Positions 1 through 64,000 of a stretch of DNA of 64,000 nt are shown here, one piece after another; position 1 is the first letter of the stretch, and each line of letters begins with the position of its first letter. The stretch is from positions 47,260 to 111,259 of the forward strand of contig JAWODC010000036.1 in the NCBI GenBank assembly GCA_046483495.1, written 5' to 3'. The position numbers were made by a program, and so were the translations under genes. The DNA comes from Desulfobacterales bacterium. GTDB lineage: Bacteria > Desulfobacterota > Desulfobacteria > Desulfobacterales > UBA5616. The notes under the pieces were generated by a model that worked only from the letters and a program-made list of their open reading frames with translations, was not told the DNA's origin and did not search any database.

Positions 1-2786
1 AGGCCTCGCAGGATAAACGGCAAAATTCCCCCATGACGGTAATAGGTCATTTCAACCGGCACATCGATACGGGCGGTTACCGTGAATTCGATGGAGGTGC
101 CGCCCGGCACTGCCGCCCGCACCAAGAGGTCTGCGCCGGGTTCGATCCCGTTTTCGATGCCGGTGATGTCGTAAATTTCCGTACCGTCAAGGCCAAGCGC
201 TTCCTGATTTTCGCCCGGCTTGAACTGGAGCGGCAGAACCCCCATACAGACCAAATTGCTGCGGTGAATGCGTTCAAAACTTTCGGCGATTACGGCCCGG
301 ACACCCAACAAGGCAGTCCCCTTGGCCGCCCAATCCCGGGAACTGCCCGTGCCGTAATCTTCTCCCGCAATGATCAGAAGAGGTGTACCCTCCTTTTTGT
401 AAGCCATGGCGGCCTGGTAAATGGACATTTCTTCATTGGTCGGCAAATACCGGGTCCATCCTCCGGTTCTTTCAGGGACAAGCCGATTTTCCAATCGAAT
501 GTTGCCGAAGGTGCCCCGCATCATCACCTCGTGATTACCCCTTCGGGAGCCATAGGAGTTGAATTCTGAAATCGAAACGCCCTGGTTTCTTAAATATTTT
601 CCGGCCGGTGAATCCGGCGGAATGGCCCCGGCCGGGGAAATGTGGTCCGTTGTCACGGTATTGCCCAGCAGCACAAGAACCCGCGCGCCCTTGATATCCG
701 TGAGCGGGGGTACGGTGAGGGTAACGGACTGAAAAAACGGCGGAGGTTTGATATAGGTGGAATTCTCATCCCACTGAAAAACGGCCCCTTTCGGCGTTTT
801 TAACTCGTGCCAGAGTTCCGAACCGTCAAAAACGTCTGCATAGACCTTTTCATACATTTCAGGTGTGATAAACCCGGCTGCCGCTTCTTTCACTTCTTTC
901 ACCGACGGCCAAATATCGCTCAAATACACCGGATTCCCCTCCGGGTCATGCCCGAGGTGCTCATTTTTCAGGTCATAGGCCACATTTCCGGCAAGTGCGT
1001 ATGCCACCACAAGCGGGGGTGAAGCCAGGTAATTCAGCTGGGTAAGAGGAGAAATCCTGCCGGCGAAATTTCGGTTGCCCGACAGCACCGACGCCGCCAT
1101 CAGATGGTTTTCCTGCACAGCCCGCGCAATGGGTTCGCTGATTGCACCGCTGTTGCCGATGCATGTCGTGCAGCCGTATGCCACCGTGTGAAAACCCAGT
1201 GTTTCCAGATACGGCATCAGGCCCGAGGCTTTCAGGTAATCCGTCACCACCCGGGAGCCCGGGGCCATGCTGGTCTTTACCCAGGACTTGGTCCTCAAAC
1301 CTTTTTCAACCGCCTTTTTGGCAAGCAGACCGGCCTGTATCATGACCGCGGGATTGGAAGTATTGGTGCAACTCGTAATGGCGGCGATAATCACGGAACC
1401 ATGAAACAATTTAAATTCCCTACCGTTTATCAGCCTGACCCTCACACCTCGTGAGGAATTGGATACCGTGCAATTCTCGAGTGCGGTATCGGCCGATTCG
1501 GCGATATGCCCGCCTTCATCCTCCCAGTGATGCTCTTGAGCGACCAGGTCCGCCGGATCACCTTGTCCGATTTCACAGGCATGCCTGGTTTCCTGCTCAA
1601 AAACCGATGGCAGCCGGTCAAGAGGGATCCGCTCCTGAGGGCGTCGGGGGCCGGCCAGACATGGGACAACGTCTCCCATGTCGAAATTCACGATATCGGT
1701 ATAATCCGGATCCGGCGTGTTCCTATCCCTAAAAAGCCCCTGAGCTTTCAAGTAGCGTTCAATCAATTCGATGTGGTTTTCAGGCCTGCCGGTAACCCTC
1801 AGATAGGTCAGGGTTTTTTCGTCAACGGGAAAAAATCCTACCGTGGCGCCATACTCCGGTGCCATGTTTGCAATGGTGGTGCGGTCCTCAAGAGGCAGAT
1901 GATCCAGTCCGGGTCCGAAAAACTCGACGAACTTTCCCACCACTCCTTTTTCACGCAGCAATTGGGTTATGGCAAGCACCAGGTCGGTCGATGTAGCACT
2001 GGATGGGAGTTCACCGATCAGATTGAATCCGATCACCTCCGGCGACATGAAATAATAGGGGCGCCCCAGCATCACGGCTTCGGCTTCGATGCCGCCCACG
2101 CCCCATCCCAAAACGCCGGCTCCGTTTATCATGGTGGTATGCGAATCCAACCCCACCAGCGTATCCGGAAACGCCAGAATTTCACCGCCGATGGATTTCG
2201 TGAATACCACCCGTGCCAAATATTCCAGGTTTACCTGATGAACGATACCCGTATCCGGGGGAATCACCTTCAAATTTTTAAAACTGTTATGCCCCCATCT
2301 TAAAAATGTGTATCGTTCGGCATTTCGTTCAAATTCTTTTTTTACATTCAATTCCCTGGCTTGCGGTGTGCCGTATTCATCAACCTGAACCGAATGGTCG
2401 ATGACCAACTCCGCCGGCACGTTAAGCCTCACCCTCATTGGATCGCCGTAGAGGCGTCCGGCCGCGTCACGCATGGCGGCAATGTCGGCCACGGCAGGAA
2501 CACCGGTAAAATCCTGCAGCAGTATTCGGGCCGGCATGAACGGTATTTCAAACAACTCCTGCGAGCCGGGGCGCCATCGGGCAAGCCGGGCCACCTGGGA
2601 TTCGGTTATCGTATCGCCGTCTTCGCTTCGAATCGCATTTTCCAATAAAATTTTGATAGAAAACGGCAACCGGTGAATGCCGTCAAAACCCGATTGGGAA
2701 AACGTGTCGAGATCATAATAAACAACGGACTGCGTCCGGGTGATTAACTTTTCCAGAACGCCGAACCGGTTTCTCAAACCCGCCAT
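1..2786 (-). CDS. acnA: Aconitate hydratase A (3' end truncated by window edge)
   Basis: Manual translation of the minus strand from ATG 2786 (GGAGG RBS) stays open to position 1. Motifs: RLPFSIKILLEN, QDFTGVPA, DSHTTMING, AAITSCTNTSNP, GCTTCIGNSG, TTDHISPAG, GSSRDWAAKG. Absent from the ORF track because the stop lies outside the window. Confidence 0.97.
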   Translation of the reverse strand, partial: MAGLRNRFGVLEKLITRTQSVVYYDLDTFSQSGFDGIHRLPFSIKILLENAIRSEDGDTITESQVARLARWRPGSQELFEIPFMPARILLQDFTGVPAVADIAAMRDAAGRLYGDPMRVRLNVPAELVIDHSVQVDEYGTPQARELNVKKEFERNAERYTFLRWGHNSFKNLKVIPPDTGIVHQVNLEYLARVVFTKSIGGEILAFPDTLVGLDSHTTMINGAGVLGWGVGGIEAEAVMLGRPYYFMSPEVIGFNLIGELPSSATSTDLVLAITQLLREKGVVGKFVEFFGPGLDHLPLEDRTTIANMAPEYGATVGFFPVDEKTLTYLRVTGRPENHIELIERYLKAQGLFRDRNTPDPDYTDIVNFDMGDVVPCLAGPRRPQERIPLDRLPSVFEQETRHACEIGQGDPADLVAQEHHWEDEGGHIAESADTALENCTVSNSSRGVRVRLINGREFKLFHGSVIIAAITSCTNTSNPAVMIQAGLLAKKAVEKGLRTKSWVKTSMAPGSRVVTDYLKASGLMPYLETLGFHTVAYGCTTCIGNSGAISEPIARAVQENHLMAASVLSGNRNFAGRISPLTQLNYLASPPLVVAYALAGNVAYDLKNEHLGHDPEGNPVYLSDIWPSVKEVKEAAAGFITPEMYEKVYADVFDGSELWHELKTPKGAVFQWDENSTYIKPPPFFQSVTLTVPPLTDIKGARVLVLLGNTVTTDHISPAGAIPPDSPAGKYLRNQGVSISEFNSYGSRRGNHEVMMRGTFGNIRLENRLVPERTGGWTRYLPTNEEMSIYQAAMAYKKEGTPLLIIAGEDYGTGSSRDWAAKGTALLGVRAVIAESFERIHRSNLVCMGVLPLQFKPGENQEALGLDGTEIYDITGIENGIEPGADLLVRAAVPGGTSIEFTVTARIDVPVEMTYYRHGGILPFILRG

Positions 2787-3068
2787 AAACGCCTCCTGCA
2801 CGACGAGCGAAAGTTGACTGGTAAAAGAAAATTATCTTTTTCATTACTATTACTTACAATAAAAAACTTTACAAGGATTTACAATGCCAATTTTTTCGTC
2901 ATGCAACCCTTCAGCCTCTGGCTTCGGGCTCGTTTTTATAACCGGTGGGTACACCAAACCTCCGGCATACGAAATTTTTTCTTGAAATATGCATCCATAA
3001 ATGAAAAATTCTATCTGTTGCCCCGGATATTCAATCAAACACTTACATACGCGTGTATGGCTGTAAAC

Positions 3069-3332
3069 ATGACAAAAGACGATATGACCGATCAAAAAAC
3101 AACAACACGACCCCGGACCGCCCTCGACCACATCTGGAATCCGACACCCACGGATGTGAACGTCGCCAGAATCGTTCTATGGATTTGCATTATTCTAACA
3201 CTGGTTCTGCCGCAAGTGGTGGAGGATTTATCGAACAACCAGACATGGCATTTTATTTCCATCGGTTCCATTTTTCTGGCGTTTGCAATTCGAATAGTCA
3301 TGCAGGTCAGGCTCTCATCGAGGCGTGACTGA
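3069..3332 (+). CDS. Small hypothetical membrane protein (two predicted TM helices)
   Basis: C-terminal part of ORF 2814..3332, with two hydrophobic stretches (IVLWICIILTLVL; FISIGSIFLAFAI). Start at 3069 or 3084 is uncertain. Confidence 0.6.
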   Translation: MTKDDMTDQKTTTRPRTALDHIWNPTPTDVNVARIVLWICIILTLVLPQVVEDLSNNQTWHFISIGSIFLAFAIRIVMQVRLSSRRD

Positions 3333-3705
3333 ATGTCAAATGTTGCGCTCTTGCCCTGCGCTTCGCTCAGAGGCCTTTTCGCAGTTTTGAGCCGCGGGGA
3401 ACCGTTCGGTCGTATACCTTTTTTTCTCATAAGAATTTCATCGCTTTTTTTTCATTGAAATCACAATCGGGATTGTTTCGATCAGCGGGTGCCAAGCAGT
3501 CGGAACGCCTCAATGCGTCGAGCAAATCGGTGCTAATTGTTTTGTCATTTTCTTTGGAATCTGGTATGTTTTTAATTTTATGAGTGATGTTTTCAATGGA
3601 TGCCGTTCACAAAATGGGTTCTATGCAGTCCATTCGCCGTGCCGATACACATCTTCCGGGCAAGCCCGATAAGTACCATCAATGAAATAGGAGCTCGAAA
3701 CAGAT

Positions 3706-5331
3706 ATGACGCACAACATGACCGAATACGATCAGACCTACGCCCGGTTTACATTGGAGGTCCCGGAATATTACAACTTCGCCGCCGACGTCATCGAACG
3801 ATGGGCGCTCGATCCCGATAAAACGGCCATGCTGTGGTTGGATGATGAGGGCCGTGAGGTTCGAAAAACGTTTGACGACATCTCCAGGGCATCCAAACGG
3901 CTGGCCAATGCACTGAAAAAGCGAGGCGTCAAAAAAAAAGACGTGGTCATGCTTATTCTGCCGAGGAATATCGAATGGTGGGAGGCCCTTACCGCCTGCA
4001 TTCGCATGGGCGCCATAGCCGCACCCGGCACTACTCAGCTATCGCCGAAAGATCTGGAATACCGTGCCAATGCGGCCAATGCGGCCTGCATCATAACCAA
4101 CCACGAAATCGGGGCGAAATTCGAAACGGTTGCTGACCGCTGTCCATCCGTTAAAAACAAAATCATCATATCGGAACCCAGGGACAAGTGGCTCTTCTAC
4201 GACGACGAGAAAGCCGCGGCCTCGGATGAATTCAAGCCGGTAAAGACCAAAAGCCAAGATCCCTGTCTCGTTTATTTTACCTCCGGAACCGTCGGAAACC
4301 CCAAAATGGCCCTGCATACCCATGCCTCATATCCTATCGGACACCAGGTCACCGGCAGGTTTTGGCTGGATTTGACACCTGACGATTTGCACTGGAATCT
4401 TACCGATACAGGATGGGCAAAGGCCGCGTGGAGCAGTTATTTCGGTCCGTGGTCCTGTGGTGCCGCCATATTTGTTCACCATTCCGAACGGTTCGATCCC
4501 ACCCGGACATTGCAGCTGCTGGAAAAGTACCCCATCACCACATTGTGCGGATCACCGACTCTCTACCGAATGCTGGTTTTGAAGGAAGTCCACACTTTCC
4601 AATTTTCCGCACTTCGTCATTGCGTCGGTGCAGGCGAACCGCTGAACCCCGAAATTATAGAGGTGTGGAAGGCGGACACCGGCCTCACCATCAGGGATGG
4701 GTACGGCCAAACCGAAACAACGCTGTTAGTGGCAAATTTCCCCTGCATCGAACCCCGTTTCGGTTCTATGGGAAAACCGTCTCCCGGCTTCGAGGTCCGT
4801 GTTGTCGATGATGAAGGGAACATATTGCCGTCGAATACAGAGGGAAATATCGCCATCCGGGTCAAGCCCCATCGCCCGGTGGGTCTTTTCAAGGAATACT
4901 GGGGGGAACCGGATCGAACCGCATCTGTCTTTCTTGGAGACTGGTATCTCACGGGAGACCGGGCGCGCGTGGATGAAGACGGGTATTTTTGGTTTATCGG
5001 CCGGTCCGATGACGTGATTTTGTCGTCGGGGTACCGCATCGGCCCTTTTGAAGTCGAAAGTGCGCTGATCCGGCACCCGGCCGTTGCCGAATCCGCCGTG
5101 GTTTCGAGCCCGGATGCAATCCGCGGAGAAGTTGTCAAGGCGTTTGTGGTCCTGACCCCCGAGTATAAGCCAAGCGACGATCTGATAAAAGAGCTTCAGG
5201 AACACGTAAAAAAAGAAACCGCACCCTACAAACATCCCCGGAAAATCGAGTTCGTCGATTCCCTCCCAAAAACGGTGTCCGGCAAAATCAGGCGCTTCAC
5301 CCTCAGAAACAGGGAATGGAGCAGAATGTGA
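3706..5331 (+). CDS. AMP-forming acyl-CoA synthetase (medium-chain/ACSM-like)
   Basis: YFTSGTVGNPK P-loop, GYGQTET, TGDR, RSDDVILSSGYRIGPFEVES, PKTVSGKIRR; AGGAG RBS. Confidence 0.93.
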   Translation: MTHNMTEYDQTYARFTLEVPEYYNFAADVIERWALDPDKTAMLWLDDEGREVRKTFDDISRASKRLANALKKRGVKKKDVVMLILPRNIEWWEALTACIRMGAIAAPGTTQLSPKDLEYRANAANAACIITNHEIGAKFETVADRCPSVKNKIIISEPRDKWLFYDDEKAAASDEFKPVKTKSQDPCLVYFTSGTVGNPKMALHTHASYPIGHQVTGRFWLDLTPDDLHWNLTDTGWAKAAWSSYFGPWSCGAAIFVHHSERFDPTRTLQLLEKYPITTLCGSPTLYRMLVLKEVHTFQFSALRHCVGAGEPLNPEIIEVWKADTGLTIRDGYGQTETTLLVANFPCIEPRFGSMGKPSPGFEVRVVDDEGNILPSNTEGNIAIRVKPHRPVGLFKEYWGEPDRTASVFLGDWYLTGDRARVDEDGYFWFIGRSDDVILSSGYRIGPFEVESALIRHPAVAESAVVSSPDAIRGEVVKAFVVLTPEYKPSDDLIKELQEHVKKETAPYKHPRKIEFVDSLPKTVSGKIRRFTLRNREWSRM

Positions 5332-5422
5332 ATCGAAGGGCCGGAAAACCAAAACAAGCTGCATAAGAAGATGCGGCGTTTTTCGTTTTCCGGGTGAGGT
5401 CGGCCGGTTTTTTCTCAAACGG

Positions 5423-6556
5423 TTGGATAATAGGAATAATATACCATTGGTTTCCATCGAATCATTCGTCACAGCAGCTGAATGTCAGAAAAAGCGTTTT
5501 GCAGAACCGCCTTCAGACGGGAAAAGATACATCGGCTATTTCTGCACCTATACGCCCGTGGAACTTATCCATGCTGCCGGCTTTGTTCCCGTTCGCCTGA
5601 TCGGCGAAACCGCGAGAATATTTCGGGCGGATGCTCTGACGCCAAGCTTCATCTGCCCTTTTTTGAGGCGCCTTACGGAAGACGCATACCATGGCAATTA
5701 CCGTTTCCTCAGCGGCGTGATCCAGGGGTATACCTGCGATGCAGCCTGCGGCATGATCAATGTTTGGGCGGAAAACATCGGCGGCGAAATATTTCACAGC
5801 CTCCCGATCCCCTACACCGATTCTTCCGAAGCCGGAAATTTTTTCAGGTCGGCCCTTTTGGAATTAACCGAAAAGCTGAATCGGGCCGGGGGAACTTACA
5901 CGGAAGAATCTCTGGCGCATTCAATGGTGCTTTACGGGAAAATTCGACAGCTGTTGTTGAATTGTTACAGCATGAGATATGAAGGCCGGCTGCCGCTGAG
6001 TGCCGGAGAATTTCTCACCGTTATTCGGGCCGGATTTGCCATGGCTCCCGAAGATTACCTGGTCGATTTGGAGAGGCTCACGGCAGAATGCAAAACAGCC
6101 GATCATCTTCCGAAAAGCGGCATTCCCGTCCTGGTATCCGGAAGTGTGATCGAGACGCCCCAAGTGCTCGAACTGCTCGAAACATCCGGTGGCCGCGTCG
6201 TAGCCGATGATCTCTGCACGGGTTTTCGCCATGCATATCCGGCAAACGGTGAAGGCAAAAGGCCGTTGGACCGACTGATAAACCGCCATATGAATCGTCT
6301 TCCATGCCCTTCACGAGTGAGGGCGATAGAAAGAGCGCCCCGGCTGCTCGACCGGATTCGACAATCCGGTGCAAAAGGGGTGGTGTTTATGTTGCAGAAA
6401 TTCTGTACTCCCCATCTGGCGGATCTGCCCATCCTTACCGACGAACTGAAAAAAGCCGGGCTGCCGGCCCTCATCTTCGAAATGGATGAAACCGGCTCGA
6501 TGGAGGGACAGCTGCGAACCCGCCTCGAAAGTTTTTTCGAAATGATTGAGGAGTGA
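5423..6556 (+). CDS. 2-hydroxyacyl-CoA dehydratase / benzoyl-CoA reductase family subunit (HgdB/BcrC-like)
   Basis: GYFCTYTPVELIHAAG, FICPF, TCD, VVADDLCTG, QKFCTPH, QLRTRLESFFEM. TTG start. Confidence 0.88.
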   Translation: MDNRNNIPLVSIESFVTAAECQKKRFAEPPSDGKRYIGYFCTYTPVELIHAAGFVPVRLIGETARIFRADALTPSFICPFLRRLTEDAYHGNYRFLSGVIQGYTCDAACGMINVWAENIGGEIFHSLPIPYTDSSEAGNFFRSALLELTEKLNRAGGTYTEESLAHSMVLYGKIRQLLLNCYSMRYEGRLPLSAGEFLTVIRAGFAMAPEDYLVDLERLTAECKTADHLPKSGIPVLVSGSVIETPQVLELLETSGGRVVADDLCTGFRHAYPANGEGKRPLDRLINRHMNRLPCPSRVRAIERAPRLLDRIRQSGAKGVVFMLQKFCTPHLADLPILTDELKKAGLPALIFEMDETGSMEGQLRTRLESFFEMIEE

Positions 6557-6557
6557 C

Positions 6558-7811
6558 ATGCACAAAAGCGGAAAATCCCGAAAGCGCCTTAAGACGGCAA
6601 AAGACTTGAACCGATTGGTGGCCGATTTCTACGTGGAGTGCAACACCGCAAAGGCGACCGGCAAGCCCGTCGGATGGATGCCGCCGATGAACGGGGTGAT
6701 CGAAATCTTTTATGCGATGGACCTGCAGCCGGTATTCCCGGAAAACTGGTCCCCGGTATGTGCCGCCTTCGGCCTCACTCCCGAACACTTCGACATCAGT
6801 GAAAGCCTGGGATATTCGCGTGATTTGTGCGGATACCTTCGCAATATTGTCGGATATGTCCACAGTGACATGAACAGCGAAACGGTTCCTCTTGGAGGAC
6901 TTCCCGAGCCGGATATCATCTTAACCCCCGGTGGGGGCTGCATCCCCGTGATGAAAATTTTTCATGCCCTGGAACGCCGGTTTCCCGAAGCCCGCGTGTT
7001 TACCGGCGATCTGCCCCAGGTGGCCGTAGATGATATCAAGCCGTATCATCTGGCATTTGCACTCAGCGAAATGAACCGCCTGATCGATTTTCTGACTGAA
7101 ACCACGGGGCGCAAGCTGGATGAGGACCGACTAAGGGAAACCGTGCGGTTATCCGACCGTGCATGCGCCTTGTGGGACGAGATCATGAGCTTCCGACGAT
7201 TTATTCCCACACCGATTTCCGCTGCCGAAATCGGCATTATGTTCGTGATGGTGACCCGTCAGGGCACACAAACAGCCGTGGATTACCTGACCCGGGTCCG
7301 CGATGAAGTGCGGGAGCGGGCCGAAAACGGCATCGGCATGATCGAAGAAGAAAAAATACGGCTGTTCTGGGACAACATTCCCTTGTGGTATCACATGGGA
7401 ATTTTCAACTATTTCGAAAAAATGGGCGGGGTGGTGGTTGCCGAGACCTATTCGGCGGCATGGTCCCTGCGGTTGGATCCCGATCATCCCTTTGAAAGCC
7501 TGGCCCGAAAATCCCTGATGTCCTATCCGCTGGTTTCCTGTGTTTCCATCGATCGGCGCAAGGAAATGGTGCTGAACGCCTGCAGACAGTACGCCATTGA
7601 CGGCGCCATATTGCACCGGAACAAGTCTTGCGTACCCATTTCCCTGGGCCAAATGGATATCAAGCGGGCCCTTGAGGAAGAATTGGGAATTCCTTCGGTG
7701 ATTATCGATGCCGATCATATGGACCACCGGAATTTTTCCGCCGCCCAGTTCGAAACACGGGCCGACGCCTTCATGGAAATGCTCTTGGAAAAGAAAGGAT
7801 TGAACCTCTGA
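6558..7811 (+). CDS. 2-hydroxyacyl-CoA dehydratase / benzoyl-CoA reductase family subunit (HgdA/BcrB-like)
   Basis: FPENW, GYSRDLCGY, GGLPEPD, NKSC, DADHMDHRNFSAAQFETRADAFMEM; GAGGAG RBS before ATG 6558. Confidence 0.88.
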   Translation: MHKSGKSRKRLKTAKDLNRLVADFYVECNTAKATGKPVGWMPPMNGVIEIFYAMDLQPVFPENWSPVCAAFGLTPEHFDISESLGYSRDLCGYLRNIVGYVHSDMNSETVPLGGLPEPDIILTPGGGCIPVMKIFHALERRFPEARVFTGDLPQVAVDDIKPYHLAFALSEMNRLIDFLTETTGRKLDEDRLRETVRLSDRACALWDEIMSFRRFIPTPISAAEIGIMFVMVTRQGTQTAVDYLTRVRDEVRERAENGIGMIEEEKIRLFWDNIPLWYHMGIFNYFEKMGGVVVAETYSAAWSLRLDPDHPFESLARKSLMSYPLVSCVSIDRRKEMVLNACRQYAIDGAILHRNKSCVPISLGQMDIKRALEEELGIPSVIIDADHMDHRNFSAAQFETRADAFMEMLLEKKGLNL

Positions 7812-7816
7812 ACCCC

Positions 7817-8605
7817 ATGTATGTCGCCGGAATCGATATCGGCTCCCTCAGCACGGACGTCGTCGTCCTCGATCGAAATGCACATGTCGTATCATACTGC
7901 GTAACGCCCACCGGCGCCAACAGCAAGGCTGCCGGAGAAAGAGCATTTCAATTTGTGCTAAAACGAGCCGCGCTCTCCCCCGAGGCCGTTCAATATATCG
8001 TTGCCACGGGTTATGGTCGTGTCAGCGTGCCCTTCGCCCATAAAGCCGTGACGGAAATCACCTGCCATGCGCGGGGAGCTCATCACCTGTTTCCCCGAAC
8101 CGGGACCGTCATCGATATCGGCGGACAGGACAGCAAGGTCATTCGATTGACCCGCCGGGGCAAGGTGTCGGATTTTGCCATGAATGACAAATGCGCCGCC
8201 GGCACCGGACGCTTTCTGGAGGTCATGGCGAGGGCGATGGAAATCGAACTGGAAGACATGGGGCGCCTTTCCCTCTGCTCCACCCGTGATGTCCCGGTCA
8301 GCAGCATGTGTACGGTTTTTGCTGAATCCGAGGTAATTTCACTGGTCGCCCGGGCCGTGCCCAAAGAAGATATCATTAAAGGAATCCACACGGCCATTGT
8401 TTCACGCATAAGGGGAATGATGGACCGGATCAAGACGGAACCGGAATTGACCATGACAGGGGGTGTGGCCAAAAACATCGGCATCGTAAACACCATCAGC
8501 ACCCTGTCTGGTAATCCGATCAATGTGCCGGAGGAGCCGCAAATCGTCGGTGCCTTAGGCGCAGCATTAATCGCCCGGGACGCGCTTGATGCCGAAACCC
8601 AATGA
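7817..8605 (+). CDS. ATP-dependent dehydratase activase (HgdC/BadF/BadG/BcrA/BcrD ASKHA family)
   Basis: GIDIGSLST, ATGYGR, EITCHARGA, DIGGQDSK, MNDKCAAGTGRFLE, SSMCTVFAESE, GGVAKN. Confidence 0.95.
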   Translation: MYVAGIDIGSLSTDVVVLDRNAHVVSYCVTPTGANSKAAGERAFQFVLKRAALSPEAVQYIVATGYGRVSVPFAHKAVTEITCHARGAHHLFPRTGTVIDIGGQDSKVIRLTRRGKVSDFAMNDKCAAGTGRFLEVMARAMEIELEDMGRLSLCSTRDVPVSSMCTVFAESEVISLVARAVPKEDIIKGIHTAIVSRIRGMMDRIKTEPELTMTGGVAKNIGIVNTISTLSGNPINVPEEPQIVGALGAALIARDALDAETQ

Positions 8606-8716
8606 GGTCCGCCGGCCGGAGCCGACCGCCGATTCTGCTCCGGTGCTGTGGACCTGTCACTCGTACTTGTGTATGATGCAAATTCCGTTTTACACTTCAA
8701 ATCAAGGAGGACCAAG

Positions 8717-9958
8717 ATGACAATGTGGATGTCGCCCTTACCCGTACGGGATGCCTACGACCTTCTCACGCGAAAACTGGCGTATCCCGCTTCGGAAACA
8801 CTAAGAAAAATCCTCGAAAGCGTCATGAGCCCGGAAGAGGCCCAACTGCTCATCAAGATGCCGGCCACAATCGATTCACTCGCCGAAAAAGTGAAACGCG
8901 ACCCGAAAATCGTCGGCGAAGAGGTCGAACGGATGTTCTTCGCCGGCCTTATTATCGAAATGCCGGGATCCGACGGCACGCCCACGTATTCCACCCCGAT
9001 CCCTTATTGTATCGAGACCGCCAGTGACCATATGATGTGGGCGATCGGCGGCAATGATGTGACGAAATCGGGCAACATCACCGCACAGGATTTATGGGAT
9101 CTGCTGGATGAAAAGACCCTTCAACTATGCGGTCTCTGGAATAAGTTCTTCTACGAGGAGTGGTACCGGTGGCAGCGCCCCAATGAACTCGTGCACCGCA
9201 CAATGGCCATGCTCGGCGGTGCGGAGGGGTTAGCCCACACGTTTGGGATTATGCCCGCTATCCGGTCATTGGAGAAGAGCGAGGCCCTCGGCACGGAGAT
9301 ACTTCACGAATGGGATCTGCGGGAATTCGCAAGAAGGGGCGAAAAGGGCATTTATACCCGCGTCTGCACGTGCCGAACCCGGGCACGCGGATGTGACTTT
9401 CCGCTCTGGGTTTGCGGCGCCGTATTCGACGGCATGCCCGGGCGGGATGTCAACGCCGAAATTCAGGCGGACCGAAGGCAGCAACTCCACAAGTATTCCG
9501 GCGAGGAGTGGCTGGAAGTCATGATCCTCGGGGAAGAGGACCACATGATGGTCCACATGGGCGATGCCTGGATGAACGGCTGCAACTGCTGCCGGGATTG
9601 CTGCAATTGGCTGAATCCCCTCCGCATGTATACCGAACCATGGGAAGGTGTGCACCCCGGGCCTTACCGGGCCGTGGTCAATACCGGGATCTGCGAAAGC
9701 TGTACCTCGAACTGCATACCACGATGCGCCTTCAACGTGATAAAGGCCGTAAAAGACCCGTCCACGAATAAAGTGACGCCGTACATCGACCCGGACAAAT
9801 GTGTCGGCTGCGGGCAATGTGTCGTCGGTTGCAAGGTTGAAGGGGCCATCAAAATGGAGCTGGCCGAGGCGGCCGGTGCCCATGTCCCGCCCATGGGAGG
9901 CCGGGCAAAGCTGCCGGACAATCTTCCGGGATTCAAGCCTAAAATCCCAAGACCATAA
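8717..9958 (+). CDS. Multi-Fe-S protein (N-terminal helical/wHTH-like region, CxCR and CNCCxxCC motifs, C-terminal 4Fe-4S dicluster)
   Basis: AAGGAGG RBS before ATG 8717; CTCR..C, CNCCRDCC, CESCTSNCIPRC, CVGCGQCVVGC. Confidence 0.85.
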   Translation: MTMWMSPLPVRDAYDLLTRKLAYPASETLRKILESVMSPEEAQLLIKMPATIDSLAEKVKRDPKIVGEEVERMFFAGLIIEMPGSDGTPTYSTPIPYCIETASDHMMWAIGGNDVTKSGNITAQDLWDLLDEKTLQLCGLWNKFFYEEWYRWQRPNELVHRTMAMLGGAEGLAHTFGIMPAIRSLEKSEALGTEILHEWDLREFARRGEKGIYTRVCTCRTRARGCDFPLWVCGAVFDGMPGRDVNAEIQADRRQQLHKYSGEEWLEVMILGEEDHMMVHMGDAWMNGCNCCRDCCNWLNPLRMYTEPWEGVHPGPYRAVVNTGICESCTSNCIPRCAFNVIKAVKDPSTNKVTPYIDPDKCVGCGQCVVGCKVEGAIKMELAEAAGAHVPPMGGRAKLPDNLPGFKPKIPRP

Positions 9959-9989
9959 CCGATAACCCAACCATCACTATTTCGACCCT

Positions 9990-10748
9990 ATGAGACTGGA
10001 ACATAAAACAGCAATTGTAACCGGCGCCGGCCGCGGAATCGGCCGCGCCGTGGCCATGCGGCTTGCCGAAGAAGGCGCCGGCGTCATCGTGTGCGATATC
10101 GAGAAAAGCTTCGCCGAAAGCGTTGTACGGCGGATTGAAGAAGAAGGCGGCCGGGCCGTTCCAAGCTCTCTGGATGTCACTGACGAAGACCGGGTGGACA
10201 TGGTGTTCGAGGCGGTCGCCGAAGAATACGGCGAAATTCACATTCTGGTAAACAATGCCGGAACCCGCAAGGACGTCCCGTTCCACAACCTTACCGAAGA
10301 TCAGTGGGATATGGCAATGTCGGTTCAGACAAAGGGGACTTTCAACTGCACCCGGGCTGTTCAGAAGTACATGGTGCGGCAGAAGTACGGAAAAATCGTC
10401 AACATTTCAGCACCCGTGCCGGCCGGTCCTGAAACAACCGGGCAGACCGCCTATGCCGCTGCAAGCGCCGCCATTTGGGGATTCACCAAAGCGCTGGCCC
10501 TTGAACTGGGCCGTTACAACATTAACGTCAACTGCGTGGCTCCGGATTTTATCGACACACTGATGACGCGGGAACTTGCCAAGCGGAAGGGGATGTATCT
10601 TTCCGACGTAGAGAAATTTACCATTGCCAAGGTTCCCCTGCGCCGAATGGGCACCCCGGACGATGTCGCCAATGTCGTGGTGTTTTTGGTTTCGGATGAA
10701 GCGGGCTTTGTTTCCGGACAGATAGTCGATGTCAAGGGTGGCCCGTAA
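9990..10748 (+). CDS. FabG-like short-chain dehydrogenase/reductase with atypical active site
   Basis: TGAGRGIG, NNAG, VNCVAP; active-site motif reads YAAAS instead of YxxxK. Confidence 0.88.
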   Translation: MRLEHKTAIVTGAGRGIGRAVAMRLAEEGAGVIVCDIEKSFAESVVRRIEEEGGRAVPSSLDVTDEDRVDMVFEAVAEEYGEIHILVNNAGTRKDVPFHNLTEDQWDMAMSVQTKGTFNCTRAVQKYMVRQKYGKIVNISAPVPAGPETTGQTAYAAASAAIWGFTKALALELGRYNINVNCVAPDFIDTLMTRELAKRKGMYLSDVEKFTIAKVPLRRMGTPDDVANVVVFLVSDEAGFVSGQIVDVKGGP

Positions 10749-10759
10749 GGGATGTTAAC

Positions 10760-11443
10760 ATGCATTTTATGCCGGAGGACGAGGGTTACGAAGAGAAGCT
10801 GTGGCCGGACGGCTACAAAGCCGTTATTCGAAACCGGCTTCGGGAAGGCATCGCTGAACATCTGAAAGCCGATTCCACCCTTGAACATGTCTACAGGCTG
10901 CAGTATGCAGATCGGTTCTTAGAGGTGGGTCGATTTGTGGAAAAAATTATCGATATGCTGGTGGTCGGTGCCGAAAAAGGAGGCGATCAGGCTTTCGACG
11001 ATATCGTTAATGCTTTTCTGTATGAACTTCCCCTGCCGGAACCGCGGGAGTATACCCGCTATCTGCTGCTTTCGAAAATTCCGGAACCGGCTGGACGGCA
11101 GTTGAAGCAAATCGTGATGGATGAATACCGTGAAGACGAGGTGTTCATTCACGCCTACAGAGTCGGCTATTGGGATCTCTACACAGATTTCGAACACTTC
11201 CTTGATGCTGCAGCCGAATTGGCCGAGGTCGGAGTGTTAAACGGCATTGACGATATGTTGTCCGCCGTATATCAGGCATTTGCCGCCCGCGGTCCGCTGC
11301 CGCCGGCCCGCCGGAACCCGAAACGGGTCAAGAACTGGTTTGTGCCCAAGGGAAGCAAAGTGCGGGATGTCCCCTTATCCCGTCGTGCAAAACAGAAGAA
11401 AAGAAGGGAGAGCAATAATGCAAAAAATAGCCGTTTGCGGTAA
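10760..11443 (+). CDS. Hypothetical protein with internal two-fold repeat
   Basis: 227-aa ORF tightly packed between the SDR and cooC; two ~74-aa repeats are visible. Confidence 0.75.
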   Translation: MHFMPEDEGYEEKLWPDGYKAVIRNRLREGIAEHLKADSTLEHVYRLQYADRFLEVGRFVEKIIDMLVVGAEKGGDQAFDDIVNAFLYELPLPEPREYTRYLLLSKIPEPAGRQLKQIVMDEYREDEVFIHAYRVGYWDLYTDFEHFLDAAAELAEVGVLNGIDDMLSAVYQAFAARGPLPPARRNPKRVKNWFVPKGSKVRDVPLSRRAKQKKRRESNNAKNSRLR

Positions 11444-12203
11444 GGGCGGATGCGGCAAAAGCGTGGTAACCCGACTGCTCGCCGATGGACTTTACACCCG
11501 GGGGCACCGTGTTCTTGTGGTGGATGCCGATGAATCGAATACGGGACTTCCGCGAATGCTCGGTTTCGAGCACGCGCCCAAACCACTCCTCGATTTTTTT
11601 GGAGGAAAAGAAAAAGTAGAGTCGGAATTGTCTGCATTGATATCGGCAGGCGCTTCCGAGGAGTCGATACAACTTTTAAAAAGCGGCATTTCCACTTCCC
11701 AAATACCGCCGGAATTCATCGTGGAAAAAAACGGCATCCGTTTGGTGGAAGTGGGAAAAATTCTCATGTCGCTGGAAGGCTGCGGCTGCCCCATGGGAAT
11801 CGTCAGCCGATCCTTTCTGAACATGCTTCAGCTCGAACCGGACGAAACGGCCCTGGTGGATCTGGAGGCCGGTGTGGAACACTTCGGTCGGGGTGTGGAG
11901 ACCGGCGTCGACTGCGTTATCGTGGTGGTCGACCCCTCGATCGATTCGGTGCAGCTGGCCGAACGCATCAGCGAAATGTCCGAACAGATACACATTGCCG
12001 ATGTGTGGGTGGTGCTGAACAAAATTGCATCCTCACATGTCGCGGACCGCCTGAACCGCCGCCTTTCCGAAAGCGGCATCAAGGTCATCGGCACCATTCC
12101 CATGAATGACGAAATTTTCGAGTCCTGCCTGGACGGACGGCCGATTCAGGGGAGAGTTGCCGGAAAGGAAGTGGATCGGATTCTCGATTACCTGTTTCCA
12201 TGA
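11418..12203 (+). CDS. cooC: CooC-type nickel-insertion ATPase
   Basis: KIAVCGKGGCGKS, VDADESN, GCGCPM (CxC), DLEAGVEHFGRG; GGGAG RBS before ATG 11418. Confidence 0.88.
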   Translation: MQKIAVCGKGGCGKSVVTRLLADGLYTRGHRVLVVDADESNTGLPRMLGFEHAPKPLLDFFGGKEKVESELSALISAGASEESIQLLKSGISTSQIPPEFIVEKNGIRLVEVGKILMSLEGCGCPMGIVSRSFLNMLQLEPDETALVDLEAGVEHFGRGVETGVDCVIVVVDPSIDSVQLAERISEMSEQIHIADVWVVLNKIASSHVADRLNRRLSESGIKVIGTIPMNDEIFESCLDGRPIQGRVAGKEVDRILDYLFP

Positions 12204-12209
12204 CAAAAA

Positions 12210-13751
12210 CTACCTGCCGACACTCGGGAACAAAGACGTATCGGTGTGAGGCAGAAATTTTGCGGCTGAGAACCTGTTCATAAACGCCTGGTTGACGTTC
12301 AGCTCCAGATAGGTGATGCGGTTTCGTATTTCGTCGATCTCATCCATACATGCGCAATGGGCAAGCAGCATCGCGGCGCCGTTGAGGGAGCTGTTGCCGA
12401 GGGGCTGGAAACACCGCAGCGGAATATCCGGCAGCATTCCGATGGATACGGCCGATTGTGGATTGATAAATGATCCGAAAGTGCCGGCCACATAAAACTT
12501 GCGAATATCGTTGAGCTCAATTCCTACGGATTGCGTGATCGTCTCGAGAATGGTGTACATGGCGGCCTTGGAGCGAACCAGGCTGTCGATATCCGCCTGG
12601 CTGATGGTCAGATCCTTTCCGGTTGCCGAATGTTTTGCGAAAACCACCTTCAGGTGCATCAAACCATCCTTTTCAAAGCAGCGCTCGCCGCAAACGGACG
12701 GTACAATCCGCCCTCTGAAATCGATCATCCCGGTCAGAAAAAGCTGGGCCGCCAGGTCGATGACACCGGAACCGCAAATACCCACCGGCGGTGTTTCACC
12801 GATGGTATGGAGTTTGAAATCATGCGTCTTGGGATCTATTTCAACACGGTCGATGACCCCCCGGGCGGCCATCATCCCCATTCGGGTCACACCGCCTTCA
12901 AGCGCCGGACCGGCCGCACCGGCGCAAGCGATAAGCCAGTCTCGGTTTCCGACCACCACCTCCGCATTTGTTCCCACATCCACCAGAATACCGGTTTCTT
13001 CTTCACCATGCAGGCCGGCATACAAAATTCCCGCAATGAGGTCTCCGCCGAAGTAGCTCCCCACGTTGGGGAAAATAAAGGCGCGCGCCGCAGGATGGAG
13101 ATCCAGGCCTAAATCGGAAGCAGCCGTAACACCCGGACGGTTGACCGCCGGGATATAGGGTTCCCGTATCATCCATCGAGCATCCAGCCCCATGAACAGG
13201 TGAGTCATGGCGGTATTGCCGGCGACCGCCACAAGGTAAATGTCTTGAGATGAAACTCCCTGCCCTCGACACAAGGCACCGATCTGCTCATTCAGGCCGG
13301 AAATGATCAGGTGTGTAAGGTGATTCAACCCCTTCGTGTTTTGAGCAAAATGAATTCTCGCCAGAATGTCGGGGGCGACGGCGATCTGGGGGTTGTCGAA
13401 AGCGGCCTCACCGCACGGTTCGCCGCTTGCAAGATCGATCAGCCGCAAAACGACACGACTGGTCCCTAAGTCCACTGCGATGCCTAAAAGATGGCCGTTA
13501 AAATCGTAGGGAGCCAGATCGATGAGTTGCCAGACACTGTCGTTTTTAAACAGAATGCATGTCGCCTTGTAGTCGTATTCTCGAATCAGAACGGGTATCC
13601 GCCTGATGAGGGCAATATCCGAATATACCTCTGTGGATCGTAACGCCGACTTCAAGGCGCCGATCAACCGGTCCGTGTCCGCTGTATTATCCTGCAGGGT
13701 CGGCGGGCTGAGTTGTACCCGTAAAATCCACCTGTTGGTCTCCGCCGTCAT
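12210..13751 (-). CDS. ASKHA-domain reductive activator of corrinoid proteins (RACo/RamA/AcsV, DUF4445-like), lacking the N-terminal 2Fe-2S domain
   Basis: AVDLGTS, AGNTAMTHLF, YFGGDLIAG, DVGTNAEVV, AGAAGPALEG, GICGSG, AGTFG, LGNSSLNGA. Confidence 0.88.
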   Translation of the reverse strand: MTAETNRWILRVQLSPPTLQDNTADTDRLIGALKSALRSTEVYSDIALIRRIPVLIREYDYKATCILFKNDSVWQLIDLAPYDFNGHLLGIAVDLGTSRVVLRLIDLASGEPCGEAAFDNPQIAVAPDILARIHFAQNTKGLNHLTHLIISGLNEQIGALCRGQGVSSQDIYLVAVAGNTAMTHLFMGLDARWMIREPYIPAVNRPGVTAASDLGLDLHPAARAFIFPNVGSYFGGDLIAGILYAGLHGEEETGILVDVGTNAEVVVGNRDWLIACAGAAGPALEGGVTRMGMMAARGVIDRVEIDPKTHDFKLHTIGETPPVGICGSGVIDLAAQLFLTGMIDFRGRIVPSVCGERCFEKDGLMHLKVVFAKHSATGKDLTISQADIDSLVRSKAAMYTILETITQSVGIELNDIRKFYVAGTFGSFINPQSAVSIGMLPDIPLRCFQPLGNSSLNGAAMLLAHCACMDEIDEIRNRITYLELNVNQAFMNRFSAAKFLPHTDTSLFPSVGR

Positions 13752-13773
13752 TACCTACCATCCATTCCAACGT

Positions 13774-14613
13774 TTAAAGCTCGAAAATCATATCGGCGGC
13801 TGTTGAGAAGCATTCGAGGGTTTTGTTTCGCTTCGAAATTATCCGGTTGCATTCACAAACAATTTCATCCACTTCAATATCCGATCGGTCCTGACTGATA
13901 TGAAATAAGCCCAATCTGCCGACATTCGAATCGATCGCCAGATCGACGGCCTGCCGGTAGGATGAATGGCCCCACTCGATAAATGATGTGTATTCTTCAG
14001 GGGTATATTCAGCGTCATGCATCAGAAGGTCCGCATCTTCTGAAAAGGCCAGATAGTCCTCATAATGAAGCCCGTTCGGATGGACAAACCCCAGTTCATT
14101 ATCCGTCAGAAATACAAACACAGCGCCGTCCTCGATAAATTTGTAGCCGTTGCCGCCATTGGGATGGCTCAACGGAATCGGTTCTATGGTGATGGACCCG
14201 ATATTGAAAGCATCCGGACATCCTTTTTCATACACAATGGATGCGCTGATATCACCATATTTTACCGGAAAATTGGGAGGGGAAAGAACCTTTGAAATCA
14301 TCTTTTCAACGTACTGCCCCTGAAACGGGCAGCGGTAAACCTTTATTTCAGTTTTTTTCAAGTAAATGGGTTTAAAAAAGGGGAATCCCATGAGGTGATC
14401 CCAATGGGCGTGGGTAAAAATGAGATGAAAATTATACCGCTCTTCTTCCATGAGATGGTTGCCAAGCCTTCGTATCCCGGTGCCCGCGTCGACGATGATA
14501 ATGTCATCGTTTTTGGTCCGAATTTCCAGACAGGTCGTATCGCCGCCGTAATTAATGTATTCTTTTCCGGATACGGGTATGGAGCCCCTTGATCCCCAAC
14601 ATTTTATATACAT
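13774..14613 (-). CDS. Metallo-beta-lactamase-fold hydrolase
   Basis: WGSRGS, GGDTTC, DAGTG, THAHWDH, TDNE, WGHS. Confidence 0.88.
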   Translation of the reverse strand: MYIKCWGSRGSIPVSGKEYINYGGDTTCLEIRTKNDDIIIVDAGTGIRRLGNHLMEEERYNFHLIFTHAHWDHLMGFPFFKPIYLKKTEIKVYRCPFQGQYVEKMISKVLSPPNFPVKYGDISASIVYEKGCPDAFNIGSITIEPIPLSHPNGGNGYKFIEDGAVFVFLTDNELGFVHPNGLHYEDYLAFSEDADLLMHDAEYTPEEYTSFIEWGHSSYRQAVDLAIDSNVGRLGLFHISQDRSDIEVDEIVCECNRIISKRNKTLECFSTAADMIFEL

Positions 14614-14703
14614 GTAAGGCCCTTTCGGAAGGGAAGACTTTTCGCCGCACCGCCGAAGCGACGAGGAAGAAAACTTACAGTGCGAATGGATGAAAGAACT
14701 CTA

Positions 14704-14849
14704 ATGTGTCCATCCGGAAATGAGAAAATTCGCTTCAGTTCAAGGCGGCCGGCCAATTTTAACCGCAGGAACAGCTGAGTATTTTGAGGATTGAAATTTT
14801 CCGGCTAACGAAGAAATGAAGAGAATCAGCCATTTCTGAATGGACTCTA
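14704..14849. mobile_element. MITE/ERIC-like palindromic element, family A copy 1
   Basis: Terminal inverted repeats GTGTCCATCCGGAAAT...ATTTCTGAATGGACTC; its reverse complement aligns over the full length with 34598-34743. Confidence 0.8.
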
Positions 14850-15692
14850 GTGTGTTTCCCCTAAGAATGTAAACCAAACCCCGTTTTGATCCCATATTTT
14901 CGCAATGTCAGCCCTGTTTTCGATCAATCGGTGCCTGATTGCATTTGCTTCGCTTTTAAGCAATCCGGAAAGCAAAAAGCGTTTTTTTTTATAAAACCCG
15001 TCGGTCTCTACCATTTTTCTCATCATATCATAATGGATGTTGGCTATCATAAAATCCACCGGATAGTCCACAAAATTTTGGGCAGAACCCTGGATCGGGA
15101 GCATTTTTTCGGACATTCCATTTAGATGTATATTTTTTTGGGCTGTTTTTACCGAAAGCGGATTGATGTCGACCGCAAGCGTAAGCGCTGCTCCCAAGCG
15201 GGCTGCGGCCAATGCCAATATGCCTGTTCCGGTACCGATATCCAATACGGTTTCCGGCACTCGAGATGAAAATGCCATGTGAATAGCATCGAGGCAATCT
15301 CGGGTAGTCGGGTGAAGACCGTTACCAAATACGACTCCGGGATCGATTAGAATTGAATGCAAATGATCGCCGCCTGCCTTTTCACATCTGCTCCAGGGCG
15401 GCGATATCATAAAATCGGACACCTGCATCGGTGCAATTTCTCCGCCATGCCACTCTTCATATGACAATTGGAACGTGTCCAGCAATTTCAGCTGCCGGTT
15501 GCGCTTCAGCAGCCCGCCCACCTCGTCTTCGGCGGGTTTGGCAAAGAACAAAAACGAATAGCCGTCTTCTTCCCAGTTGCCGATGAATGCTTTCGAACGA
15601 AAGCGGTACCCGGGATGGAGGCATCCTTCGAGGTAATAGATATGAAGATCTTCGTACGGTGGGTTTGACATAGACGCCGTAGTCATGAGCAC
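14847..15692 (-). CDS. PrmA-like SAM-dependent protein methyltransferase
   Basis: IDPGVVFGNGLHPTT, VLDIGTGTGILA, ANI, LSG; the N-terminus differs from canonical PrmA and the start is uncertain. Confidence 0.8.
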   Translation of the reverse strand: MLMTTASMSNPPYEDLHIYYLEGCLHPGYRFRSKAFIGNWEEDGYSFLFFAKPAEDEVGGLLKRNRQLKLLDTFQLSYEEWHGGEIAPMQVSDFMISPPWSRCEKAGGDHLHSILIDPGVVFGNGLHPTTRDCLDAIHMAFSSRVPETVLDIGTGTGILALAAARLGAALTLAVDINPLSVKTAQKNIHLNGMSEKMLPIQGSAQNFVDYPVDFMIANIHYDMMRKMVETDGFYKKKRFLLSGLLKSEANAIRHRLIENRADIAKIWDQNGVWFTFLGETH

Positions 15693-15693
15693 T

Positions 15694-16386
15694 TCACTGC
15701 TCCGAAATGTCAGAGCCGGGAAGGTTATCGATATACCACTGAAGCGGATCGATCAATTCAAACCCCTCGGCCTTCAATTTTTCTTTTACCGGATTGACGT
15801 TCATGGCCAATAAGTACGGAAAAACCGCCCGCTTTCCGGATTCCCAGTATTTAACTGTTAATACACTTCCCATGGAAATGTTTTCCTCAACAATGATGTC
15901 GACGATTTTTTTCAGCTCTCCGACCTTGTCTTCAACCACGACACCCAAAAGCGTTCCGGGCTGCCCTATCCCCATAACATTGATAAAGGACCGCAACAGA
16001 TCCCGGATGGAAATAATGCCTTTGAGTGTATTGTTTTCACCCACCACCGGCAGGGCACCGATCCGCTCCTTCTGAATCAGCAGCATGGCATCCTGAATGG
16101 TGTATGTCGGCGAGATGCACATGGGATCCCGGGTCATAATATCCCTGATTCTGAGTTCGGCAATCGCGTCTTTTTCATTTGGCGTGCATTCGAGGTTTTT
16201 AAAAAGGCCGGGCGGCATGGCGCTTCTGATGTCACGATCCGTCACAATGCCGATCAGACGGCCGTCTTCGTCAACGACAGGCAAGTGCCTGATCTTGTTT
16301 TTTGCCATTTTCTCCTGAGCCTCGAAAATATCCGCATCAGGGCTGATGACAATTACTTTCCGGGTCATGGATTTACTGACGAACAT
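15694..16386 (-). CDS. CBS-pair + ACT domain protein (AcuB-like)
   Basis: IRHLPVVD..GIVTDRD, IGALPVV..GIISIRD, C-terminal EDKVGEL ACT-like segment. Confidence 0.87.
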   Translation of the reverse strand: MFVSKSMTRKVIVISPDADIFEAQEKMAKNKIRHLPVVDEDGRLIGIVTDRDIRSAMPPGLFKNLECTPNEKDAIAELRIRDIMTRDPMCISPTYTIQDAMLLIQKERIGALPVVGENNTLKGIISIRDLLRSFINVMGIGQPGTLLGVVVEDKVGELKKIVDIIVEENISMGSVLTVKYWESGKRAVFPYLLAMNVNPVKEKLKAEGFELIDPLQWYIDNLPGSDISEQ

Positions 16387-16425
16387 AGCGTTTTCCTCTC
16401 TTCCGAGCCGGAAATCCGGCGAAGG

Positions 16426-17400
16426 TCAATCAAACTCTATCATAGACAGGGGTTCATCCATTAGAATTTCCAAATGGTTGACCACCAGTTCGGGAAGCCT
16501 CTTCAATGAGTATCCGCCTTCCAGTACGGATATGATTTTTCCGTTTGTGAATGTCCCGGCCAGTGCCGTAATTTTCTGCATCATCCAGGCAAATCCGCTC
16601 GTGGATAACTTGATGCCGGACATGGCGTCATCGAAGTGGCCGTCGAAACCCGTCGATACCAGGATCACCTGGGGCCGAAAACATTCGAATGTCGGGATGA
16701 GGTCTTTTTCAAAAATCCGCTTATAGGTTTCATCCCCGTCACCCGGCAGAACCGGATAATTTTTGGTAAAGCCGGTTCCCGGTCCGATGCCTCTTTCAAA
16801 TATACGACCCGTACCGGGGAATGCAAAAGATGGGTGCTCATGAATGGAATAGTAAAAAACACCGGATTCCGCCTCAAATATGTGTTGTGTGCCGTTGCCG
16901 TGATGCACGTCGAAATCGATGATGCCGATCCGGTCAACGGCGAATTCACTCATCATGTATTTAACCGCTATGGCGACGTTTGCAAAAAAACAAAAACCCA
17001 TGGCCTTGTCGGGTTCTGCATGGTGACCCGGCGGTCGTACAGCGCAAAATGCATTTTCGATATCACCGTTCATGACCAATCGGGCGGTCTTCAGAATACC
17101 GCCGACCGCCAACCGTGCGGTATCGAAGGTTTCCGGGCACATCCGATTATCCGGATAATCGAGCATATCCGCTTTTGACCGACAAAGCTGTTCGAATCGT
17201 TTGATGTACGTTTTTTCATGAACCGCCTCGATCCATTTCATTTCGGGAAATTCGGCGGTAATCGGGATAAGCTTCGTCATCAGACCGGATTTTTCTACAG
17301 CCCCCTTAATCACTCGAAGCCTGTCAGGATTTTCCGGGTGATAGGTACCGGTAGAATGGTTCAAGTATCGATCATCATACAAAAAACCCGTTTTTCTCAT
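16426..17400 (-). CDS. Histone-deacetylase-family lysine deacetylase (AcuC-like)
   Basis: HPENPDR, RPPGHHA, GFCFF, DFDVHHGNGTQ, GFDGH, LEGGY. Confidence 0.93.
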   Translation of the reverse strand: MRKTGFLYDDRYLNHSTGTYHPENPDRLRVIKGAVEKSGLMTKLIPITAEFPEMKWIEAVHEKTYIKRFEQLCRSKADMLDYPDNRMCPETFDTARLAVGGILKTARLVMNGDIENAFCAVRPPGHHAEPDKAMGFCFFANVAIAVKYMMSEFAVDRIGIIDFDVHHGNGTQHIFEAESGVFYYSIHEHPSFAFPGTGRIFERGIGPGTGFTKNYPVLPGDGDETYKRIFEKDLIPTFECFRPQVILVSTGFDGHFDDAMSGIKLSTSGFAWMMQKITALAGTFTNGKIISVLEGGYSLKRLPELVVNHLEILMDEPLSMIEFD

Positions 17401-17484
17401 AACCCCGTCTTTTTCCGACCGGTGCCTGCCACCGAAAAATCCTTTCTTCGATAATCGAATGCGCCGGTGACGGCACCGTTTGTT

Positions 17485-18237
17485 TTACGTTTCCAAAATT
17501 TTGTCGAAGATAGCATATGCCGCCCGCACCGCTGCATTTTCCTCGGGGATCTCGATTGTGGGACGACCGTCAAAATCAAATGCATACACCGTTTCGTCAT
17601 CCGGAATAGTCCCTGCAATTTCGAGCCCTTCTTCTTTGACCGCAGAAAGCGCTTTTTCCGGCAGCGGCTCTTTTACCCGGTTGATCACCAAGAAGCTCTT
17701 GGATACGCCGATGTTAAGATTTTTTGCCAACTGATAAATTCGAATCGCGGATTCTATACCCCGCCTGGAGGTGTCGGATACAATCAGCAGCACATCGACG
17801 TTCTTGGTTGTTAAACGGCTGATATGCTCCATGCCCGCTTCGTTATCCATAACGATGTAATCATAGTTTCCCGTCAGCTTTTCAAGAAACTGGGTCAAAA
17901 GCGTATTGGCGGCGCAATAACATCCCGCTCCCTCCGGTTGTCCCATGACAATCAGGTCGTAGCCGTCGGCCTCCGCCACGGCTTCCTCCATACGCATGGA
18001 AATAAAAATATCCTTGGTCATCCCGGACGGTACCATCCCTTTTTTCATATCTTCACGGGCACCGCCAAGTGTATCCGTAACCTGCAATCCGAGGACTTCG
18101 TTTAGATTGGCGTTGGAATCCGCATCAACCGCAAGTATCGGGCCCTTGTTCTTTTTCTCCAAATACTTTATCAGCAATCCGGCAATCGTGGTTTTGCCGG
18201 TTCCGCCTTTTCCTGCAAGTGCTATCTCATATGGCAT
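17485..18237 (-). CDS. cooC: CooC/AcsF-type nickel-insertion ATPase
   Basis: IALAGKGGTGKTT, DADSNANL, GCYCAAN, DNEAGMEHISR. Confidence 0.9.
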   Translation of the reverse strand: MPYEIALAGKGGTGKTTIAGLLIKYLEKKNKGPILAVDADSNANLNEVLGLQVTDTLGGAREDMKKGMVPSGMTKDIFISMRMEEAVAEADGYDLIVMGQPEGAGCYCAANTLLTQFLEKLTGNYDYIVMDNEAGMEHISRLTTKNVDVLLIVSDTSRRGIESAIRIYQLAKNLNIGVSKSFLVINRVKEPLPEKALSAVKEEGLEIAGTIPDDETVYAFDFDGRPTIEIPEENAAVRAAYAIFDKILET

Positions 18238-18565
18238 AGGTTGTACATTTCCTTTCATTGTATGACAAGCTGTCTCATAATCTGTATTTCCAATCGTTAT
18301 TCGAGGCCACTCGGCCGTTTAAATTTCCCGGATGCTCATCTGATATGAAAAAACAAATAATTATGCAAGCTTAAACCGATAGTCAAGTAAAGTTTTACAT
18401 GCCCTGTAAGGCCGAAACGACGTTGCCGCATGAATCCGCCTATTTCCTTGCAATATCTATATCCGGATGATAATACAATAAAAACTGCCAAAAAGCAGGT
18501 TAGTGCGCCCCCAACCCATTTGACCATAATATAAACCCTATTTATGGCGTTAAGGAGAGATTACC

Positions 18566-18880
18566 ATGCTGGAAACCGTAAAAAAAACCGTTTTGGCCGG
18601 CATCGGATTGGCCCTTAAAACAAAAGATGAAGTGGAAGAATATGCAAAGGAAATGGAAAAAAAATTGAACATGACGGAGAAGGACGGCAAAAAATTTTTA
18701 AAGGATATTCAAGCCCGTTGGGAGGAAGCCCAAAAGAAACTCGAAGAGCGCGTGGAAAAAACCGTTAAAGATATGTTGAAAAAAGCTGATGTTGTTACCA
18801 CAGAGGAGCTCAAAGGGCTTAAAAAGGAGATTCGAGACTTAAAAAAAGCCGTTTCCGATATCAGTGAATCACATAAATAA
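18566..18880 (+). CDS. Phasin-family / coiled-coil small protein
   Basis: AAGGAG RBS; KKTVLAGIGLA N-terminus and Lys/Glu-rich amphipathic helices; directly upstream of a UbiB kinase. Confidence 0.75.
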   Translation: MLETVKKTVLAGIGLALKTKDEVEEYAKEMEKKLNMTEKDGKKFLKDIQARWEEAQKKLEERVEKTVKDMLKKADVVTTEELKGLKKEIRDLKKAVSDISESHK

Positions 18881-18892
18881 TGTCTGTTTAGA

Positions 18893-20590
18893 ATGCTGAG
18901 CATCCGAAAAATAGGCGTTCTGGGACGCACATATCGCCATCTGAACCGTTACCGTCAGATCCTGACGATTCTCTTTCGCTATGGTTTCGGCGATTTTATC
19001 GAAATGCTGAGAATCGATCAATACCTGGAGGTCGGTCTTCAGTTTATTTCGAAAAACCGAAAAGAACGGCTGGAAAAGCTCAGCCGGGCCGAAAAAATAA
19101 GAATGACGATCGAAGAACTGGGTCCCACATACATTAAACTGGGCCAAATATTGTCCGTTCGTCCGGATCTGATTCCACCGGACCTGGTGGAAGAGCTTTC
19201 AAAGCTGCAGGACGATGTGGCGGCTGTCCCGTTTGCCGATATTCGGCATGTGATTGAAAATGAATTGCGATGCCCGATCGAGGACGTATTCGCTTCTTTC
19301 GATGAGGTGCCGTTGGCATCCGCCTCGATCGGGCAGGTTTACAGGGCGGTTTTGAAAAACGGAGATGCCGCAGCCGTAAAGGTTCAGCGTCCCGGAATCC
19401 GCAATATCATTGAAGTCGACCTGGAAATAATGCTTCACCTGGCCACCCTGGCGGAAAAGAACATCGAAGAGATGGCCTTTTATCGGCCGGTCAAGATCGT
19501 CGAGGAATTTGCGGACACCCTGGAGCGGGAAATCGATTACACGATCGAAGCGTCAAATCTCGAACGCATTGCCGTAAACTTCATCAAAGACTCGACCGTT
19601 TACATTCCGAAAGTATACCGGGATGCCACCACATCCCGGGTTCTGACCATGGAATTTATCGACGGCATTAAAGTGTCTCAAATTTCATGTCTTGAAGAAT
19701 GCGGGCTGGACCCTAAGGAAATTACCAAACGAGGTGCGGAAATCTGCCTTAAGCAAATCTTCGAACACGGTTTTTTTCATGCCGACCCGCATCCCGGCAA
19801 TATATTCATTCTGCCGGACAATGTCATTTGCCTCCTGGATTTCGGCATGGTGGGCTTAGTGGATAGACAGACCCGTGAAAATTTCGTCGAACTTGTCGAT
19901 AGTGTGGTGCACCGTCACGAAGCAAGGGCAGCCCAGGTGCTGCTCAAGGTTACCGAATGGGACATCGAGCCGGACATGCGTGTGCTCGAGAGAGATATCG
20001 CCGATTTTATAGGAAGACACTTTTACAGGCCGCTCAAGAATATCAGAATAGGCCCTTTTCTGAAGAATCTCCTCGATTTAACCTCCCGCCATCAGCTGAG
20101 GATGACGCCTGATGTCTTTATGATGTTGAAATCGTTGGCGACCCTGGAAGGTGTGGCCGTCATGCTGGACCCGGACTTCGACATTATCGCGAGCGCCGAA
20201 CCGTTTATCCGGCGCATCAAAATGGCTCGATTCCATCCTCAGCGGATCACCGGTGATTTCCTTTATACGGCATCGGATTTTCTCGAAGTGGTGCAGCAGC
20301 TCCCCAAAGACCTGCGAGAGCTTTCCAAGTTTATCAAAAACCGCCGTATACCATTGGCGATCGAGCACCAGGGGTTGGAAAGCATGCTCCACACCCATGA
20401 CCAGATCAGCAACAGGATTTCCTTTTCCATCGTAATCGCCGCATTGATTATCGGATCGGCTCTTATCGTCATATCCGAGACGCCGCCGTATGTTTTCGGA
20501 ATTTCGCTGATCGGCATTATCGGATTCCTTGCGGCAGCCCTGATGGGAATCTGGCTTTTAGTCGCAATTTTAAAAAAGGGCAAGTTATAA
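18893..20590 (+). CDS. AarF/ABC1/UbiB family atypical kinase
   Basis: [41 protein letters not shown], two C-terminal TM helices. Confidence 0.93.
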
Positions 20591-20612
20591 CCGTTGCACA
20601 TTCACTGATACT

Positions 20613-22136
20613 ATGAAACGAATCGAAGAAATATCATTACTGTACGAAATCAGCGAAGCCTTAAATGAGCATCTCGATCTCAAAAAGGCGCTGTACGGGG
20701 TCCTTGAAATCTTATCGAATTCCATGGAACTCGCCCGTGGAACGATAACCCTCGTCAATCCGTTAAGCAATGAGATCCACATCGAAGTGGCCCACGGCAT
20801 ATCTTCCTCCACCATGGAGAGTGTCACTTACAAGGTGGGTGAAGGCATAACCGGCCGGGTTATCGAATCGGGCAAACCCCTCGTTATTCCTAAAATCAGC
20901 GAAGAGCCCCTGTTCCTGAACCGAACGGCATCCCGCAGGAAAAAGAAGGACCGGGAGCTCTCATTCATCTGCAATCCCATTAAGAAGGGGAATCAGGTGA
21001 TCGGCGCCATCAGCGTCGACAAACCCCTGGATTCCGATTACTCGCTCGAAGTCGCCCAGCAACTCATGGCCGTCATTTCCACCATGATCGCCCGGCATGT
21101 CGGCAATCTTGAAACCATTCGGCTGGAAGAACTCCGCCTGCGTCGCGAAAATGAGCGGCTCCAAAACGAGCTGAAGAACAAATACAAGATCACCGATATC
21201 ATTGGAAACAGCAGCAGGATGAAAGAGGTTTTTCAAATGATATCCCAGGTTTCCAAAAGCAATGCCACCGTTTTAATCCGGGGGGAAAGCGGCACCGGGA
21301 AAGAGTTGGTGGCAAACTCGATCCATTACAACAGTCTTCGAGCGGCAAATCCATTCGTCAAGATCAATTGTGCGGCCATGCCGACAAACCTGATCGAGAG
21401 CGAGCTTTTCGGACACGAGAAAGGGGCCTTTACCGGCGCCATACGGCAGAAACGGGGCAAATTCGAACTGGCACATAAAGGGACCCTGTTCATGGACGAA
21501 ATCGGGTCCATCGATTTGGAAGTCCAGGTAAAACTTCTTCGTGTCCTCCAGGAGAAGGAATTCGAGCGGGTGGGGGGACAGAAAACGATCGCCGCCGATG
21601 TACGGATTGTCGCCGCCACCAACAAGAATCTCGAGCAGGCTGTCGAGGAAGAAACGTTCCGCAGTGATTTATATTACCGGTTGAATGTTTTCCCGATTTA
21701 TCTTCCTCCCCTCCGGGAGCGAAAAACGGATATTTTGCTTCTTGCCGATCATTTTCTGGAAAAGTACGCGGCGGAAAACAACAAGCCCATTAAACGATTT
21801 TCGACACCGGCCATTGACATGCTGATGCAATACCACTGGCCCGGCAATGTCCGAGAGCTGGAGAACTGCATTGAACGGGCCGTGCTGCTGTGCGAAGAGG
21901 GCGTTATTCACAGTTACCACCTGCCGCCGACACTGCAGACCGGTATGGAATCGAACACCGTGCCGTCGCTTTCCCTCGAGGATGCGGTCGCCCGCCTGGA
22001 GCGCGAGATGATCATCGATGCCCTCAAGAACACGCGCGGCAACACCACCAAGGCCGCACGCCTGCTGGACACCACCATCCGCAAGTTCAACTACAAAGCC
22101 AAACGGTACAATGTGGATTACAGGCTTTATCGGTAG
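20613..22136 (+). CDS. Sigma-54-dependent activator, GAF-AAA+-HTH (NifA-like)
   Basis: N-terminal GAF ([15 protein letters not shown]), [44 protein letters not shown]-terminal HTH. Confidence 0.92.
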
Positions 22137-22243
22137 GATTCAAGATTTGGATCATCACATTTAATCGGCATTGACCGGAAATTAGCTTGATCCGACCAGG
22201 GGATCGGTCGAGCGGCAAACCGATCCCCCGGGCGAAAAGAGGG

Positions 22244-23656
22244 TTATATGTCATAGTACAGGAAGAATTCATGGGGATGAGGACGGAGCCTTACCGGGTT
22301 GATTTCATTCTCCTGTTTGTAATCGATCCACTTTTCGATTACGTCTTCCGTAAACACATCGCCCTTTAGTAAAAACCCGCGATCATCGGAGAGGGCGGCT
22401 AATGCCTCATCCAGCGATCCGGGGGCGGATTCGATGTCGGCCAACTCCTCGGGCGGCAGATCATAAATATTCTTGTCCATCGGATCGCCCGGGTCGATCT
22501 TGTTTTCGATGCCGTCGAGCACCGCCATCAGCATGGCCGAAAAAGCGATATACCCATTGCATGACGGGTCCGGTGTTCTAAACTCGATGCGCTTGGCCTT
22601 AGGCGATTCCGAATACATGGGAATGCGGATTGCGGCACTCCTGTTTCGACTGGAGTAAGCCAGGTTTACGGGTGCTTCGAATCCCGGGACCAGCCGTTTG
22701 TACGAATTCGTCGTCGGGTTTGTAAATGCGCACAGGGCCTTGCAGTGCTTCAAGATGCCGCCGATCGCGTAAAGCGCCTCCTGCGATACACCCGCGTATT
22801 TATCCCCGGCAAACAGGGGGGAATTGTTCTTCCAGATGCTGATATGGGTGTGCATGCCCGAACCGTTATCTTCGAACATGGGTTTGGGCATAAACGTCAC
22901 CGTGTGCCCATGACGGTAAGCGACATTCTTCAAAATATATTTAAACCATACCAGTTGGTCTCCCATTTGCACCAGCGGTTTGAACCGCATATCGATTTCG
23001 GCCTGTCCGGCAGTGGCCACTTCATGGTGCTGGCATTCCACCTCGATGTCGAGATCCTCCAGTGTCAGCATCATCTCCGACCGAATATCCTGGAATTTAT
23101 CCGTTGGCGGAACCGGAAAATAGCCCTCCTTGTGCCTGGGTTTATATCCCAGACTCGGATTTTCCTCCCTGCCGGAATTCCAGATGCCTTCAATGGAATC
23201 GATCTCATAAAACGCCATATTTCGGGTCGATTCAAAACGGATGCCGTCGAAAATAAAAAACTCGGCTTCAGGCCCAAAATAGGCGGTATCCCCTATCCCG
23301 GTTCGATTCAAGTAGTTTTCCGCCTTTTGGGCAATGTGCCGGGGATCCCGCGTATACGGTTCACGCGTTACCGGGTCGACGATATTCCCGATGAGCACCA
23401 ATGTTGGAACCTTGTAAAATGGATCCATTTTTGCCGTTGACGCATCCGGAACGACGAGCATATCGCTGGCATTGATCGGCTGCCAGCCGCGAATGCTCGA
23501 TCCGTCAAATCCATATCCGTCTTCGAAGCTCGACGCTTCCAGTTCACCTATCGGCAGTGAAAAATGCTGCCATATGCCGGGAAAATCCATAAACCGCACG
23601 TCAACTACCCTGGCCCCCTTTTCTTTTGCCATTTCAATCACGTCTTTTGGTCGCAT
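22244..23656 (-). CDS. glnA: Glutamine synthetase type I
   Basis: [65 protein letters not shown] adenylylation site; AGGAG RBS before ATG 23656. Confidence 0.98.
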
Positions 23657-23774
23657 AACCTTTCTCCTTTTTGTTGACTTTAAGCATGTCGCCGCCGCTG
23701 GTAACCCATCGGAAGTGCCCTGACATCGCTTCTGCCGGAAGAGGCTCGGCCACGGCGGCTCCGGTTTCAATCCA

Positions 23775-24128
<354 letters not shown>

Positions 24129-24152
24129 TTAGATGGTCATCGAACCCGTAAA

Positions 24153-25457
24153 TTACACGATTTCAAATGCCCTTTCCCCATGCAGGGAACTGTCCAGACC
24201 TTTGATCTCCACGTCTTCTTCCACACGTATCCCACCGGTGACAAGCTTGGTTGCGAGCACCACTACGACGGTGCCAAGGCCCGTGTAAGCAGCGGTCCCG
24301 ACGATGGAAACAGCTTGAATCAAAAGCTGCTCGGGATTTCCATAAAGGAGTCCGGTACCAGCGGAATTGATCGTTGGATCAGCAAAAATGCCTGTCGCCA
24401 GTGCTCCCCACAAACCGCACATTCCGTGAACACCGAAAGCATCCAGAGAGTCGTCATAGCCCATTTTATGCTTGAGTACGCCGACACTGTAAAATCCGAG
24501 CAGGCCGGCGACCAGTCCGATCGCCAGGGCTCCTGACAGGTTCACAAATCCGGCGGCCGGCGTTATGCCTACCAAGCCGGCGATAATTCCGGAGGCAAGC
24601 CCCAGAACGGTTGGTTTTTTATTGAAAATCCATTCAGCGAACATCCACGACAGGCCGCCTATAGCTGCGGAAGTATTCGTGACCAGAAAAGCCGAACCGG
24701 CAAGCCCATCCGATGCGAGTTGGCTGCCCGCATTGAAGCCGAACCAGCCGAACCAGAGAAGCGCGGCACCCAAAGCGGTTAAAGTGACACCCGACGGGAA
24801 CATGGCCTCCTTGCCGTACCCCCTTCGTTTTCCCAGCATCAGGGCCAACACGAGGCCGGCTACACCGGCATTGATATGCACCACATTGCCGCCCGCGAAA
24901 TCGAGCGCTCCCATTCGGCCCATCCATCCGCCCCCCCAGGCCCAATGAGCGATGGGAGCGTAAATGCATGTTATCCACAACAGTGCGAAGACGATCCATG
25001 AAGAAAACTTCATGCGGTCGACGACAGCACCCGACACCAATGCAACCGTGATGCCGGCAAATGTCATCTGGAACAGAACGAACACAAATGTGGGGATGGT
25101 TCCCGAAAGGCTTTCAACAGTGATTCCACGCAAAAACACGTGCTCCAAACCGCCGATCATCCCTCCCAAATCGGTTCCGAACGCCAGTGTATATCCCCAC
25201 ATCACCCAAACGACACCGGCGATGCAGTAGGAAACCAGGGACATGGCCAACGTATTGAGCTGGTTTTTGTACCGGGACATGCCCCCATAGAAAAGGGCGA
25301 GACCGGCGGGCGTCATCATCATGACGAGGGCTGTGGAAATCATCATCCATGCCGTGTCTCCCGCATTGAGCGCATCTTCAGCGCCGAGTGCCGATGATGC
25401 CGGAAAAAGCACCGACACGCAGACTGCAGCCATCCATGTTTTCATCGTCATTTTCAT
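24153..25457 (-). CDS. amtB: Ammonium transporter
   Basis: GDTAW, FQMTFA, DFAGGNVVH, WFGWFGFNAGS, DDSLDAFGVHG; start taken 7 nt after AAGGAG. Confidence 0.96.
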   Translation of the reverse strand: MKMTMKTWMAAVCVSVLFPASSALGAEDALNAGDTAWMMISTALVMMMTPAGLALFYGGMSRYKNQLNTLAMSLVSYCIAGVVWVMWGYTLAFGTDLGGMIGGLEHVFLRGITVESLSGTIPTFVFVLFQMTFAGITVALVSGAVVDRMKFSSWIVFALLWITCIYAPIAHWAWGGGWMGRMGALDFAGGNVVHINAGVAGLVLALMLGKRRGYGKEAMFPSGVTLTALGAALLWFGWFGFNAGSQLASDGLAGSAFLVTNTSAAIGGLSWMFAEWIFNKKPTVLGLASGIIAGLVGITPAAGFVNLSGALAIGLVAGLLGFYSVGVLKHKMGYDDSLDAFGVHGMCGLWGALATGIFADPTINSAGTGLLYGNPEQLLIQAVSIVGTAAYTGLGTVVVVLATKLVTGGIRVEEDVEIKGLDSSLHGERAFEIV

Positions 25458-25579
25458 TTCCATTCTCCTTTGTTTGGCATCTTTCGGCCCAAAGCCGGTT
25501 TTGGCATTTCCGATCAATTCGGGTTTTCAATACGCGTAATAACCTGCTCTGAACCCACTTCAACGGTATCCAACAGGCG

Positions 25580-28207
25580 CTAAAATGTCCGGATCACCTT
25601 CGACAAAGCCGTCTTGATCCGATCTTCCTGATCCTTTGAATCAACTTTTTGCCCATCAAAATCCCTTACATAGAAAACGTCTACAACCTGGTCCGCTTTG
25701 GTGGCGATTTTCGAAATCCATACGTCAAGCCCCATGTGGAAAAGGGTGTCGGTGATGTCGTAGAGAAGTCCGAGGTAGTCATATGCAAACACTTCAATGA
25801 TGGTAAAAAAACTGGAGCTCGCGTTATCCACCTCGATGCGAACGGGTTTTACCGCTATTTTGGGTCCGCCGCAGCCGTAAGCCGCCGTTTTTTCCTGTAT
25901 GGCGGGGGCCAAATCCATACGCCCGTCCAGCACGGATATCAGGTGATTTTCGGCACGATGCCATTTTTCACTTTCAAATATCGGATCCGGAGGCGGTTTG
26001 ACTTCAAAGATATCCAGCGCCGTATTATCCCGCCACGTAAAGGCCTGTGCGTTTAAAATATCGATGCCGTTTATCGTGAATGTCCCGGCAATTTTGGAAA
26101 AAAGGCCGGGTTCATCAACAGCGCAGATGGTCACCGTTCGTGTGTCCGAACTGTGATTCGTTTTGATGTTCCATACCGGCTTATTCGCTTTCAACGCGCT
26201 ACGGAGTTTCAGGTGAAGCATAATATCCTCGATCGGCGTATACAGGAGATATCGGGGGGACATGATGCGTATCACCGCCTCGGGATCACCGGGGTATCCC
26301 AGGATCAGCAGCGCCTCTCGAATTCGATTCTTCTTCTCATTCCGAACGTGAACGGCCTCCTCGGAAGCCAGTTCGCCGGTTTCCAAAATCTTTGCTACTC
26401 TCAAGAACAGGTCTCTCAGCAATGTCGCCGTCCAGTCATTCCAAGCGTTGGGCCCGGTACTGACGGAATCAGCCACCGTCAGCAGATAAAGCATTTTTAA
26501 TTTTTCAATATCTTTAACCTTGCCGGCGCACGTGATGCAGGTCTCCTCGTCACCGATGTCTCTACGGGTGGCGATCTTAATCAAGAAGAGATGATCGTTA
26601 ATCAGGCTCGCCACGATTTCGGCATCATCATGCGAAAACCCCAGGCGGTCCAATATTCGCAGCGCCAGCATTCGCCCTGACTCGGAATGGTCGTCCACCG
26701 TGCTCCCTTTTCCGATGTCATGCAGCAGGGCGGCCCAATGAAGCAGGTCCGGACGGCTGATTTCATGATACAATTTATCGCACAGCGGTTCATTCACCCG
26801 CCCTTTTCTTCTCCGCCATCGCTGCAGCACTTTCACGGTATGCAGGGAATGCTTGTCAACCGGAAAAAGGTGGTAGGCATCGAATTGGATTCGGTTTGTA
26901 ATCTCCCTGAATTCCGGAATAAAGCGATTCATCATATCGGCATGACACAATTGATCCAATGCAGGGTGGTCCGGGTCGCCGGAAACGAGCAGTTTCTCGA
27001 GGAGCCGGATCGGGCGGGAAGATCTGAAAAACGATTCATCCAGCAACGGCGCAAAATCTTTAATCAAACGAATTGCCTCGGCACTGAGCGGCGTGCCGTA
27101 TCGGTCGCTTTCCCTGAATATTTCCATCATGGTGATCGGATTGGATAAAACGGTCTCCGGGTAAACAAAAGTGATCATGCCCCGATGAATCACCACATCC
27201 GCCGCTTTTGTCGCTTTTGTTTTCTTTTTCTTTCGGCTGTTTGCCTGTTGATATCCCAGCTCGCTGAGGACGATATGGTAAAGCTCTTTTATAAATTCCA
27301 TGTCCTTATGAAGTCTGCCCAGGAAGCGCTCAACCGGCTTTTGATGATCGGTTGCACAAAATGCCAATGATTCAGCCATTTGGATCTGATAATCGAAATA
27401 CAGCCGGTCGTTCTTGCGGCCTGCGAGATGGTGCAGTCGACTCCTCACTTCCAGCAGGAACGAGAGCGCCCGATCCAGCTGCCGGAATTCATCATGAGAC
27501 AAAAACCCTTCATACTCCAAATCTCTGGGCGTTTTCACATTCGCCCGAATTCGGCCGATCCACAATAGGGTATGGTAGTCTCTCAGTCCGCCCTGCCCCT
27601 CCTTGAGGTTCGGCTCCAGCCGGTAAGTGGAATCTCCGAATACTTCATGACGTTTTCTGTCGGACGCCACCAGACCGCGAATGATTCGGCTCGATTTTTC
27701 ATTCCGTACTTTTTTGTGAAGCCCGTCCATAAGATCTAAATACAAGTTAGACCTTCCACAAATGAACCGGGAGTCCAGCAATGCGGTCAATACGGTGATG
27801 TCCCTGCCGGCAAGCTTGATGGATTCCTGTACCGAACGCGTGGCATGGCCGACATCCAGCCCCATATCCCAAAGCGGGAAAACCATCTCCTCGATAAGAT
27901 TTTCCACGCCTTTAATGGTGTTTTCGAACAAAATTAAAACATCCACATCGGAAAAAAGGCACTGTTCTCTTCTGCCGTATCCACCCTGTGCCAGAATGGC
28001 GTAAGGGTACTTGGTGATGTTCAATCCCGGCCCGATGGTGCTCGTTTCAAACCGCATGCGAAAATAATCATCCAGCAGCTCTGCATGCCGTTGAGGAAAA
28101 TTCGGCTCATTTCCGGCAATGAATGCGGAAATCAGCCGTCTTCGGCTGTTCATCAGCAGCGCTGCAGCACTGTTTTCGTTAGTTTGTCTCATCTCGGCGG
28201 AACCCAT
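25580..28207 (-). CDS. glnD: [Protein-PII] uridylyltransferase / uridylyl-removing enzyme
   Basis: GGYGR..SDVD, EPNLKEGQGGLRD, LLHDIGK (HD domain), two C-terminal ACT domains; start placed downstream of the sigma-54 promoter. Confidence 0.95.
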   Translation of the reverse strand: MGSAEMRQTNENSAAALLMNSRRRLISAFIAGNEPNFPQRHAELLDDYFRMRFETSTIGPGLNITKYPYAILAQGGYGRREQCLFSDVDVLILFENTIKGVENLIEEMVFPLWDMGLDVGHATRSVQESIKLAGRDITVLTALLDSRFICGRSNLYLDLMDGLHKKVRNEKSSRIIRGLVASDRKRHEVFGDSTYRLEPNLKEGQGGLRDYHTLLWIGRIRANVKTPRDLEYEGFLSHDEFRQLDRALSFLLEVRSRLHHLAGRKNDRLYFDYQIQMAESLAFCATDHQKPVERFLGRLHKDMEFIKELYHIVLSELGYQQANSRKKKKTKATKAADVVIHRGMITFVYPETVLSNPITMMEIFRESDRYGTPLSAEAIRLIKDFAPLLDESFFRSSRPIRLLEKLLVSGDPDHPALDQLCHADMMNRFIPEFREITNRIQFDAYHLFPVDKHSLHTVKVLQRWRRRKGRVNEPLCDKLYHEISRPDLLHWAALLHDIGKGSTVDDHSESGRMLALRILDRLGFSHDDAEIVASLINDHLFLIKIATRRDIGDEETCITCAGKVKDIEKLKMLYLLTVADSVSTGPNAWNDWTATLLRDLFLRVAKILETGELASEEAVHVRNEKKNRIREALLILGYPGDPEAVIRIMSPRYLLYTPIEDIMLHLKLRSALKANKPVWNIKTNHSSDTRTVTICAVDEPGLFSKIAGTFTINGIDILNAQAFTWRDNTALDIFEVKPPPDPIFESEKWHRAENHLISVLDGRMDLAPAIQEKTAAYGCGGPKIAVKPVRIEVDNASSSFFTIIEVFAYDYLGLLYDITDTLFHMGLDVWISKIATKADQVVDVFYVRDFDGQKVDSKDQEDRIKTALSKVIRTF

Positions 28208-28274
28208 ATTCGACCTTCTTTTTTTTGGCTGCGAACCTATGAAAAGCTTTATACTTACGGTTTCCGTATTTAAG

Positions 28275-28291
28275 AGCAAGGCCTGTGCCAA
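28275..28291 (-). promoter_or_regulatory. Sigma-54 (-24/-12) promoter for glnD-amtB-glnB-glnA
   Basis: Minus strand reads TTGGCACAGGCCTTGCT, matching TGGCAC-N5-TTGC, about 70 nt upstream of glnD. Confidence 0.85.
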
Positions 28292-28367
28292 AAGACTGGA
28301 CAAAAATTATTCGTAATGTTTTAAATGATTTATATTAAGGCGGGCATACTGAAATGCTGAATAAAGG

Positions 28368-28412
28368 TTACATTTCCGTATAAATTAAGACCGGTGATTT
28401 ACAAAATTGTAA
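28368..28412. promoter_or_regulatory. Candidate enhancer-binding-protein sites
   Basis: Dyad TTACA-AAAT-TGTAA (28399-28412) and related TTACATTTCCGTAT (28368-28381), starts 31 bp apart, 80-120 bp upstream of the sigma-54 promoter. Confidence 0.5.
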
Positions 28413-28557
28413 TTTTGCAAGCTGAACCGAAAACCATCCGGATTAAATTTGGAAATGGTGGGGATTTGGTCTCGAGCAAGGGGTTGTTGAAGGCACAAGC
28501 AGCTGTTGTTGTGCCGACAGTGGAAGTAAGGCGCGCCCCTTGCAGCCGAAATGGCTT

Positions 28558-31419
28558 TCAGGATGAGCCACCGATAATGCGGTGCCACACATCGATAACA
28601 CGATGCCTCAGAGATGCGAATCGGCCGATCGGCGCTTTGGGCGGCTTTTCCTGGAGAGTCAGTCGGTGAATAGCCGTGCGAAAAGTCAAGTAGGCATCGT
28701 GCAAGGCTTCAGCGGAGTTGTCGTCGATAATACGATTTTGTTGAAGAGTGTTCAAAATCCTGACATTATCCGTCCATTTCAGCAGTTCGGGATGCCGGTG
28801 GGATTTCAACAACACCAGATACTGCACCAAAAATTCGATATCGATGATGCCGCCGGTGTCCTCCTTTAAATCAAACATACCGGAATCCGTTGAAGCACGC
28901 GCTTTTCGAATCTTATCCCGCATGGCTCTGATGTCTTGTTTAAGAGGGATTTCATTCCGTTTGGTGCTCAGCACATCGAATCGAATCGTTTTACATCGTT
29001 CGGCCAGCGTCGGGTCCCCGCAAATCGGCCTCGCACGGACAAGCGCCTGTTGTTCCCATGTCCACGCCTGTGTTCGTTGATATGCAGAAAAAGATTCGAT
29101 GTGGCTGACCAGCGGACCGGCATTCCCACTTGGGCGCAGGCGCATATCCGTATCGTAGAGCTTTCCCGCACGGGTGTCTGCCGTGAGCAGGTGAACGATG
29201 CGCTGACCGAGTCTTGAATAATAGTAAGCGTTCTCAATGGGCCTATCGGTGCCGAATGTCGATCCCCTTTTCCCGGCATGGAGAAATACAAGGTCCAGGT
29301 CGGAATCGTATCCCATTTCGATTCCACCGAGCTTGCCGTACCCGACGATCAAAAACCCTGATTCGCAAGCATGGCCTTCTAAATCACACAGAGGTGTCCC
29401 ATGCCGAAGATGCATATACGTCCACGCCAAGTCTAAAACCTGTTCAAGGACGGTTTCCGCAATGTCAGTCAGATGATCGCTGACACGCTTGACCGTCAGC
29501 ATGCCGGCAATATCGGCAGCGGCGACCCGCAAAAGATTCGTCTGCTTGAAAATACACAGGTTTTCAATCCGGTATTCAAGATCACCGGCCGGTGAACGTT
29601 TCATCTGGTGATTCAATTCGCTTTCCAAACCGGATTTTTCAGGCGGCGAATACAGCGAACCCGGATGGAGAAATTCATCGAGAATCACCGGATGTCGGGA
29701 CAGGAATCGGATAATCCAGGGGCTCTTTTCTGCAAGACGCACCAAGTGGGACAGGACGCCGGGATTTTCCAAAAGAAGGGCAATATAACTGGTGCGCCTT
29801 TGGATGCTTCTAATCAGATCCAGAAGACGGAACAACACGGCTTCGGACTCGTCACAACCAGCAGCGGCTTCCAACAGGTTCGGTACCAGCCGGTCGACCC
29901 GTCTTCTCCCGTTTGGGCTCAATGCGCGGGTTTCCGGCGCTTCTTTGAGATAGGCAAGAGCGCTTACAATGCCGCTCGGATCGGTGTAGCCGATGCTGCG
30001 GATAATGTCTTCGGCCCCGATATCCTTGGGATTTTGCCATATTTCTTCTGAGCCCCTTTGTACGGCACCATCGTCATCCGCACCGAGCAGCTGACTGAAA
30101 TGGCGGTGCACGATTTTTCTCAGGCGGGTCAACTCGGCATCGAAGGCCTCATGGGTCTCAAATCCCATAGAAAAAGCGATGCGCATTCGCCCGAGGGCGT
30201 CTTTCGGAATCAGGTGCGTTTGCAGATCAGATATCTCCTGAAGGTGATTTTCCGTTCTGCGCAGGAAAAAATAGGCATGGATAAGATCTTCCCAACTTTC
30301 CCGACTGATAATGCCTTCATCGAAAAGTGCATTTAGCTGCTCATCCGTGCGGCGCCGCCGAAGGGACGGCACCACGCCGCCCCGAAGAATCTGAAACACC
30401 TGGCAAAAAAATTCGATCTCCCGAATACCCCCTGATCCCAGCTTCAGGTTGTCCGCCATATCCTTGCGCTTTACCTCAACCGAAATCTTCTTCTTCATGT
30501 CCCTGAGCACGTCCAAAACGGTATAGTCCAGGTAACGGCGGTAGATAAAAGGTTCCAATCTCAGAAGCAGGTCGTCTCCGGCGGTTTTATTTCCGGCGAT
30601 GACACGTGCCCTCAGCCATGCATACCGCTCCCATTCCCGGCCATGCTGCTGGTAGTAATCTTCCATCGCATCAAAACGCATCACCAGCGGACCGCTGTCA
30701 CCAAACGGCCGCAGACGCATATCGACCCTGAACGGACCGATATCGGAAGCAGAGGACCCCAGGACTTGAATCAGTCGGCGGGCGAGGGATGAATAAAAGG
30801 ACGATAATTGGTTGGATTTTTGCCGGCTGACGAATGCCGGAGCGTCTGGATAAGCAAAGACGAGATCGATATCGGAAGAAAAATTAAGTTCTGTACCACC
30901 GAGCTTTCCCATACCGATCACCACAAGGCCCGGGGTGTCCTCATCGAAGCCGAAACCTCCCCCCGGTTGACGCGCATGCCACCGATGCAAGCGGTCCAGT
31001 GCTGCATCTACGCATGCATCGGCAAAGGCCGTCAGGTCGGCGAGGGTTTCGGGCAGATCGGCCCAGCCGGCGAGATCCCGCCATGCAATGCGGATCATTT
31101 CCCGTTGCCGGAATTGGAGCAGCTGTTGCCGCAGACGTTTTTCATCTTCGCAGCCGTTCAGCCGTTCGGATAATTCCCTGTGATACCTGCCGGGTTCATA
31201 AACGGTAAACAAATCCCGACCGAATATGAGATCGAATAGAATGTCCGGGGCGAGAATACAGTTGTTTGAAACGAAATCGCTGAGACAAAATACGAGGTCC
31301 AGGCTCTTCAGTACACGTTCGTCATCAGGTAGGACCAGGTTGCGGAAATTCAGTGAACGGAATAAATCTGCTTTCTTTTCAGAAAGATGCTCAATTAAGT
31401 GTGAAGGGATGTGTTTCAT
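28558..31419 (-). CDS. glnE: Glutamine synthetase adenylyltransferase/deadenylase
   Basis: Two NT domains: GMGKLGGTELNFSSDIDL / GYGKLGGIEMGYDSDLDL; DMRLRP twice; GGIREIEF / GGIIDIEF. Confidence 0.96.
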   Translation of the reverse strand: MKHIPSHLIEHLSEKKADLFRSLNFRNLVLPDDERVLKSLDLVFCLSDFVSNNCILAPDILFDLIFGRDLFTVYEPGRYHRELSERLNGCEDEKRLRQQLLQFRQREMIRIAWRDLAGWADLPETLADLTAFADACVDAALDRLHRWHARQPGGGFGFDEDTPGLVVIGMGKLGGTELNFSSDIDLVFAYPDAPAFVSRQKSNQLSSFYSSLARRLIQVLGSSASDIGPFRVDMRLRPFGDSGPLVMRFDAMEDYYQQHGREWERYAWLRARVIAGNKTAGDDLLLRLEPFIYRRYLDYTVLDVLRDMKKKISVEVKRKDMADNLKLGSGGIREIEFFCQVFQILRGGVVPSLRRRRTDEQLNALFDEGIISRESWEDLIHAYFFLRRTENHLQEISDLQTHLIPKDALGRMRIAFSMGFETHEAFDAELTRLRKIVHRHFSQLLGADDDGAVQRGSEEIWQNPKDIGAEDIIRSIGYTDPSGIVSALAYLKEAPETRALSPNGRRRVDRLVPNLLEAAAGCDESEAVLFRLLDLIRSIQRRTSYIALLLENPGVLSHLVRLAEKSPWIIRFLSRHPVILDEFLHPGSLYSPPEKSGLESELNHQMKRSPAGDLEYRIENLCIFKQTNLLRVAAADIAGMLTVKRVSDHLTDIAETVLEQVLDLAWTYMHLRHGTPLCDLEGHACESGFLIVGYGKLGGIEMGYDSDLDLVFLHAGKRGSTFGTDRPIENAYYYSRLGQRIVHLLTADTRAGKLYDTDMRLRPSGNAGPLVSHIESFSAYQRTQAWTWEQQALVRARPICGDPTLAERCKTIRFDVLSTKRNEIPLKQDIRAMRDKIRKARASTDSGMFDLKEDTGGIIDIEFLVQYLVLLKSHRHPELLKWTDNVRILNTLQQNRIIDDNSAEALHDAYLTFRTAIHRLTLQEKPPKAPIGRFASLRHRVIDVWHRIIGGSS

Positions 31420-31449
31420 TCAGATGGTTTTTCGGGCCTGAATGAGGGG

Positions 31450-31992
31450 CTACCCGGAATTTTCATTGTTTTCCTCGGGATTATCGGTTTCCTTCTCGGC
31501 TTGGCTCCTTGCGGCCAACATGTAAAACCCGATGTCCGGGTCCTCGTGTTTGTGTTCCGGAAAGGCAAGCCCCAAATGTTTACCGGAGACGCTCTTGACG
31601 GTGACCATCCGACGAATCAATGTTCGGGGGGCGTTATCCAAATGAAATTCCACCGTAAGCCAGTCGCCGATGTTGAATTTTTCTTTGGAATGGACCGACA
31701 TCTTCAATCCTCTACGGGAAATATCAACGACGGTCATTGTTCCTTCGGCTACCGGCCGCCCGGCTGACGACCAGGCGGTATAACGGCCGGGAAGATCAAC
31801 CGCCTTTCGATAAAACCGCCTTTTTTCCAGAATGGCGTTCCAGGAATTGCCGCATTTGCAGGTGATTTTTACACTCACCGTTCTGTTAATATCAGGATAC
31901 TTCGATAAATCGATAACCTGTTGGCGATTGCAGACGGAACAGGCAATAGTGGCTGTATTATCTCTGTTAATAAATGCTTTGGCACGCGTCAT
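31450..31992 (-). CDS. Zinc-ribbon + PilZ domain protein
   Basis: CSVC...CKCG followed by RRFYR and DISRRG (PilZ RxxxR, DxSxxG). Confidence 0.8.
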   Translation of the reverse strand: MTRAKAFINRDNTATIACSVCNRQQVIDLSKYPDINRTVSVKITCKCGNSWNAILEKRRFYRKAVDLPGRYTAWSSAGRPVAEGTMTVVDISRRGLKMSVHSKEKFNIGDWLTVEFHLDNAPRTLIRRMVTVKSVSGKHLGLAFPEHKHEDPDIGFYMLAARSQAEKETDNPEENNENSG

Positions 31993-32118
31993 ATTCGCCT
32001 CGATTTGGATTGAAAGCCGGAATCAGCAGGGATTAGAAAAGGGATTAAACATCAGGAAGCATTTTTGTCAACAGCAAAGTAGACGTCGAAAAGCAGAACA
32101 GGCGCTCGAAGGCTTCCA

Positions 32119-32190
32119 TTTCAAAAAAACGAAAACGCCGCTCCTGGGCCAAAAGATGCCGCCTCGAATCGAATCGGTCGGTGGCCGCTA
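32119..32190. repeat. Partial copy of family B palindromic element
   Basis: GAAAACGCCGCTCCTGGGCCAAAAGATGCCGC nearly matches 41340-41369 and 41191-41219. Confidence 0.75.
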
Positions 32191-32580
32191 TTTAACTGTG
32201 ACTACAGGGCACGAAGCCTCCAAAATAACATACTGTGCCGTCGATCCCATGATCAGTTTGCCGATTTTGGACCGGTGTTTTACCCCGATGATGATTTCAT
32301 CGAACTGATGTTTTCTTGCAAAATCAACCATATCTTCACCCGGCGACAGACTTCTGACGGCAATATGGGTTTCACAGACAATGCCCTCTTTCGTGAAGCT
32401 TTCTTGAATATCGCTCAGACGATTCTGTAATGCGTCGAGTTCGGCCATGTGCAGTTCAGGACTGTGGCCGGAAGCGGTGAATATCGTCACTTGGGCATTG
32501 AAAGCGGCGGCGTGTCTTCGGGCCACTTTCAGGGTTTCCGGAAACTGCTTGGTGCCGTCATAACCGACGAGTATCTTCAT
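32188..32580 (-). CDS. Universal stress protein
   Basis: KILVGYDG N-terminus; IIIGVKHRSKIGKLIMGSTAQYVILEASCPVVTVK. Confidence 0.92.
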   Translation of the reverse strand: MKILVGYDGTKQFPETLKVARRHAAAFNAQVTIFTASGHSPELHMAELDALQNRLSDIQESFTKEGIVCETHIAVRSLSPGEDMVDFARKHQFDEIIIGVKHRSKIGKLIMGSTAQYVILEASCPVVTVK

Positions 32581-32719
32581 CGTTATTGTCCAATGTGAAA
32601 GGTTCGAAGCCGTATCAACTTAATATTAAAGGGGCGCAGTATACATGTCAATATACGATTTTACAGGCCGCTTATTCAATGATTCGGGAATCCCGACAAC
32701 AATGATTCAAGGGGAAACG

Positions 32720-34402
32720 CTATACGGAACCCACCCTCAATGCTCGGCCGCCACGGTTGCGTGTAGCTTTCTTATTTTCGATCGCAATCACGCCGTTGAC
32801 CAGCAGCCATTCTACACCCTCGCTGTAATGATGGGGATCGCTGTAGGTGGCGTCATCTTTTATCCCGGATTTGTCCCAAACAACGATATCCGCGTAAGCG
32901 CCCGTTTCGATTTTTCCCCGGCCTTTCATCCTGAATTTTTCAGCCGGCAGCGAGGTCATGGAGCGAATGGCTTTCTTAAAGGACATGAGTTTTTCGTTTC
33001 GTACGAATTGATTGAGTTTTTTGGGAAAAGTGCCGTATACGCGGGGATGGGGAAGCGACATGCCCATCGGAACGGTCCAGCCGTCCGAGGCGGTCATGAT
33101 ATAATCGTGAGGCATCAGTTCCCGGACGATGTTCATGTCCTGAAAAAAATAAACGGCTATGGGCAGGGTTTTTTCGCATACCATATCCGCATAGCACCGG
33201 GCGGGTGTCGTTTGCTCTATTTCGGCGATTTCCTTGAGCGTTTTTCCCTCGTAGGATTCATTTTCGGAATGCATGGTGATCATGGTCTTTTCCGGAGGAT
33301 AGATCGAGAAAACCGAATCCATGGCCCGTATCATCCGCCGTTTGCCGTCCCCCGTCCTGAATTCCTCCTTGATGCCGCTGCTTGTTTTCATTTCATTCGG
33401 CAGCAAATGGGATAATAAGGTCGAACCGGCTGCATAGGGATATTGATCGGCATGAAGCTCAACGCCTTGACGGCGGGCCCCTTCGATACGTTCGAGAACG
33501 TCCTCTGAACTCAGCCGATTTATAGGCAGGCTGATTTTAAGATGGGAAATTTGAACGGGGATATCGGCTCTTCGGCCGATTTCGATCATTTCATCGATGG
33601 ATCGGATAACCCCGGCTCTGCCGTCCGGATAGCCCCTGCCGGACTCATCCCGCATATGGCTCGTAAAAATACCGCCATACTTGCGAACAACCCCGGCCAA
33701 GGCGATCAATTCATCCGTCCGGGCCAGGTATCCGGGAGCGTATTCCAATCCGGTGGAAAGGCCGACCGCACCCTTTTCCATTTCTTCGGCCACCCTCTTT
33801 TCCATTGCATTCAGCTGCCGACCGTTGAGTTCTTCCGGCTGTTTTACTCCGAAAAGCGCTTCCCGGATCATTCCATGAGGAACGAGGGTGTAGAGGTTCG
33901 TGCCGAAGCCGACGGAATCCGCCAGGTTCAGCCACTGATCGACATCCGTATAGCCGTAGCCGCAATTACCCGTTACCACGGTCGTAACCCCTTGGTACAC
34001 GTAATTATAATTGCCTTTCCAGCTCGGCATGATATACGCCAGATACCGTTTCAGCCCGCTTTTCTGAAATGTCAGGTCACAATGGGTGTGAACATCGATA
34101 AATCCGGGGGTGACGACTTTTCCACTCGCCTGAATCACCGTTGAGGCCGGGGAATCGATTCCGCCGAGCGAAACGATTCGGTCTTTTTGAATGCCGATAT
34201 CCGCGACAAAGGGTTCTGCCGAGGTCCCATCGAAAATGGTTGCATTTTTGATCACAACGTCTAGATCACCATGACCGCCACGGCCGCAGCCGACCCCAAG
34301 GCCGGGAACGGCTGTCGATACGGCCAGTGCCGCGGCTGTTTTAAGCGATCGATCCAGAAATTCCCTTCGCGTATACGATTGTTCAGGCGGGTTGTTGACC
34401 AT
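32720..34402 (-). CDS. N-acyl-D-amino-acid deacylase family amidohydrolase with Tat signal
   Basis: TRREFL twin-arginine motif, PGFIDVHTHCD, GVTTVVTGNCG, GLSTGLEY, SHMRDE, ISHLK, PHPRVYGTFP. Confidence 0.9.
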   Translation of the reverse strand: MVNNPPEQSYTRREFLDRSLKTAAALAVSTAVPGLGVGCGRGGHGDLDVVIKNATIFDGTSAEPFVADIGIQKDRIVSLGGIDSPASTVIQASGKVVTPGFIDVHTHCDLTFQKSGLKRYLAYIMPSWKGNYNYVYQGVTTVVTGNCGYGYTDVDQWLNLADSVGFGTNLYTLVPHGMIREALFGVKQPEELNGRQLNAMEKRVAEEMEKGAVGLSTGLEYAPGYLARTDELIALAGVVRKYGGIFTSHMRDESGRGYPDGRAGVIRSIDEMIEIGRRADIPVQISHLKISLPINRLSSEDVLERIEGARRQGVELHADQYPYAAGSTLLSHLLPNEMKTSSGIKEEFRTGDGKRRMIRAMDSVFSIYPPEKTMITMHSENESYEGKTLKEIAEIEQTTPARCYADMVCEKTLPIAVYFFQDMNIVRELMPHDYIMTASDGWTVPMGMSLPHPRVYGTFPKKLNQFVRNEKLMSFKKAIRSMTSLPAEKFRMKGRGKIETGAYADIVVWDKSGIKDDATYSDPHHYSEGVEWLLVNGVIAIENKKATRNRGGRALRVGSV

Positions 34403-34597
34403 TGCAGGTCTCCTTTTTCCGGGAATTCGAACAGCAGCAGACCGCGAGGAGTCACTTATTGCTTGACAGTGGAAGCGGTCTCAAAATAAACATTTTGATT
34501 CGAATGCAATCGATGCGCATGTGGACCCGCGATCGATCGCATGCGCGCGAATAATCAGGGCGTATACGCAGCATCAACGAAGAGACGATTGTGATAA

Positions 34598-34743
34598 CAG
34601 TGTCCATCCAGAAATGGCTAATTCGCTCCATTTCGGCGTTGGCGGGAAATTTTAATCCTCAAAATACTCAATGTATTCCTGCGGTTAAAATTTCCAGGCC
34701 GCCTTGAACTGAATCGAATTATCTCATTTCTGGATGGGCACTA
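34598..34743. mobile_element. MITE/ERIC-like palindromic element, family A copy 2
   Basis: TIRs AGTGTCCATCCAGAAATG...CATTTCTGGATGGGCACT; inverted homolog of 14704-14849. Confidence 0.82.
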
Positions 34744-34840
34744 AATAGCATCATTCGGGAATGACTTCAAGAACGTATTCCGCGGCCCCTTTTTACATTC
34801 CGGAAATTCGAGCGACCGGGAATGCGGTTCAGGAGGATGA

Positions 34841-36325
34841 ATGAATCGTACAGACACATTTCCCCCGTTAGGCGCACTTTTCAATCCGAAATCGATTGCC
34901 ATCGTGGGGGCGTCGAAGACGATCGGGAAATGGGGATTTACCTTTCTGCTTCACTTGATCAAAGGCGGGTATACCGGCGAAATATATCCGGTCAATCCCA
35001 CGATGAAAGAAATACTTGGAAAGAAGGTATATCCGTCCATCTCGGCGCTTCCGGGTCCGGTGGATACGGCCTTCATCCTGATTCCTCCCGACCAGGTAGC
35101 GCAGGCCATCGCAGACTGCGGCAAAATCGGGGTGACCGCCTGCGTGGTCATTACCGCCGGGTTCAAGGAAGTAGGCCCCACCGGTGCGTCGCTCGAGCAG
35201 GAAATCGCTGAAACGGCGGATAAAGCGGGCGTCATGATCGTCGGTCCAAACTGTGCCGGAATCGCCAGCCCTTACCCATCTCGGCTGTATTGCATGATGC
35301 AGCCCAATTTTCCGCCGGCCGGCCATATCGCCGTGGTTTCCCAGAGCGGGAATCTTGCCGGATCCCTGATGCATCTTTGCTGGAAGCAGGACATCGGCAT
35401 CAGCCGCTGTGTCAGCGTCGGCAATCAGGTTCAGATGAAAACCGAGGATTTTCTGGAATATTTCATTACCGATGACCGGACTCATGTGGTTCTGGCCTAT
35501 ATCGAAAGCGTTGCCGACGGCAAGCGGTTTATGGAAACGGCCCGGCGTCTGACCCGGTCGAAACCGTTCATCGTCATTAAAGGCGGAAAAACATCCACCG
35601 GCAGCCGGGCCGCCAAATCCCACACCGGCGCCATTGCAGGCTCGGATGCAGCATTCGATGCCGTGTGCCGGCAATGCGGCATTATCCGTGTCGATGATGT
35701 GGAAGACATGTTCGACACGGCGGCGGCATTTCTGTCACAGCCCTTGCCTCGCGGTAATCGCGTCGGCATTGTCGCCAACGGGGGCGGCTGGGGGGTGATT
35801 ATGGCGGATGCCTGTGCCGAGTCCGGCTTGAATGTCGTCGAGTTGCCGGACGAAACGCTCCGGCAGCTCGATAAGCGGCTGCCGCCGTGGTGGAACCGGC
35901 AGAACCCTGTCGACCTGGTCGCCGGCATGAGCCGGGGCGCCTTTTTCAAATCATTGGAGGCTCTGGCAGGTTGTGACGCTGTCGACAGCCTGATCGCCAT
36001 GGGTTTCGGCTATGGCAAACCGTTTTCAGATATCATTCGCACGGTGACGGAAAACGGTCAGCTCAAGGTTGCTGATTATGTGTCCGGCGCCCTCCGTTCG
36101 GACGAACGGGGAAAGCATTTCATTCTGGATTTAATCCGGACGCATCAAAAACCCGTTCTGCTGACTTCGGAGTACGGAATCGGGGCTGAAGCCGATGAAA
36201 ATCGAGCTATTTTAGACTTGCGGAAGGCGAATATCCTGTCCTATCCGTCCTCGGAAAAAACCGCCCGCATACTGGCCCGACTGGTGCAATACGGGAATTA
36301 CAGGTCCCGTATCACCTGTAAGTGA
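34841..36325 (+). CDS. ADP-forming acyl-CoA synthetase alpha subunit (CoA-binding)
   Basis: FNPKSIAIVGAS, YPVNP, GPNCAG, SQSG, AKSHTGA (phospho-His), NPVDL; no ATP-grasp domain. Confidence 0.88.
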   Translation: MNRTDTFPPLGALFNPKSIAIVGASKTIGKWGFTFLLHLIKGGYTGEIYPVNPTMKEILGKKVYPSISALPGPVDTAFILIPPDQVAQAIADCGKIGVTACVVITAGFKEVGPTGASLEQEIAETADKAGVMIVGPNCAGIASPYPSRLYCMMQPNFPPAGHIAVVSQSGNLAGSLMHLCWKQDIGISRCVSVGNQVQMKTEDFLEYFITDDRTHVVLAYIESVADGKRFMETARRLTRSKPFIVIKGGKTSTGSRAAKSHTGAIAGSDAAFDAVCRQCGIIRVDDVEDMFDTAAAFLSQPLPRGNRVGIVANGGGWGVIMADACAESGLNVVELPDETLRQLDKRLPPWWNRQNPVDLVAGMSRGAFFKSLEALAGCDAVDSLIAMGFGYGKPFSDIIRTVTENGQLKVADYVSGALRSDERGKHFILDLIRTHQKPVLLTSEYGIGAEADENRAILDLRKANILSYPSSEKTARILARLVQYGNYRSRITCK

Positions 36326-36353
36326 ATGCACGTTTTCCAACGGGAAACGTCAT

Positions 36354-37532
36354 CTATATGTCTTCTATCATCTCCAGAAAGCTCTGTATCCGCGTCTGCA
36401 TCGGTGCAAAAGCCGCTTCGCTGTAGTTATGCTCGATATAAATGCTTGGAATGCCTATCCCTTTTAAGTAATCAGTCATTGCGGGGATTTCATAACCATG
36501 AGCGTCACAGTACCGCAGGGCCTGAAGAATAACGCCTTCAACATTGAACTGTCCGACAAATTCACCGATATACCCGAAGCGGTGTTCGAGATCCTCGGAA
36601 TATTTCCTTATCGTCGCTCCTTCGCGTTTTTCCTTAAAGGTGCGGGGGCACTGAATACCGGTCAGGTAGTGCTTTGCCAGACCATCCAGCGGGTCGTCCG
36701 TAATCTCGACATCCGTAAAATAGGCACGGCTGCCGACACAGGTATCGTCCATCACGATATCGGCATCGAGATTTTCGATCATTTTCAGTAATGCCGTGTC
36801 ATCGATAACGCCTCCCCATAACATCAGACGGGTGCGGTTTTCAGAAGCCAATGGTTTCCGGGAATGAAGATCATTGATCACTTCCCTTAGAAGGACGTTT
36901 CCTTCATCTGTGGGCAGGCTCATGATACCGATCAGCACTTCCAGCGTTTCCACGCCGGAGATCAGCGGCGGGTCGACCTTTTTACAATCGTAGAGTGAAC
37001 GGACAAGCGCCCGCTGCTCATTCTGTAAAACGACGGCCTTTCGCAGCTTTTCATCGGAAATGGGTTCACCGGTGTACGCCTCCAGGGCTTTTTTGTAGTC
37101 CTGCAACAACCCTTTGAAATAGTCCAAGGCACCCGCATGGGTCGTATGAGGCATGTCGATGAAAAAAGAAAAAGGTGTCTTGACATTGATTTTCCAGTTG
37201 TTGGCAAACTGTGCACCCACATCGCAGGTATGAACGAAAGTGACACCGTCCAGAAAATCGTATTTTCCCTTCAGCCCGATATCCAGAAGACTGCGCAGGA
37301 AGGGGCATACCACCGTCGGCAGGTATGTGTCGGCCTGCGTCACCGGCTCCCGCATATTTCCGAAAAGCCTGAATGGGACGAGATCCACGGCGGTCATCAT
37401 TTCGACCACCGGATAGATGCACAGGTATCCCATTACTCGACGGCCGCTTCTTTTAAGCTCTCTGATTCTAAGCGTCCGGTCTGAATAAAGCCGGTTTGCC
37501 CCGGCCAGTCCCCTGATTTCCCGATCATTCAT
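36354..37532 (-). CDS. 2-hydroxyacyl-CoA dehydratase family subunit (HgdB/BcrC-like)
   Basis: GYLCIYPVVE, VCPF, HTCD, MDDTCVGSR, RYCDAH, TRIQSFLEM. Confidence 0.88.
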   Translation of the reverse strand: MNDREIRGLAGANRLYSDRTLRIRELKRSGRRVMGYLCIYPVVEMMTAVDLVPFRLFGNMREPVTQADTYLPTVVCPFLRSLLDIGLKGKYDFLDGVTFVHTCDVGAQFANNWKINVKTPFSFFIDMPHTTHAGALDYFKGLLQDYKKALEAYTGEPISDEKLRKAVVLQNEQRALVRSLYDCKKVDPPLISGVETLEVLIGIMSLPTDEGNVLLREVINDLHSRKPLASENRTRLMLWGGVIDDTALLKMIENLDADIVMDDTCVGSRAYFTDVEITDDPLDGLAKHYLTGIQCPRTFKEKREGATIRKYSEDLEHRFGYIGEFVGQFNVEGVILQALRYCDAHGYEIPAMTDYLKGIGIPSIYIEHNYSEAAFAPMQTRIQSFLEMIEDI

Positions 37533-37556
37533 GTCTGATTCTCCTTCTTATTTGTA

Positions 37557-38921
37557 TCACCAATCGAATCCGGCTTCTTTTCTTACGGCTTTGTAATGGT
37601 CCATGGTTTCTTCAAAAGCTTCCGCCTTTCGCAAAGCGTCTTCCGGATCAAATAGGCGGGTATCCACGATATCTCCCTCGATGGAAATACCGGGCACCTT
37701 AAAGTGGCTCATCATACCGCGCTCCATGAGGTTCAGGCTGGCGGTTGCCGTCCGGCAGGTCAGCAGGGGGTGGAGAAACCCGCCGTCGATTCGGAAATCC
37801 TGTATAGGCTTTAGGGACAGCCTGGGGGCGGCATCCGTCGTCCTCATTTCTTCTTTTATTTTTTCGGCCTCGTCCGGCCCGAAATTGACATCGATCAGAT
37901 GATCCATTCCCTGGTGCCGATAACGGACCAGCCGCTCCACCGGATCGTCAACTCCGGTGAGATCGATCGGCCTTGGCGGGTGGTAGGCCACCTCGGTAAC
38001 GAAGTTCCATCCTCTTTCCGCCAATGTATCGAAAAACTTCAGGGCATGCCACGGCGGGAGGCCTACAAAAATCATCCTGTATTTTTCATCCGTATTGATC
38101 GCGCTGATGCCGTGGTCTACCCGGTATTTGACTTCTTCGAGCATGTCTTTGTAGAGCATGGTGACGCCTTTTGGATCCGTGGTTCGAAAGAGGGAAGCCG
38201 ACATGCTGCTCCAGAAATCCCTCGCGTGCATCGGACCGGGACGTGCCATGCGCAGTTCGTTGATTTCATACCACACGGCGTCCATGGCCATGGTGTTGTC
38301 GATGTCTTCCCGAAGCTTTGCCCAATCCATTTTTCTGCCGGTTAAGCGCTCTAAAAAGGCGGCAAATGCCTTGAGTTCTTTGACTAAAAATCGGATGCTG
38401 CGCTCGTGGGCTCCCTCCATGAGATTTTCCTTGCCGTAGGCGGTGGGGAATTCAATCACCCAGAGCGGAACTTCCATATATTTGCTCAAGGCCTGAAACC
38501 ATTTGAACCGGGCATCACAGCCCATACCCGAACCCACCAGCAGAATGGGTTTGGGCATCCCCCCCTGCGGCAGCCCCGGGGGAATTTCCCAGTCAAGCTC
38601 GGTCATCCGGGCCACATACCCGAGACAATTCTGGGCATATCCGCACAAATGCGTGGGAAACCCTTCGGCCTCCGAGCGCTCAAGAAACTTTTCGGCTGCA
38701 CCCGTGGCCGCGCATACGGTGCCATAATTCTCCGGATAAACGCTGTCGATGCCGATGGCGTTCAGAAAAGGGCTGGCGTATGACTCCTGCATGCACCAGG
38801 CCACGAGCCGCCCCTCTTTTTGGGCTTCCTGCGCCGCCTGATAGTTCTTGTCCATCAGAGCGCGCAGCGGATACATGGATTTAAGGCGATTGATCGGCCG
38901 TTTTTTTTCTCCGGTAGACAT
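37557..38921 (-). CDS. 2-hydroxyacyl-CoA dehydratase family subunit (HgdA/BcrB-like)
   Basis: YPENY, HLCGY, GGMPKP, GCDARFKWF, LTCR, IEGDIVD, AEAFEE. Confidence 0.87.
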   Translation of the reverse strand: MSTGEKKRPINRLKSMYPLRALMDKNYQAAQEAQKEGRLVAWCMQESYASPFLNAIGIDSVYPENYGTVCAATGAAEKFLERSEAEGFPTHLCGYAQNCLGYVARMTELDWEIPPGLPQGGMPKPILLVGSGMGCDARFKWFQALSKYMEVPLWVIEFPTAYGKENLMEGAHERSIRFLVKELKAFAAFLERLTGRKMDWAKLREDIDNTMAMDAVWYEINELRMARPGPMHARDFWSSMSASLFRTTDPKGVTMLYKDMLEEVKYRVDHGISAINTDEKYRMIFVGLPPWHALKFFDTLAERGWNFVTEVAYHPPRPIDLTGVDDPVERLVRYRHQGMDHLIDVNFGPDEAEKIKEEMRTTDAAPRLSLKPIQDFRIDGGFLHPLLTCRTATASLNLMERGMMSHFKVPGISIEGDIVDTRLFDPEDALRKAEAFEETMDHYKAVRKEAGFDW

Positions 38922-39253
38922 AACCTGATCCTTTCTGATAATAAATCAACATTCGGGGTTCACAAAAATGCATTTCGGACCATTCGCCGGCATCTTTTCA
39001 ATCAGCCGACGCAGCCGAATGGATCAAACCGCTCCGCTCTTGCATAGCAAAGCCGAAAGTCGAGCACATCATTCATCCCTTGTGAAAATGGCCCTGAAAA
39101 ACGGAGTTCCTATTCGAAAAAGATCGTCAAATAAATCGTAATGTAAAGAAGTACTGTTGAGAGAGGGCCGCCTTGATCGTGATCATTCAATGAAATGCCG
39201 TGGTCTTGGTATATCAAAAATTGCCGAAATTTAAAACTCTATAGGAGAATTCA

Positions 39254-40525
39254 GTGAAGAGCATACCCCATTCGGGAATACCGAATCCTTCCCGCTACCC
39301 CCATGAAGTCGTTAAAGAACAGCTGCCCGGGGGTATCGAGCTTAGCAATTTCTTTTTTCGGTACGGCGCCAACATATATGTGTTTACCTATGAAAAATTC
39401 GGACGCACCCTGCATACCTTCATCGATGCCGGCTATGCGGACCACCAACGGTCGATCTTCAGGATTCTCGAAAGCAACGGCATTCGTCTATCCAATATCG
39501 AAAATATCATCATTACGCATCGACACCCCGACCATTGCGGCCTTGCCGCCGCACTGGCTGAAAAATCCGGAAGCGCGATACTGGCCCACGCCAATTTCAA
39601 ACGATTCGTCGACGGCGATATCAGCCCGATGGAACGCAAGTGGATGGGAAAATTCGATCCCACACCACTGGCAAAATGCAACATGGTTTATCTTGAACCC
39701 GGCAACGGAAACGGTGTCGCCGAGATCGGCGGTTTGGCATTTCCCCGCATGGGTCCCGGCATTGACATCGGTGGGGCGTGCAGACTCGAAATCATCACCT
39801 GTCCGGAAAGTACGCCTACGCACAGTCCGGACCAGCTGCTGATCCTTTATTCGCCGCAGCGGTTTCCGTATTGCAGTACAGGAGTGAATGCCGCGTTTAA
39901 GCCCACGGATGACATCATTTTTTCCGGCGATCTCTGGTTGATGCAGGGGCCGATATTCGAAAAAAGCCTCAGAAGCCTTCGGTTTAAAATCAAGTTCTTT
40001 TTTCTCCAATGGTCTGCGTTTATTTTCGGCCGCGGCACCGTTCGCCGCCTGCCGCGCGAACAGGATGCAGCAGCAAAGGATGCCGTAAAAAGGGGATTTG
40101 GTCTTATCCGGGTAAAGCCCGGTCACGGCAGGGAGTTTCTGGGAAGCAGCCTCATTCCCAATACCCTGTTGGCAGACCGGGATTTGCTCGTTCATTTAGG
40201 GTTCGCGATGGATGCGGATAAATCCATCCTGGAATCCAAGCACCTGCTGCCCAGGATCGACTCGCTTCTGGAGAACGCGTATACATATTTTGTCGCCACC
40301 CTGAGGCAATGGATAGCCACTGGCTACTGCCTAAGTGAAATACGCGACCTCCTCGTTCGAATCTATAAAGAGCAGAGCGGCGGCGGCAAGCTGGTGGAGC
40401 AGGACCGCGCCGAAAGAAGGGTAAGGCTTGCCCGGATGCTGCAAAGACTGGCATCGGAAAGCATCGAGACCGATGATCTCAACTGGATTGCAGAAGCCGC
40501 GTTGGCTCGGGTCAGCCGCACCTAA
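39254..40525 (+). CDS. Metallo-beta-lactamase-fold protein
   Basis: IDAG, THRHPDH, HSPD, FSGD, PGHG; AGGAG RBS before GTG. Confidence 0.82.
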   Translation: MKSIPHSGIPNPSRYPHEVVKEQLPGGIELSNFFFRYGANIYVFTYEKFGRTLHTFIDAGYADHQRSIFRILESNGIRLSNIENIIITHRHPDHCGLAAALAEKSGSAILAHANFKRFVDGDISPMERKWMGKFDPTPLAKCNMVYLEPGNGNGVAEIGGLAFPRMGPGIDIGGACRLEIITCPESTPTHSPDQLLILYSPQRFPYCSTGVNAAFKPTDDIIFSGDLWLMQGPIFEKSLRSLRFKIKFFFLQWSAFIFGRGTVRRLPREQDAAAKDAVKRGFGLIRVKPGHGREFLGSSLIPNTLLADRDLLVHLGFAMDADKSILESKHLLPRIDSLLENAYTYFVATLRQWIATGYCLSEIRDLLVRIYKEQSGGGKLVEQDRAERRVRLARMLQRLASESIETDDLNWIAEAALARVSRT

Positions 40526-40616
40526 CCTTCGGCCGGGGGCCCGAAAAACGTCTAACCGTGGTCAAAAACAGAGGGGCCCTGCGGATGCAGAACCCCTCGA
40601 CATACCGAGAAATGTC

Positions 40617-41027
40617 TCAGGCCAGTTGCTTGCCGGCGCCCGGCCCCGGTGAAACGCCGTAAATAGCATCGATTTTAAAAATCAGAGCCCCTTTCGATTT
40701 CAGCGGAAAACCGATCTTGTTTCCCCGCTCTTCGATCCATTTCGCCGTGTCCTCGTATCGCGGTCCCGAAGTTTCGATGGTTACGGTACCCTTGAGTTGA
40801 TACCCTTCCTGCCCTTCCCAGAAGGTAACCGCGGCCTTAGGGTTGGACTTCAAATTGGCCGCGGTTTTGTTTAAAAACTGATCGGAAATCAGAATGGTCT
40901 CGTCATCCAGTATGCGCTTGGCGCCTACCGGCACCCCGTTGGGTGTTCCATCCTCGGTGGCCGTAATCAGAGTAACTGCAGGTACTTTGTCAAACAGTTC
41001 TTTCATGCGATCCGTCATCTTTGCCAT
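40617..41027 (-). CDS. Pyridoxamine 5'-phosphate oxidase-like FMN-binding protein
   Basis: TATEDGTPN, DQFLNKTAANL, GYQLKG, SPGPGAG; AGGAGG RBS. Confidence 0.85.
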   Translation of the reverse strand: MAKMTDRMKELFDKVPAVTLITATEDGTPNGVPVGAKRILDDETILISDQFLNKTAANLKSNPKAAVTFWEGQEGYQLKGTVTIETSGPRYEDTAKWIEERGNKIGFPLKSKGALIFKIDAIYGVSPGPGAGKQLA

Positions 41028-41122
41028 GCGATCAATCCTCCTTTCAACTTCAACTAATCAACACGTATTTTGGGTCCAACATCTCTTTCCCAAGCGCCAA
41101 ACCCGCGAAAACGACTTTTCAA

Positions 41123-41185
41123 TACCCATCACCTCTTACCATAACCTATCACCTATTACCCAACAACCATTACCCATAACCCGAT
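41123..41185. repeat. Degenerate heptamer tandem repeat
   Basis: TACCCAT CACCTCT TACCAT AACCTAT CACCTAT TACCCAA CAACCAT TACCCAT AACCCGA. Confidence 0.65.
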
Positions 41186-41238
41186 TTTTTAAACGCCGCT
41201 CCGGGCCAAAAGATGCCGCTTCCGAATCACATCGTCCC

Positions 41239-41385
41239 GTGGCCGTCCGGAAGCGGTAGGTTTTGGTCCGGAGCAAGGCATGAGCCCTTTTTGGAACCGC
41301 AGGAATAGTTTAAACTATTTCGAGGATTCCAAAAAGGCGAAAACGCCGCTCCGGGCCAAAAGATGCCGCTTCCGGACGGCCACTA
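41239..41385. mobile_element. MITE/ERIC-like palindromic element, family B (extra right-arm copy at 41191-41224)
   Basis: Perfect 18-bp TIR GTGGCCGTCCGGAAGCGG...CCGCTTCCGGACGGCCAC; nested inner stems; core shared with family A. Confidence 0.8.
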
Positions 41386-42474
41386 CGCGTAGGGGGCTAT
41401 GTCTACGCCCCTCATCCAAGCCCGCTCCCGATACCACGATATCTCATCATCCGGAGGCGTTTGGATATCCTTTTCGTCCTTACGAACCAAACGAATTGCC
41501 TCTACCGGACAAGTCGTTATGCAAAGTCCGCAGCCGATGCATTTCTCCGGAATCACCGAATAGGCTTCATCGCCTTCTTCGATGGCGTTGATCTGACAGC
41601 GCTCATCGGCACAGGTGCCGCAGGCTGTACACAGGTCGGAGTCGATTGCGGCATAATAATCCGAATTGACCACAGTCCACGCGGGAATTCCCAGTTTGTT
41701 GATGCTGCTTAAAACACCGCAGCAGCAGCCACAGCAGTTGCATATGAAGAAATGGCCGTTTTTAAAATTGCTGGTCAAGTGTACCAGCCCTAATTCTTCG
41801 GTCTTCTTCAGTAAGGCTCGGGCTTCCTCCCTGGAAACAGCACGGCCGGTTGGATGGTTGTCAAACATTTTGGGAATTGGCGCCATTGCCATGCATACTT
41901 CCAGAGGCCTTGTGCATGGCTTGCCAAGAATGCCCTGCTCTTTTTTGCAGATGCATTCCATCACCATGAATGATTCATTGCTCTCCAACAGCTTGGTGAT
42001 TTTTTGATACGGCAAGGCCTCCTGGAGCATCGAAAGCTCTTCTTCAATGGGAAGCGTTTGCATCATCTGGGGCGGATTTCCGAAAAACTGCTTGCCGTAG
42101 ACCGGGGCGAACTCTTCGTTCAGCTCCGCGAATTCCCTGTCCAGCCGGTTCAGTTGGAGTTCATAGAGGCCGAAAGCCCACGGCACCATTTTAAACAGCC
42201 GGGTGCCGCCCAGGGCTACCGACATGACCTGTCCCCGCTCTCTCATACGGATAAGCTTTTCCTCCAGCGTTTCCAGCGGACGGCCGGTCCGCTCGGAAAT
42301 CTCTTGCGCGGTTTCAAATGTCAGCTTTAGATCACAAAACAGGTCCGCTTCGTCGGGATCGAAAATCTTTTTCAGCAGTTTCATTTCGGCGCCGTTTTCC
42401 GTTGACGGGAAACCGTTGGGAAGCGTGTCTAAAACACGAGCCAATTTGCGATAAACATCCTCATTCATTTTCAT
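41383..42474 (-). CDS. Multi-Fe-S protein, paralog of 8717..9958
   Basis: CICK..C..C, CNCCGCCC, CTACGTCADERC, CIGCGLCITTC. Confidence 0.88.
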   Translation of the reverse strand: MKMNEDVYRKLARVLDTLPNGFPSTENGAEMKLLKKIFDPDEADLFCDLKLTFETAQEISERTGRPLETLEEKLIRMRERGQVMSVALGGTRLFKMVPWAFGLYELQLNRLDREFAELNEEFAPVYGKQFFGNPPQMMQTLPIEEELSMLQEALPYQKITKLLESNESFMVMECICKKEQGILGKPCTRPLEVCMAMAPIPKMFDNHPTGRAVSREEARALLKKTEELGLVHLTSNFKNGHFFICNCCGCCCGVLSSINKLGIPAWTVVNSDYYAAIDSDLCTACGTCADERCQINAIEEGDEAYSVIPEKCIGCGLCITTCPVEAIRLVRKDEKDIQTPPDDEISWYRERAWMRGVDIAPYA

Positions 42475-42527
42475 TTACCTCCTGCAATATGGGATGGACT
42501 GCAGTCACCCGAAAAAGGGGCGCGCTA

Positions 42528-43331
42528 TTATGAGGTTGCATGCCGAAGCGCAAGTTTTTCGAACATTCGGACCAGTCCGGCCACCAACGTGTAGATGTGT
42601 TCGATAGCCATATTCTTGTCGGCGGTTGAATCGAAAAAAAGCTTCAGATCAGACTCGAGACCTTCTTCAGGTTTCCAGTAGCAAATCAGAATCGGAATTT
42701 TCGGCAGGGGATGCAGAACCAGGGAAATGTCGCTTTCATAGTGATCTTCCACCTTCCGGCCGTTGAAGATATGGATCAGGTCCTCAAAAAACTCCGTATA
42801 CGAATCGGCAATTTTTTTCATGGGCTTTTCGCACCGCTGCAAAAATAGCCCCTGCCGGGGTTGTCCTCCGACAAGCTCCCGGAATGACACCCAATTTCCG
42901 GAAACCGGAATCCCCTCGCAAGTCAGTATGTAGTTTAAAATCGGCATTACCACCCAGGGATTAATGTGGATATCCGAGGCCATATTTCCCTGCCGGTCAA
43001 CGTGAAAATCCTTGCCGAAAACTTTAATCGTGAGCCGTCCGTTCGAAAAGGTTCCGCCGATACGTTTTGCCGCTGCCGCCAAATCCAGAGCGGCGACTTT
43101 TTCCTTCAGACGTGACAGAACTGCTTCACCGTCCTCCTCCGCCGGTTTGGCAGGCTCAGCCGAAGCGCAGCGGGCAATGATTTCCGGATCGATATAGGGG
43201 CACTCGTCCAATCGCCGTTTGCCGGCAAACACCGCCGCTGCAAAGGCCATGCATGTTTTTTCCCCGCACTGCCGGCAGTTGGATTTATTGAGAAGCTTCA
43301 GGATGTCAACCGGGCTTTTTAAATCAGTCAT
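42528..43331 (-). CDS. Fe-S domain + DUF3786-like protein
   Basis: N-terminal NCRQCGEKTCMAFA...CP (AcsC/RnfB-type Fe-S domain); WVSFREL, LPKIP, FD motifs. Confidence 0.78.
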   Translation of the reverse strand: MTDLKSPVDILKLLNKSNCRQCGEKTCMAFAAAVFAGKRRLDECPYIDPEIIARCASAEPAKPAEEDGEAVLSRLKEKVAALDLAAAAKRIGGTFSNGRLTIKVFGKDFHVDRQGNMASDIHINPWVVMPILNYILTCEGIPVSGNWVSFRELVGGQPRQGLFLQRCEKPMKKIADSYTEFFEDLIHIFNGRKVEDHYESDISLVLHPLPKIPILICYWKPEEGLESDLKLFFDSTADKNMAIEHIYTLVAGLVRMFEKLALRHATS

Positions 43332-43349
43332 GCTGTATACTCCTGCTCC

Positions 43350-44609
43350 CTACGTCCCGATAGTCCAGGAAGAGAGGTACTTTTTCTGTTCCGGCGTCAG
43401 TTTGTCGATGGATATCGACATGGCTTTTAATTTTTCCGTTGCGATCATTTTATCGATGTGCTCGGGAACGCCATACACCCGGTTTTCCAGCTTTTGTTTG
43501 CTTTTGACCATATATTCGATGCTCAGCGCCTGGTTGGCGAAGCTCATATCCATGACGCTCGAGGGGTGGCCCTCGGCCGCCGCGAGATTGATCAGCCGCC
43601 CCTCTCCAAGAACATTGATGCGCCTCCCGTTTTCAAGGGTGTGTTCGACGACGAAGGCTCTGATTTCCCTCTTCCGCTTTGTGATGCTGTTTAAGCCATC
43701 GAGATCGAGTTCCACATTGAAGTGCCCGGAGTTGCACACGATCGCACCGTCTTTCATCACCGCAAAATGAGACTTTCGAATGACATTGAGGTTTCCGGTG
43801 ACCGTGCAGAAGAAGTTTCCGATTTTTGCCGCATCTTTTATGGGCATCACCGTGAATCCATCCATTACGGCTTCGAGTCCGGCGGTGGGATCCACTTCGG
43901 TGACGATGACAGCGGCTCCCATTCCCCTGGCCCTCATGGCCAGCCCCTTGCCGCACCATCCATAGCCGCACACGACAAATTTGGAACCGGCGATCAGCCG
44001 GTTGGTGGCGCGTATGATACCGTCGATGGTGCTCTGACCGGTTCCATATCGGTTATCGAAAAAATGTTTGGTGTGAGCGTCATTCACGGCGATAATCGGA
44101 TATTTAAGGATCCCGTCGGCCGCCATGCTTTTCAGGCGGATAATGCCGGTGGTGGTCTCTTCGGTGCCTCCCTTGACGGATTCGATCAGCTCGGATCTCT
44201 CCGAATGCAGCGTGGAAACGAGATCGGCGCCGTCATCCATCGTATAGTGGGGTTTTTTATCCAGAACGGCGTTTATGTGCTGATAATACGTTTTATTGTC
44301 TTCACCTTTTATGGCGAAAACCGGAATTTTGTCCGACTTGACCAACGAGGCGGCCACATCATCCTGGGTGCTTAATGGATTCGATGCGCAGAGAAAAACC
44401 GACGCCCCTGCCGATTTAAGAGTTTGCATCAGGGATGCCGTTTCCGTGGTAACGTGAAGGCATGCGGCGATGCGAACCCCGCTCAATGGTTTTTCCTTTT
44501 TAAAACGATCCATGATGCGATTTAAAACCGGCATGTTCTGGTTTGCCCACTGGATGCGCCGGGCGCCTTCGCCTGCCAGCTCGATATCCTTGATGTGGTA
44601 ATCCATCAT
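43350..44609 (-). CDS. ahcY: Adenosylhomocysteinase
   Basis: [50 protein letters not shown]. Confidence 0.97.
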
Positions 44610-44625
44610 AATGCTCCCTTGCTGA

Positions 44626-45795
44626 TTATATCCCCGCTTTTTCCCTGATCGTATCGGCCATATTCGTCTTTTCCCAAGTGAAATCCGGGCTTTTTCGTCC
44701 AAAATGACCATAGGCCGCTGTGGCCTTATAAATCGGCCTTAATAAATCGAGATATTCGATTATGGCAGCGGGCCTGAGATCGAATACATCCGATATAATT
44801 TCCCGGATGCGTTTTGAAGGAATTTTACCGGTGTCCATGGTGTCCACGAGAATGGAGACCGGTTCGGCAACACCTATGGCATAGGCCAACTGTATTTCGC
44901 ACTTTTTCGCCACACCCGAGGCAACCACGTTTTTAGCCACATGGCGCGCCATGTAAGATGCGCTCCGGTCCACTTTGGAGGGGTCCTTTCCCGAAAAGCA
45001 CCCTCCCCCGTGACTCCCCTGGCCGCCGTACGTGTCAACGATGATTTTTCTTCCGGTGAGTCCGCAGTCTCCCATCGGTCCCCCAACAACGAATCGGCCG
45101 GTCGGATTGATGTAAAAGCGGGTTTCCTCGTCAATCATTTCATTCGGAATAATCCGTTTGATGACGCTCTTTATGACAGCTTCCCTGAGGTCTTCGTATT
45201 CCACATCCGGTTTATGCTGTGCCGAAATGACGACCGCATCGATCCGCTTCGGTGTGCCGTTTTCATATTCCACGGTCACCTGACTCTTGCCGTCCGGCCT
45301 TAAAAAATCCAGCGATCCGTTTTTGCGCACTTCCGCCAGTCGCTTGCACAGTTTGTGGGCATATATGATGGGCATGGGCATGAGTTCGGGTGTTTCATCA
45401 CAGGCAAAACCGAACATCAGCCCTTGGTCGCCGGCGCCCTGCTCCAGGAACAGCCCTTCACCCACATTGACCCCCTGAGCGATATCCGGAGATTGATGAT
45501 CGATGCTGGTTACAACCGAACAGGTCTGCCAATCGAATCCCATCTGCGAAGACCGGTAGCCGATATCCCGGATGGTATTCCTGACGATCATGGGCATATC
45601 GACGTAACATTCGGTCGTAATTTCACCGGCGATAAAAGCAAGTCCTGTCGTTACGAGCGTTTCGCAAGCGACGCGGCAATTCGGATCCTGAGCGATAATG
45701 GCGTCTAAAATGGCATCTGAAATGGCATCCGCCACCTTGTCGGGATGGCCCTCCGTAACCGATTCGGAAGTGAAAAAGAATTGATCGTTCGTCAT
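44626..45795 (-). CDS. metK: S-adenosylmethionine synthetase
   Basis: [46 protein letters not shown]. Confidence 0.98.
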
Positions 45796-45821
45796 ACAAT
45801 GTCTCCTTTATATTAGCGGGT

Positions 45822-46667
45822 CTATGGGACCAGTATTTTATTGTCGATCAACCGGGTCTTGCCGACCATGACGGCAAGCGCCATCAGCACGGGACGGGTT
45901 ATGACGGGTACGTCTTCCAGCGTATCCGGATCACAGATCGTTATATAATCGATCCGAGTATCCGGATAGGAGGTAATCCGGTCTGCTGCTTCCGATATGA
46001 TTTCGTCTGCTTGCATACAGCCCTTTTTTAAGGCGTTTTCCGCATTTTGCAGCGAGTGGTACAGCGATAAAGCCGCAGGTCGCTGCTCATCCGAGAGATA
46101 GGCGTTGCGGCTGCTCATGGCGAGTCCGTCCGGCTCTCTGACGGTTGGTACTCCGACGATTCGAATATCGAAATTCAAATCCCCGACCATCCGGCGGATA
46201 ACGGCGAGTTGCTGATAGTCTTTTTGTCCAAAAAACGCGATGTGCGGTTTGATGATGTTAAACAACTTGGATACCACTGTAGCCACGCCCCTGAAAAAGC
46301 CCGGCCTGGAAAGACCGCACAAATGTTCAGGAAGCTTTTCCAGATTGATGTAGGTTTGAAAATCAGGACCGTACAACTCCGCTGCTTTGGGATGAAAAAC
46401 CGTGTTCACACTTTCTTTCCGGGCGAGTTCGATATCCCGCTCGAGATTTCGCGGATAGGTCTCGAAATCTTCGTTGGGCCCGAACTGGGTGGGATTGACA
46501 AAAATGCTCAACACCAGTTCATCACATTGTTTTCGGGCCTCTCGGAGCAGCATGAGATGTCCTTCGTGTAGAAATCCCATTGTGGGGACAAATCCGATAA
46601 TCGAACCTTTTGCCCTCACGGCATCGGCATGGCATTGAAATTCTTTGGCGGTGGTGATGATATCTAT
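45822..46667 (-). CDS. panC: Pantoate--beta-alanine ligase (probable ATA start at 46667; alternative GTG at 46619)
   Basis: GFVPTMGFLHEGH, FVNPTQF, FGQKDYQQ, REPDGLAMSSRN, RLIDN. Confidence 0.95.
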   Translation of the reverse strand: MDIITTAKEFQCHADAVRAKGSIIGFVPTMGFLHEGHLMLLREARKQCDELVLSIFVNPTQFGPNEDFETYPRNLERDIELARKESVNTVFHPKAAELYGPDFQTYINLEKLPEHLCGLSRPGFFRGVATVVSKLFNIIKPHIAFFGQKDYQQLAVIRRMVGDLNFDIRIVGVPTVREPDGLAMSSRNAYLSDEQRPAALSLYHSLQNAENALKKGCMQADEIISEAADRITSYPDTRIDYITICDPDTLEDVPVITRPVLMALAVMVGKTRLIDNKILVP

Positions 46668-46771
46668 GGCCCAACCCTCTTTCTGATAGGTGTTTAAATT
46701 TATTATTCTTATACTGAAGTTTTCGACGCGTCAAGCAAGAAAAAAAGAGAAATTCGGCGGCTCATCCGGTA

Positions 46772-47956
46772 TTACACAGTCCCTATGACCAGGTTAAGTT
46801 CCAAACCTCCATGAAAAATGGGATGCCGTGTATGGGAAAACGGCAGGCCTCGAAAACGGTTTTCCCGGGGCATCACCCATACGACAGTCCAATTTCGATA
46901 GTCCCGCATGAGCTTGTCGACAACGGCTCGATAGAATGAAAGGGGTTTCGATTCATCGGTCAACCGAATACCATAAGGCGGATTGAGAAAAACAATTCCG
47001 CTTTGCGAGGTGTACGCTTCGGGGCGGCTTCGAAAAAAATCCCGGTGCGCGACAGAAATGATGCGTGACAACCCGTACTTCTCGACCGTTTTTTCCAAGG
47101 CGCTCACAGCATGCCCGTCCACGTCCGAGGCAAACACAACCGGTGACAACGGAAACTGAAACCGTTGCCGTGCTTCCTTTTTCATGTACTCCCAAAGCTT
47201 TGGCTTAAATGAGGGCCAGTCCATAAACGCAAACTCCCTGAACCACCCCGCAGGTATTTTGGCGGCCGTCATCGCGGCTTCGAGGGAAATCGTTCCGGAA
47301 CCGCACATGGGATCGATCAGCGGGCGCACTCCGGTGTATCCGGCAAGCCGCAACGCAGCGGCGGCCAGCGTCTCACGCAAGGGCGCTCTGGCAGGATGGC
47401 TTTTTAGACCCCGCTTGTAAAGGGGCGTTCCGCTGCTGTCCAGGGACACCGTAAAACAGTCGTTCTCTCCCCTGATATAGATGTCGAACAGAGGTTCGGC
47501 GCCGCTGCCGTCATGATCGTCCACTGCTGCCGAACCATGCATCATGCCCGATAAAAAATGATGCTCAATCGCATCCGTATGGTAAAGCCGGCATTTGGAG
47601 GTCGAGGCCTTCAGGCGTATTCGGCATGAGGGGTCGAGATAAAGATTCCATGGAAAATTTCCTGCCGCTTTCTCAACCTGTCTGAAATTGACGGCCTTGA
47701 ATGTACCGATACGCATCAAAATACGGGTTGCCGTGCGCAGGTGGAGGTTTGCGGCATAGCAGTCGGCAAGTCGACCGGAAAACGTTACGCCGCCGGGAAC
47801 GGCTGAGGGCTTTACAATCGGCAACTCCAACGACAAAAGTTCTTCAGCGCATATGCCGTTTAAACGAGGCGATGTTGCGGCGAAAAAGGCGTGTTTCCTC
47901 CCGATGATGCGGCGTTTCACACGTTTTTCATGGGAGGTTGACTTTCCGATGGGCAT
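46772..47956 (-). CDS. THUMP-domain RNA methyltransferase (RlmL/RlmK-like)
   Basis: NLHLRTATRIL, SLDSSGTPLYKRG, APLRETLAAA, DPMCGSGT, NPPYG; start uncertain. Confidence 0.87.
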   Translation of the reverse strand: MPIGKSTSHEKRVKRRIIGRKHAFFAATSPRLNGICAEELLSLELPIVKPSAVPGGVTFSGRLADCYAANLHLRTATRILMRIGTFKAVNFRQVEKAAGNFPWNLYLDPSCRIRLKASTSKCRLYHTDAIEHHFLSGMMHGSAAVDDHDGSGAEPLFDIYIRGENDCFTVSLDSSGTPLYKRGLKSHPARAPLRETLAAAALRLAGYTGVRPLIDPMCGSGTISLEAAMTAAKIPAGWFREFAFMDWPSFKPKLWEYMKKEARQRFQFPLSPVVFASDVDGHAVSALEKTVEKYGLSRIISVAHRDFFRSRPEAYTSQSGIVFLNPPYGIRLTDESKPLSFYRAVVDKLMRDYRNWTVVWVMPRENRFRGLPFSHTRHPIFHGGLELNLVIGTV

Positions 47957-48106
47957 TCTGTATTTTATCCCGGCAACCATCACATAATCTCTTCACCTTG
48001 AACAACAAAAGGTATTTATAATTCAAAAACGGTTTGCACGCAAAAAGATTTTCACCACATCTATTGCCGTGCGTTCAAACATGCATCTACCAAGAGGAGG
48101 GTACGA

Positions 48107-48547
48107 ATGGCTGGTATCAACAAAGCAATCATTGTGGGCAGACTTGGAAGAGACCCGGAAGTGCGGTATACGGCCGACGGCCGTGCGGTCACCAATTTCA
48201 GCGTCGCCACCTCTGACGAATGGAAAGATAAGGAAACCGGTGAAAAAAAAGAGCGCGTTGAATGGCACCGAGTCGTTGCCTTCAACAAGCTTGGCGAGAT
48301 CTGCGGCCAATATCTCTCCAAAGGCAAACAGGTGTATATCGAAGGGCGCATTCAGACCCGGGATTGGGAAGATCGTGAAGGCGTTAAACGATATACAACG
48401 GAGATCATCGCCTTGGACGTCCAGTTTCTGGGATCGAAAGACGATGGCGGTGGGGGCGGCGGAGTCAAAAACCAGGTGCGGGACCCCTATGCCGATTCGG
48501 AGACATCCTTCGGCGGACCGCCTTCAGACGATGATATCCCGTTCTGA
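48107..48547 (+). CDS. ssb: Single-stranded DNA-binding protein
   Basis: [28 protein letters not shown], acidic C-terminal DDDIPF. Confidence 0.98.
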
Positions 48548-48586
48548 GGCAATATCGGCAAAACCTTATCTTTTCCCCGGACAAGA

Positions 48587-48619
48587 AAAATGGCGGCTTC
48601 AACAGAAGACCGCCATTTT
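48587..48619. terminator. Probable bidirectional terminator between ssb and tatA
   Basis: AAAATGGCGG...CCGCCATTTT hairpin between convergent genes. Confidence 0.65.
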
Positions 48620-48644
48620 ACGCAATCCGGCTATGGGTGGGGCT

Positions 48645-48824
48645 TCAATGCGAATTATCCGATTCGATCTTCTCCGGTTCTTTTTTGTCTTCCGAAGTGG
48701 CTTTCTTGAAATTTCGGATGGCTTTTCCCATACCGGCGCCGATTTCCGGGAGTTTTCCGGCCCCGAAAATAATCAATATGATCACCAGAATGATAATCAG
48801 TTCAGGCATTCCGATACCAAACAT
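48645..48824 (-). CDS. tatA: Twin-arginine translocase subunit TatA
   Basis: [50 protein letters not shown]. Confidence 0.95.
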
Positions 48825-48828
48825 GTAT

Positions 48829-49251
48829 TTATTCCTCCTCGTCAAAAGGCTTTATTTCCTTGATTTCCATCAGCAATGCTTTAAATTCTTTCGATCTTAA
48901 ATAATTATCCAACGCCCCTTGATAATCGATCCACCTTCGCCATAAGTCCGCCCAGCCATGGGTGTACCAATAGTTTTCGGGGTCTTTTTCTCCTTTTAAA
49001 AATTGGATGTAATCGATATATTCTTCTTTACAGTGGTGGCAAAAGTTATATGGGATCGTGCTTTCAACGGGTTCTGTGGGTTGTGCGGCATCTTTTAAAT
49101 CGATGCTTGCGCCGCATTTCTCACATTTAAACGCGCACCGAACGCACCTGAAAACATTTTGAACCGCTTGAATCTTGCGTTTTCGTGCCAGAATACTTTT
49201 TTTGTTCTTGAGACGCTCCAGTTTTTTGTTCAGGGGAATAATATCCGCCAT
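48829..49251 (-). CDS. Hypothetical Cys-rich (putative Zn-binding) protein
   Basis: [11 protein letters not shown] ... CHHC; stops 4 nt before tatA. Confidence 0.72.
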
Positions 49252-49485
49252 GGCAAACCTTTGGCTTCCGTAAAAGCTGCATTTCTGCAACCTTCTGTGA
49301 TGCTTCAATTTCTATACGTATATCACCGGGTCGGTGGTCTGTCAAACAATTCGCACAGGAGTCAGAGACAGTTCATTTTCGTGTACCTTGCCGAAAACAT
49401 CAACGATATTTTGTTTGAGTACGATTTTAATTCATGTTATCAAAATGATCATCATTGATTTTTAAGCTGATTTAAGCGACTTTTT

Positions 49486-49517
49486 CATCACGCACACAGC
49501 GTGATGCTTCTTTTTTT
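49486..49517 (+). terminator. Intrinsic-terminator-like hairpin in the methionine synthase leader
   Basis: CATCACGC-ACACA-GCGTGATG followed by CTTCTTTTTTT. Confidence 0.5.
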
Positions 49518-49582
49518 GCTGAAACAGCGATGTGAATTTCCCCCGGCGTGAATGTTCGGGTAATGAAAGGTGGAATTAACAA

Positions 49583-50674
49583 ATGGATGTGCACTTTTTA
49601 CCGAGATGCCGCAGTTCCCTGATCGGCAGCCTGCCGGTGGACAGCCATGAGACGGCAAACCGATGGGTATGGCAGTACAGTCCGGCGATTCCATTGTGGA
49701 TTCAACTGCCGGCCAACAGGGCGGAAGACATGATCCTTCAGTTTCTGCCGGGAATGCCGGGGCTGGTCAATGAAGACGGGCGCGTTTACGTCGATACGCA
49801 GGGAAAGGCTTTCGATGACGAATTGGTGGCGTTCTATGAAGAATACCTCTCCGTAACAGAGGAAAATGCCGATTTCGATACATCCAGGTTTGCCCTTTCG
49901 GCTGAATCCGCGCCCGGTTTTTATATCTTTCTCGAGTCGCTTGAAAAGAGAGCCCATCCGCCCGAAGCGGTCAAGGGTCAGGTCACAGGCCCCATAACCC
50001 TTTGCACCAGCGTCACGGACCAGGAAAAAACGGCCGTTTTTTATCATGATCAACTGCGGGACGCCGCCGTTAAACTGATAAGTTTAAAGGCGCGCTGGCA
50101 GGTCCGGCGGCTATCAGGCTTCGGTGTTCCGGTGATCCTGTTCATTGACGAACCGTCGCTTGCCGGATTTGGCTCCTCCGAATTTACCAGCATCTCCAAA
50201 GATCAGGTGAAGGCCTGTCTTGAAGAGGTCATCGATGCCGTCCATGCCGAAGGCGGACTTGCGGGTGTTCATGTGTGCGCCAATACCGATTGGTCCCTTA
50301 TATTGGAGACTTCTGTCGATATTGTAAATTTCGATGCGTACAGCTATTTTGACCGGTTTATCCTTTATTCGGACCCGATCAAACATTTTCTTCGAACCGG
50401 ACGGATACTGGCATGGGGAATCGTTCCAACATTTCCCGTTTCCAGTATGGAGACGGAATCGGCCCAATCACTATTGGCTAAATTAACCGAGCAGATGAAT
50501 GAAATTCAGGATCTCGGGATTGACCGATCCGGCGTATTGGCACAGTCGCTGATTACACCGAGCTGCGGCGCCGGATCATTGAACCCGGCGCAGGCCGTTA
50601 AAGTGCTCCAACTGACGCAGGCGGTGTCGGAGGTGATGCACCACACGGCAATTTCCGAACAGGAATCAGGTTGA
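49583..50674 (+). CDS. Core (folate-independent, MesB-like) methionine synthase
   Basis: Single MetE C-terminal-type barrel: IGSLP, WIQLP, KGQVTGP, IDEP, Zn ligands HVC and TPSCG. Confidence 0.78.
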   Translation: MDVHFLPRCRSSLIGSLPVDSHETANRWVWQYSPAIPLWIQLPANRAEDMILQFLPGMPGLVNEDGRVYVDTQGKAFDDELVAFYEEYLSVTEENADFDTSRFALSAESAPGFYIFLESLEKRAHPPEAVKGQVTGPITLCTSVTDQEKTAVFYHDQLRDAAVKLISLKARWQVRRLSGFGVPVILFIDEPSLAGFGSSEFTSISKDQVKACLEEVIDAVHAEGGLAGVHVCANTDWSLILETSVDIVNFDAYSYFDRFILYSDPIKHFLRTGRILAWGIVPTFPVSSMETESAQSLLAKLTEQMNEIQDLGIDRSGVLAQSLITPSCGAGSLNPAQAVKVLQLTQAVSEVMHHTAISEQESG

Positions 50675-50757
50675 ACGACATCGCGACGGAACCGAAGCGA
50701 GGATTGAAACCGCGCCTTAGCGCAATTTTCGAGAAATCAAGGAGAAGGGGTAGTATT

Positions 50758-51612
50758 ATGACAGATGGCGGATCATACTTTAAATTTGTCGGGGCGACAC
50801 GCTACGTATTGGATGAAGAGCTGGCAAAGATCGTAAACATCTCAATGGCACTTGAAATGCCGTTGCTTTTAAAGGGCGAACCCGGCACCGGAAAAACAAT
50901 GCTCGCCCATGCCATCGCTGAAAATTTACGAATGCCGTTAATTGTTTTAAACGTCAAGTCCAGCATGAAACTGGTGGAAACCCTTTATCAATACGATACC
51001 TTAACGCGACTGAATGACAGCCGTTTCGGCGATTCCATGCGAAATGTCAGCAACATCGAAGAATACATCAAAATGGGAAAAATCGGCCAAGCGTTTACAG
51101 CCGATGAAAGAACCGTTTTGCTGATCGATGAAATCGATAAGGCGGATACTGATTTTCAGGATGACATGCTGGATATTCTGGATCAGATGGAATTTGACAT
51201 CATTGAAATCGACAAGACGGTCAGGGCCAAGCACAGGCCCGTTTTCATCATCACCTCCAATGCCAAGAAAGATTTGTCGGATCCGTTTCTGGGACGCTGC
51301 AATTTTCATCACATCGCTTTCCCGGACGCGAAGATGATGCGCAAAATTTTGAAGGTTCATTTTCCGGAAATCGAAAATGAGTTGATGGAAAACACCATGT
51401 CGGTCTTTTACCAGCTCAGGGAACTGGATGCCATTGAAAAGAAGCCCGCAACCCGCGAATTGATCAACTGGATACGGGCTTTGAATGCCGATAAAGATTT
51501 TCAGCCTAAAAAGCTCTTAAAAGGCGATATTCCCTTTATGGGGGTCCTCTTCAAAAAGAGCCTGGATTACGAAAAAGCCGTCGGTATGGTTAATCGAAGG
51601 AAGGTGTACTAG
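50758..51612 (+). CDS. MoxR-family AAA+ ATPase
   Basis: LLLKGEPGTGKT, LLIDEIDKAD, ITSN, FLGRC, KKPATRELINW. Confidence 0.9.
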   Translation: MTDGGSYFKFVGATRYVLDEELAKIVNISMALEMPLLLKGEPGTGKTMLAHAIAENLRMPLIVLNVKSSMKLVETLYQYDTLTRLNDSRFGDSMRNVSNIEEYIKMGKIGQAFTADERTVLLIDEIDKADTDFQDDMLDILDQMEFDIIEIDKTVRAKHRPVFIITSNAKKDLSDPFLGRCNFHHIAFPDAKMMRKILKVHFPEIENELMENTMSVFYQLRELDAIEKKPATRELINWIRALNADKDFQPKKLLKGDIPFMGVLFKKSLDYEKAVGMVNRRKVY

Positions 51613-51702
51613 GCATCAGCGTTTTTATGGGTTTCGGGTTGCCGGGTATCGGTACACCGGAAACGCGATGATCCGGCAATTCCCGTATAGAGGAAGTCAG
51701 CC

Positions 51703-52896
51703 ATGTTTATCGATTTTTTTTACACCTTAAAGGATGTGGGTGTTCCCGTAAGTCCGACCTCCTTTTTGCGGCTTCACGAGGCTTTGAGCAAGGGCCTGGT
51801 AAGTTCCCTAAATGATTTCTACATTTCTTCCCGTACGATTCTGGTGAAAAGCGAGCGGTACTTCGATCTTTACGATCAGGTGTTTGCACACCATTTCCAT
51901 GGCATGGAGCTGCCGGATGCCGAATCTCTGGAGATAGACGCGCTTACCCGGGCTCTTCTGGATGAATGGCTGAAAAACCCGAAGGACCTTGCCGATGCCT
52001 TGGGAATCGACGAGTCCGAAATCGCCAAACTGAGTCCGCAAGAATTGGTCGAGTATTTCAAGGAGCGCTTGAAAGAGCAGACCGAGCGCCATGACGGCGG
52101 AAACAAATGGATCGGAACAGGAGGGACTTCTCCGGTGGGGCATTCCGGCCATCATCCGGAGGGCATGCGTGTGGGAGGATCGTCCCGGAACAAATCCGCC
52201 GTTAAAGTCGCTATGGAGAGGCGATACAAAGATTACTCATTAAGGGGGCCTCTGACGCAGGCCATGGTTGGTGAGGCCTTAAAGCGGCTGCGGAACATGG
52301 TTGCCGACGGTCCCGAAGATCAGGTGGATGTCGATGAGACCATTTACCAGACCATGAGAAACGGCGGTGAAATCGAGATTCTATTTAAAAAAGCGCTGAA
52401 AGACCGGTTGAAGGTGATTCTGGCTATCGACAACGGCGGATGGTCCATGGATCCCTATGTCCCGGTTGTTCAGACGCTGTTCGACTATGCACGGGACCAG
52501 TTCAAGGACATCAAAATGTATTTTTTCCACAATACCATATATGACAACATTTGGCGCGATCCGTCCCGCTATAAAAAACCGCAGAAGGTCGACGAATTCG
52601 TTCGTTTCGATCCTGAAACACGCCTGATTGTCGTCGGTGATGCCAGTATGGCGCCCTATGAATTGATGGCTTCCGACGGCTCGATTCACATCGAGGAGAG
52701 AAACAGGAAATCAAGCATTGAACGCCTGCGGTTTCTGGCCAATACATTCAAACATTCCGTATGGCTGAACCCCGTGCCGGCACGGGCATGGCATCATACG
52801 CGTACAATCATTGAAATCGCAAAAATTTTTCCGATGTTTGAATTGAGCATCGACGGTCTGGAAAAAGCCGTAAACCATCTGCGTTCCAAATCGTAA
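51703..52896 (+). CDS. VWA-domain (CoxE-like) partner of MoxR
   Basis: HDGGNKWIGTGGTSP, DNGGWSM, YFFHN, VGDASMAPYEL, WLNP. Confidence 0.87.
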   Translation: MFIDFFYTLKDVGVPVSPTSFLRLHEALSKGLVSSLNDFYISSRTILVKSERYFDLYDQVFAHHFHGMELPDAESLEIDALTRALLDEWLKNPKDLADALGIDESEIAKLSPQELVEYFKERLKEQTERHDGGNKWIGTGGTSPVGHSGHHPEGMRVGGSSRNKSAVKVAMERRYKDYSLRGPLTQAMVGEALKRLRNMVADGPEDQVDVDETIYQTMRNGGEIEILFKKALKDRLKVILAIDNGGWSMDPYVPVVQTLFDYARDQFKDIKMYFFHNTIYDNIWRDPSRYKKPQKVDEFVRFDPETRLIVVGDASMAPYELMASDGSIHIEERNRKSSIERLRFLANTFKHSVWLNPVPARAWHHTRTIIEIAKIFPMFELSIDGLEKAVNHLRSKS

Positions 52897-52926
52897 CAGC
52901 GGTGAACCGGCCTCCCGTCAGCTGCC

Positions 52927-53739
52927 TTACCCCGTTTCCATCAGTTTTTCCCGATTCGGATCCACACGGTACAATCGGCATGTGTTTTCCCAGATAATGG
53001 CGCTCAACACCTTCGGGTCCTCCCCCCTTACCTCGGCCAATTTGATCAAAACGGAACGGACAAAGGCCGGTTCATTTCGCCGCACCTTGTTTTTATGCGG
53101 CGCCGGGGTTAAAAACGGCGCATCGGTTTCAACAAGAAGCCGTTCGGCGGGAATTTGCGGCACCAACTCCCTTAAATCCGCTCCACGGGCTTCGATGGTA
53201 ATGATTCCCGTAATGCCGATGCAATACCCCAAATCCAGGTATGCAAACATCTCTTTTTGGGTCCCGCTGAAGCAATGAACTACACCGCATCCGCCGGATT
53301 GCCGGTGCTGCTTCAATATTTCTAAAAACCGGCCCTTTGAATCCCGTTCATGCAGGATAACGGGAAGGTCAAGTTCATCCACAATTTCCAGTTGGCGGGC
53401 AAACCACTTTTCCTGGACCGCCTGCGGCGAAAACATCCGGTTGAAATCGAGTCCGATTTCTCCATACGCTCGAACTTTTTCCTCTTTTGCAAGATTTTTT
53501 AAAACAGCAACGGCAGACGCATTAGACGATTTGGCATCATGGGGATGAATGCCTACGGAAGCAAAAAACCCGTTCCGGGATTTTGCCAGGGAAACCGCCC
53601 GTTCGGAACTCTTCACATTGAACCCGACAAGCATGGCTGCTCGAACACCGGCGGCACCCGCCCGCCGAAGGACGGCGTCCATATCCTCTTGAAATTCGAG
53701 CCCGTGCAAATGGCAGTGGCTGTCGAATAGTTTCACCAT
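52927..53739 (-). CDS. tatD: TatD-family nuclease
   Basis: DSHCH, GIHPH, GEIGLD, LHER, VHCF, ETDAPFL, RNEP. Confidence 0.92.
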   Translation of the reverse strand: MVKLFDSHCHLHGLEFQEDMDAVLRRAGAAGVRAAMLVGFNVKSSERAVSLAKSRNGFFASVGIHPHDAKSSNASAVAVLKNLAKEEKVRAYGEIGLDFNRMFSPQAVQEKWFARQLEIVDELDLPVILHERDSKGRFLEILKQHRQSGGCGVVHCFSGTQKEMFAYLDLGYCIGITGIITIEARGADLRELVPQIPAERLLVETDAPFLTPAPHKNKVRRNEPAFVRSVLIKLAEVRGEDPKVLSAIIWENTCRLYRVDPNREKLMETG

Positions 53740-53808
53740 CTTCTCCTTTTTCCTGACGTTTACACACCATCAGAGGTGCTGTACCCTATCAGGTTTCGTT
53801 CGCTTTTC

Positions 53809-53878
53809 ATCGGTATCGGTATCGGGATCGGGATCGGTTTTTTTCTGTTGGATTTTCGATACCGATCCCGATACCGAT
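53809..53878. repeat. Inverted array of hexamer repeats
   Basis: (ATCGG[T/G])x5, spacer, then CGAT([A/C]CCGAT)x3. Confidence 0.75.
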
Positions 53879-54045
53879 TTGGAACTTCGGCAAGCAGGCA
53901 GACCGCCTTTTTTTATCGAACCATCATTAAACCGTCACGATGATCAAGATCAATAGAAAAGGGGCAAACATCCGGGATTTGACGATAATGATTCGGCGCT
54001 AAATATTACCTTGATTAGATTTTGGCACCTGTGTTATGGGGGACC

Positions 54046-54921
54046 ATGCTGTTAAATCCTTGTGATGGCACAACTTACGCTGAGTTACGAGCGCAGAAAT
54101 TTTTGTCGAAAAAGTGCCGGAAGAATGATCACCGGTTCTGCCCCCGTTGCCTTCAGCGGAAAAATTACCGGCTGAAGGACGGGCGCCGTCGATGCTCGCG
54201 GTGCAAATACACATTTCACGATTTCAGCGGAAGATGGATCAATGCAGGCCGAATCACATGTTCGCAGTGGCTGTCCTTGATACGGCTGTTCGAACAGGAG
54301 TTGCCGGCCAGGCAAGCTGCCGATAAAGTAGGCCTTTCCTATAATACGGTATATGGAGCGCTGAATACGCTGCGATATGCGATTTTAGCGCATGCGGAAG
54401 ATGCGCCGGCATATTTTTGCAGGAAAACGGGATACGTGAAATGCTGTTACGGCGGTAATCGAAGCTGTGATACCCGCAGATGTCTCATAGAGGACGTGCC
54501 CGTGTTCGGGATTCAGCATGTCGGCAACCAGGTGCAGGTCCGTTTGGTTCCCGATGTGACCCCCGGTAACCTGATCCGCTCGGAAGTGAAAAAAATTCGT
54601 CGGGGAAGCATTATCTATACGGACAGATATAAGGCATATGACGGGATGCTTTATTACGGCTACCATCATGCCCGTGTCATGTCCGATGACTGTTTCCCGG
54701 AAGATTACGTATTCATGAATCGCATAAATGGTTTCTGGACCTGGTCACGGGATCGCTTCGTCAAGTACTACGGCGTCTCTTCCATTAATTTCCCCTTATA
54801 TCTTAAGGAGCTGGAATTTCGGTACAACCACCGGGAGCAGGACATTTTCGAGATTCTTTCACAATACGTCTGCGACTTGATCCCGGATTTTAAAGAGGAA
54901 GAGTACTTGCAAAGCGCTTGA
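54046..54921 (+). CDS. IS1595/ISXO2-family transposase-derived protein with degenerate catalytic site
   Basis: CPRC..CSRC zinc ribbon, HTH (ARQAADKVGLSYNTV), VPVFGI, GSIIYTD, GFW, FPLYLKELEFRYNHR; intact reading frame. Confidence 0.85.
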   Translation: MLLNPCDGTTYAELRAQKFLSKKCRKNDHRFCPRCLQRKNYRLKDGRRRCSRCKYTFHDFSGRWINAGRITCSQWLSLIRLFEQELPARQAADKVGLSYNTVYGALNTLRYAILAHAEDAPAYFCRKTGYVKCCYGGNRSCDTRRCLIEDVPVFGIQHVGNQVQVRLVPDVTPGNLIRSEVKKIRRGSIIYTDRYKAYDGMLYYGYHHARVMSDDCFPEDYVFMNRINGFWTWSRDRFVKYYGVSSINFPLYLKELEFRYNHREQDIFEILSQYVCDLIPDFKEEEYLQSA

Positions 54922-54992
54922 CCCAATGAAGATTGGCGGCCGCTGGGGCATCCCGCCAAAAAAACGTGCACCACATTTCGTGGAGGTATTCA

Positions 54993-55823
54993 ATGTTTAC
55001 AATTGTCAGACGAGAAGAAATGGCCGAAGGGACGGTGATCCTCAATGAAATAGAGGCACCGCTGATCGCCGAAAAGGCAAAACCCGGCCAGTTTGTCATC
55101 CTGAAGGCCAATGAAACCGGAGAGCGCATCCCATTGACCATGGCGGATACAGACCCGGAAAAGGGTACGATTACTATCATTTATATGGTCGTGGGGAAAA
55201 CGACGGCGATTTTCAGAGATTTAAAAGAACAGGACGCTTATATGGATGTAATCGGCCCCCTGGGAAAACCCACCCATGTAGAAAAAGTCGGTAAGGTGGT
55301 ATGCGTGGGGGGCGGAACCGGTGTGGCGGTTCTTCATCCCATCACCCGGGCTCTCAAGGAAGTCGGTAACCACGTGATCTGCATTATCGGTGCGAGGACC
55401 AAAAACCTGCTGATACTGGAAGACCGGATGAGGGCTGCATCCAACGACCTTCGAATCTGCACGGATGACGGCTCATACGGCCACAAGGGGTTTGTTACGG
55501 AAGCGCTGAAGGAAGTCATGGAAGAAGGAGGTGTCCAACTGGTGGTGGCCATCGGTCCGGTGCCGATGATGAAATTCGTTTCGCAAATGACAAAGGAATA
55601 CGGCGTCAAAACCATCGTCAGCTTAAATCCCATTATGGTGGACGGTACGGGGATGTGCGGCGGCTGCCGTGTTACCGTCGGAGGGGAAACACGGTTCGCG
55701 TGCGTCGAGGGTCCGGAATTCGATGGGCATCAGGTGAATTATGACGAACTCATGAAACGGCTGCAGGCATACGCAGAAGATGAAAAGGCGAGTTATGACG
55801 AATATTGCCGCCGTTCAGGATAG
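54993..55823 (+). CDS. nfnA: Electron-bifurcating transhydrogenase small subunit (NfnA/SudB)
   Basis: AKPGQFVI, ERIPLT, GPLG, GGGTG, DDGSYG, MVDGTGMCGGCR, CVEGPEFD; GGAGG RBS. Confidence 0.9.
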   Translation: MFTIVRREEMAEGTVILNEIEAPLIAEKAKPGQFVILKANETGERIPLTMADTDPEKGTITIIYMVVGKTTAIFRDLKEQDAYMDVIGPLGKPTHVEKVGKVVCVGGGTGVAVLHPITRALKEVGNHVICIIGARTKNLLILEDRMRAASNDLRICTDDGSYGHKGFVTEALKEVMEEGGVQLVVAIGPVPMMKFVSQMTKEYGVKTIVSLNPIMVDGTGMCGGCRVTVGGETRFACVEGPEFDGHQVNYDELMKRLQAYAEDEKASYDEYCRRSG

Positions 55824-55911
55824 TCGGAAACCGGTCGGCGTATTTCATCGACAACCATACTAAAAATCAAATTCACTTGGATGGACATGATCCAACAATT
55901 CGGAGGCAACG

Positions 55912-57324
55912 ATGGCGCTAAATGGCGGCAAACAAGGGAAAACACCCAGGCAGAACATGCCGGAGCAAAAACCGGAAATTCGAAAACGCAATTTTGATGA
56001 AGTCCCCCTTGGCTTGAGCTCCGAGGCGGCGATGATAGAGGCTTCTCGATGCATTCAATGCAAGAATCCCGGGTGCGTAACCGGATGCCCGGTCGGTGTC
56101 GACATACCCGGGTTCATTGCAAGCATTAAGGAAGGGGATTTCAAGGGGGCTATTCAAACGGTTTGGAGCCGAAACAGCTTGCCGGCCGTTTGCGGCAGGG
56201 TCTGCCCGCAGGAGTCCCAATGTGAAGGCGTTTGTGTGTTGGGCAGAAAGGGAGACCCCGTGGCAATCGGTAATCTGGAGCGCTTTGCCGCGGATTATGA
56301 ACGGCTCAATGGCACCGGTGAACTTCCTTCAAAAGAAATACCAACAGGGAAAAAGGTGGCTGTCGTAGGTTCCGGTCCCGCCGGCCTGACGGTGGCCGGA
56401 GACCTGATTCTGAAGGGCCACGAGGTTACGCTGTACGAAGCCTTTCACAAACCCGGCGGCGTTCTGGTATACGGCATCCCTGAGTTTCGTCTTCCCAAGG
56501 ATATCGTTTTCAGTGAAGTGGGAACCTTGGAAAAGCTGGGGGTAAAACTGGAAAAGAACGCCGTTATCGGCAGAACGGTGAGTGTGGATGAGCTGTTCGA
56601 ACAGGGATTTGACGCCGTTTTTCTCGGAGTGGGTGCGGGACTTCCGCGATTTTTGAACATTCCCGGCGAAAATCTCATCGGAATCTTGTCGGCCAACGAA
56701 TATCTGACCCGGACGAACCTGATGAAGGGTTACCGGTTTCCGGAGTATGACACACCGGTTCCCATTGGAAAAAACGTGACGGTGTTCGGTGCAGGCAATG
56801 TTGCCATGGATTCCGCGAGAACGGCCATGCGTCTTGGCGCAGAACGGGTCCGCATCGTATACCGCCGTTCCCGCAATGAAATGCCGGCAAGAGCCGCGGA
56901 AATCCATCATGCCGAAGAGGAGGGAATCGAATTTTTTCTTCTTACCAGTCCCAAACGATTTCTCGGCGACGATTCCGGCAGGCTTCGGGGTGTGGAATGC
57001 CTGAAGATGGAATTGGGGGAACCGGATGAATCCGGCCGACGGAGGCCCGTTCCCGTTGAAGGGTCGGAGTTCGAACTGGAATGCGACCTTGCCGTCATTG
57101 CGGTAGGTGCGGGTGCCAATCCCCTGCTGACCCAATCCACCGAAGGATTGGCGTTGAACAAGCGGGGGTATATCGTGGCTGATACGGATACCGGCAAAAC
57201 CACCAAAAAAGGCGTATGGGCCGGAGGAGACATCGTTACGGGCTCTGCAACCGTCATTCTCGCCATGGGCGCCGGAAGGAAAGCCGCAGACTCCATACAC
57301 AAATATTTGACATGGGGATGGTGA
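55912..57324 (+). CDS. nfnB: Electron-bifurcating transhydrogenase large subunit (NfnB/SudA, GltD-like)
   Basis: RCIQCKNPGCVTGCP, CGRVCPQESQCE, GSGPAG, YGIPEFRL, GAGNVAMD, YRRS, GGDIVTG. Confidence 0.9.
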   Translation: MALNGGKQGKTPRQNMPEQKPEIRKRNFDEVPLGLSSEAAMIEASRCIQCKNPGCVTGCPVGVDIPGFIASIKEGDFKGAIQTVWSRNSLPAVCGRVCPQESQCEGVCVLGRKGDPVAIGNLERFAADYERLNGTGELPSKEIPTGKKVAVVGSGPAGLTVAGDLILKGHEVTLYEAFHKPGGVLVYGIPEFRLPKDIVFSEVGTLEKLGVKLEKNAVIGRTVSVDELFEQGFDAVFLGVGAGLPRFLNIPGENLIGILSANEYLTRTNLMKGYRFPEYDTPVPIGKNVTVFGAGNVAMDSARTAMRLGAERVRIVYRRSRNEMPARAAEIHHAEEEGIEFFLLTSPKRFLGDDSGRLRGVECLKMELGEPDESGRRRPVPVEGSEFELECDLAVIAVGAGANPLLTQSTEGLALNKRGYIVADTDTGKTTKKGVWAGGDIVTGSATVILAMGAGRKAADSIHKYLTWGW

Positions 57325-57776
57325 ACCCTCCTTCAAAGCACCTTCCGTGCCGTTTAAATGAACGGGGGATACACCAATTTTGTTATCGCCCGTTCATCGC
57401 CGTTTGCTAAAAAAAAGAGGGAACAAAACCCTTGACATCGGTGGGTTTGGTACGTATCCAATACAAAAAAGCGAAAAGAGGTTTCGATGCCTCTTGGCCT
57501 TTTTTCCTTCTTCACATCCATTCCATACCGTGTGTCGTATGGAAAACGCAGTGCCTTTATTTCGAAGCAGGTAATTCTCTGGTTCTAAAGGTAAGTAAGC
57601 CTTATATATGCATACGTGTGACGCATCACTGAACCCGATTATGTGTGTAATCCTGAAAAGGTGACAACCTCGAATTTCGGCATTTTGGCGCCGGCGAACG
57701 GCCCGACCGCCCCGCCCCTGATAAGTCCGAAAGTCGAATAATAAGCCAAGAACATCATATTCCAAAGGAGGCAAGG

Positions 57777-58787
57777 ATGAGTCTTTTCAAAACACGAATA
57801 ACAGAACTGTTCGGCATTGAATATCCCATTATCCAGGGGGGAATGGCCGCCGGAATCGTCAGTACGGGAGAATTGGCCGCCGCCGTTGCAAATGCCGGCG
57901 GAATCGGATTCATGTGCGCCATCCAGTGGGTGGACGACTTGAAAAAGCTCGAGGATGAAATCAAGAAAGTCAAAGACCTCACCGACAAGCCTTTCGGCAT
58001 CAATGTAACCCTGTTTACGGAAATCGGTCCGGAATGGTTCGAAAATGTTTTTGACATTATTGCAAAGTATGATGTGCCTGCGCTGGAAACATCGGCCAGA
58101 AGCCCGGAGCCATGGGTGCCGCGCATCAAGGAGATCGGCCTTCCCTGGATGCACAAAGTGGCCCGGATTCGGGACGGCATTAAAGCCGCAAAGCTGGGTG
58201 CCGACGCCCTGACGGTGATCGGCTCCGAAGAAGGCGGGCATCCGGGTGCGGAACGAAATGCCACCAGCGTTATCGGCCCTCTGTTGGTGGACTCCGTGGA
58301 TATCCCCGTGGCGATCGGCGGCGGCTTTTGCGACGGCCGGGGCCTGGTGGCCACCCTGGCCATGGGCGGCGAAGCCGTCTATATGGGAACCCGGTTCTGT
58401 GCCTCCGAGGAATGCGTCATTCATCCAAATGTAAAACAGTTGATTCTGGACACGGCGTACAATGAAACCGATTATCTCTTCATGTCCATCGGCGACCCGG
58501 TTAGGGCCATTCGCAATAAGCGGACCCAGAGCATTCTGGAAATCGAACGCACCGAAGGCAGCGAAGGCATTATGAAGTACATGGCTGAAAGCCGGAAAGA
58601 AGGGCATAGCTTCGGTGGCATGACCGCCATGAACACCGGTGACACCGAGGAGGGCATTCTGCCTCTGGGAATGGTGAGCGGCCGTATCAAGGAGATCAAG
58701 CCGGTCAAAGAAATCATGGCGGACATTGTCGATGAGGCAGAGGACGTTCTGAACAAACTGGCGGCGCGCAAGTACTGGAAATCTTAA
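57777..58787 (+). CDS. Nitronate monooxygenase / FabK-family flavoprotein
   Basis: YPIIQGGM, NAGGIG, TDKPFGIN, EEGGH, GGFCDGRG, MGTRF. Confidence 0.9.
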   Translation: MSLFKTRITELFGIEYPIIQGGMAAGIVSTGELAAAVANAGGIGFMCAIQWVDDLKKLEDEIKKVKDLTDKPFGINVTLFTEIGPEWFENVFDIIAKYDVPALETSARSPEPWVPRIKEIGLPWMHKVARIRDGIKAAKLGADALTVIGSEEGGHPGAERNATSVIGPLLVDSVDIPVAIGGGFCDGRGLVATLAMGGEAVYMGTRFCASEECVIHPNVKQLILDTAYNETDYLFMSIGDPVRAIRNKRTQSILEIERTEGSEGIMKYMAESRKEGHSFGGMTAMNTGDTEEGILPLGMVSGRIKEIKPVKEIMADIVDEAEDVLNKLAARKYWKS

Positions 58788-58790
58788 AAA

Positions 58791-58921
58791 TCGCCCTTTC
58801 AGAAACGGCTGATTCACTTCCTGCCCAACGCTTTGCCGACATATTTCTGCGTTGGTCGGAAATGTTAATCCTAAAATATTTTAACTGAAGCCAATTTTCT
58901 CATTTATGAAGATGGCTACTG
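58791..58921. repeat. Degenerate family A element (copy 3)
   Basis: TTCAGAAACGGCTGATTC...TTAATCCTAAAATA...AACTGAAGCCAATTTTCTCATTT matches segments of 34598-34743, with an internal insertion and deletion. Confidence 0.7.
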
Positions 58922-58943
58922 ATAAAAAAGGAGTTCATACAGG

Positions 58944-59927
58944 ATGAAAACGAGAATTACCGAAATGCTTGGGATTAAATACCCGATTCTCTGCGGCGGC
59001 ATGATGCGGCTGGCCTATCCTCCATTGTGCGCAGCCATTAGCAATGCAGGCGGCCTCGGGAATCTGACCGCCGCCATGTATTCGGGAAAAGAAGATCTTC
59101 GAACGGCCATTCAGGAGGTCCGAAAATTGACGGATAAGCCTTTCATGGTGAACGTTACCCTCCTTCCGGCCATTGCCGTGGGGCCCGAACAATATCGGGG
59201 ATATTTCGAGGCCTGTGCCGAAGAAAACGTCGCGGCCATGGAAATCGGCGGCACCCCCTTGAACCGGTTTGAAGACGGCAGATACCTGACGCTCCTGAAA
59301 GATGCCGGCGTCAAGTTGTTTCACAAAGTCGGCGCGGTAAAGCACGGCAAGAGCGTGGCCAGGGCCGGGTATGACGGCGTGATCGCCGCGGGAGTAGAGG
59401 AAGGCGGCCATCCCTTAAACGAAAACGTCGCCACGACCGTCCTGACCCCCCGTATGGTCGAGGAAATCGAAATTCCGGTGGTTACCGCAGGCGGCATGGC
59501 CAATGGAAAAAGTCTTGCCGCTGCCTTGTGTTTAGGTGCGGAAGGCATTCTGATGGCTACACGGTTTATTAACACCTATGAGTGCCGGGTCCATGAAAAG
59601 GTGCATCAGGTGCTGATCGATCGGCAGGAGAATGAAACCGTTCTGTACGGAAATTCCATCGGGCTTCAGGGCCGCGCGCTGGTCAACGATTCCATTCGAA
59701 AGGTTATGGAAATCGAAGCGCGGGGCGGCAGCCTGGAAGAAATAATTCCCCATCTTTCCGGCCAATACGGCGATGCCATCTGGCAGGAGGGCAAGATGGA
59801 TACGGGCCTCATTCCCGTGGGCCAGTCCATGGGATTAATTCACGATGTCTTAACCTGCAAAGAATTGCTGGACGGCATGGTTCAAGAGGCCGAGGACATA
59901 CTCAATCGGGTACGGGCGAAATTCTGA
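58944..59927 (+). CDS. Nitronate monooxygenase / FabK-family flavoprotein (tandem paralog)
   Basis: YPILCGGM, SNAGGLG, TDKPF, EEGGH, AGGMANG, MATRF. Confidence 0.9.
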   Translation: MKTRITEMLGIKYPILCGGMMRLAYPPLCAAISNAGGLGNLTAAMYSGKEDLRTAIQEVRKLTDKPFMVNVTLLPAIAVGPEQYRGYFEACAEENVAAMEIGGTPLNRFEDGRYLTLLKDAGVKLFHKVGAVKHGKSVARAGYDGVIAAGVEEGGHPLNENVATTVLTPRMVEEIEIPVVTAGGMANGKSLAAALCLGAEGILMATRFINTYECRVHEKVHQVLIDRQENETVLYGNSIGLQGRALVNDSIRKVMEIEARGGSLEEIIPHLSGQYGDAIWQEGKMDTGLIPVGQSMGLIHDVLTCKELLDGMVQEAEDILNRVRAKF

Positions 59928-59954
59928 CCCGGCAAGCCGGAAAAAAGCATGGCT

Positions 59955-60004
59955 GGAAGGTGAGAAGAGGTTTTGCCGATGCCCGACTCTCACCTTCCTT
60001 TTTT
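59955..60004 (+). terminator. Probable intrinsic terminator
   Basis: GGAAGGTGAGA...TCTCACCTTCC followed by a T run. Confidence 0.55.
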
Positions 60005-60149
60005 ACAAGCTGTCTCAAAATAATCTTTTGTCCCCATATCTTCGTTGGAACTGCATGTTACGTCCTCAACATACATGAGTACGCCTGCGGCTTAACATGC
60101 GGTTCCGCCTTGATCTTGAACCAGAATATTATTTTGAGATAGCTTGTAT

Positions 60150-60953
60150 TCAAATCATGCCGGCACGATGATAAAGATCGAAGAAATGATGGGTGGGACC
60201 GTGCCCCCGGCCGATGTCCAGGCAATTGGCAATGGCCCCGGTGACATACTTCTTGGCCTGGATTGCCGCCTCGAAGAATGCTCTTCCAAGAGCCAGGTTG
60301 GCGGCAATGGCGGAAGAAAACGTGCATCCGGTCCCGTGCGTGTTTTTCGTGTTCACCCGCAAATCGGTCAGCTCCTGGAAGGTCGATCCATCGTAAAGGA
60401 CATCCGTGGCATGGCGTCCTCCCAAATGTCCCCCTTTTACCACGACGTTTTCGGCGCCTATTTCCCGAATGCGGCGGGCCGCCGTTTTCATCTGATCAAT
60501 GGAGGTGATCGGCGATTCCACAAGTGCTTCGGCTTCGTGGATATTGGGAGTCACAACGTGGGCCAGGGGAAAAAGGCGGGAGACGAGAGCCTTCCGGGCA
60601 TCCTGCTTCAACAGCGCATAGCCGCTCTTTGAAATCATCACCGGATCCAGGACGACCGGCGGCCCGGAAACCGCGGATAGCGCATCGGCGACAGCCTGGA
60701 TGAGTTCGATGCTCGAAACCATGCCTATTTTTACGGCGTCGATAGTGATATCATCGAACAGGCAGCGAATCTGATCGTATACGATTTGCGGGCGCATTTC
60801 CTGCACCGCAAATACTCTTTGGGTATTTTGAACCGTAACCGCGGTTACAGCGCTCATGCCGTACACCCCCAGCGCCTGGAAGGTTTTGATGTCCGCCTGG
60901 ATACCGGCGCCGCCACACGAATCCGATCCGGCTATCGTCAAAGCGACTTTCAT
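60150..60953 (-). CDS. thiD: Hydroxymethylpyrimidine/phosphomethylpyrimidine kinase
   Basis: [40 protein letters not shown]. Confidence 0.96.
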
Positions 60954-61188
60954 GGCAAACCGCCTTTTTTGTAATTGGTTAAAAACGAAACGCTTGTGAC
61001 CTGATCGATATGAAAATATCGGTTCGATTTCAGGTTGGCAAGGAATTTGTGAGATGGAGCCGCTTTGGAATCGGCGGCCTTTGTTCCGATTTGTTCAGCT
61101 CTATGCTACACGCCCAATGCTTATGGCCGATTAAGAATCAAACCTTTTAATTGCCTCTTTCAACAGGACTACCCAAAAGGAGCAGGTT

Positions 61189-62025
61189 ATGCACTCTGAA
61201 TTCAAGGGTAAGACCGTGATGATCACCGGAGCCGGCAAACACACCGGCATCGGTTTCGGAACGGCGAACAAAATGGCATCGTACGGCGCCAATGTGGTGG
61301 TGACGGACCTTAAATCACCGCCGATAAAGGATGCGCCGATCGCTTACGGTTCTCTGGATGAACTGAAAATGATCGCAGATGAATTGAACGCCCGATACGG
61401 CGTTAAAACGCTCGCCCTGGAAATGGATGTGACACGTTCCGATTCGGTAAATGCCGCGATGGAGGCGGTGAAAGAAACTTTCGGATCACTCGATTTCTTG
61501 TGCAACAACGCCGGCACCGCCATAGGCGCACCGCAGAATACGCATGAATATGATGAAAGCGCTTGGGTGAACACGGTCGATGTCAATCTTCACGGGGTGT
61601 TCAGAGTCTCTAAGGCCGCCGTTCCGCTAATGACAAATCCACCCTGCGCCATCGTCAACATTGCATCGCGGGCGGGGAAGACACCCGCCAAATTGAACGG
61701 TGCCTATTCGGTTTCCAAAGCCGGGGCCATTATGATCACCAAGGTTATGGCTCTTGAGCTTGCCGAAAAACAAATCCGGGTGAATGCGGTCTGCCCGGGA
61801 CTGATCATGACCGATCTTCAGGTCGGCAATATTGCTTTGAAGGCCGTCGTGTTCGGAACATCGGCTGAGGAGGCCGAAGAGCAGTTGAAGCGCACGGTTC
61901 CATTGAATCGGATCGGCAGCATCGACGAAGTGGCTGATCTGTCCGCATTTTTGCTTTCCAGCCGATCCGCTTATATTACCGGGCAGGCCATCAATATCGG
62001 TGGCGGCATCTTAATGGAAGTCTAG
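61189..62025 (+). CDS. Short-chain dehydrogenase/reductase
   Basis: TGAGKHTGIG, NNAG, NIAS, YSVSK, VNAVCPG. Confidence 0.92.
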   Translation: MHSEFKGKTVMITGAGKHTGIGFGTANKMASYGANVVVTDLKSPPIKDAPIAYGSLDELKMIADELNARYGVKTLALEMDVTRSDSVNAAMEAVKETFGSLDFLCNNAGTAIGAPQNTHEYDESAWVNTVDVNLHGVFRVSKAAVPLMTNPPCAIVNIASRAGKTPAKLNGAYSVSKAGAIMITKVMALELAEKQIRVNAVCPGLIMTDLQVGNIALKAVVFGTSAEEAEEQLKRTVPLNRIGSIDEVADLSAFLLSSRSAYITGQAINIGGGILMEV

Positions 62026-62201
62026 CCGACCGAATATTCCGGCTGGTCGCGTGGTGGTTGATAACGAATTCCGCACGGCATCTTTTCCGATTCCAAGAAA
62101 AAATTATTTTGAATTATTTTTATTAGTCTGTTATTAAAACCGATAAATGTATTTTGGGTATAATATACAGAAGAATTAAAGATGCATTATCGGGGGGTCG
62201 G

Positions 62202-63731
62202 ATGCTTTCCGGAATATACAGCAGCACCATGATCGGAATCGATGCCTATGTGGTCGAGGTGGAAGTGGATATCAATTTCGGCCTGCCAAGCTTTACCACG
62301 GTGGGCCTCCCCGAAACCGCGGTGAAAGAAAGCAAGGAGCGGGTAAAGTCCGCCGTCAACAATTCCGGATTCGAGTTTCCCAATGATCGCATCACCGTGA
62401 ATCTCGCCCCGGCCAATATCAAAAAAGAGGGAACCGGATTCGACCTGCCCATAGCCGTCGGCATTTTGTGCGCCACCGGCGTTTTGTCCCCTCAAACCGT
62501 CCAGAAACATGTTATCGTAGGTGAACTCTCCTTAGACGGAAGAATAAAACCCGTAAAAGGGGCCCTTTCCATGGCCCATACCGCCGGGCGGCATCAATTC
62601 ACCGGCATTGTCCTGCCCTATGATAACCGGCGGGAGGCTGCCGTCATTCAAGGGGTATCCGTGATCCCCGTGTCCAATTTATCCCAGGTGGTCAATTATT
62701 TTCGAGGCACAACCCAAATAGAACGGGAACGTGCCGATATCGGCTGCATGTTTGACGTGACAAGCAGTTCCGAGATCGATTTTTCCGAGGTCAAAGGTCA
62801 GGAGCATGCCAAACGTGCCATGGAAATCGCGGCCGCCGGCGGCCACAATCTGCTGATGATCGGCCCACCGGGATCGGGCAAAACGATGCTGGCCAGGCGG
62901 CTCTGCACCATTCTTCCCCCGCTGACGTTTGACGAAGCAGTGGAAACCACCAAGATATACAGTATTGCGGGCAGCCTGGGGAGAAACCAGGCACTTGTCA
63001 CCAAGCGCCCGTTCAGTTCCCCGCACCATACGATTTCAGATGCCGGCCTGATCGGCGGCGGCCATATACCGAAACCCGGAGAGGTGAGCATGGCCCATAA
63101 CGGCGTCCTTTTCCTCGATGAACTCCCGGAATTCAAAAAGCACGTCCTCGAAGTGCTTCGCCAGCCGCTGGAAGAAACCCGGGTCACCATTTCACGGGCG
63201 GCGACGACGATCACGTATCCCTCGAATTTCATGCTGGTGGCGGCCATGAACCCCTGCCCGTGCGGCTACTTCTCAGACCCAAAGCATACATGCGTTTGCA
63301 GCCATCACCAAATCCATCGTTACCGCTCGAAAATATCCGGCCCCCTGCTCGACCGCATCGACATCCACGTGGATGTACCGGCGGTGCCCTACAAGGACCT
63401 GATGTCGGTGAATGAAACGGAATCTTCCAAGGCCATTCGGGAAAGGGTCTTCAAGGCACGCCAGATCCAGGAAAAACGATTCCATCAAACCCGCATTCAC
63501 TGCAATGCCAAGATGGCCAATCGCCACATCAAGCAGTACTGCGCAATAGGCTCCGATTCCAACGAACTGCTGGAATCCGCCGTAGACAAGCTCGGATTAT
63601 CGGCCCGCGCCTACAACCGGATTCTAAAAATCGCCCGCACCATCGCCGATCTCGAAGGCATCCGCGATATCGAGGCGCGCCACGTTGCCGAATCGATCCA
63701 GTACCGGAGCCTCGACAGAAAACACTTTTAG
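62202..63731 (+). CDS. comM: YifB/ComM family Mg-chelatase-like AAA+ ATPase
   Basis: [58 protein letters not shown]. Confidence 0.93.
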
Positions 63732-64000
63732 CAGCGCACGAATCGCGGTCCCCGACCTTTTAACAATTCCGGATCGAGTCTCTCCCCCATTTTGCCCAAT
63801 CGGGCATTTTTCCATGTAAAAAAAGGCAATTTACCCGATTCTTAAACCATGGCCGCCGCAAATGCCGTATTTGAGCCGATTTTAATCCTGGTATATTTCT
63901 TGCGTAAATTTATCCATACATTACCAACGATTGACTTATTCTGATAAAAACCCATCGTGAATGGGTGCTTCATATTTCGCCACTTTTGATAATGTACACG

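Follow-up and report, generated by a model that had tools for sequence, protein, structure and literature searches.

An apparently domesticated, single-copy IS1595 transposase with a five-cysteine patch at the head of nfnAB: a candidate DNA-binding regulator

Introduction

An IS1595-type transposase gene is located directly ahead of nfnA and nfnB, on the same strand, in the window, which is the whole 64,000-nucleotide stretch of Desulfobacterales DNA that was analysed. Its reading frame is intact, and a cluster of cysteines is present at the place of its catalytic motif. This locus therefore raises the question of whether the gene still belongs to an insertion sequence (IS) or has become a host gene, and of what its product does next to a redox enzyme. 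The first-pass annotation of this DNA had proposed that the transposase is exapted as a DNA-binding regulator of nfnAB, whose new cysteines bind a metal or Fe-S cluster. In eukaryotes, it is textbook knowledge that DDE transposases can be domesticated to become DNA-binding proteins of the host; for bacteria, this is rarely documented.

Results

The gene, which precedes nfnAB, is located at 54046-54921 on the plus strand and has an open frame for 291 amino acid residues. GTG at 54031 and TTG at 54022 are alternative in-frame starts. The N-terminal zinc ribbon of IS1595 transposases (PF12760) is present at residues 16-56 (54091..54213, plus strand), where C24, C32, C35, C50 and C53 are invariant. 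The window protein scores 24.8 bits against this profile, slightly below the cutoff of 25.4, and P0002, P0009, P0011 and P0013, which are members of the same clade, score 33-34 bits. A homeodomain-like helix-turn-helix (HTH) is located at residues about 60-116 (54223..54393, plus strand). It is detected by HTH_23 (residues 76-107, E 9.8e-4), by the AF2 model, in which residues 72-83, 88-95 and 99-115 form helices with a pLDDT of 87-91, and, weakly (Z about 5), by VIA-align as a match to homeodomain, Myb and transposase DNA-binding domains. The rest of the transposase core is located at residues 150-261 (54493..54828, plus strand), contains D193, N228 and K240, and ends with LYLKELEFRYN at residues 251-261. 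These results agree with the first-pass annotation, which had described an intact open reading frame with zinc ribbon, HTH and this C-terminal motif. The core matches PF12762 at profile positions 37-153 alone with 51 bits, whereas the DDE-intact sister IS proteins match it at positions 2-153 with 122-133 bits. The score of the window protein against NF033547 is 73.3 bits, for which the cutoff is 75, and a full DDE_Tnp_IS1595 domain above the curated cutoffs is not found in it.

The AF2 model of the window protein has a mean pLDDT of 70, and its core and cysteine patch are poorly modelled, with a pLDDT of <50 for patch residues 136-146. When this model is compared with the PDB by Foldseek, nothing is found with E below 0.42. 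In the wide VIA-align search, the HTH alone is matched and no RNase-H-like match is obtained, a result that is uninformative about the fold. The sequence-profile search of the PDB identifies no solved relative, its only matches being spurious ones to antibodies, and the Rfam scan gives nothing relevant.

The catalytic positions were read from an alignment (A6) of 14 clade members and 24 DDE relatives. They are occupied in the window protein by V131, D193 and N228, with valine for the first aspartate and asparagine for the glutamate, so that two of the three residues of the catalytic D, D, E triad of a functional IS are gone. V131 in place of the catalytic aspartate and K132 in place of a glutamate are found in 14/14 clade members. 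The third catalytic glutamate is retained in one of the 14, D193 in 13 and K240 in all. The former active-site hairpin is occupied by a patch of five cysteines, C125, C133, C134, C141 and C146, at residues 125-146 (54418..54483, plus strand), which takes the place of the first catalytic motif and of the Gly/Arg loop and has the spacing C-x7-CC-x6-C-x4-C. GYVKCCYGG within CRKTGYVKCCYGGNRSCDTRRC and NRINGFW are both present, as the first-pass annotation had claimed. The five cysteines are invariant in 14/14 clade members, which span 58-79% identity; in the DDE group, the corresponding residues are G/S/D, S/A/C, Y, G and G. Because of this invariance, the patch is not attributable to chance, and the lack of cysteine conservation that the first-pass annotation had named as evidence against its proposal is not seen. 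Beside these cysteines, about 100 further columns do not vary among 13-14 members with identities as low as 58%. Within the clade, the identity in the patch is 76%, versus 13% when clade and DDE group are compared; the same comparison gives 62% for the N-terminus and 57% for the C-terminus. Thus, the protein has lost catalysis and has kept a conserved DNA-binding domain, as expected of a domesticated transposase. A metal or Fe-S sensor is expected to have at least 3-4 conserved cysteine ligands, and five are present here in 14/14 members; for the patch, a bound metal is predicted, either Zn or an Fe-S cluster. The 49-aa Cys patch has no match in Pfam at E <= 10, and homology to a known sensor family is not found.

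The clade with the cysteine patch is monophyletic (SH-like support 1.0, stem 0.54) and is nested with a support of 0.977 in a group that contains 11 DDE-intact IS copies. Active sister copies are present in other families of the order (G008, G063). The clusters of the clade have 1-2 member sequences each, some of them on contigs up to 661 kb, and those of the DDE group have up to 338 members, many of them on roughly 1-kb contigs. The window protein has one match in its own 4.19-Mb genome (G000), and one match each is likewise found in G001 and G004. Several copies at variable positions, as expected of a functional IS, are therefore not found: the copy in G000 is single, and G001 and G004 have theirs at the same position. 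Near-identical extra copies in the genome, which the first-pass annotation had named as evidence against its proposal, are thus absent. When the window gene is compared with those at L002 and L003, pN is 0.116 and pS is 0.685 for L002, and pN is 0.230 and pS is 0.737 for L003. The resulting pN/pS of 0.17-0.31, at saturated synonymous sites, answers the proposed dN/dS test and indicates, at the level of sequence, that the gene is under purifying selection. An orthologous single-copy position combined with purifying selection is the pattern of a domesticated transposase.

Further members of the clade were searched for in genomes and metagenomes. Among 68 loci of the genome collection, the patch is found in L002 and L003 alone; L051, L058 and L065 seemed close to the clade and proved to be fragments of the DDE group. 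The metagenome scan with Cys-patch patterns gives 61 pattern matches, of which 0 are confirmed. That with the whole alignment gives 80 loci, all with <=55% identity and DDE-intact where readable, and no contexts of the Cys clade. None of the 10 other, metagenomic clade members is recovered by either of these two scans. The phylum-level search with A7, a second Cys-bearing dead lineage, gives DDE-intact or fdh-type relatives only, and the context of A7 comes from L052 alone. Of the nearest relatives of the clade (103 full-length representatives at 50% identity), 88 do not have the D-D-E triad, a provisional count from a preliminary alignment.

The ends of the IS were defined by aligning copies inside one genome; a generic inverted-repeat search around each open reading frame gives almost nothing. 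The inner left end is retained at 54010..54045 (plus strand) as CTTGATTAGATTTTGGCAC then CTGTGTTATGGGGGACC. In the active sister IS, the left end reads GGTAATTGATTAAGTTTTGGCAC then CTGTGTTAAGGG; the two align, with TTGAT..TTTTGGCAC as the homologous core, and the outer GGTAA is missing in the window. A retained IS end had been suggested at 53995-54029; a piece of an IS end is indeed present upstream of the gene, but the homologous stretch is 54010-54045 and excludes the GGCGCTAAATATT part. This inner left end is conserved in 4/4 genomes of the family (the window, L002, L003 and the G005 remnant), even where the upstream gene differs (L003) or the gene itself is deleted (G005), and the remaining intergenic DNA is unalignable among them. 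The window, L002 and L003 have all lost the TGGCAC of the right end, and the open reading frame extends 8-13 codons beyond the ancestral stop. Neither a right inverted repeat nor a target duplication is found at the window locus by end alignment, as had been noted at first pass, and the paired terminal inverted repeats and target duplication of a functional IS are therefore not present. The 4.19-Mb genome contains no second left-end site within 3 mismatches of the 23-mer, and an 18-mer of the left end with 3 mismatches allowed gives 11 genome matches, a chance-like number. The region 54010-54045 is likely to be the binding site of the protein and is taken as a candidate for it. Domestication of an IS1595 transposase is well supported by these sequence comparisons, which also support the view that an IS1595 element gave rise to this gene, now single-copy, catalytically dead and unable to move.

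A sigma-70-like promoter match, TTGACG-17-AATATT, is located at 53979..54007 (plus strand) and ends just 5' of the retained IS end. This match (9/12) is weak, its -35 is not conserved, and it is not significant alone, because the promoter scan gives 6 sites versus 5.1 expected. A -10-like A/T-rich hexamer is present by eye at the equivalent place in L002, L003 and G005. A sigma-54 promoter at TGGCAC (54023-54028), for which GG at -24 and GC at -12 are expected at the standard spacing, is rejected: the -12 reads TTAT or CTAT in 4/4 genomes, G005 has GA at -24, and TGGCAC also occurs at the active element's right end.

The gene is separated from nfnA by 71 nt (54922..54992, plus strand). No terminator-like site is found in this gap by the terminator scan, its folding is no better than that of shuffles (z 0.86), and an RNA-library contig spans it. 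Coordinates, scan and folding thus confirm the first-pass statement that the stop lies 71 bp before nfnA on the same strand with no obvious terminator. nfnA (54993..55823, plus strand; NF004862, 410 bits) encodes a small subunit of the FAD/NAD and 2Fe-2S type, and its ATG at 54993 is preceded by GGAGGT. nfnB (55912..57324, plus strand; TIGR01316, 607 bits) encodes a GltD-like large subunit. The closest solved subunits are 5jca_S (E 1e-98) and 4ylf_A (E 1.4e-86) for nfnA, and 4ylf_B (E 6.6e-177) and 5jca_L (E 2.7e-160) for nfnB. Two adjacent subunits with full-length homology to solved NfnA and NfnB of the NADH-dependent ferredoxin:NADP+ oxidoreductase are therefore present, and their enzyme activity is predicted from this homology. 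Downstream of nfnB, the terminator scan gives a terminator-like hairpin and T run at 57476..57505 (plus strand), which is likely the end of the operon.

The order gene-nfnA-nfnB-NMO is found in 3/3 genomes with the gene, always on the same strand and with a gap to nfnA of 46-71 nt. The carriers with known context are three genomes of two genera, and a third genus (G005) of the same single family has a deletion remnant. This family consists of Desulfobacteraceae-labelled bacteria. The synteny that the first-pass annotation had proposed to test thus holds in every carrying genome, within one family. Because it comes from one family only, the link to nfnAB represents one historical insertion and not a repeated association. 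Absence of the gene from this locus in a relative, which had been named as counter-evidence, is seen in G005, but as a secondary deletion: the left end and 11 codons remain before the deletion, and nfnAB is kept behind the same upstream block. Because G005 lost the gene and keeps nfnAB, nfnAB is not dependent on the protein.

Metatranscriptome contigs identical to the window are found at 54732-54968, 54750-54957 and 54895-55109 (three runs, two studies). The contig at 54895-55109 covers the gene-nfnA junction, with the reservation that RNA libraries can carry DNA and that a contig across two genes is not equivalent to one transcript. The bins 54002-54671 are not covered by RNA-library contigs, which is no evidence of silence.

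Discussion

With moderate confidence, we propose that this gene is an immobilised, dead descendant of IS1595 that has become a host gene, present in one copy ahead of nfnAB, and that its product is likely a DNA-binding (auto)regulator, which acts on the retained left end at its own promoter. The zinc ribbon and HTH would still recognise the old IS end at 54010-54045. This site would lie at or immediately 3' of the likely transcription start, and its occupancy would for this reason control the transcription of the gene-nfnA-nfnB unit. A metal (Zn or Fe-S) in the five-Cys patch would make the DNA binding metal- or redox-dependent. A more far-reaching version is possible, if doubtful. According to it, the protein is a transposase-born transcription factor that senses redox state or metal and tunes the electron-bifurcating NfnAB. 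Its DDE pocket would have turned into a site for an Fe-S cluster or Zn, and the IS end would have become its operator. The protein would then represent a single branch of a large, undescribed radiation in Desulfobacterota, in which dead IS1595 derivatives stand at the start of redox-enzyme operons. The operons named for this radiation are nfnAB here and Sec-fdhAB and hcp in other lineages.

It is unlikely that the protein serves instead as a transposition inhibitor or immunity protein, in which case a dead transposase would bind the ends of related active ISs and block incoming copies, as truncated or dead transposases do that act as repressors, and the position beside nfnAB would be accidental. 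Such a role fits the end-binding N-terminus, which is 62% identical to that of active copies, the absence of catalysis, and the distribution of active copies, which exist in other families of the order (G008 and G063) and are missing from the three carriers (G000, G001 and G004, 1 match each). However, G005, which does not have the gene, also shows no active copy (E <= 1e-20), the conservation of left end and operon position across genera is not required by immunity, and the invariant new Cys patch is left unexplained.

A role as an NfnAB partner or maturation factor, in which a Cys-rich metal or cluster binder acts on or with the neighbouring enzyme and is not a regulator, is quite unlikely as well. 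The best-conserved elements are the cognate DNA end and, in the protein, zinc ribbon and HTH, NfnAB solved from other organisms consists of two subunits (4ylf and 5jca entries), and G005 has nfnAB without the gene. In favour of such a role are the co-orientation and close spacing with nfnAB, the five invariant cysteines, and the location of another dead lineage directly 5' of Sec-fdhA, beside moaA, at 6/6 loci with downstream DNA.

In G005 the coding part is lost and the left end stays before nfnA, as would be expected if the insertion were kept for a left-end promoter of nfnAB and the frame were open merely to avoid polarity, with the protein itself functionless. This explanation is very unlikely, because selection for an open frame only would not yield a pN/pS of 0.17-0.31, five cysteines and about 100 columns without variation, and a patch that is 76% conserved. 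A still-mobile IS that uses other catalytic residues or is mobilised in trans, as the retention of D193, K240 and the left-end core might suggest, is extremely improbable, because the gene is single-copy, without right end and target duplication, at an orthologous position in three genomes despite saturated synonymous divergence, and in a clade whose clusters have 1-2 members versus up to 338 in the DDE group.

The whole path of domestication can be followed here at the level of sequence. The active parent IS persists with its ends in related genomes, and of the two cognate ends the derived clade retains just one, with catalysis gone and an invariant Cys motif exactly at the former active site. 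The 88 triad-less representatives among the nearest 103 hint provisionally at a wider pattern. With an Fe-S cluster in its Cys patch, the protein would represent a new sensor architecture that controls the NAD(P)H/ferredoxin balance. The model is compact, with one protein, one 36-nt site and one operon, and is directly testable.

The active sister elements of the IS1595 family, which are of the DDE(K) type (e.g. L004, L010, L025), have the zinc ribbon, HTH and FPLYLKELEFRYN C-terminus in common with the window protein at 57-62% identity. They are about 0.9 kb long, with roughly 23-bp inverted ends (GGTAATTGAT..TGGCAC), of which the right end overlaps the stop codon, with 8-bp A/T-rich target duplications (L088, L120, L125, by eye), and with several copies per genome. 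In contrast, the window gene is without the outer GGTAA, the entire right end, two of the three catalytic residues and a second copy. Domesticated transposases that serve as DNA-binding proteins are well known in eukaryotes, and TnpB-derived dead repressors exist in bacteria. The window gene is similar to these in that catalysis is lost, the DNA-binding domain is kept, the gene is single-copy, vertically inherited and apparently under purifying selection, and a remnant of its own end is a possible operator. It differs from them in that it is bacterial and of the DDE type, and in that its active-site hairpin is rebuilt as a five-Cys motif. In the parts of the literature that were accessible, the tamed IS1595/Merlin cases are ciliate, plant and other eukaryotic ones, and neither a bacterial case of a tamed IS1595 gene nor an nfnAB regulator of this kind is found there. 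Regulators that sense metals or Fe-S clusters through cysteine ligands are of the FNR, IscR, WhiB and SoxR types. Although the window protein has no sequence relation to them and another cysteine spacing (C-x7-CC-x6-C-x4-C), it resembles them in that an invariant Cys cluster, here predicted to bind metal, is combined with a DNA-binding domain and adjoins a redox-enzyme operon.

Window gene and downstream nfnAB

The IS1595-derived ORF at 54046-54921 (+), termed the window gene, is intact and encodes 291 aa, with alternative in-frame starts at 54031 (GTG) and 54022 (TTG). According to Pfam, its protein contains an IS1595 zinc ribbon at residues 16-56 and a homeodomain-like HTH at residues 76-107, and its ISXO2-like DDE domain is matched with 51 bits at profile positions 37-153 only; the DDE-intact relatives match positions 2-153 with 122-133 bits. 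The NCBIfam IS1595 model gives 73.3 bits, slightly below the cutoff of 75. The stop codon ends at 54921 and nfnA starts at 54993, preceded by GGAGGT, leaving a gap of 71 nt, in which a terminator scan finds no terminator-like site and folding is not better than that of shuffles (z 0.86). Both downstream genes match the solved enzymes 4ylf and 5jca over their full length (E 1e-86 to 7e-177), which identifies them as NfnA and NfnB, and 3' of nfnB there is a terminator-like hairpin (57476-57505).

Four metatranscriptome runs on salt lakes, which come from two studies, include contigs identical to the window. X2 covers 54732-54968, X3 covers 54750-54957, X4 (54895-55109) spans the entire gap together with the final 27 nt of the gene and 117 nt of nfnA, and further contigs cover pieces of nfnA and nfnB; these RNA-library contigs may carry DNA and do not establish one single transcript.

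Replacement of the catalytic motif by a Cys patch

The homologue search against 5.8 billion clustered proteins gives 1376 hits. The 12 nearest clusters, with 58-79% identity to the window protein, have the Cys patch in common, and below 55% identity a large group of ~283-aa proteins has the motif intact (GEIELDExYFGGRRKGNRGRGAAGKVPVFG...NGLEGFW). A word search restricted to residues 112-160 detects the same Cys clade and two fragment clusters, with no further hits.

The first-pass annotation proposed that a Cys cluster replaces the catalytic motif. Alignment of 14 clade members with 24 DDE-intact relatives bears this out: C125, C133, C134, C141 and C146 are invariant in the clade (14/14) and the DDE triad is lost. 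The first catalytic Asp is replaced by Val, and the Glu following it by Lys, in all 14 members, and the third catalytic Glu is retained in one of them; D193 is present in 13 and K240 in 14. The clade and the DDE group are 62% identical in the zinc ribbon and HTH, 57% in the C-terminus, 33% in the core and 13% in the Cys patch, within which the clade members are 76% identical to one another. As judged from these alignments, the Cys patch is both derived and conserved. No Pfam family match is found for it, and its predicted model is of low confidence. The Cys-rebuilt active site is new.

In a FastTree tree of 61 proteins, whose rows were hand-picked from loci and hits and in which long-branch effects among dead lineages are likely, the 15 Cys-clade sequences form one group (support 1.0, stem 0.54), nested, together with 11 DDE-intact copies, in a clade of support 0.977.

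Immobility and selection

The domestication proposed at first pass agrees with copy number and substitution pattern. The window protein has a single match, itself, in its own genome (4.19 Mb, 96.7% complete). The pN and pS values are 0.116 and 0.685 against L002, the locus from the same genus, and 0.230 and 0.737 against L003, from another genus, so that pN is well below pS in both pairs, the dS values themselves being unreliable because synonymous sites are saturated. The amino-acid rate of the gene is ~2x that of nfnA and nfnB (pN 0.05-0.10). Cys-clade clusters contain 1-2 member sequences each, with contigs of up to 661 kb for some, and DDE-group clusters contain up to 338 members, many on ~1-kb contigs, and are repeat-like. 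On these sequence comparisons, the window gene is no longer mobile and is under selection.

Parent IS and retained left end

The active element was defined from L025, L026 and L029, three copies that a single complete genome contains. It is ~0.9 kb long, begins ~42 nt 5' of the ATG and finishes 6 nt past the stop. Its left end across dozens of loci is GGTAATTGAT..GTTYTGGCAC, and its right end is the reverse complement of this and lies over the stop and the final codons. By eye, 8-bp A/T-rich duplications flank the copies L088, L120 and L125.

The window, L002 and L003 retain CTTGATYARATTTTGGCAC followed by YTRTGYTATGGG, a block that can be aligned to the leader and the inner part of the left end in the active IS. 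All three have other sequence in place of the outer GGTAA and have lost TGGCAC at the right end, and their frame extends 8-13 codons past the old stop. A genome-wide search finds no second copy of the left-end site.

An inverted repeat, GGCACC..GGTGCC, is also seen by eye just 5' of the active-IS ATG (L004-L149, e.g. L025:5958-6816). Its arms covary to GACACC..GGTGTC in other copies, which points to a conserved hairpin covering the ribosome-binding site of the active sister IS. The 3' arm is missing in the Cys clade.

Synteny and deletion in a family member

Of 68 related loci in the species-representative genome collection, the Cys patch is present in two only, L002 and L003. Three of the six genomes of the family carry the gene, the non-carriers being 75%, 84% and 98% complete. 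In the order, 13 of 401 sampled genomes have any match at E <= 1e-20, and the Cys form occurs only in the same three family genomes. The association with nfnAB noted at first pass stands as to adjacency, the gene, nfnA, nfnB and a nitronate-monooxygenase-like gene lying on one strand in all three carriers with a gene-nfnA gap of 46-71 nt, but all carriers belong to one family. Its link to nfnAB is thus a single historical event passed on by descent.

The upstream AAA-VWA-tatD genes are common to the window and L002, and L003 has an ABC-2 permease there. Genome G005 (98% complete, 6% contaminated) has AAA-VWA-tatD, a 225-nt spacer and then nfnA-nfnB. In this spacer (L180:3382-3606), the left-end block is kept with the initial 11 codons, which match the start of the cluster representative P0011 exactly, and the homology then breaks off; the kept part lies ~100 nt before nfnA. 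The gene was therefore present in the family ancestor and was deleted in G005, where the old IS leader probably drives nfnAB, since the block and codons are kept before nfnA. The contig of G002 ends 143 nt past the nfnB start (minus strand) and is uninformative for gene presence.

Gene sets flanking the locus are also conserved in place in relatives, namely a MoxR-like AAA ATPase and VWA/CoxE-like pair upstream (50671-52896) and two nitronate-monooxygenase-like paralogues downstream (57777-59927). The spacer between tatD and the window gene contains an 80-nt palindromic element (53806-53885) with GGTATC/GGGATC repeats round a T-rich loop, which is absent at this place in L002. The genome has related copies on 15 or more further contigs. 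Contigs from the RNA libraries match the element with unmatched ends to either side, indicating that it is found in other surroundings too, and it resembles a REP- or MITE-like repeat.

Other decayed IS1595-like lineages

Other relatives with 34-43% identity are without catalytic motifs and retain the N-terminus and FPLYLKELEFRYN. One separate dead lineage, 34-41% identical to the window protein, occurs in genomes with the labels Desulfovibrionales, Desulfonatronum or Desulfovibrionaceae. At all six of its loci with downstream DNA (L038, L042, L049, L053, L186 and L189), the next genes are an fdhA of the selenocysteine type, with an in-frame TGA, and fdhB; a thioredoxin-like gene and moaA are upstream in L038, L042 and L044. 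Catalytically decayed relatives also lie upstream of a TolC-ABC-HlyD export set (L030 and L034), a histidine kinase and response regulator (L037) and sugar-modifying genes (L046). In L051:160-795, a DDE-group copy, the catalytic core is internally deleted and residues 1-120 and 222-283 remain.

A second set of representatives is another dead lineage, whose conserved Cys residues differ from those of the window clade; it has an FxCC motif, and there are Cys in the hairpin that was replaced (L052:3430-4359, directly after the hybrid-cluster protein gene hcp, and P0160, P0167, P0192, P0195, P0204, P0217, P0243, P0256 and P0262). More of this lineage is not recovered in the phylum-level sample of 401 genomes.

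The profile search of 1.84 billion representatives gives 3684 hits at E <= 0.001, of which the 150 listed were examined; setting aside the clade representative P0122 leaves 149, and dropping 46 shorter than 240 aa leaves 103. D, D and E are kept at the aligned positions in 15 of these 103 listed representatives and not in 88, a count limited by mafft --add with a fixed-length alignment, which can misplace residues, by a query profile without the triad, and by the collapse of active copies into few clusters.

Possible function and comparison with known systems

In transposases, the N-terminal zinc ribbon and HTH are the part that recognises the ends. This part is retained in the window protein, and the matching IS end kept directly upstream of the gene is its candidate target. 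On the simplest reading of this arrangement, the protein would act locally as a regulator, or autoregulator, of the gene-nfnAB unit, a function that we infer. The best promoter match, at 53979-54007, is weak, and the left-end block is located at or just after it. The five Cys residues take the place of the strand and hairpin bearing the first catalytic Asp, and their invariance argues for a role of the patch as putative ligands for Zn or Fe-S.

Four defining features of a functional IS1595 element are absent from the window gene, which, from its sequence, is not such an element. In the part of the literature covered, only eukaryotic IS1595/Merlin domestications are found, and no such nfnAB regulator. 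The window gene fits the kind of a domesticated transposase turned DNA-binding protein, and the locus has an anatomy of unusual completeness that lends itself to testing.
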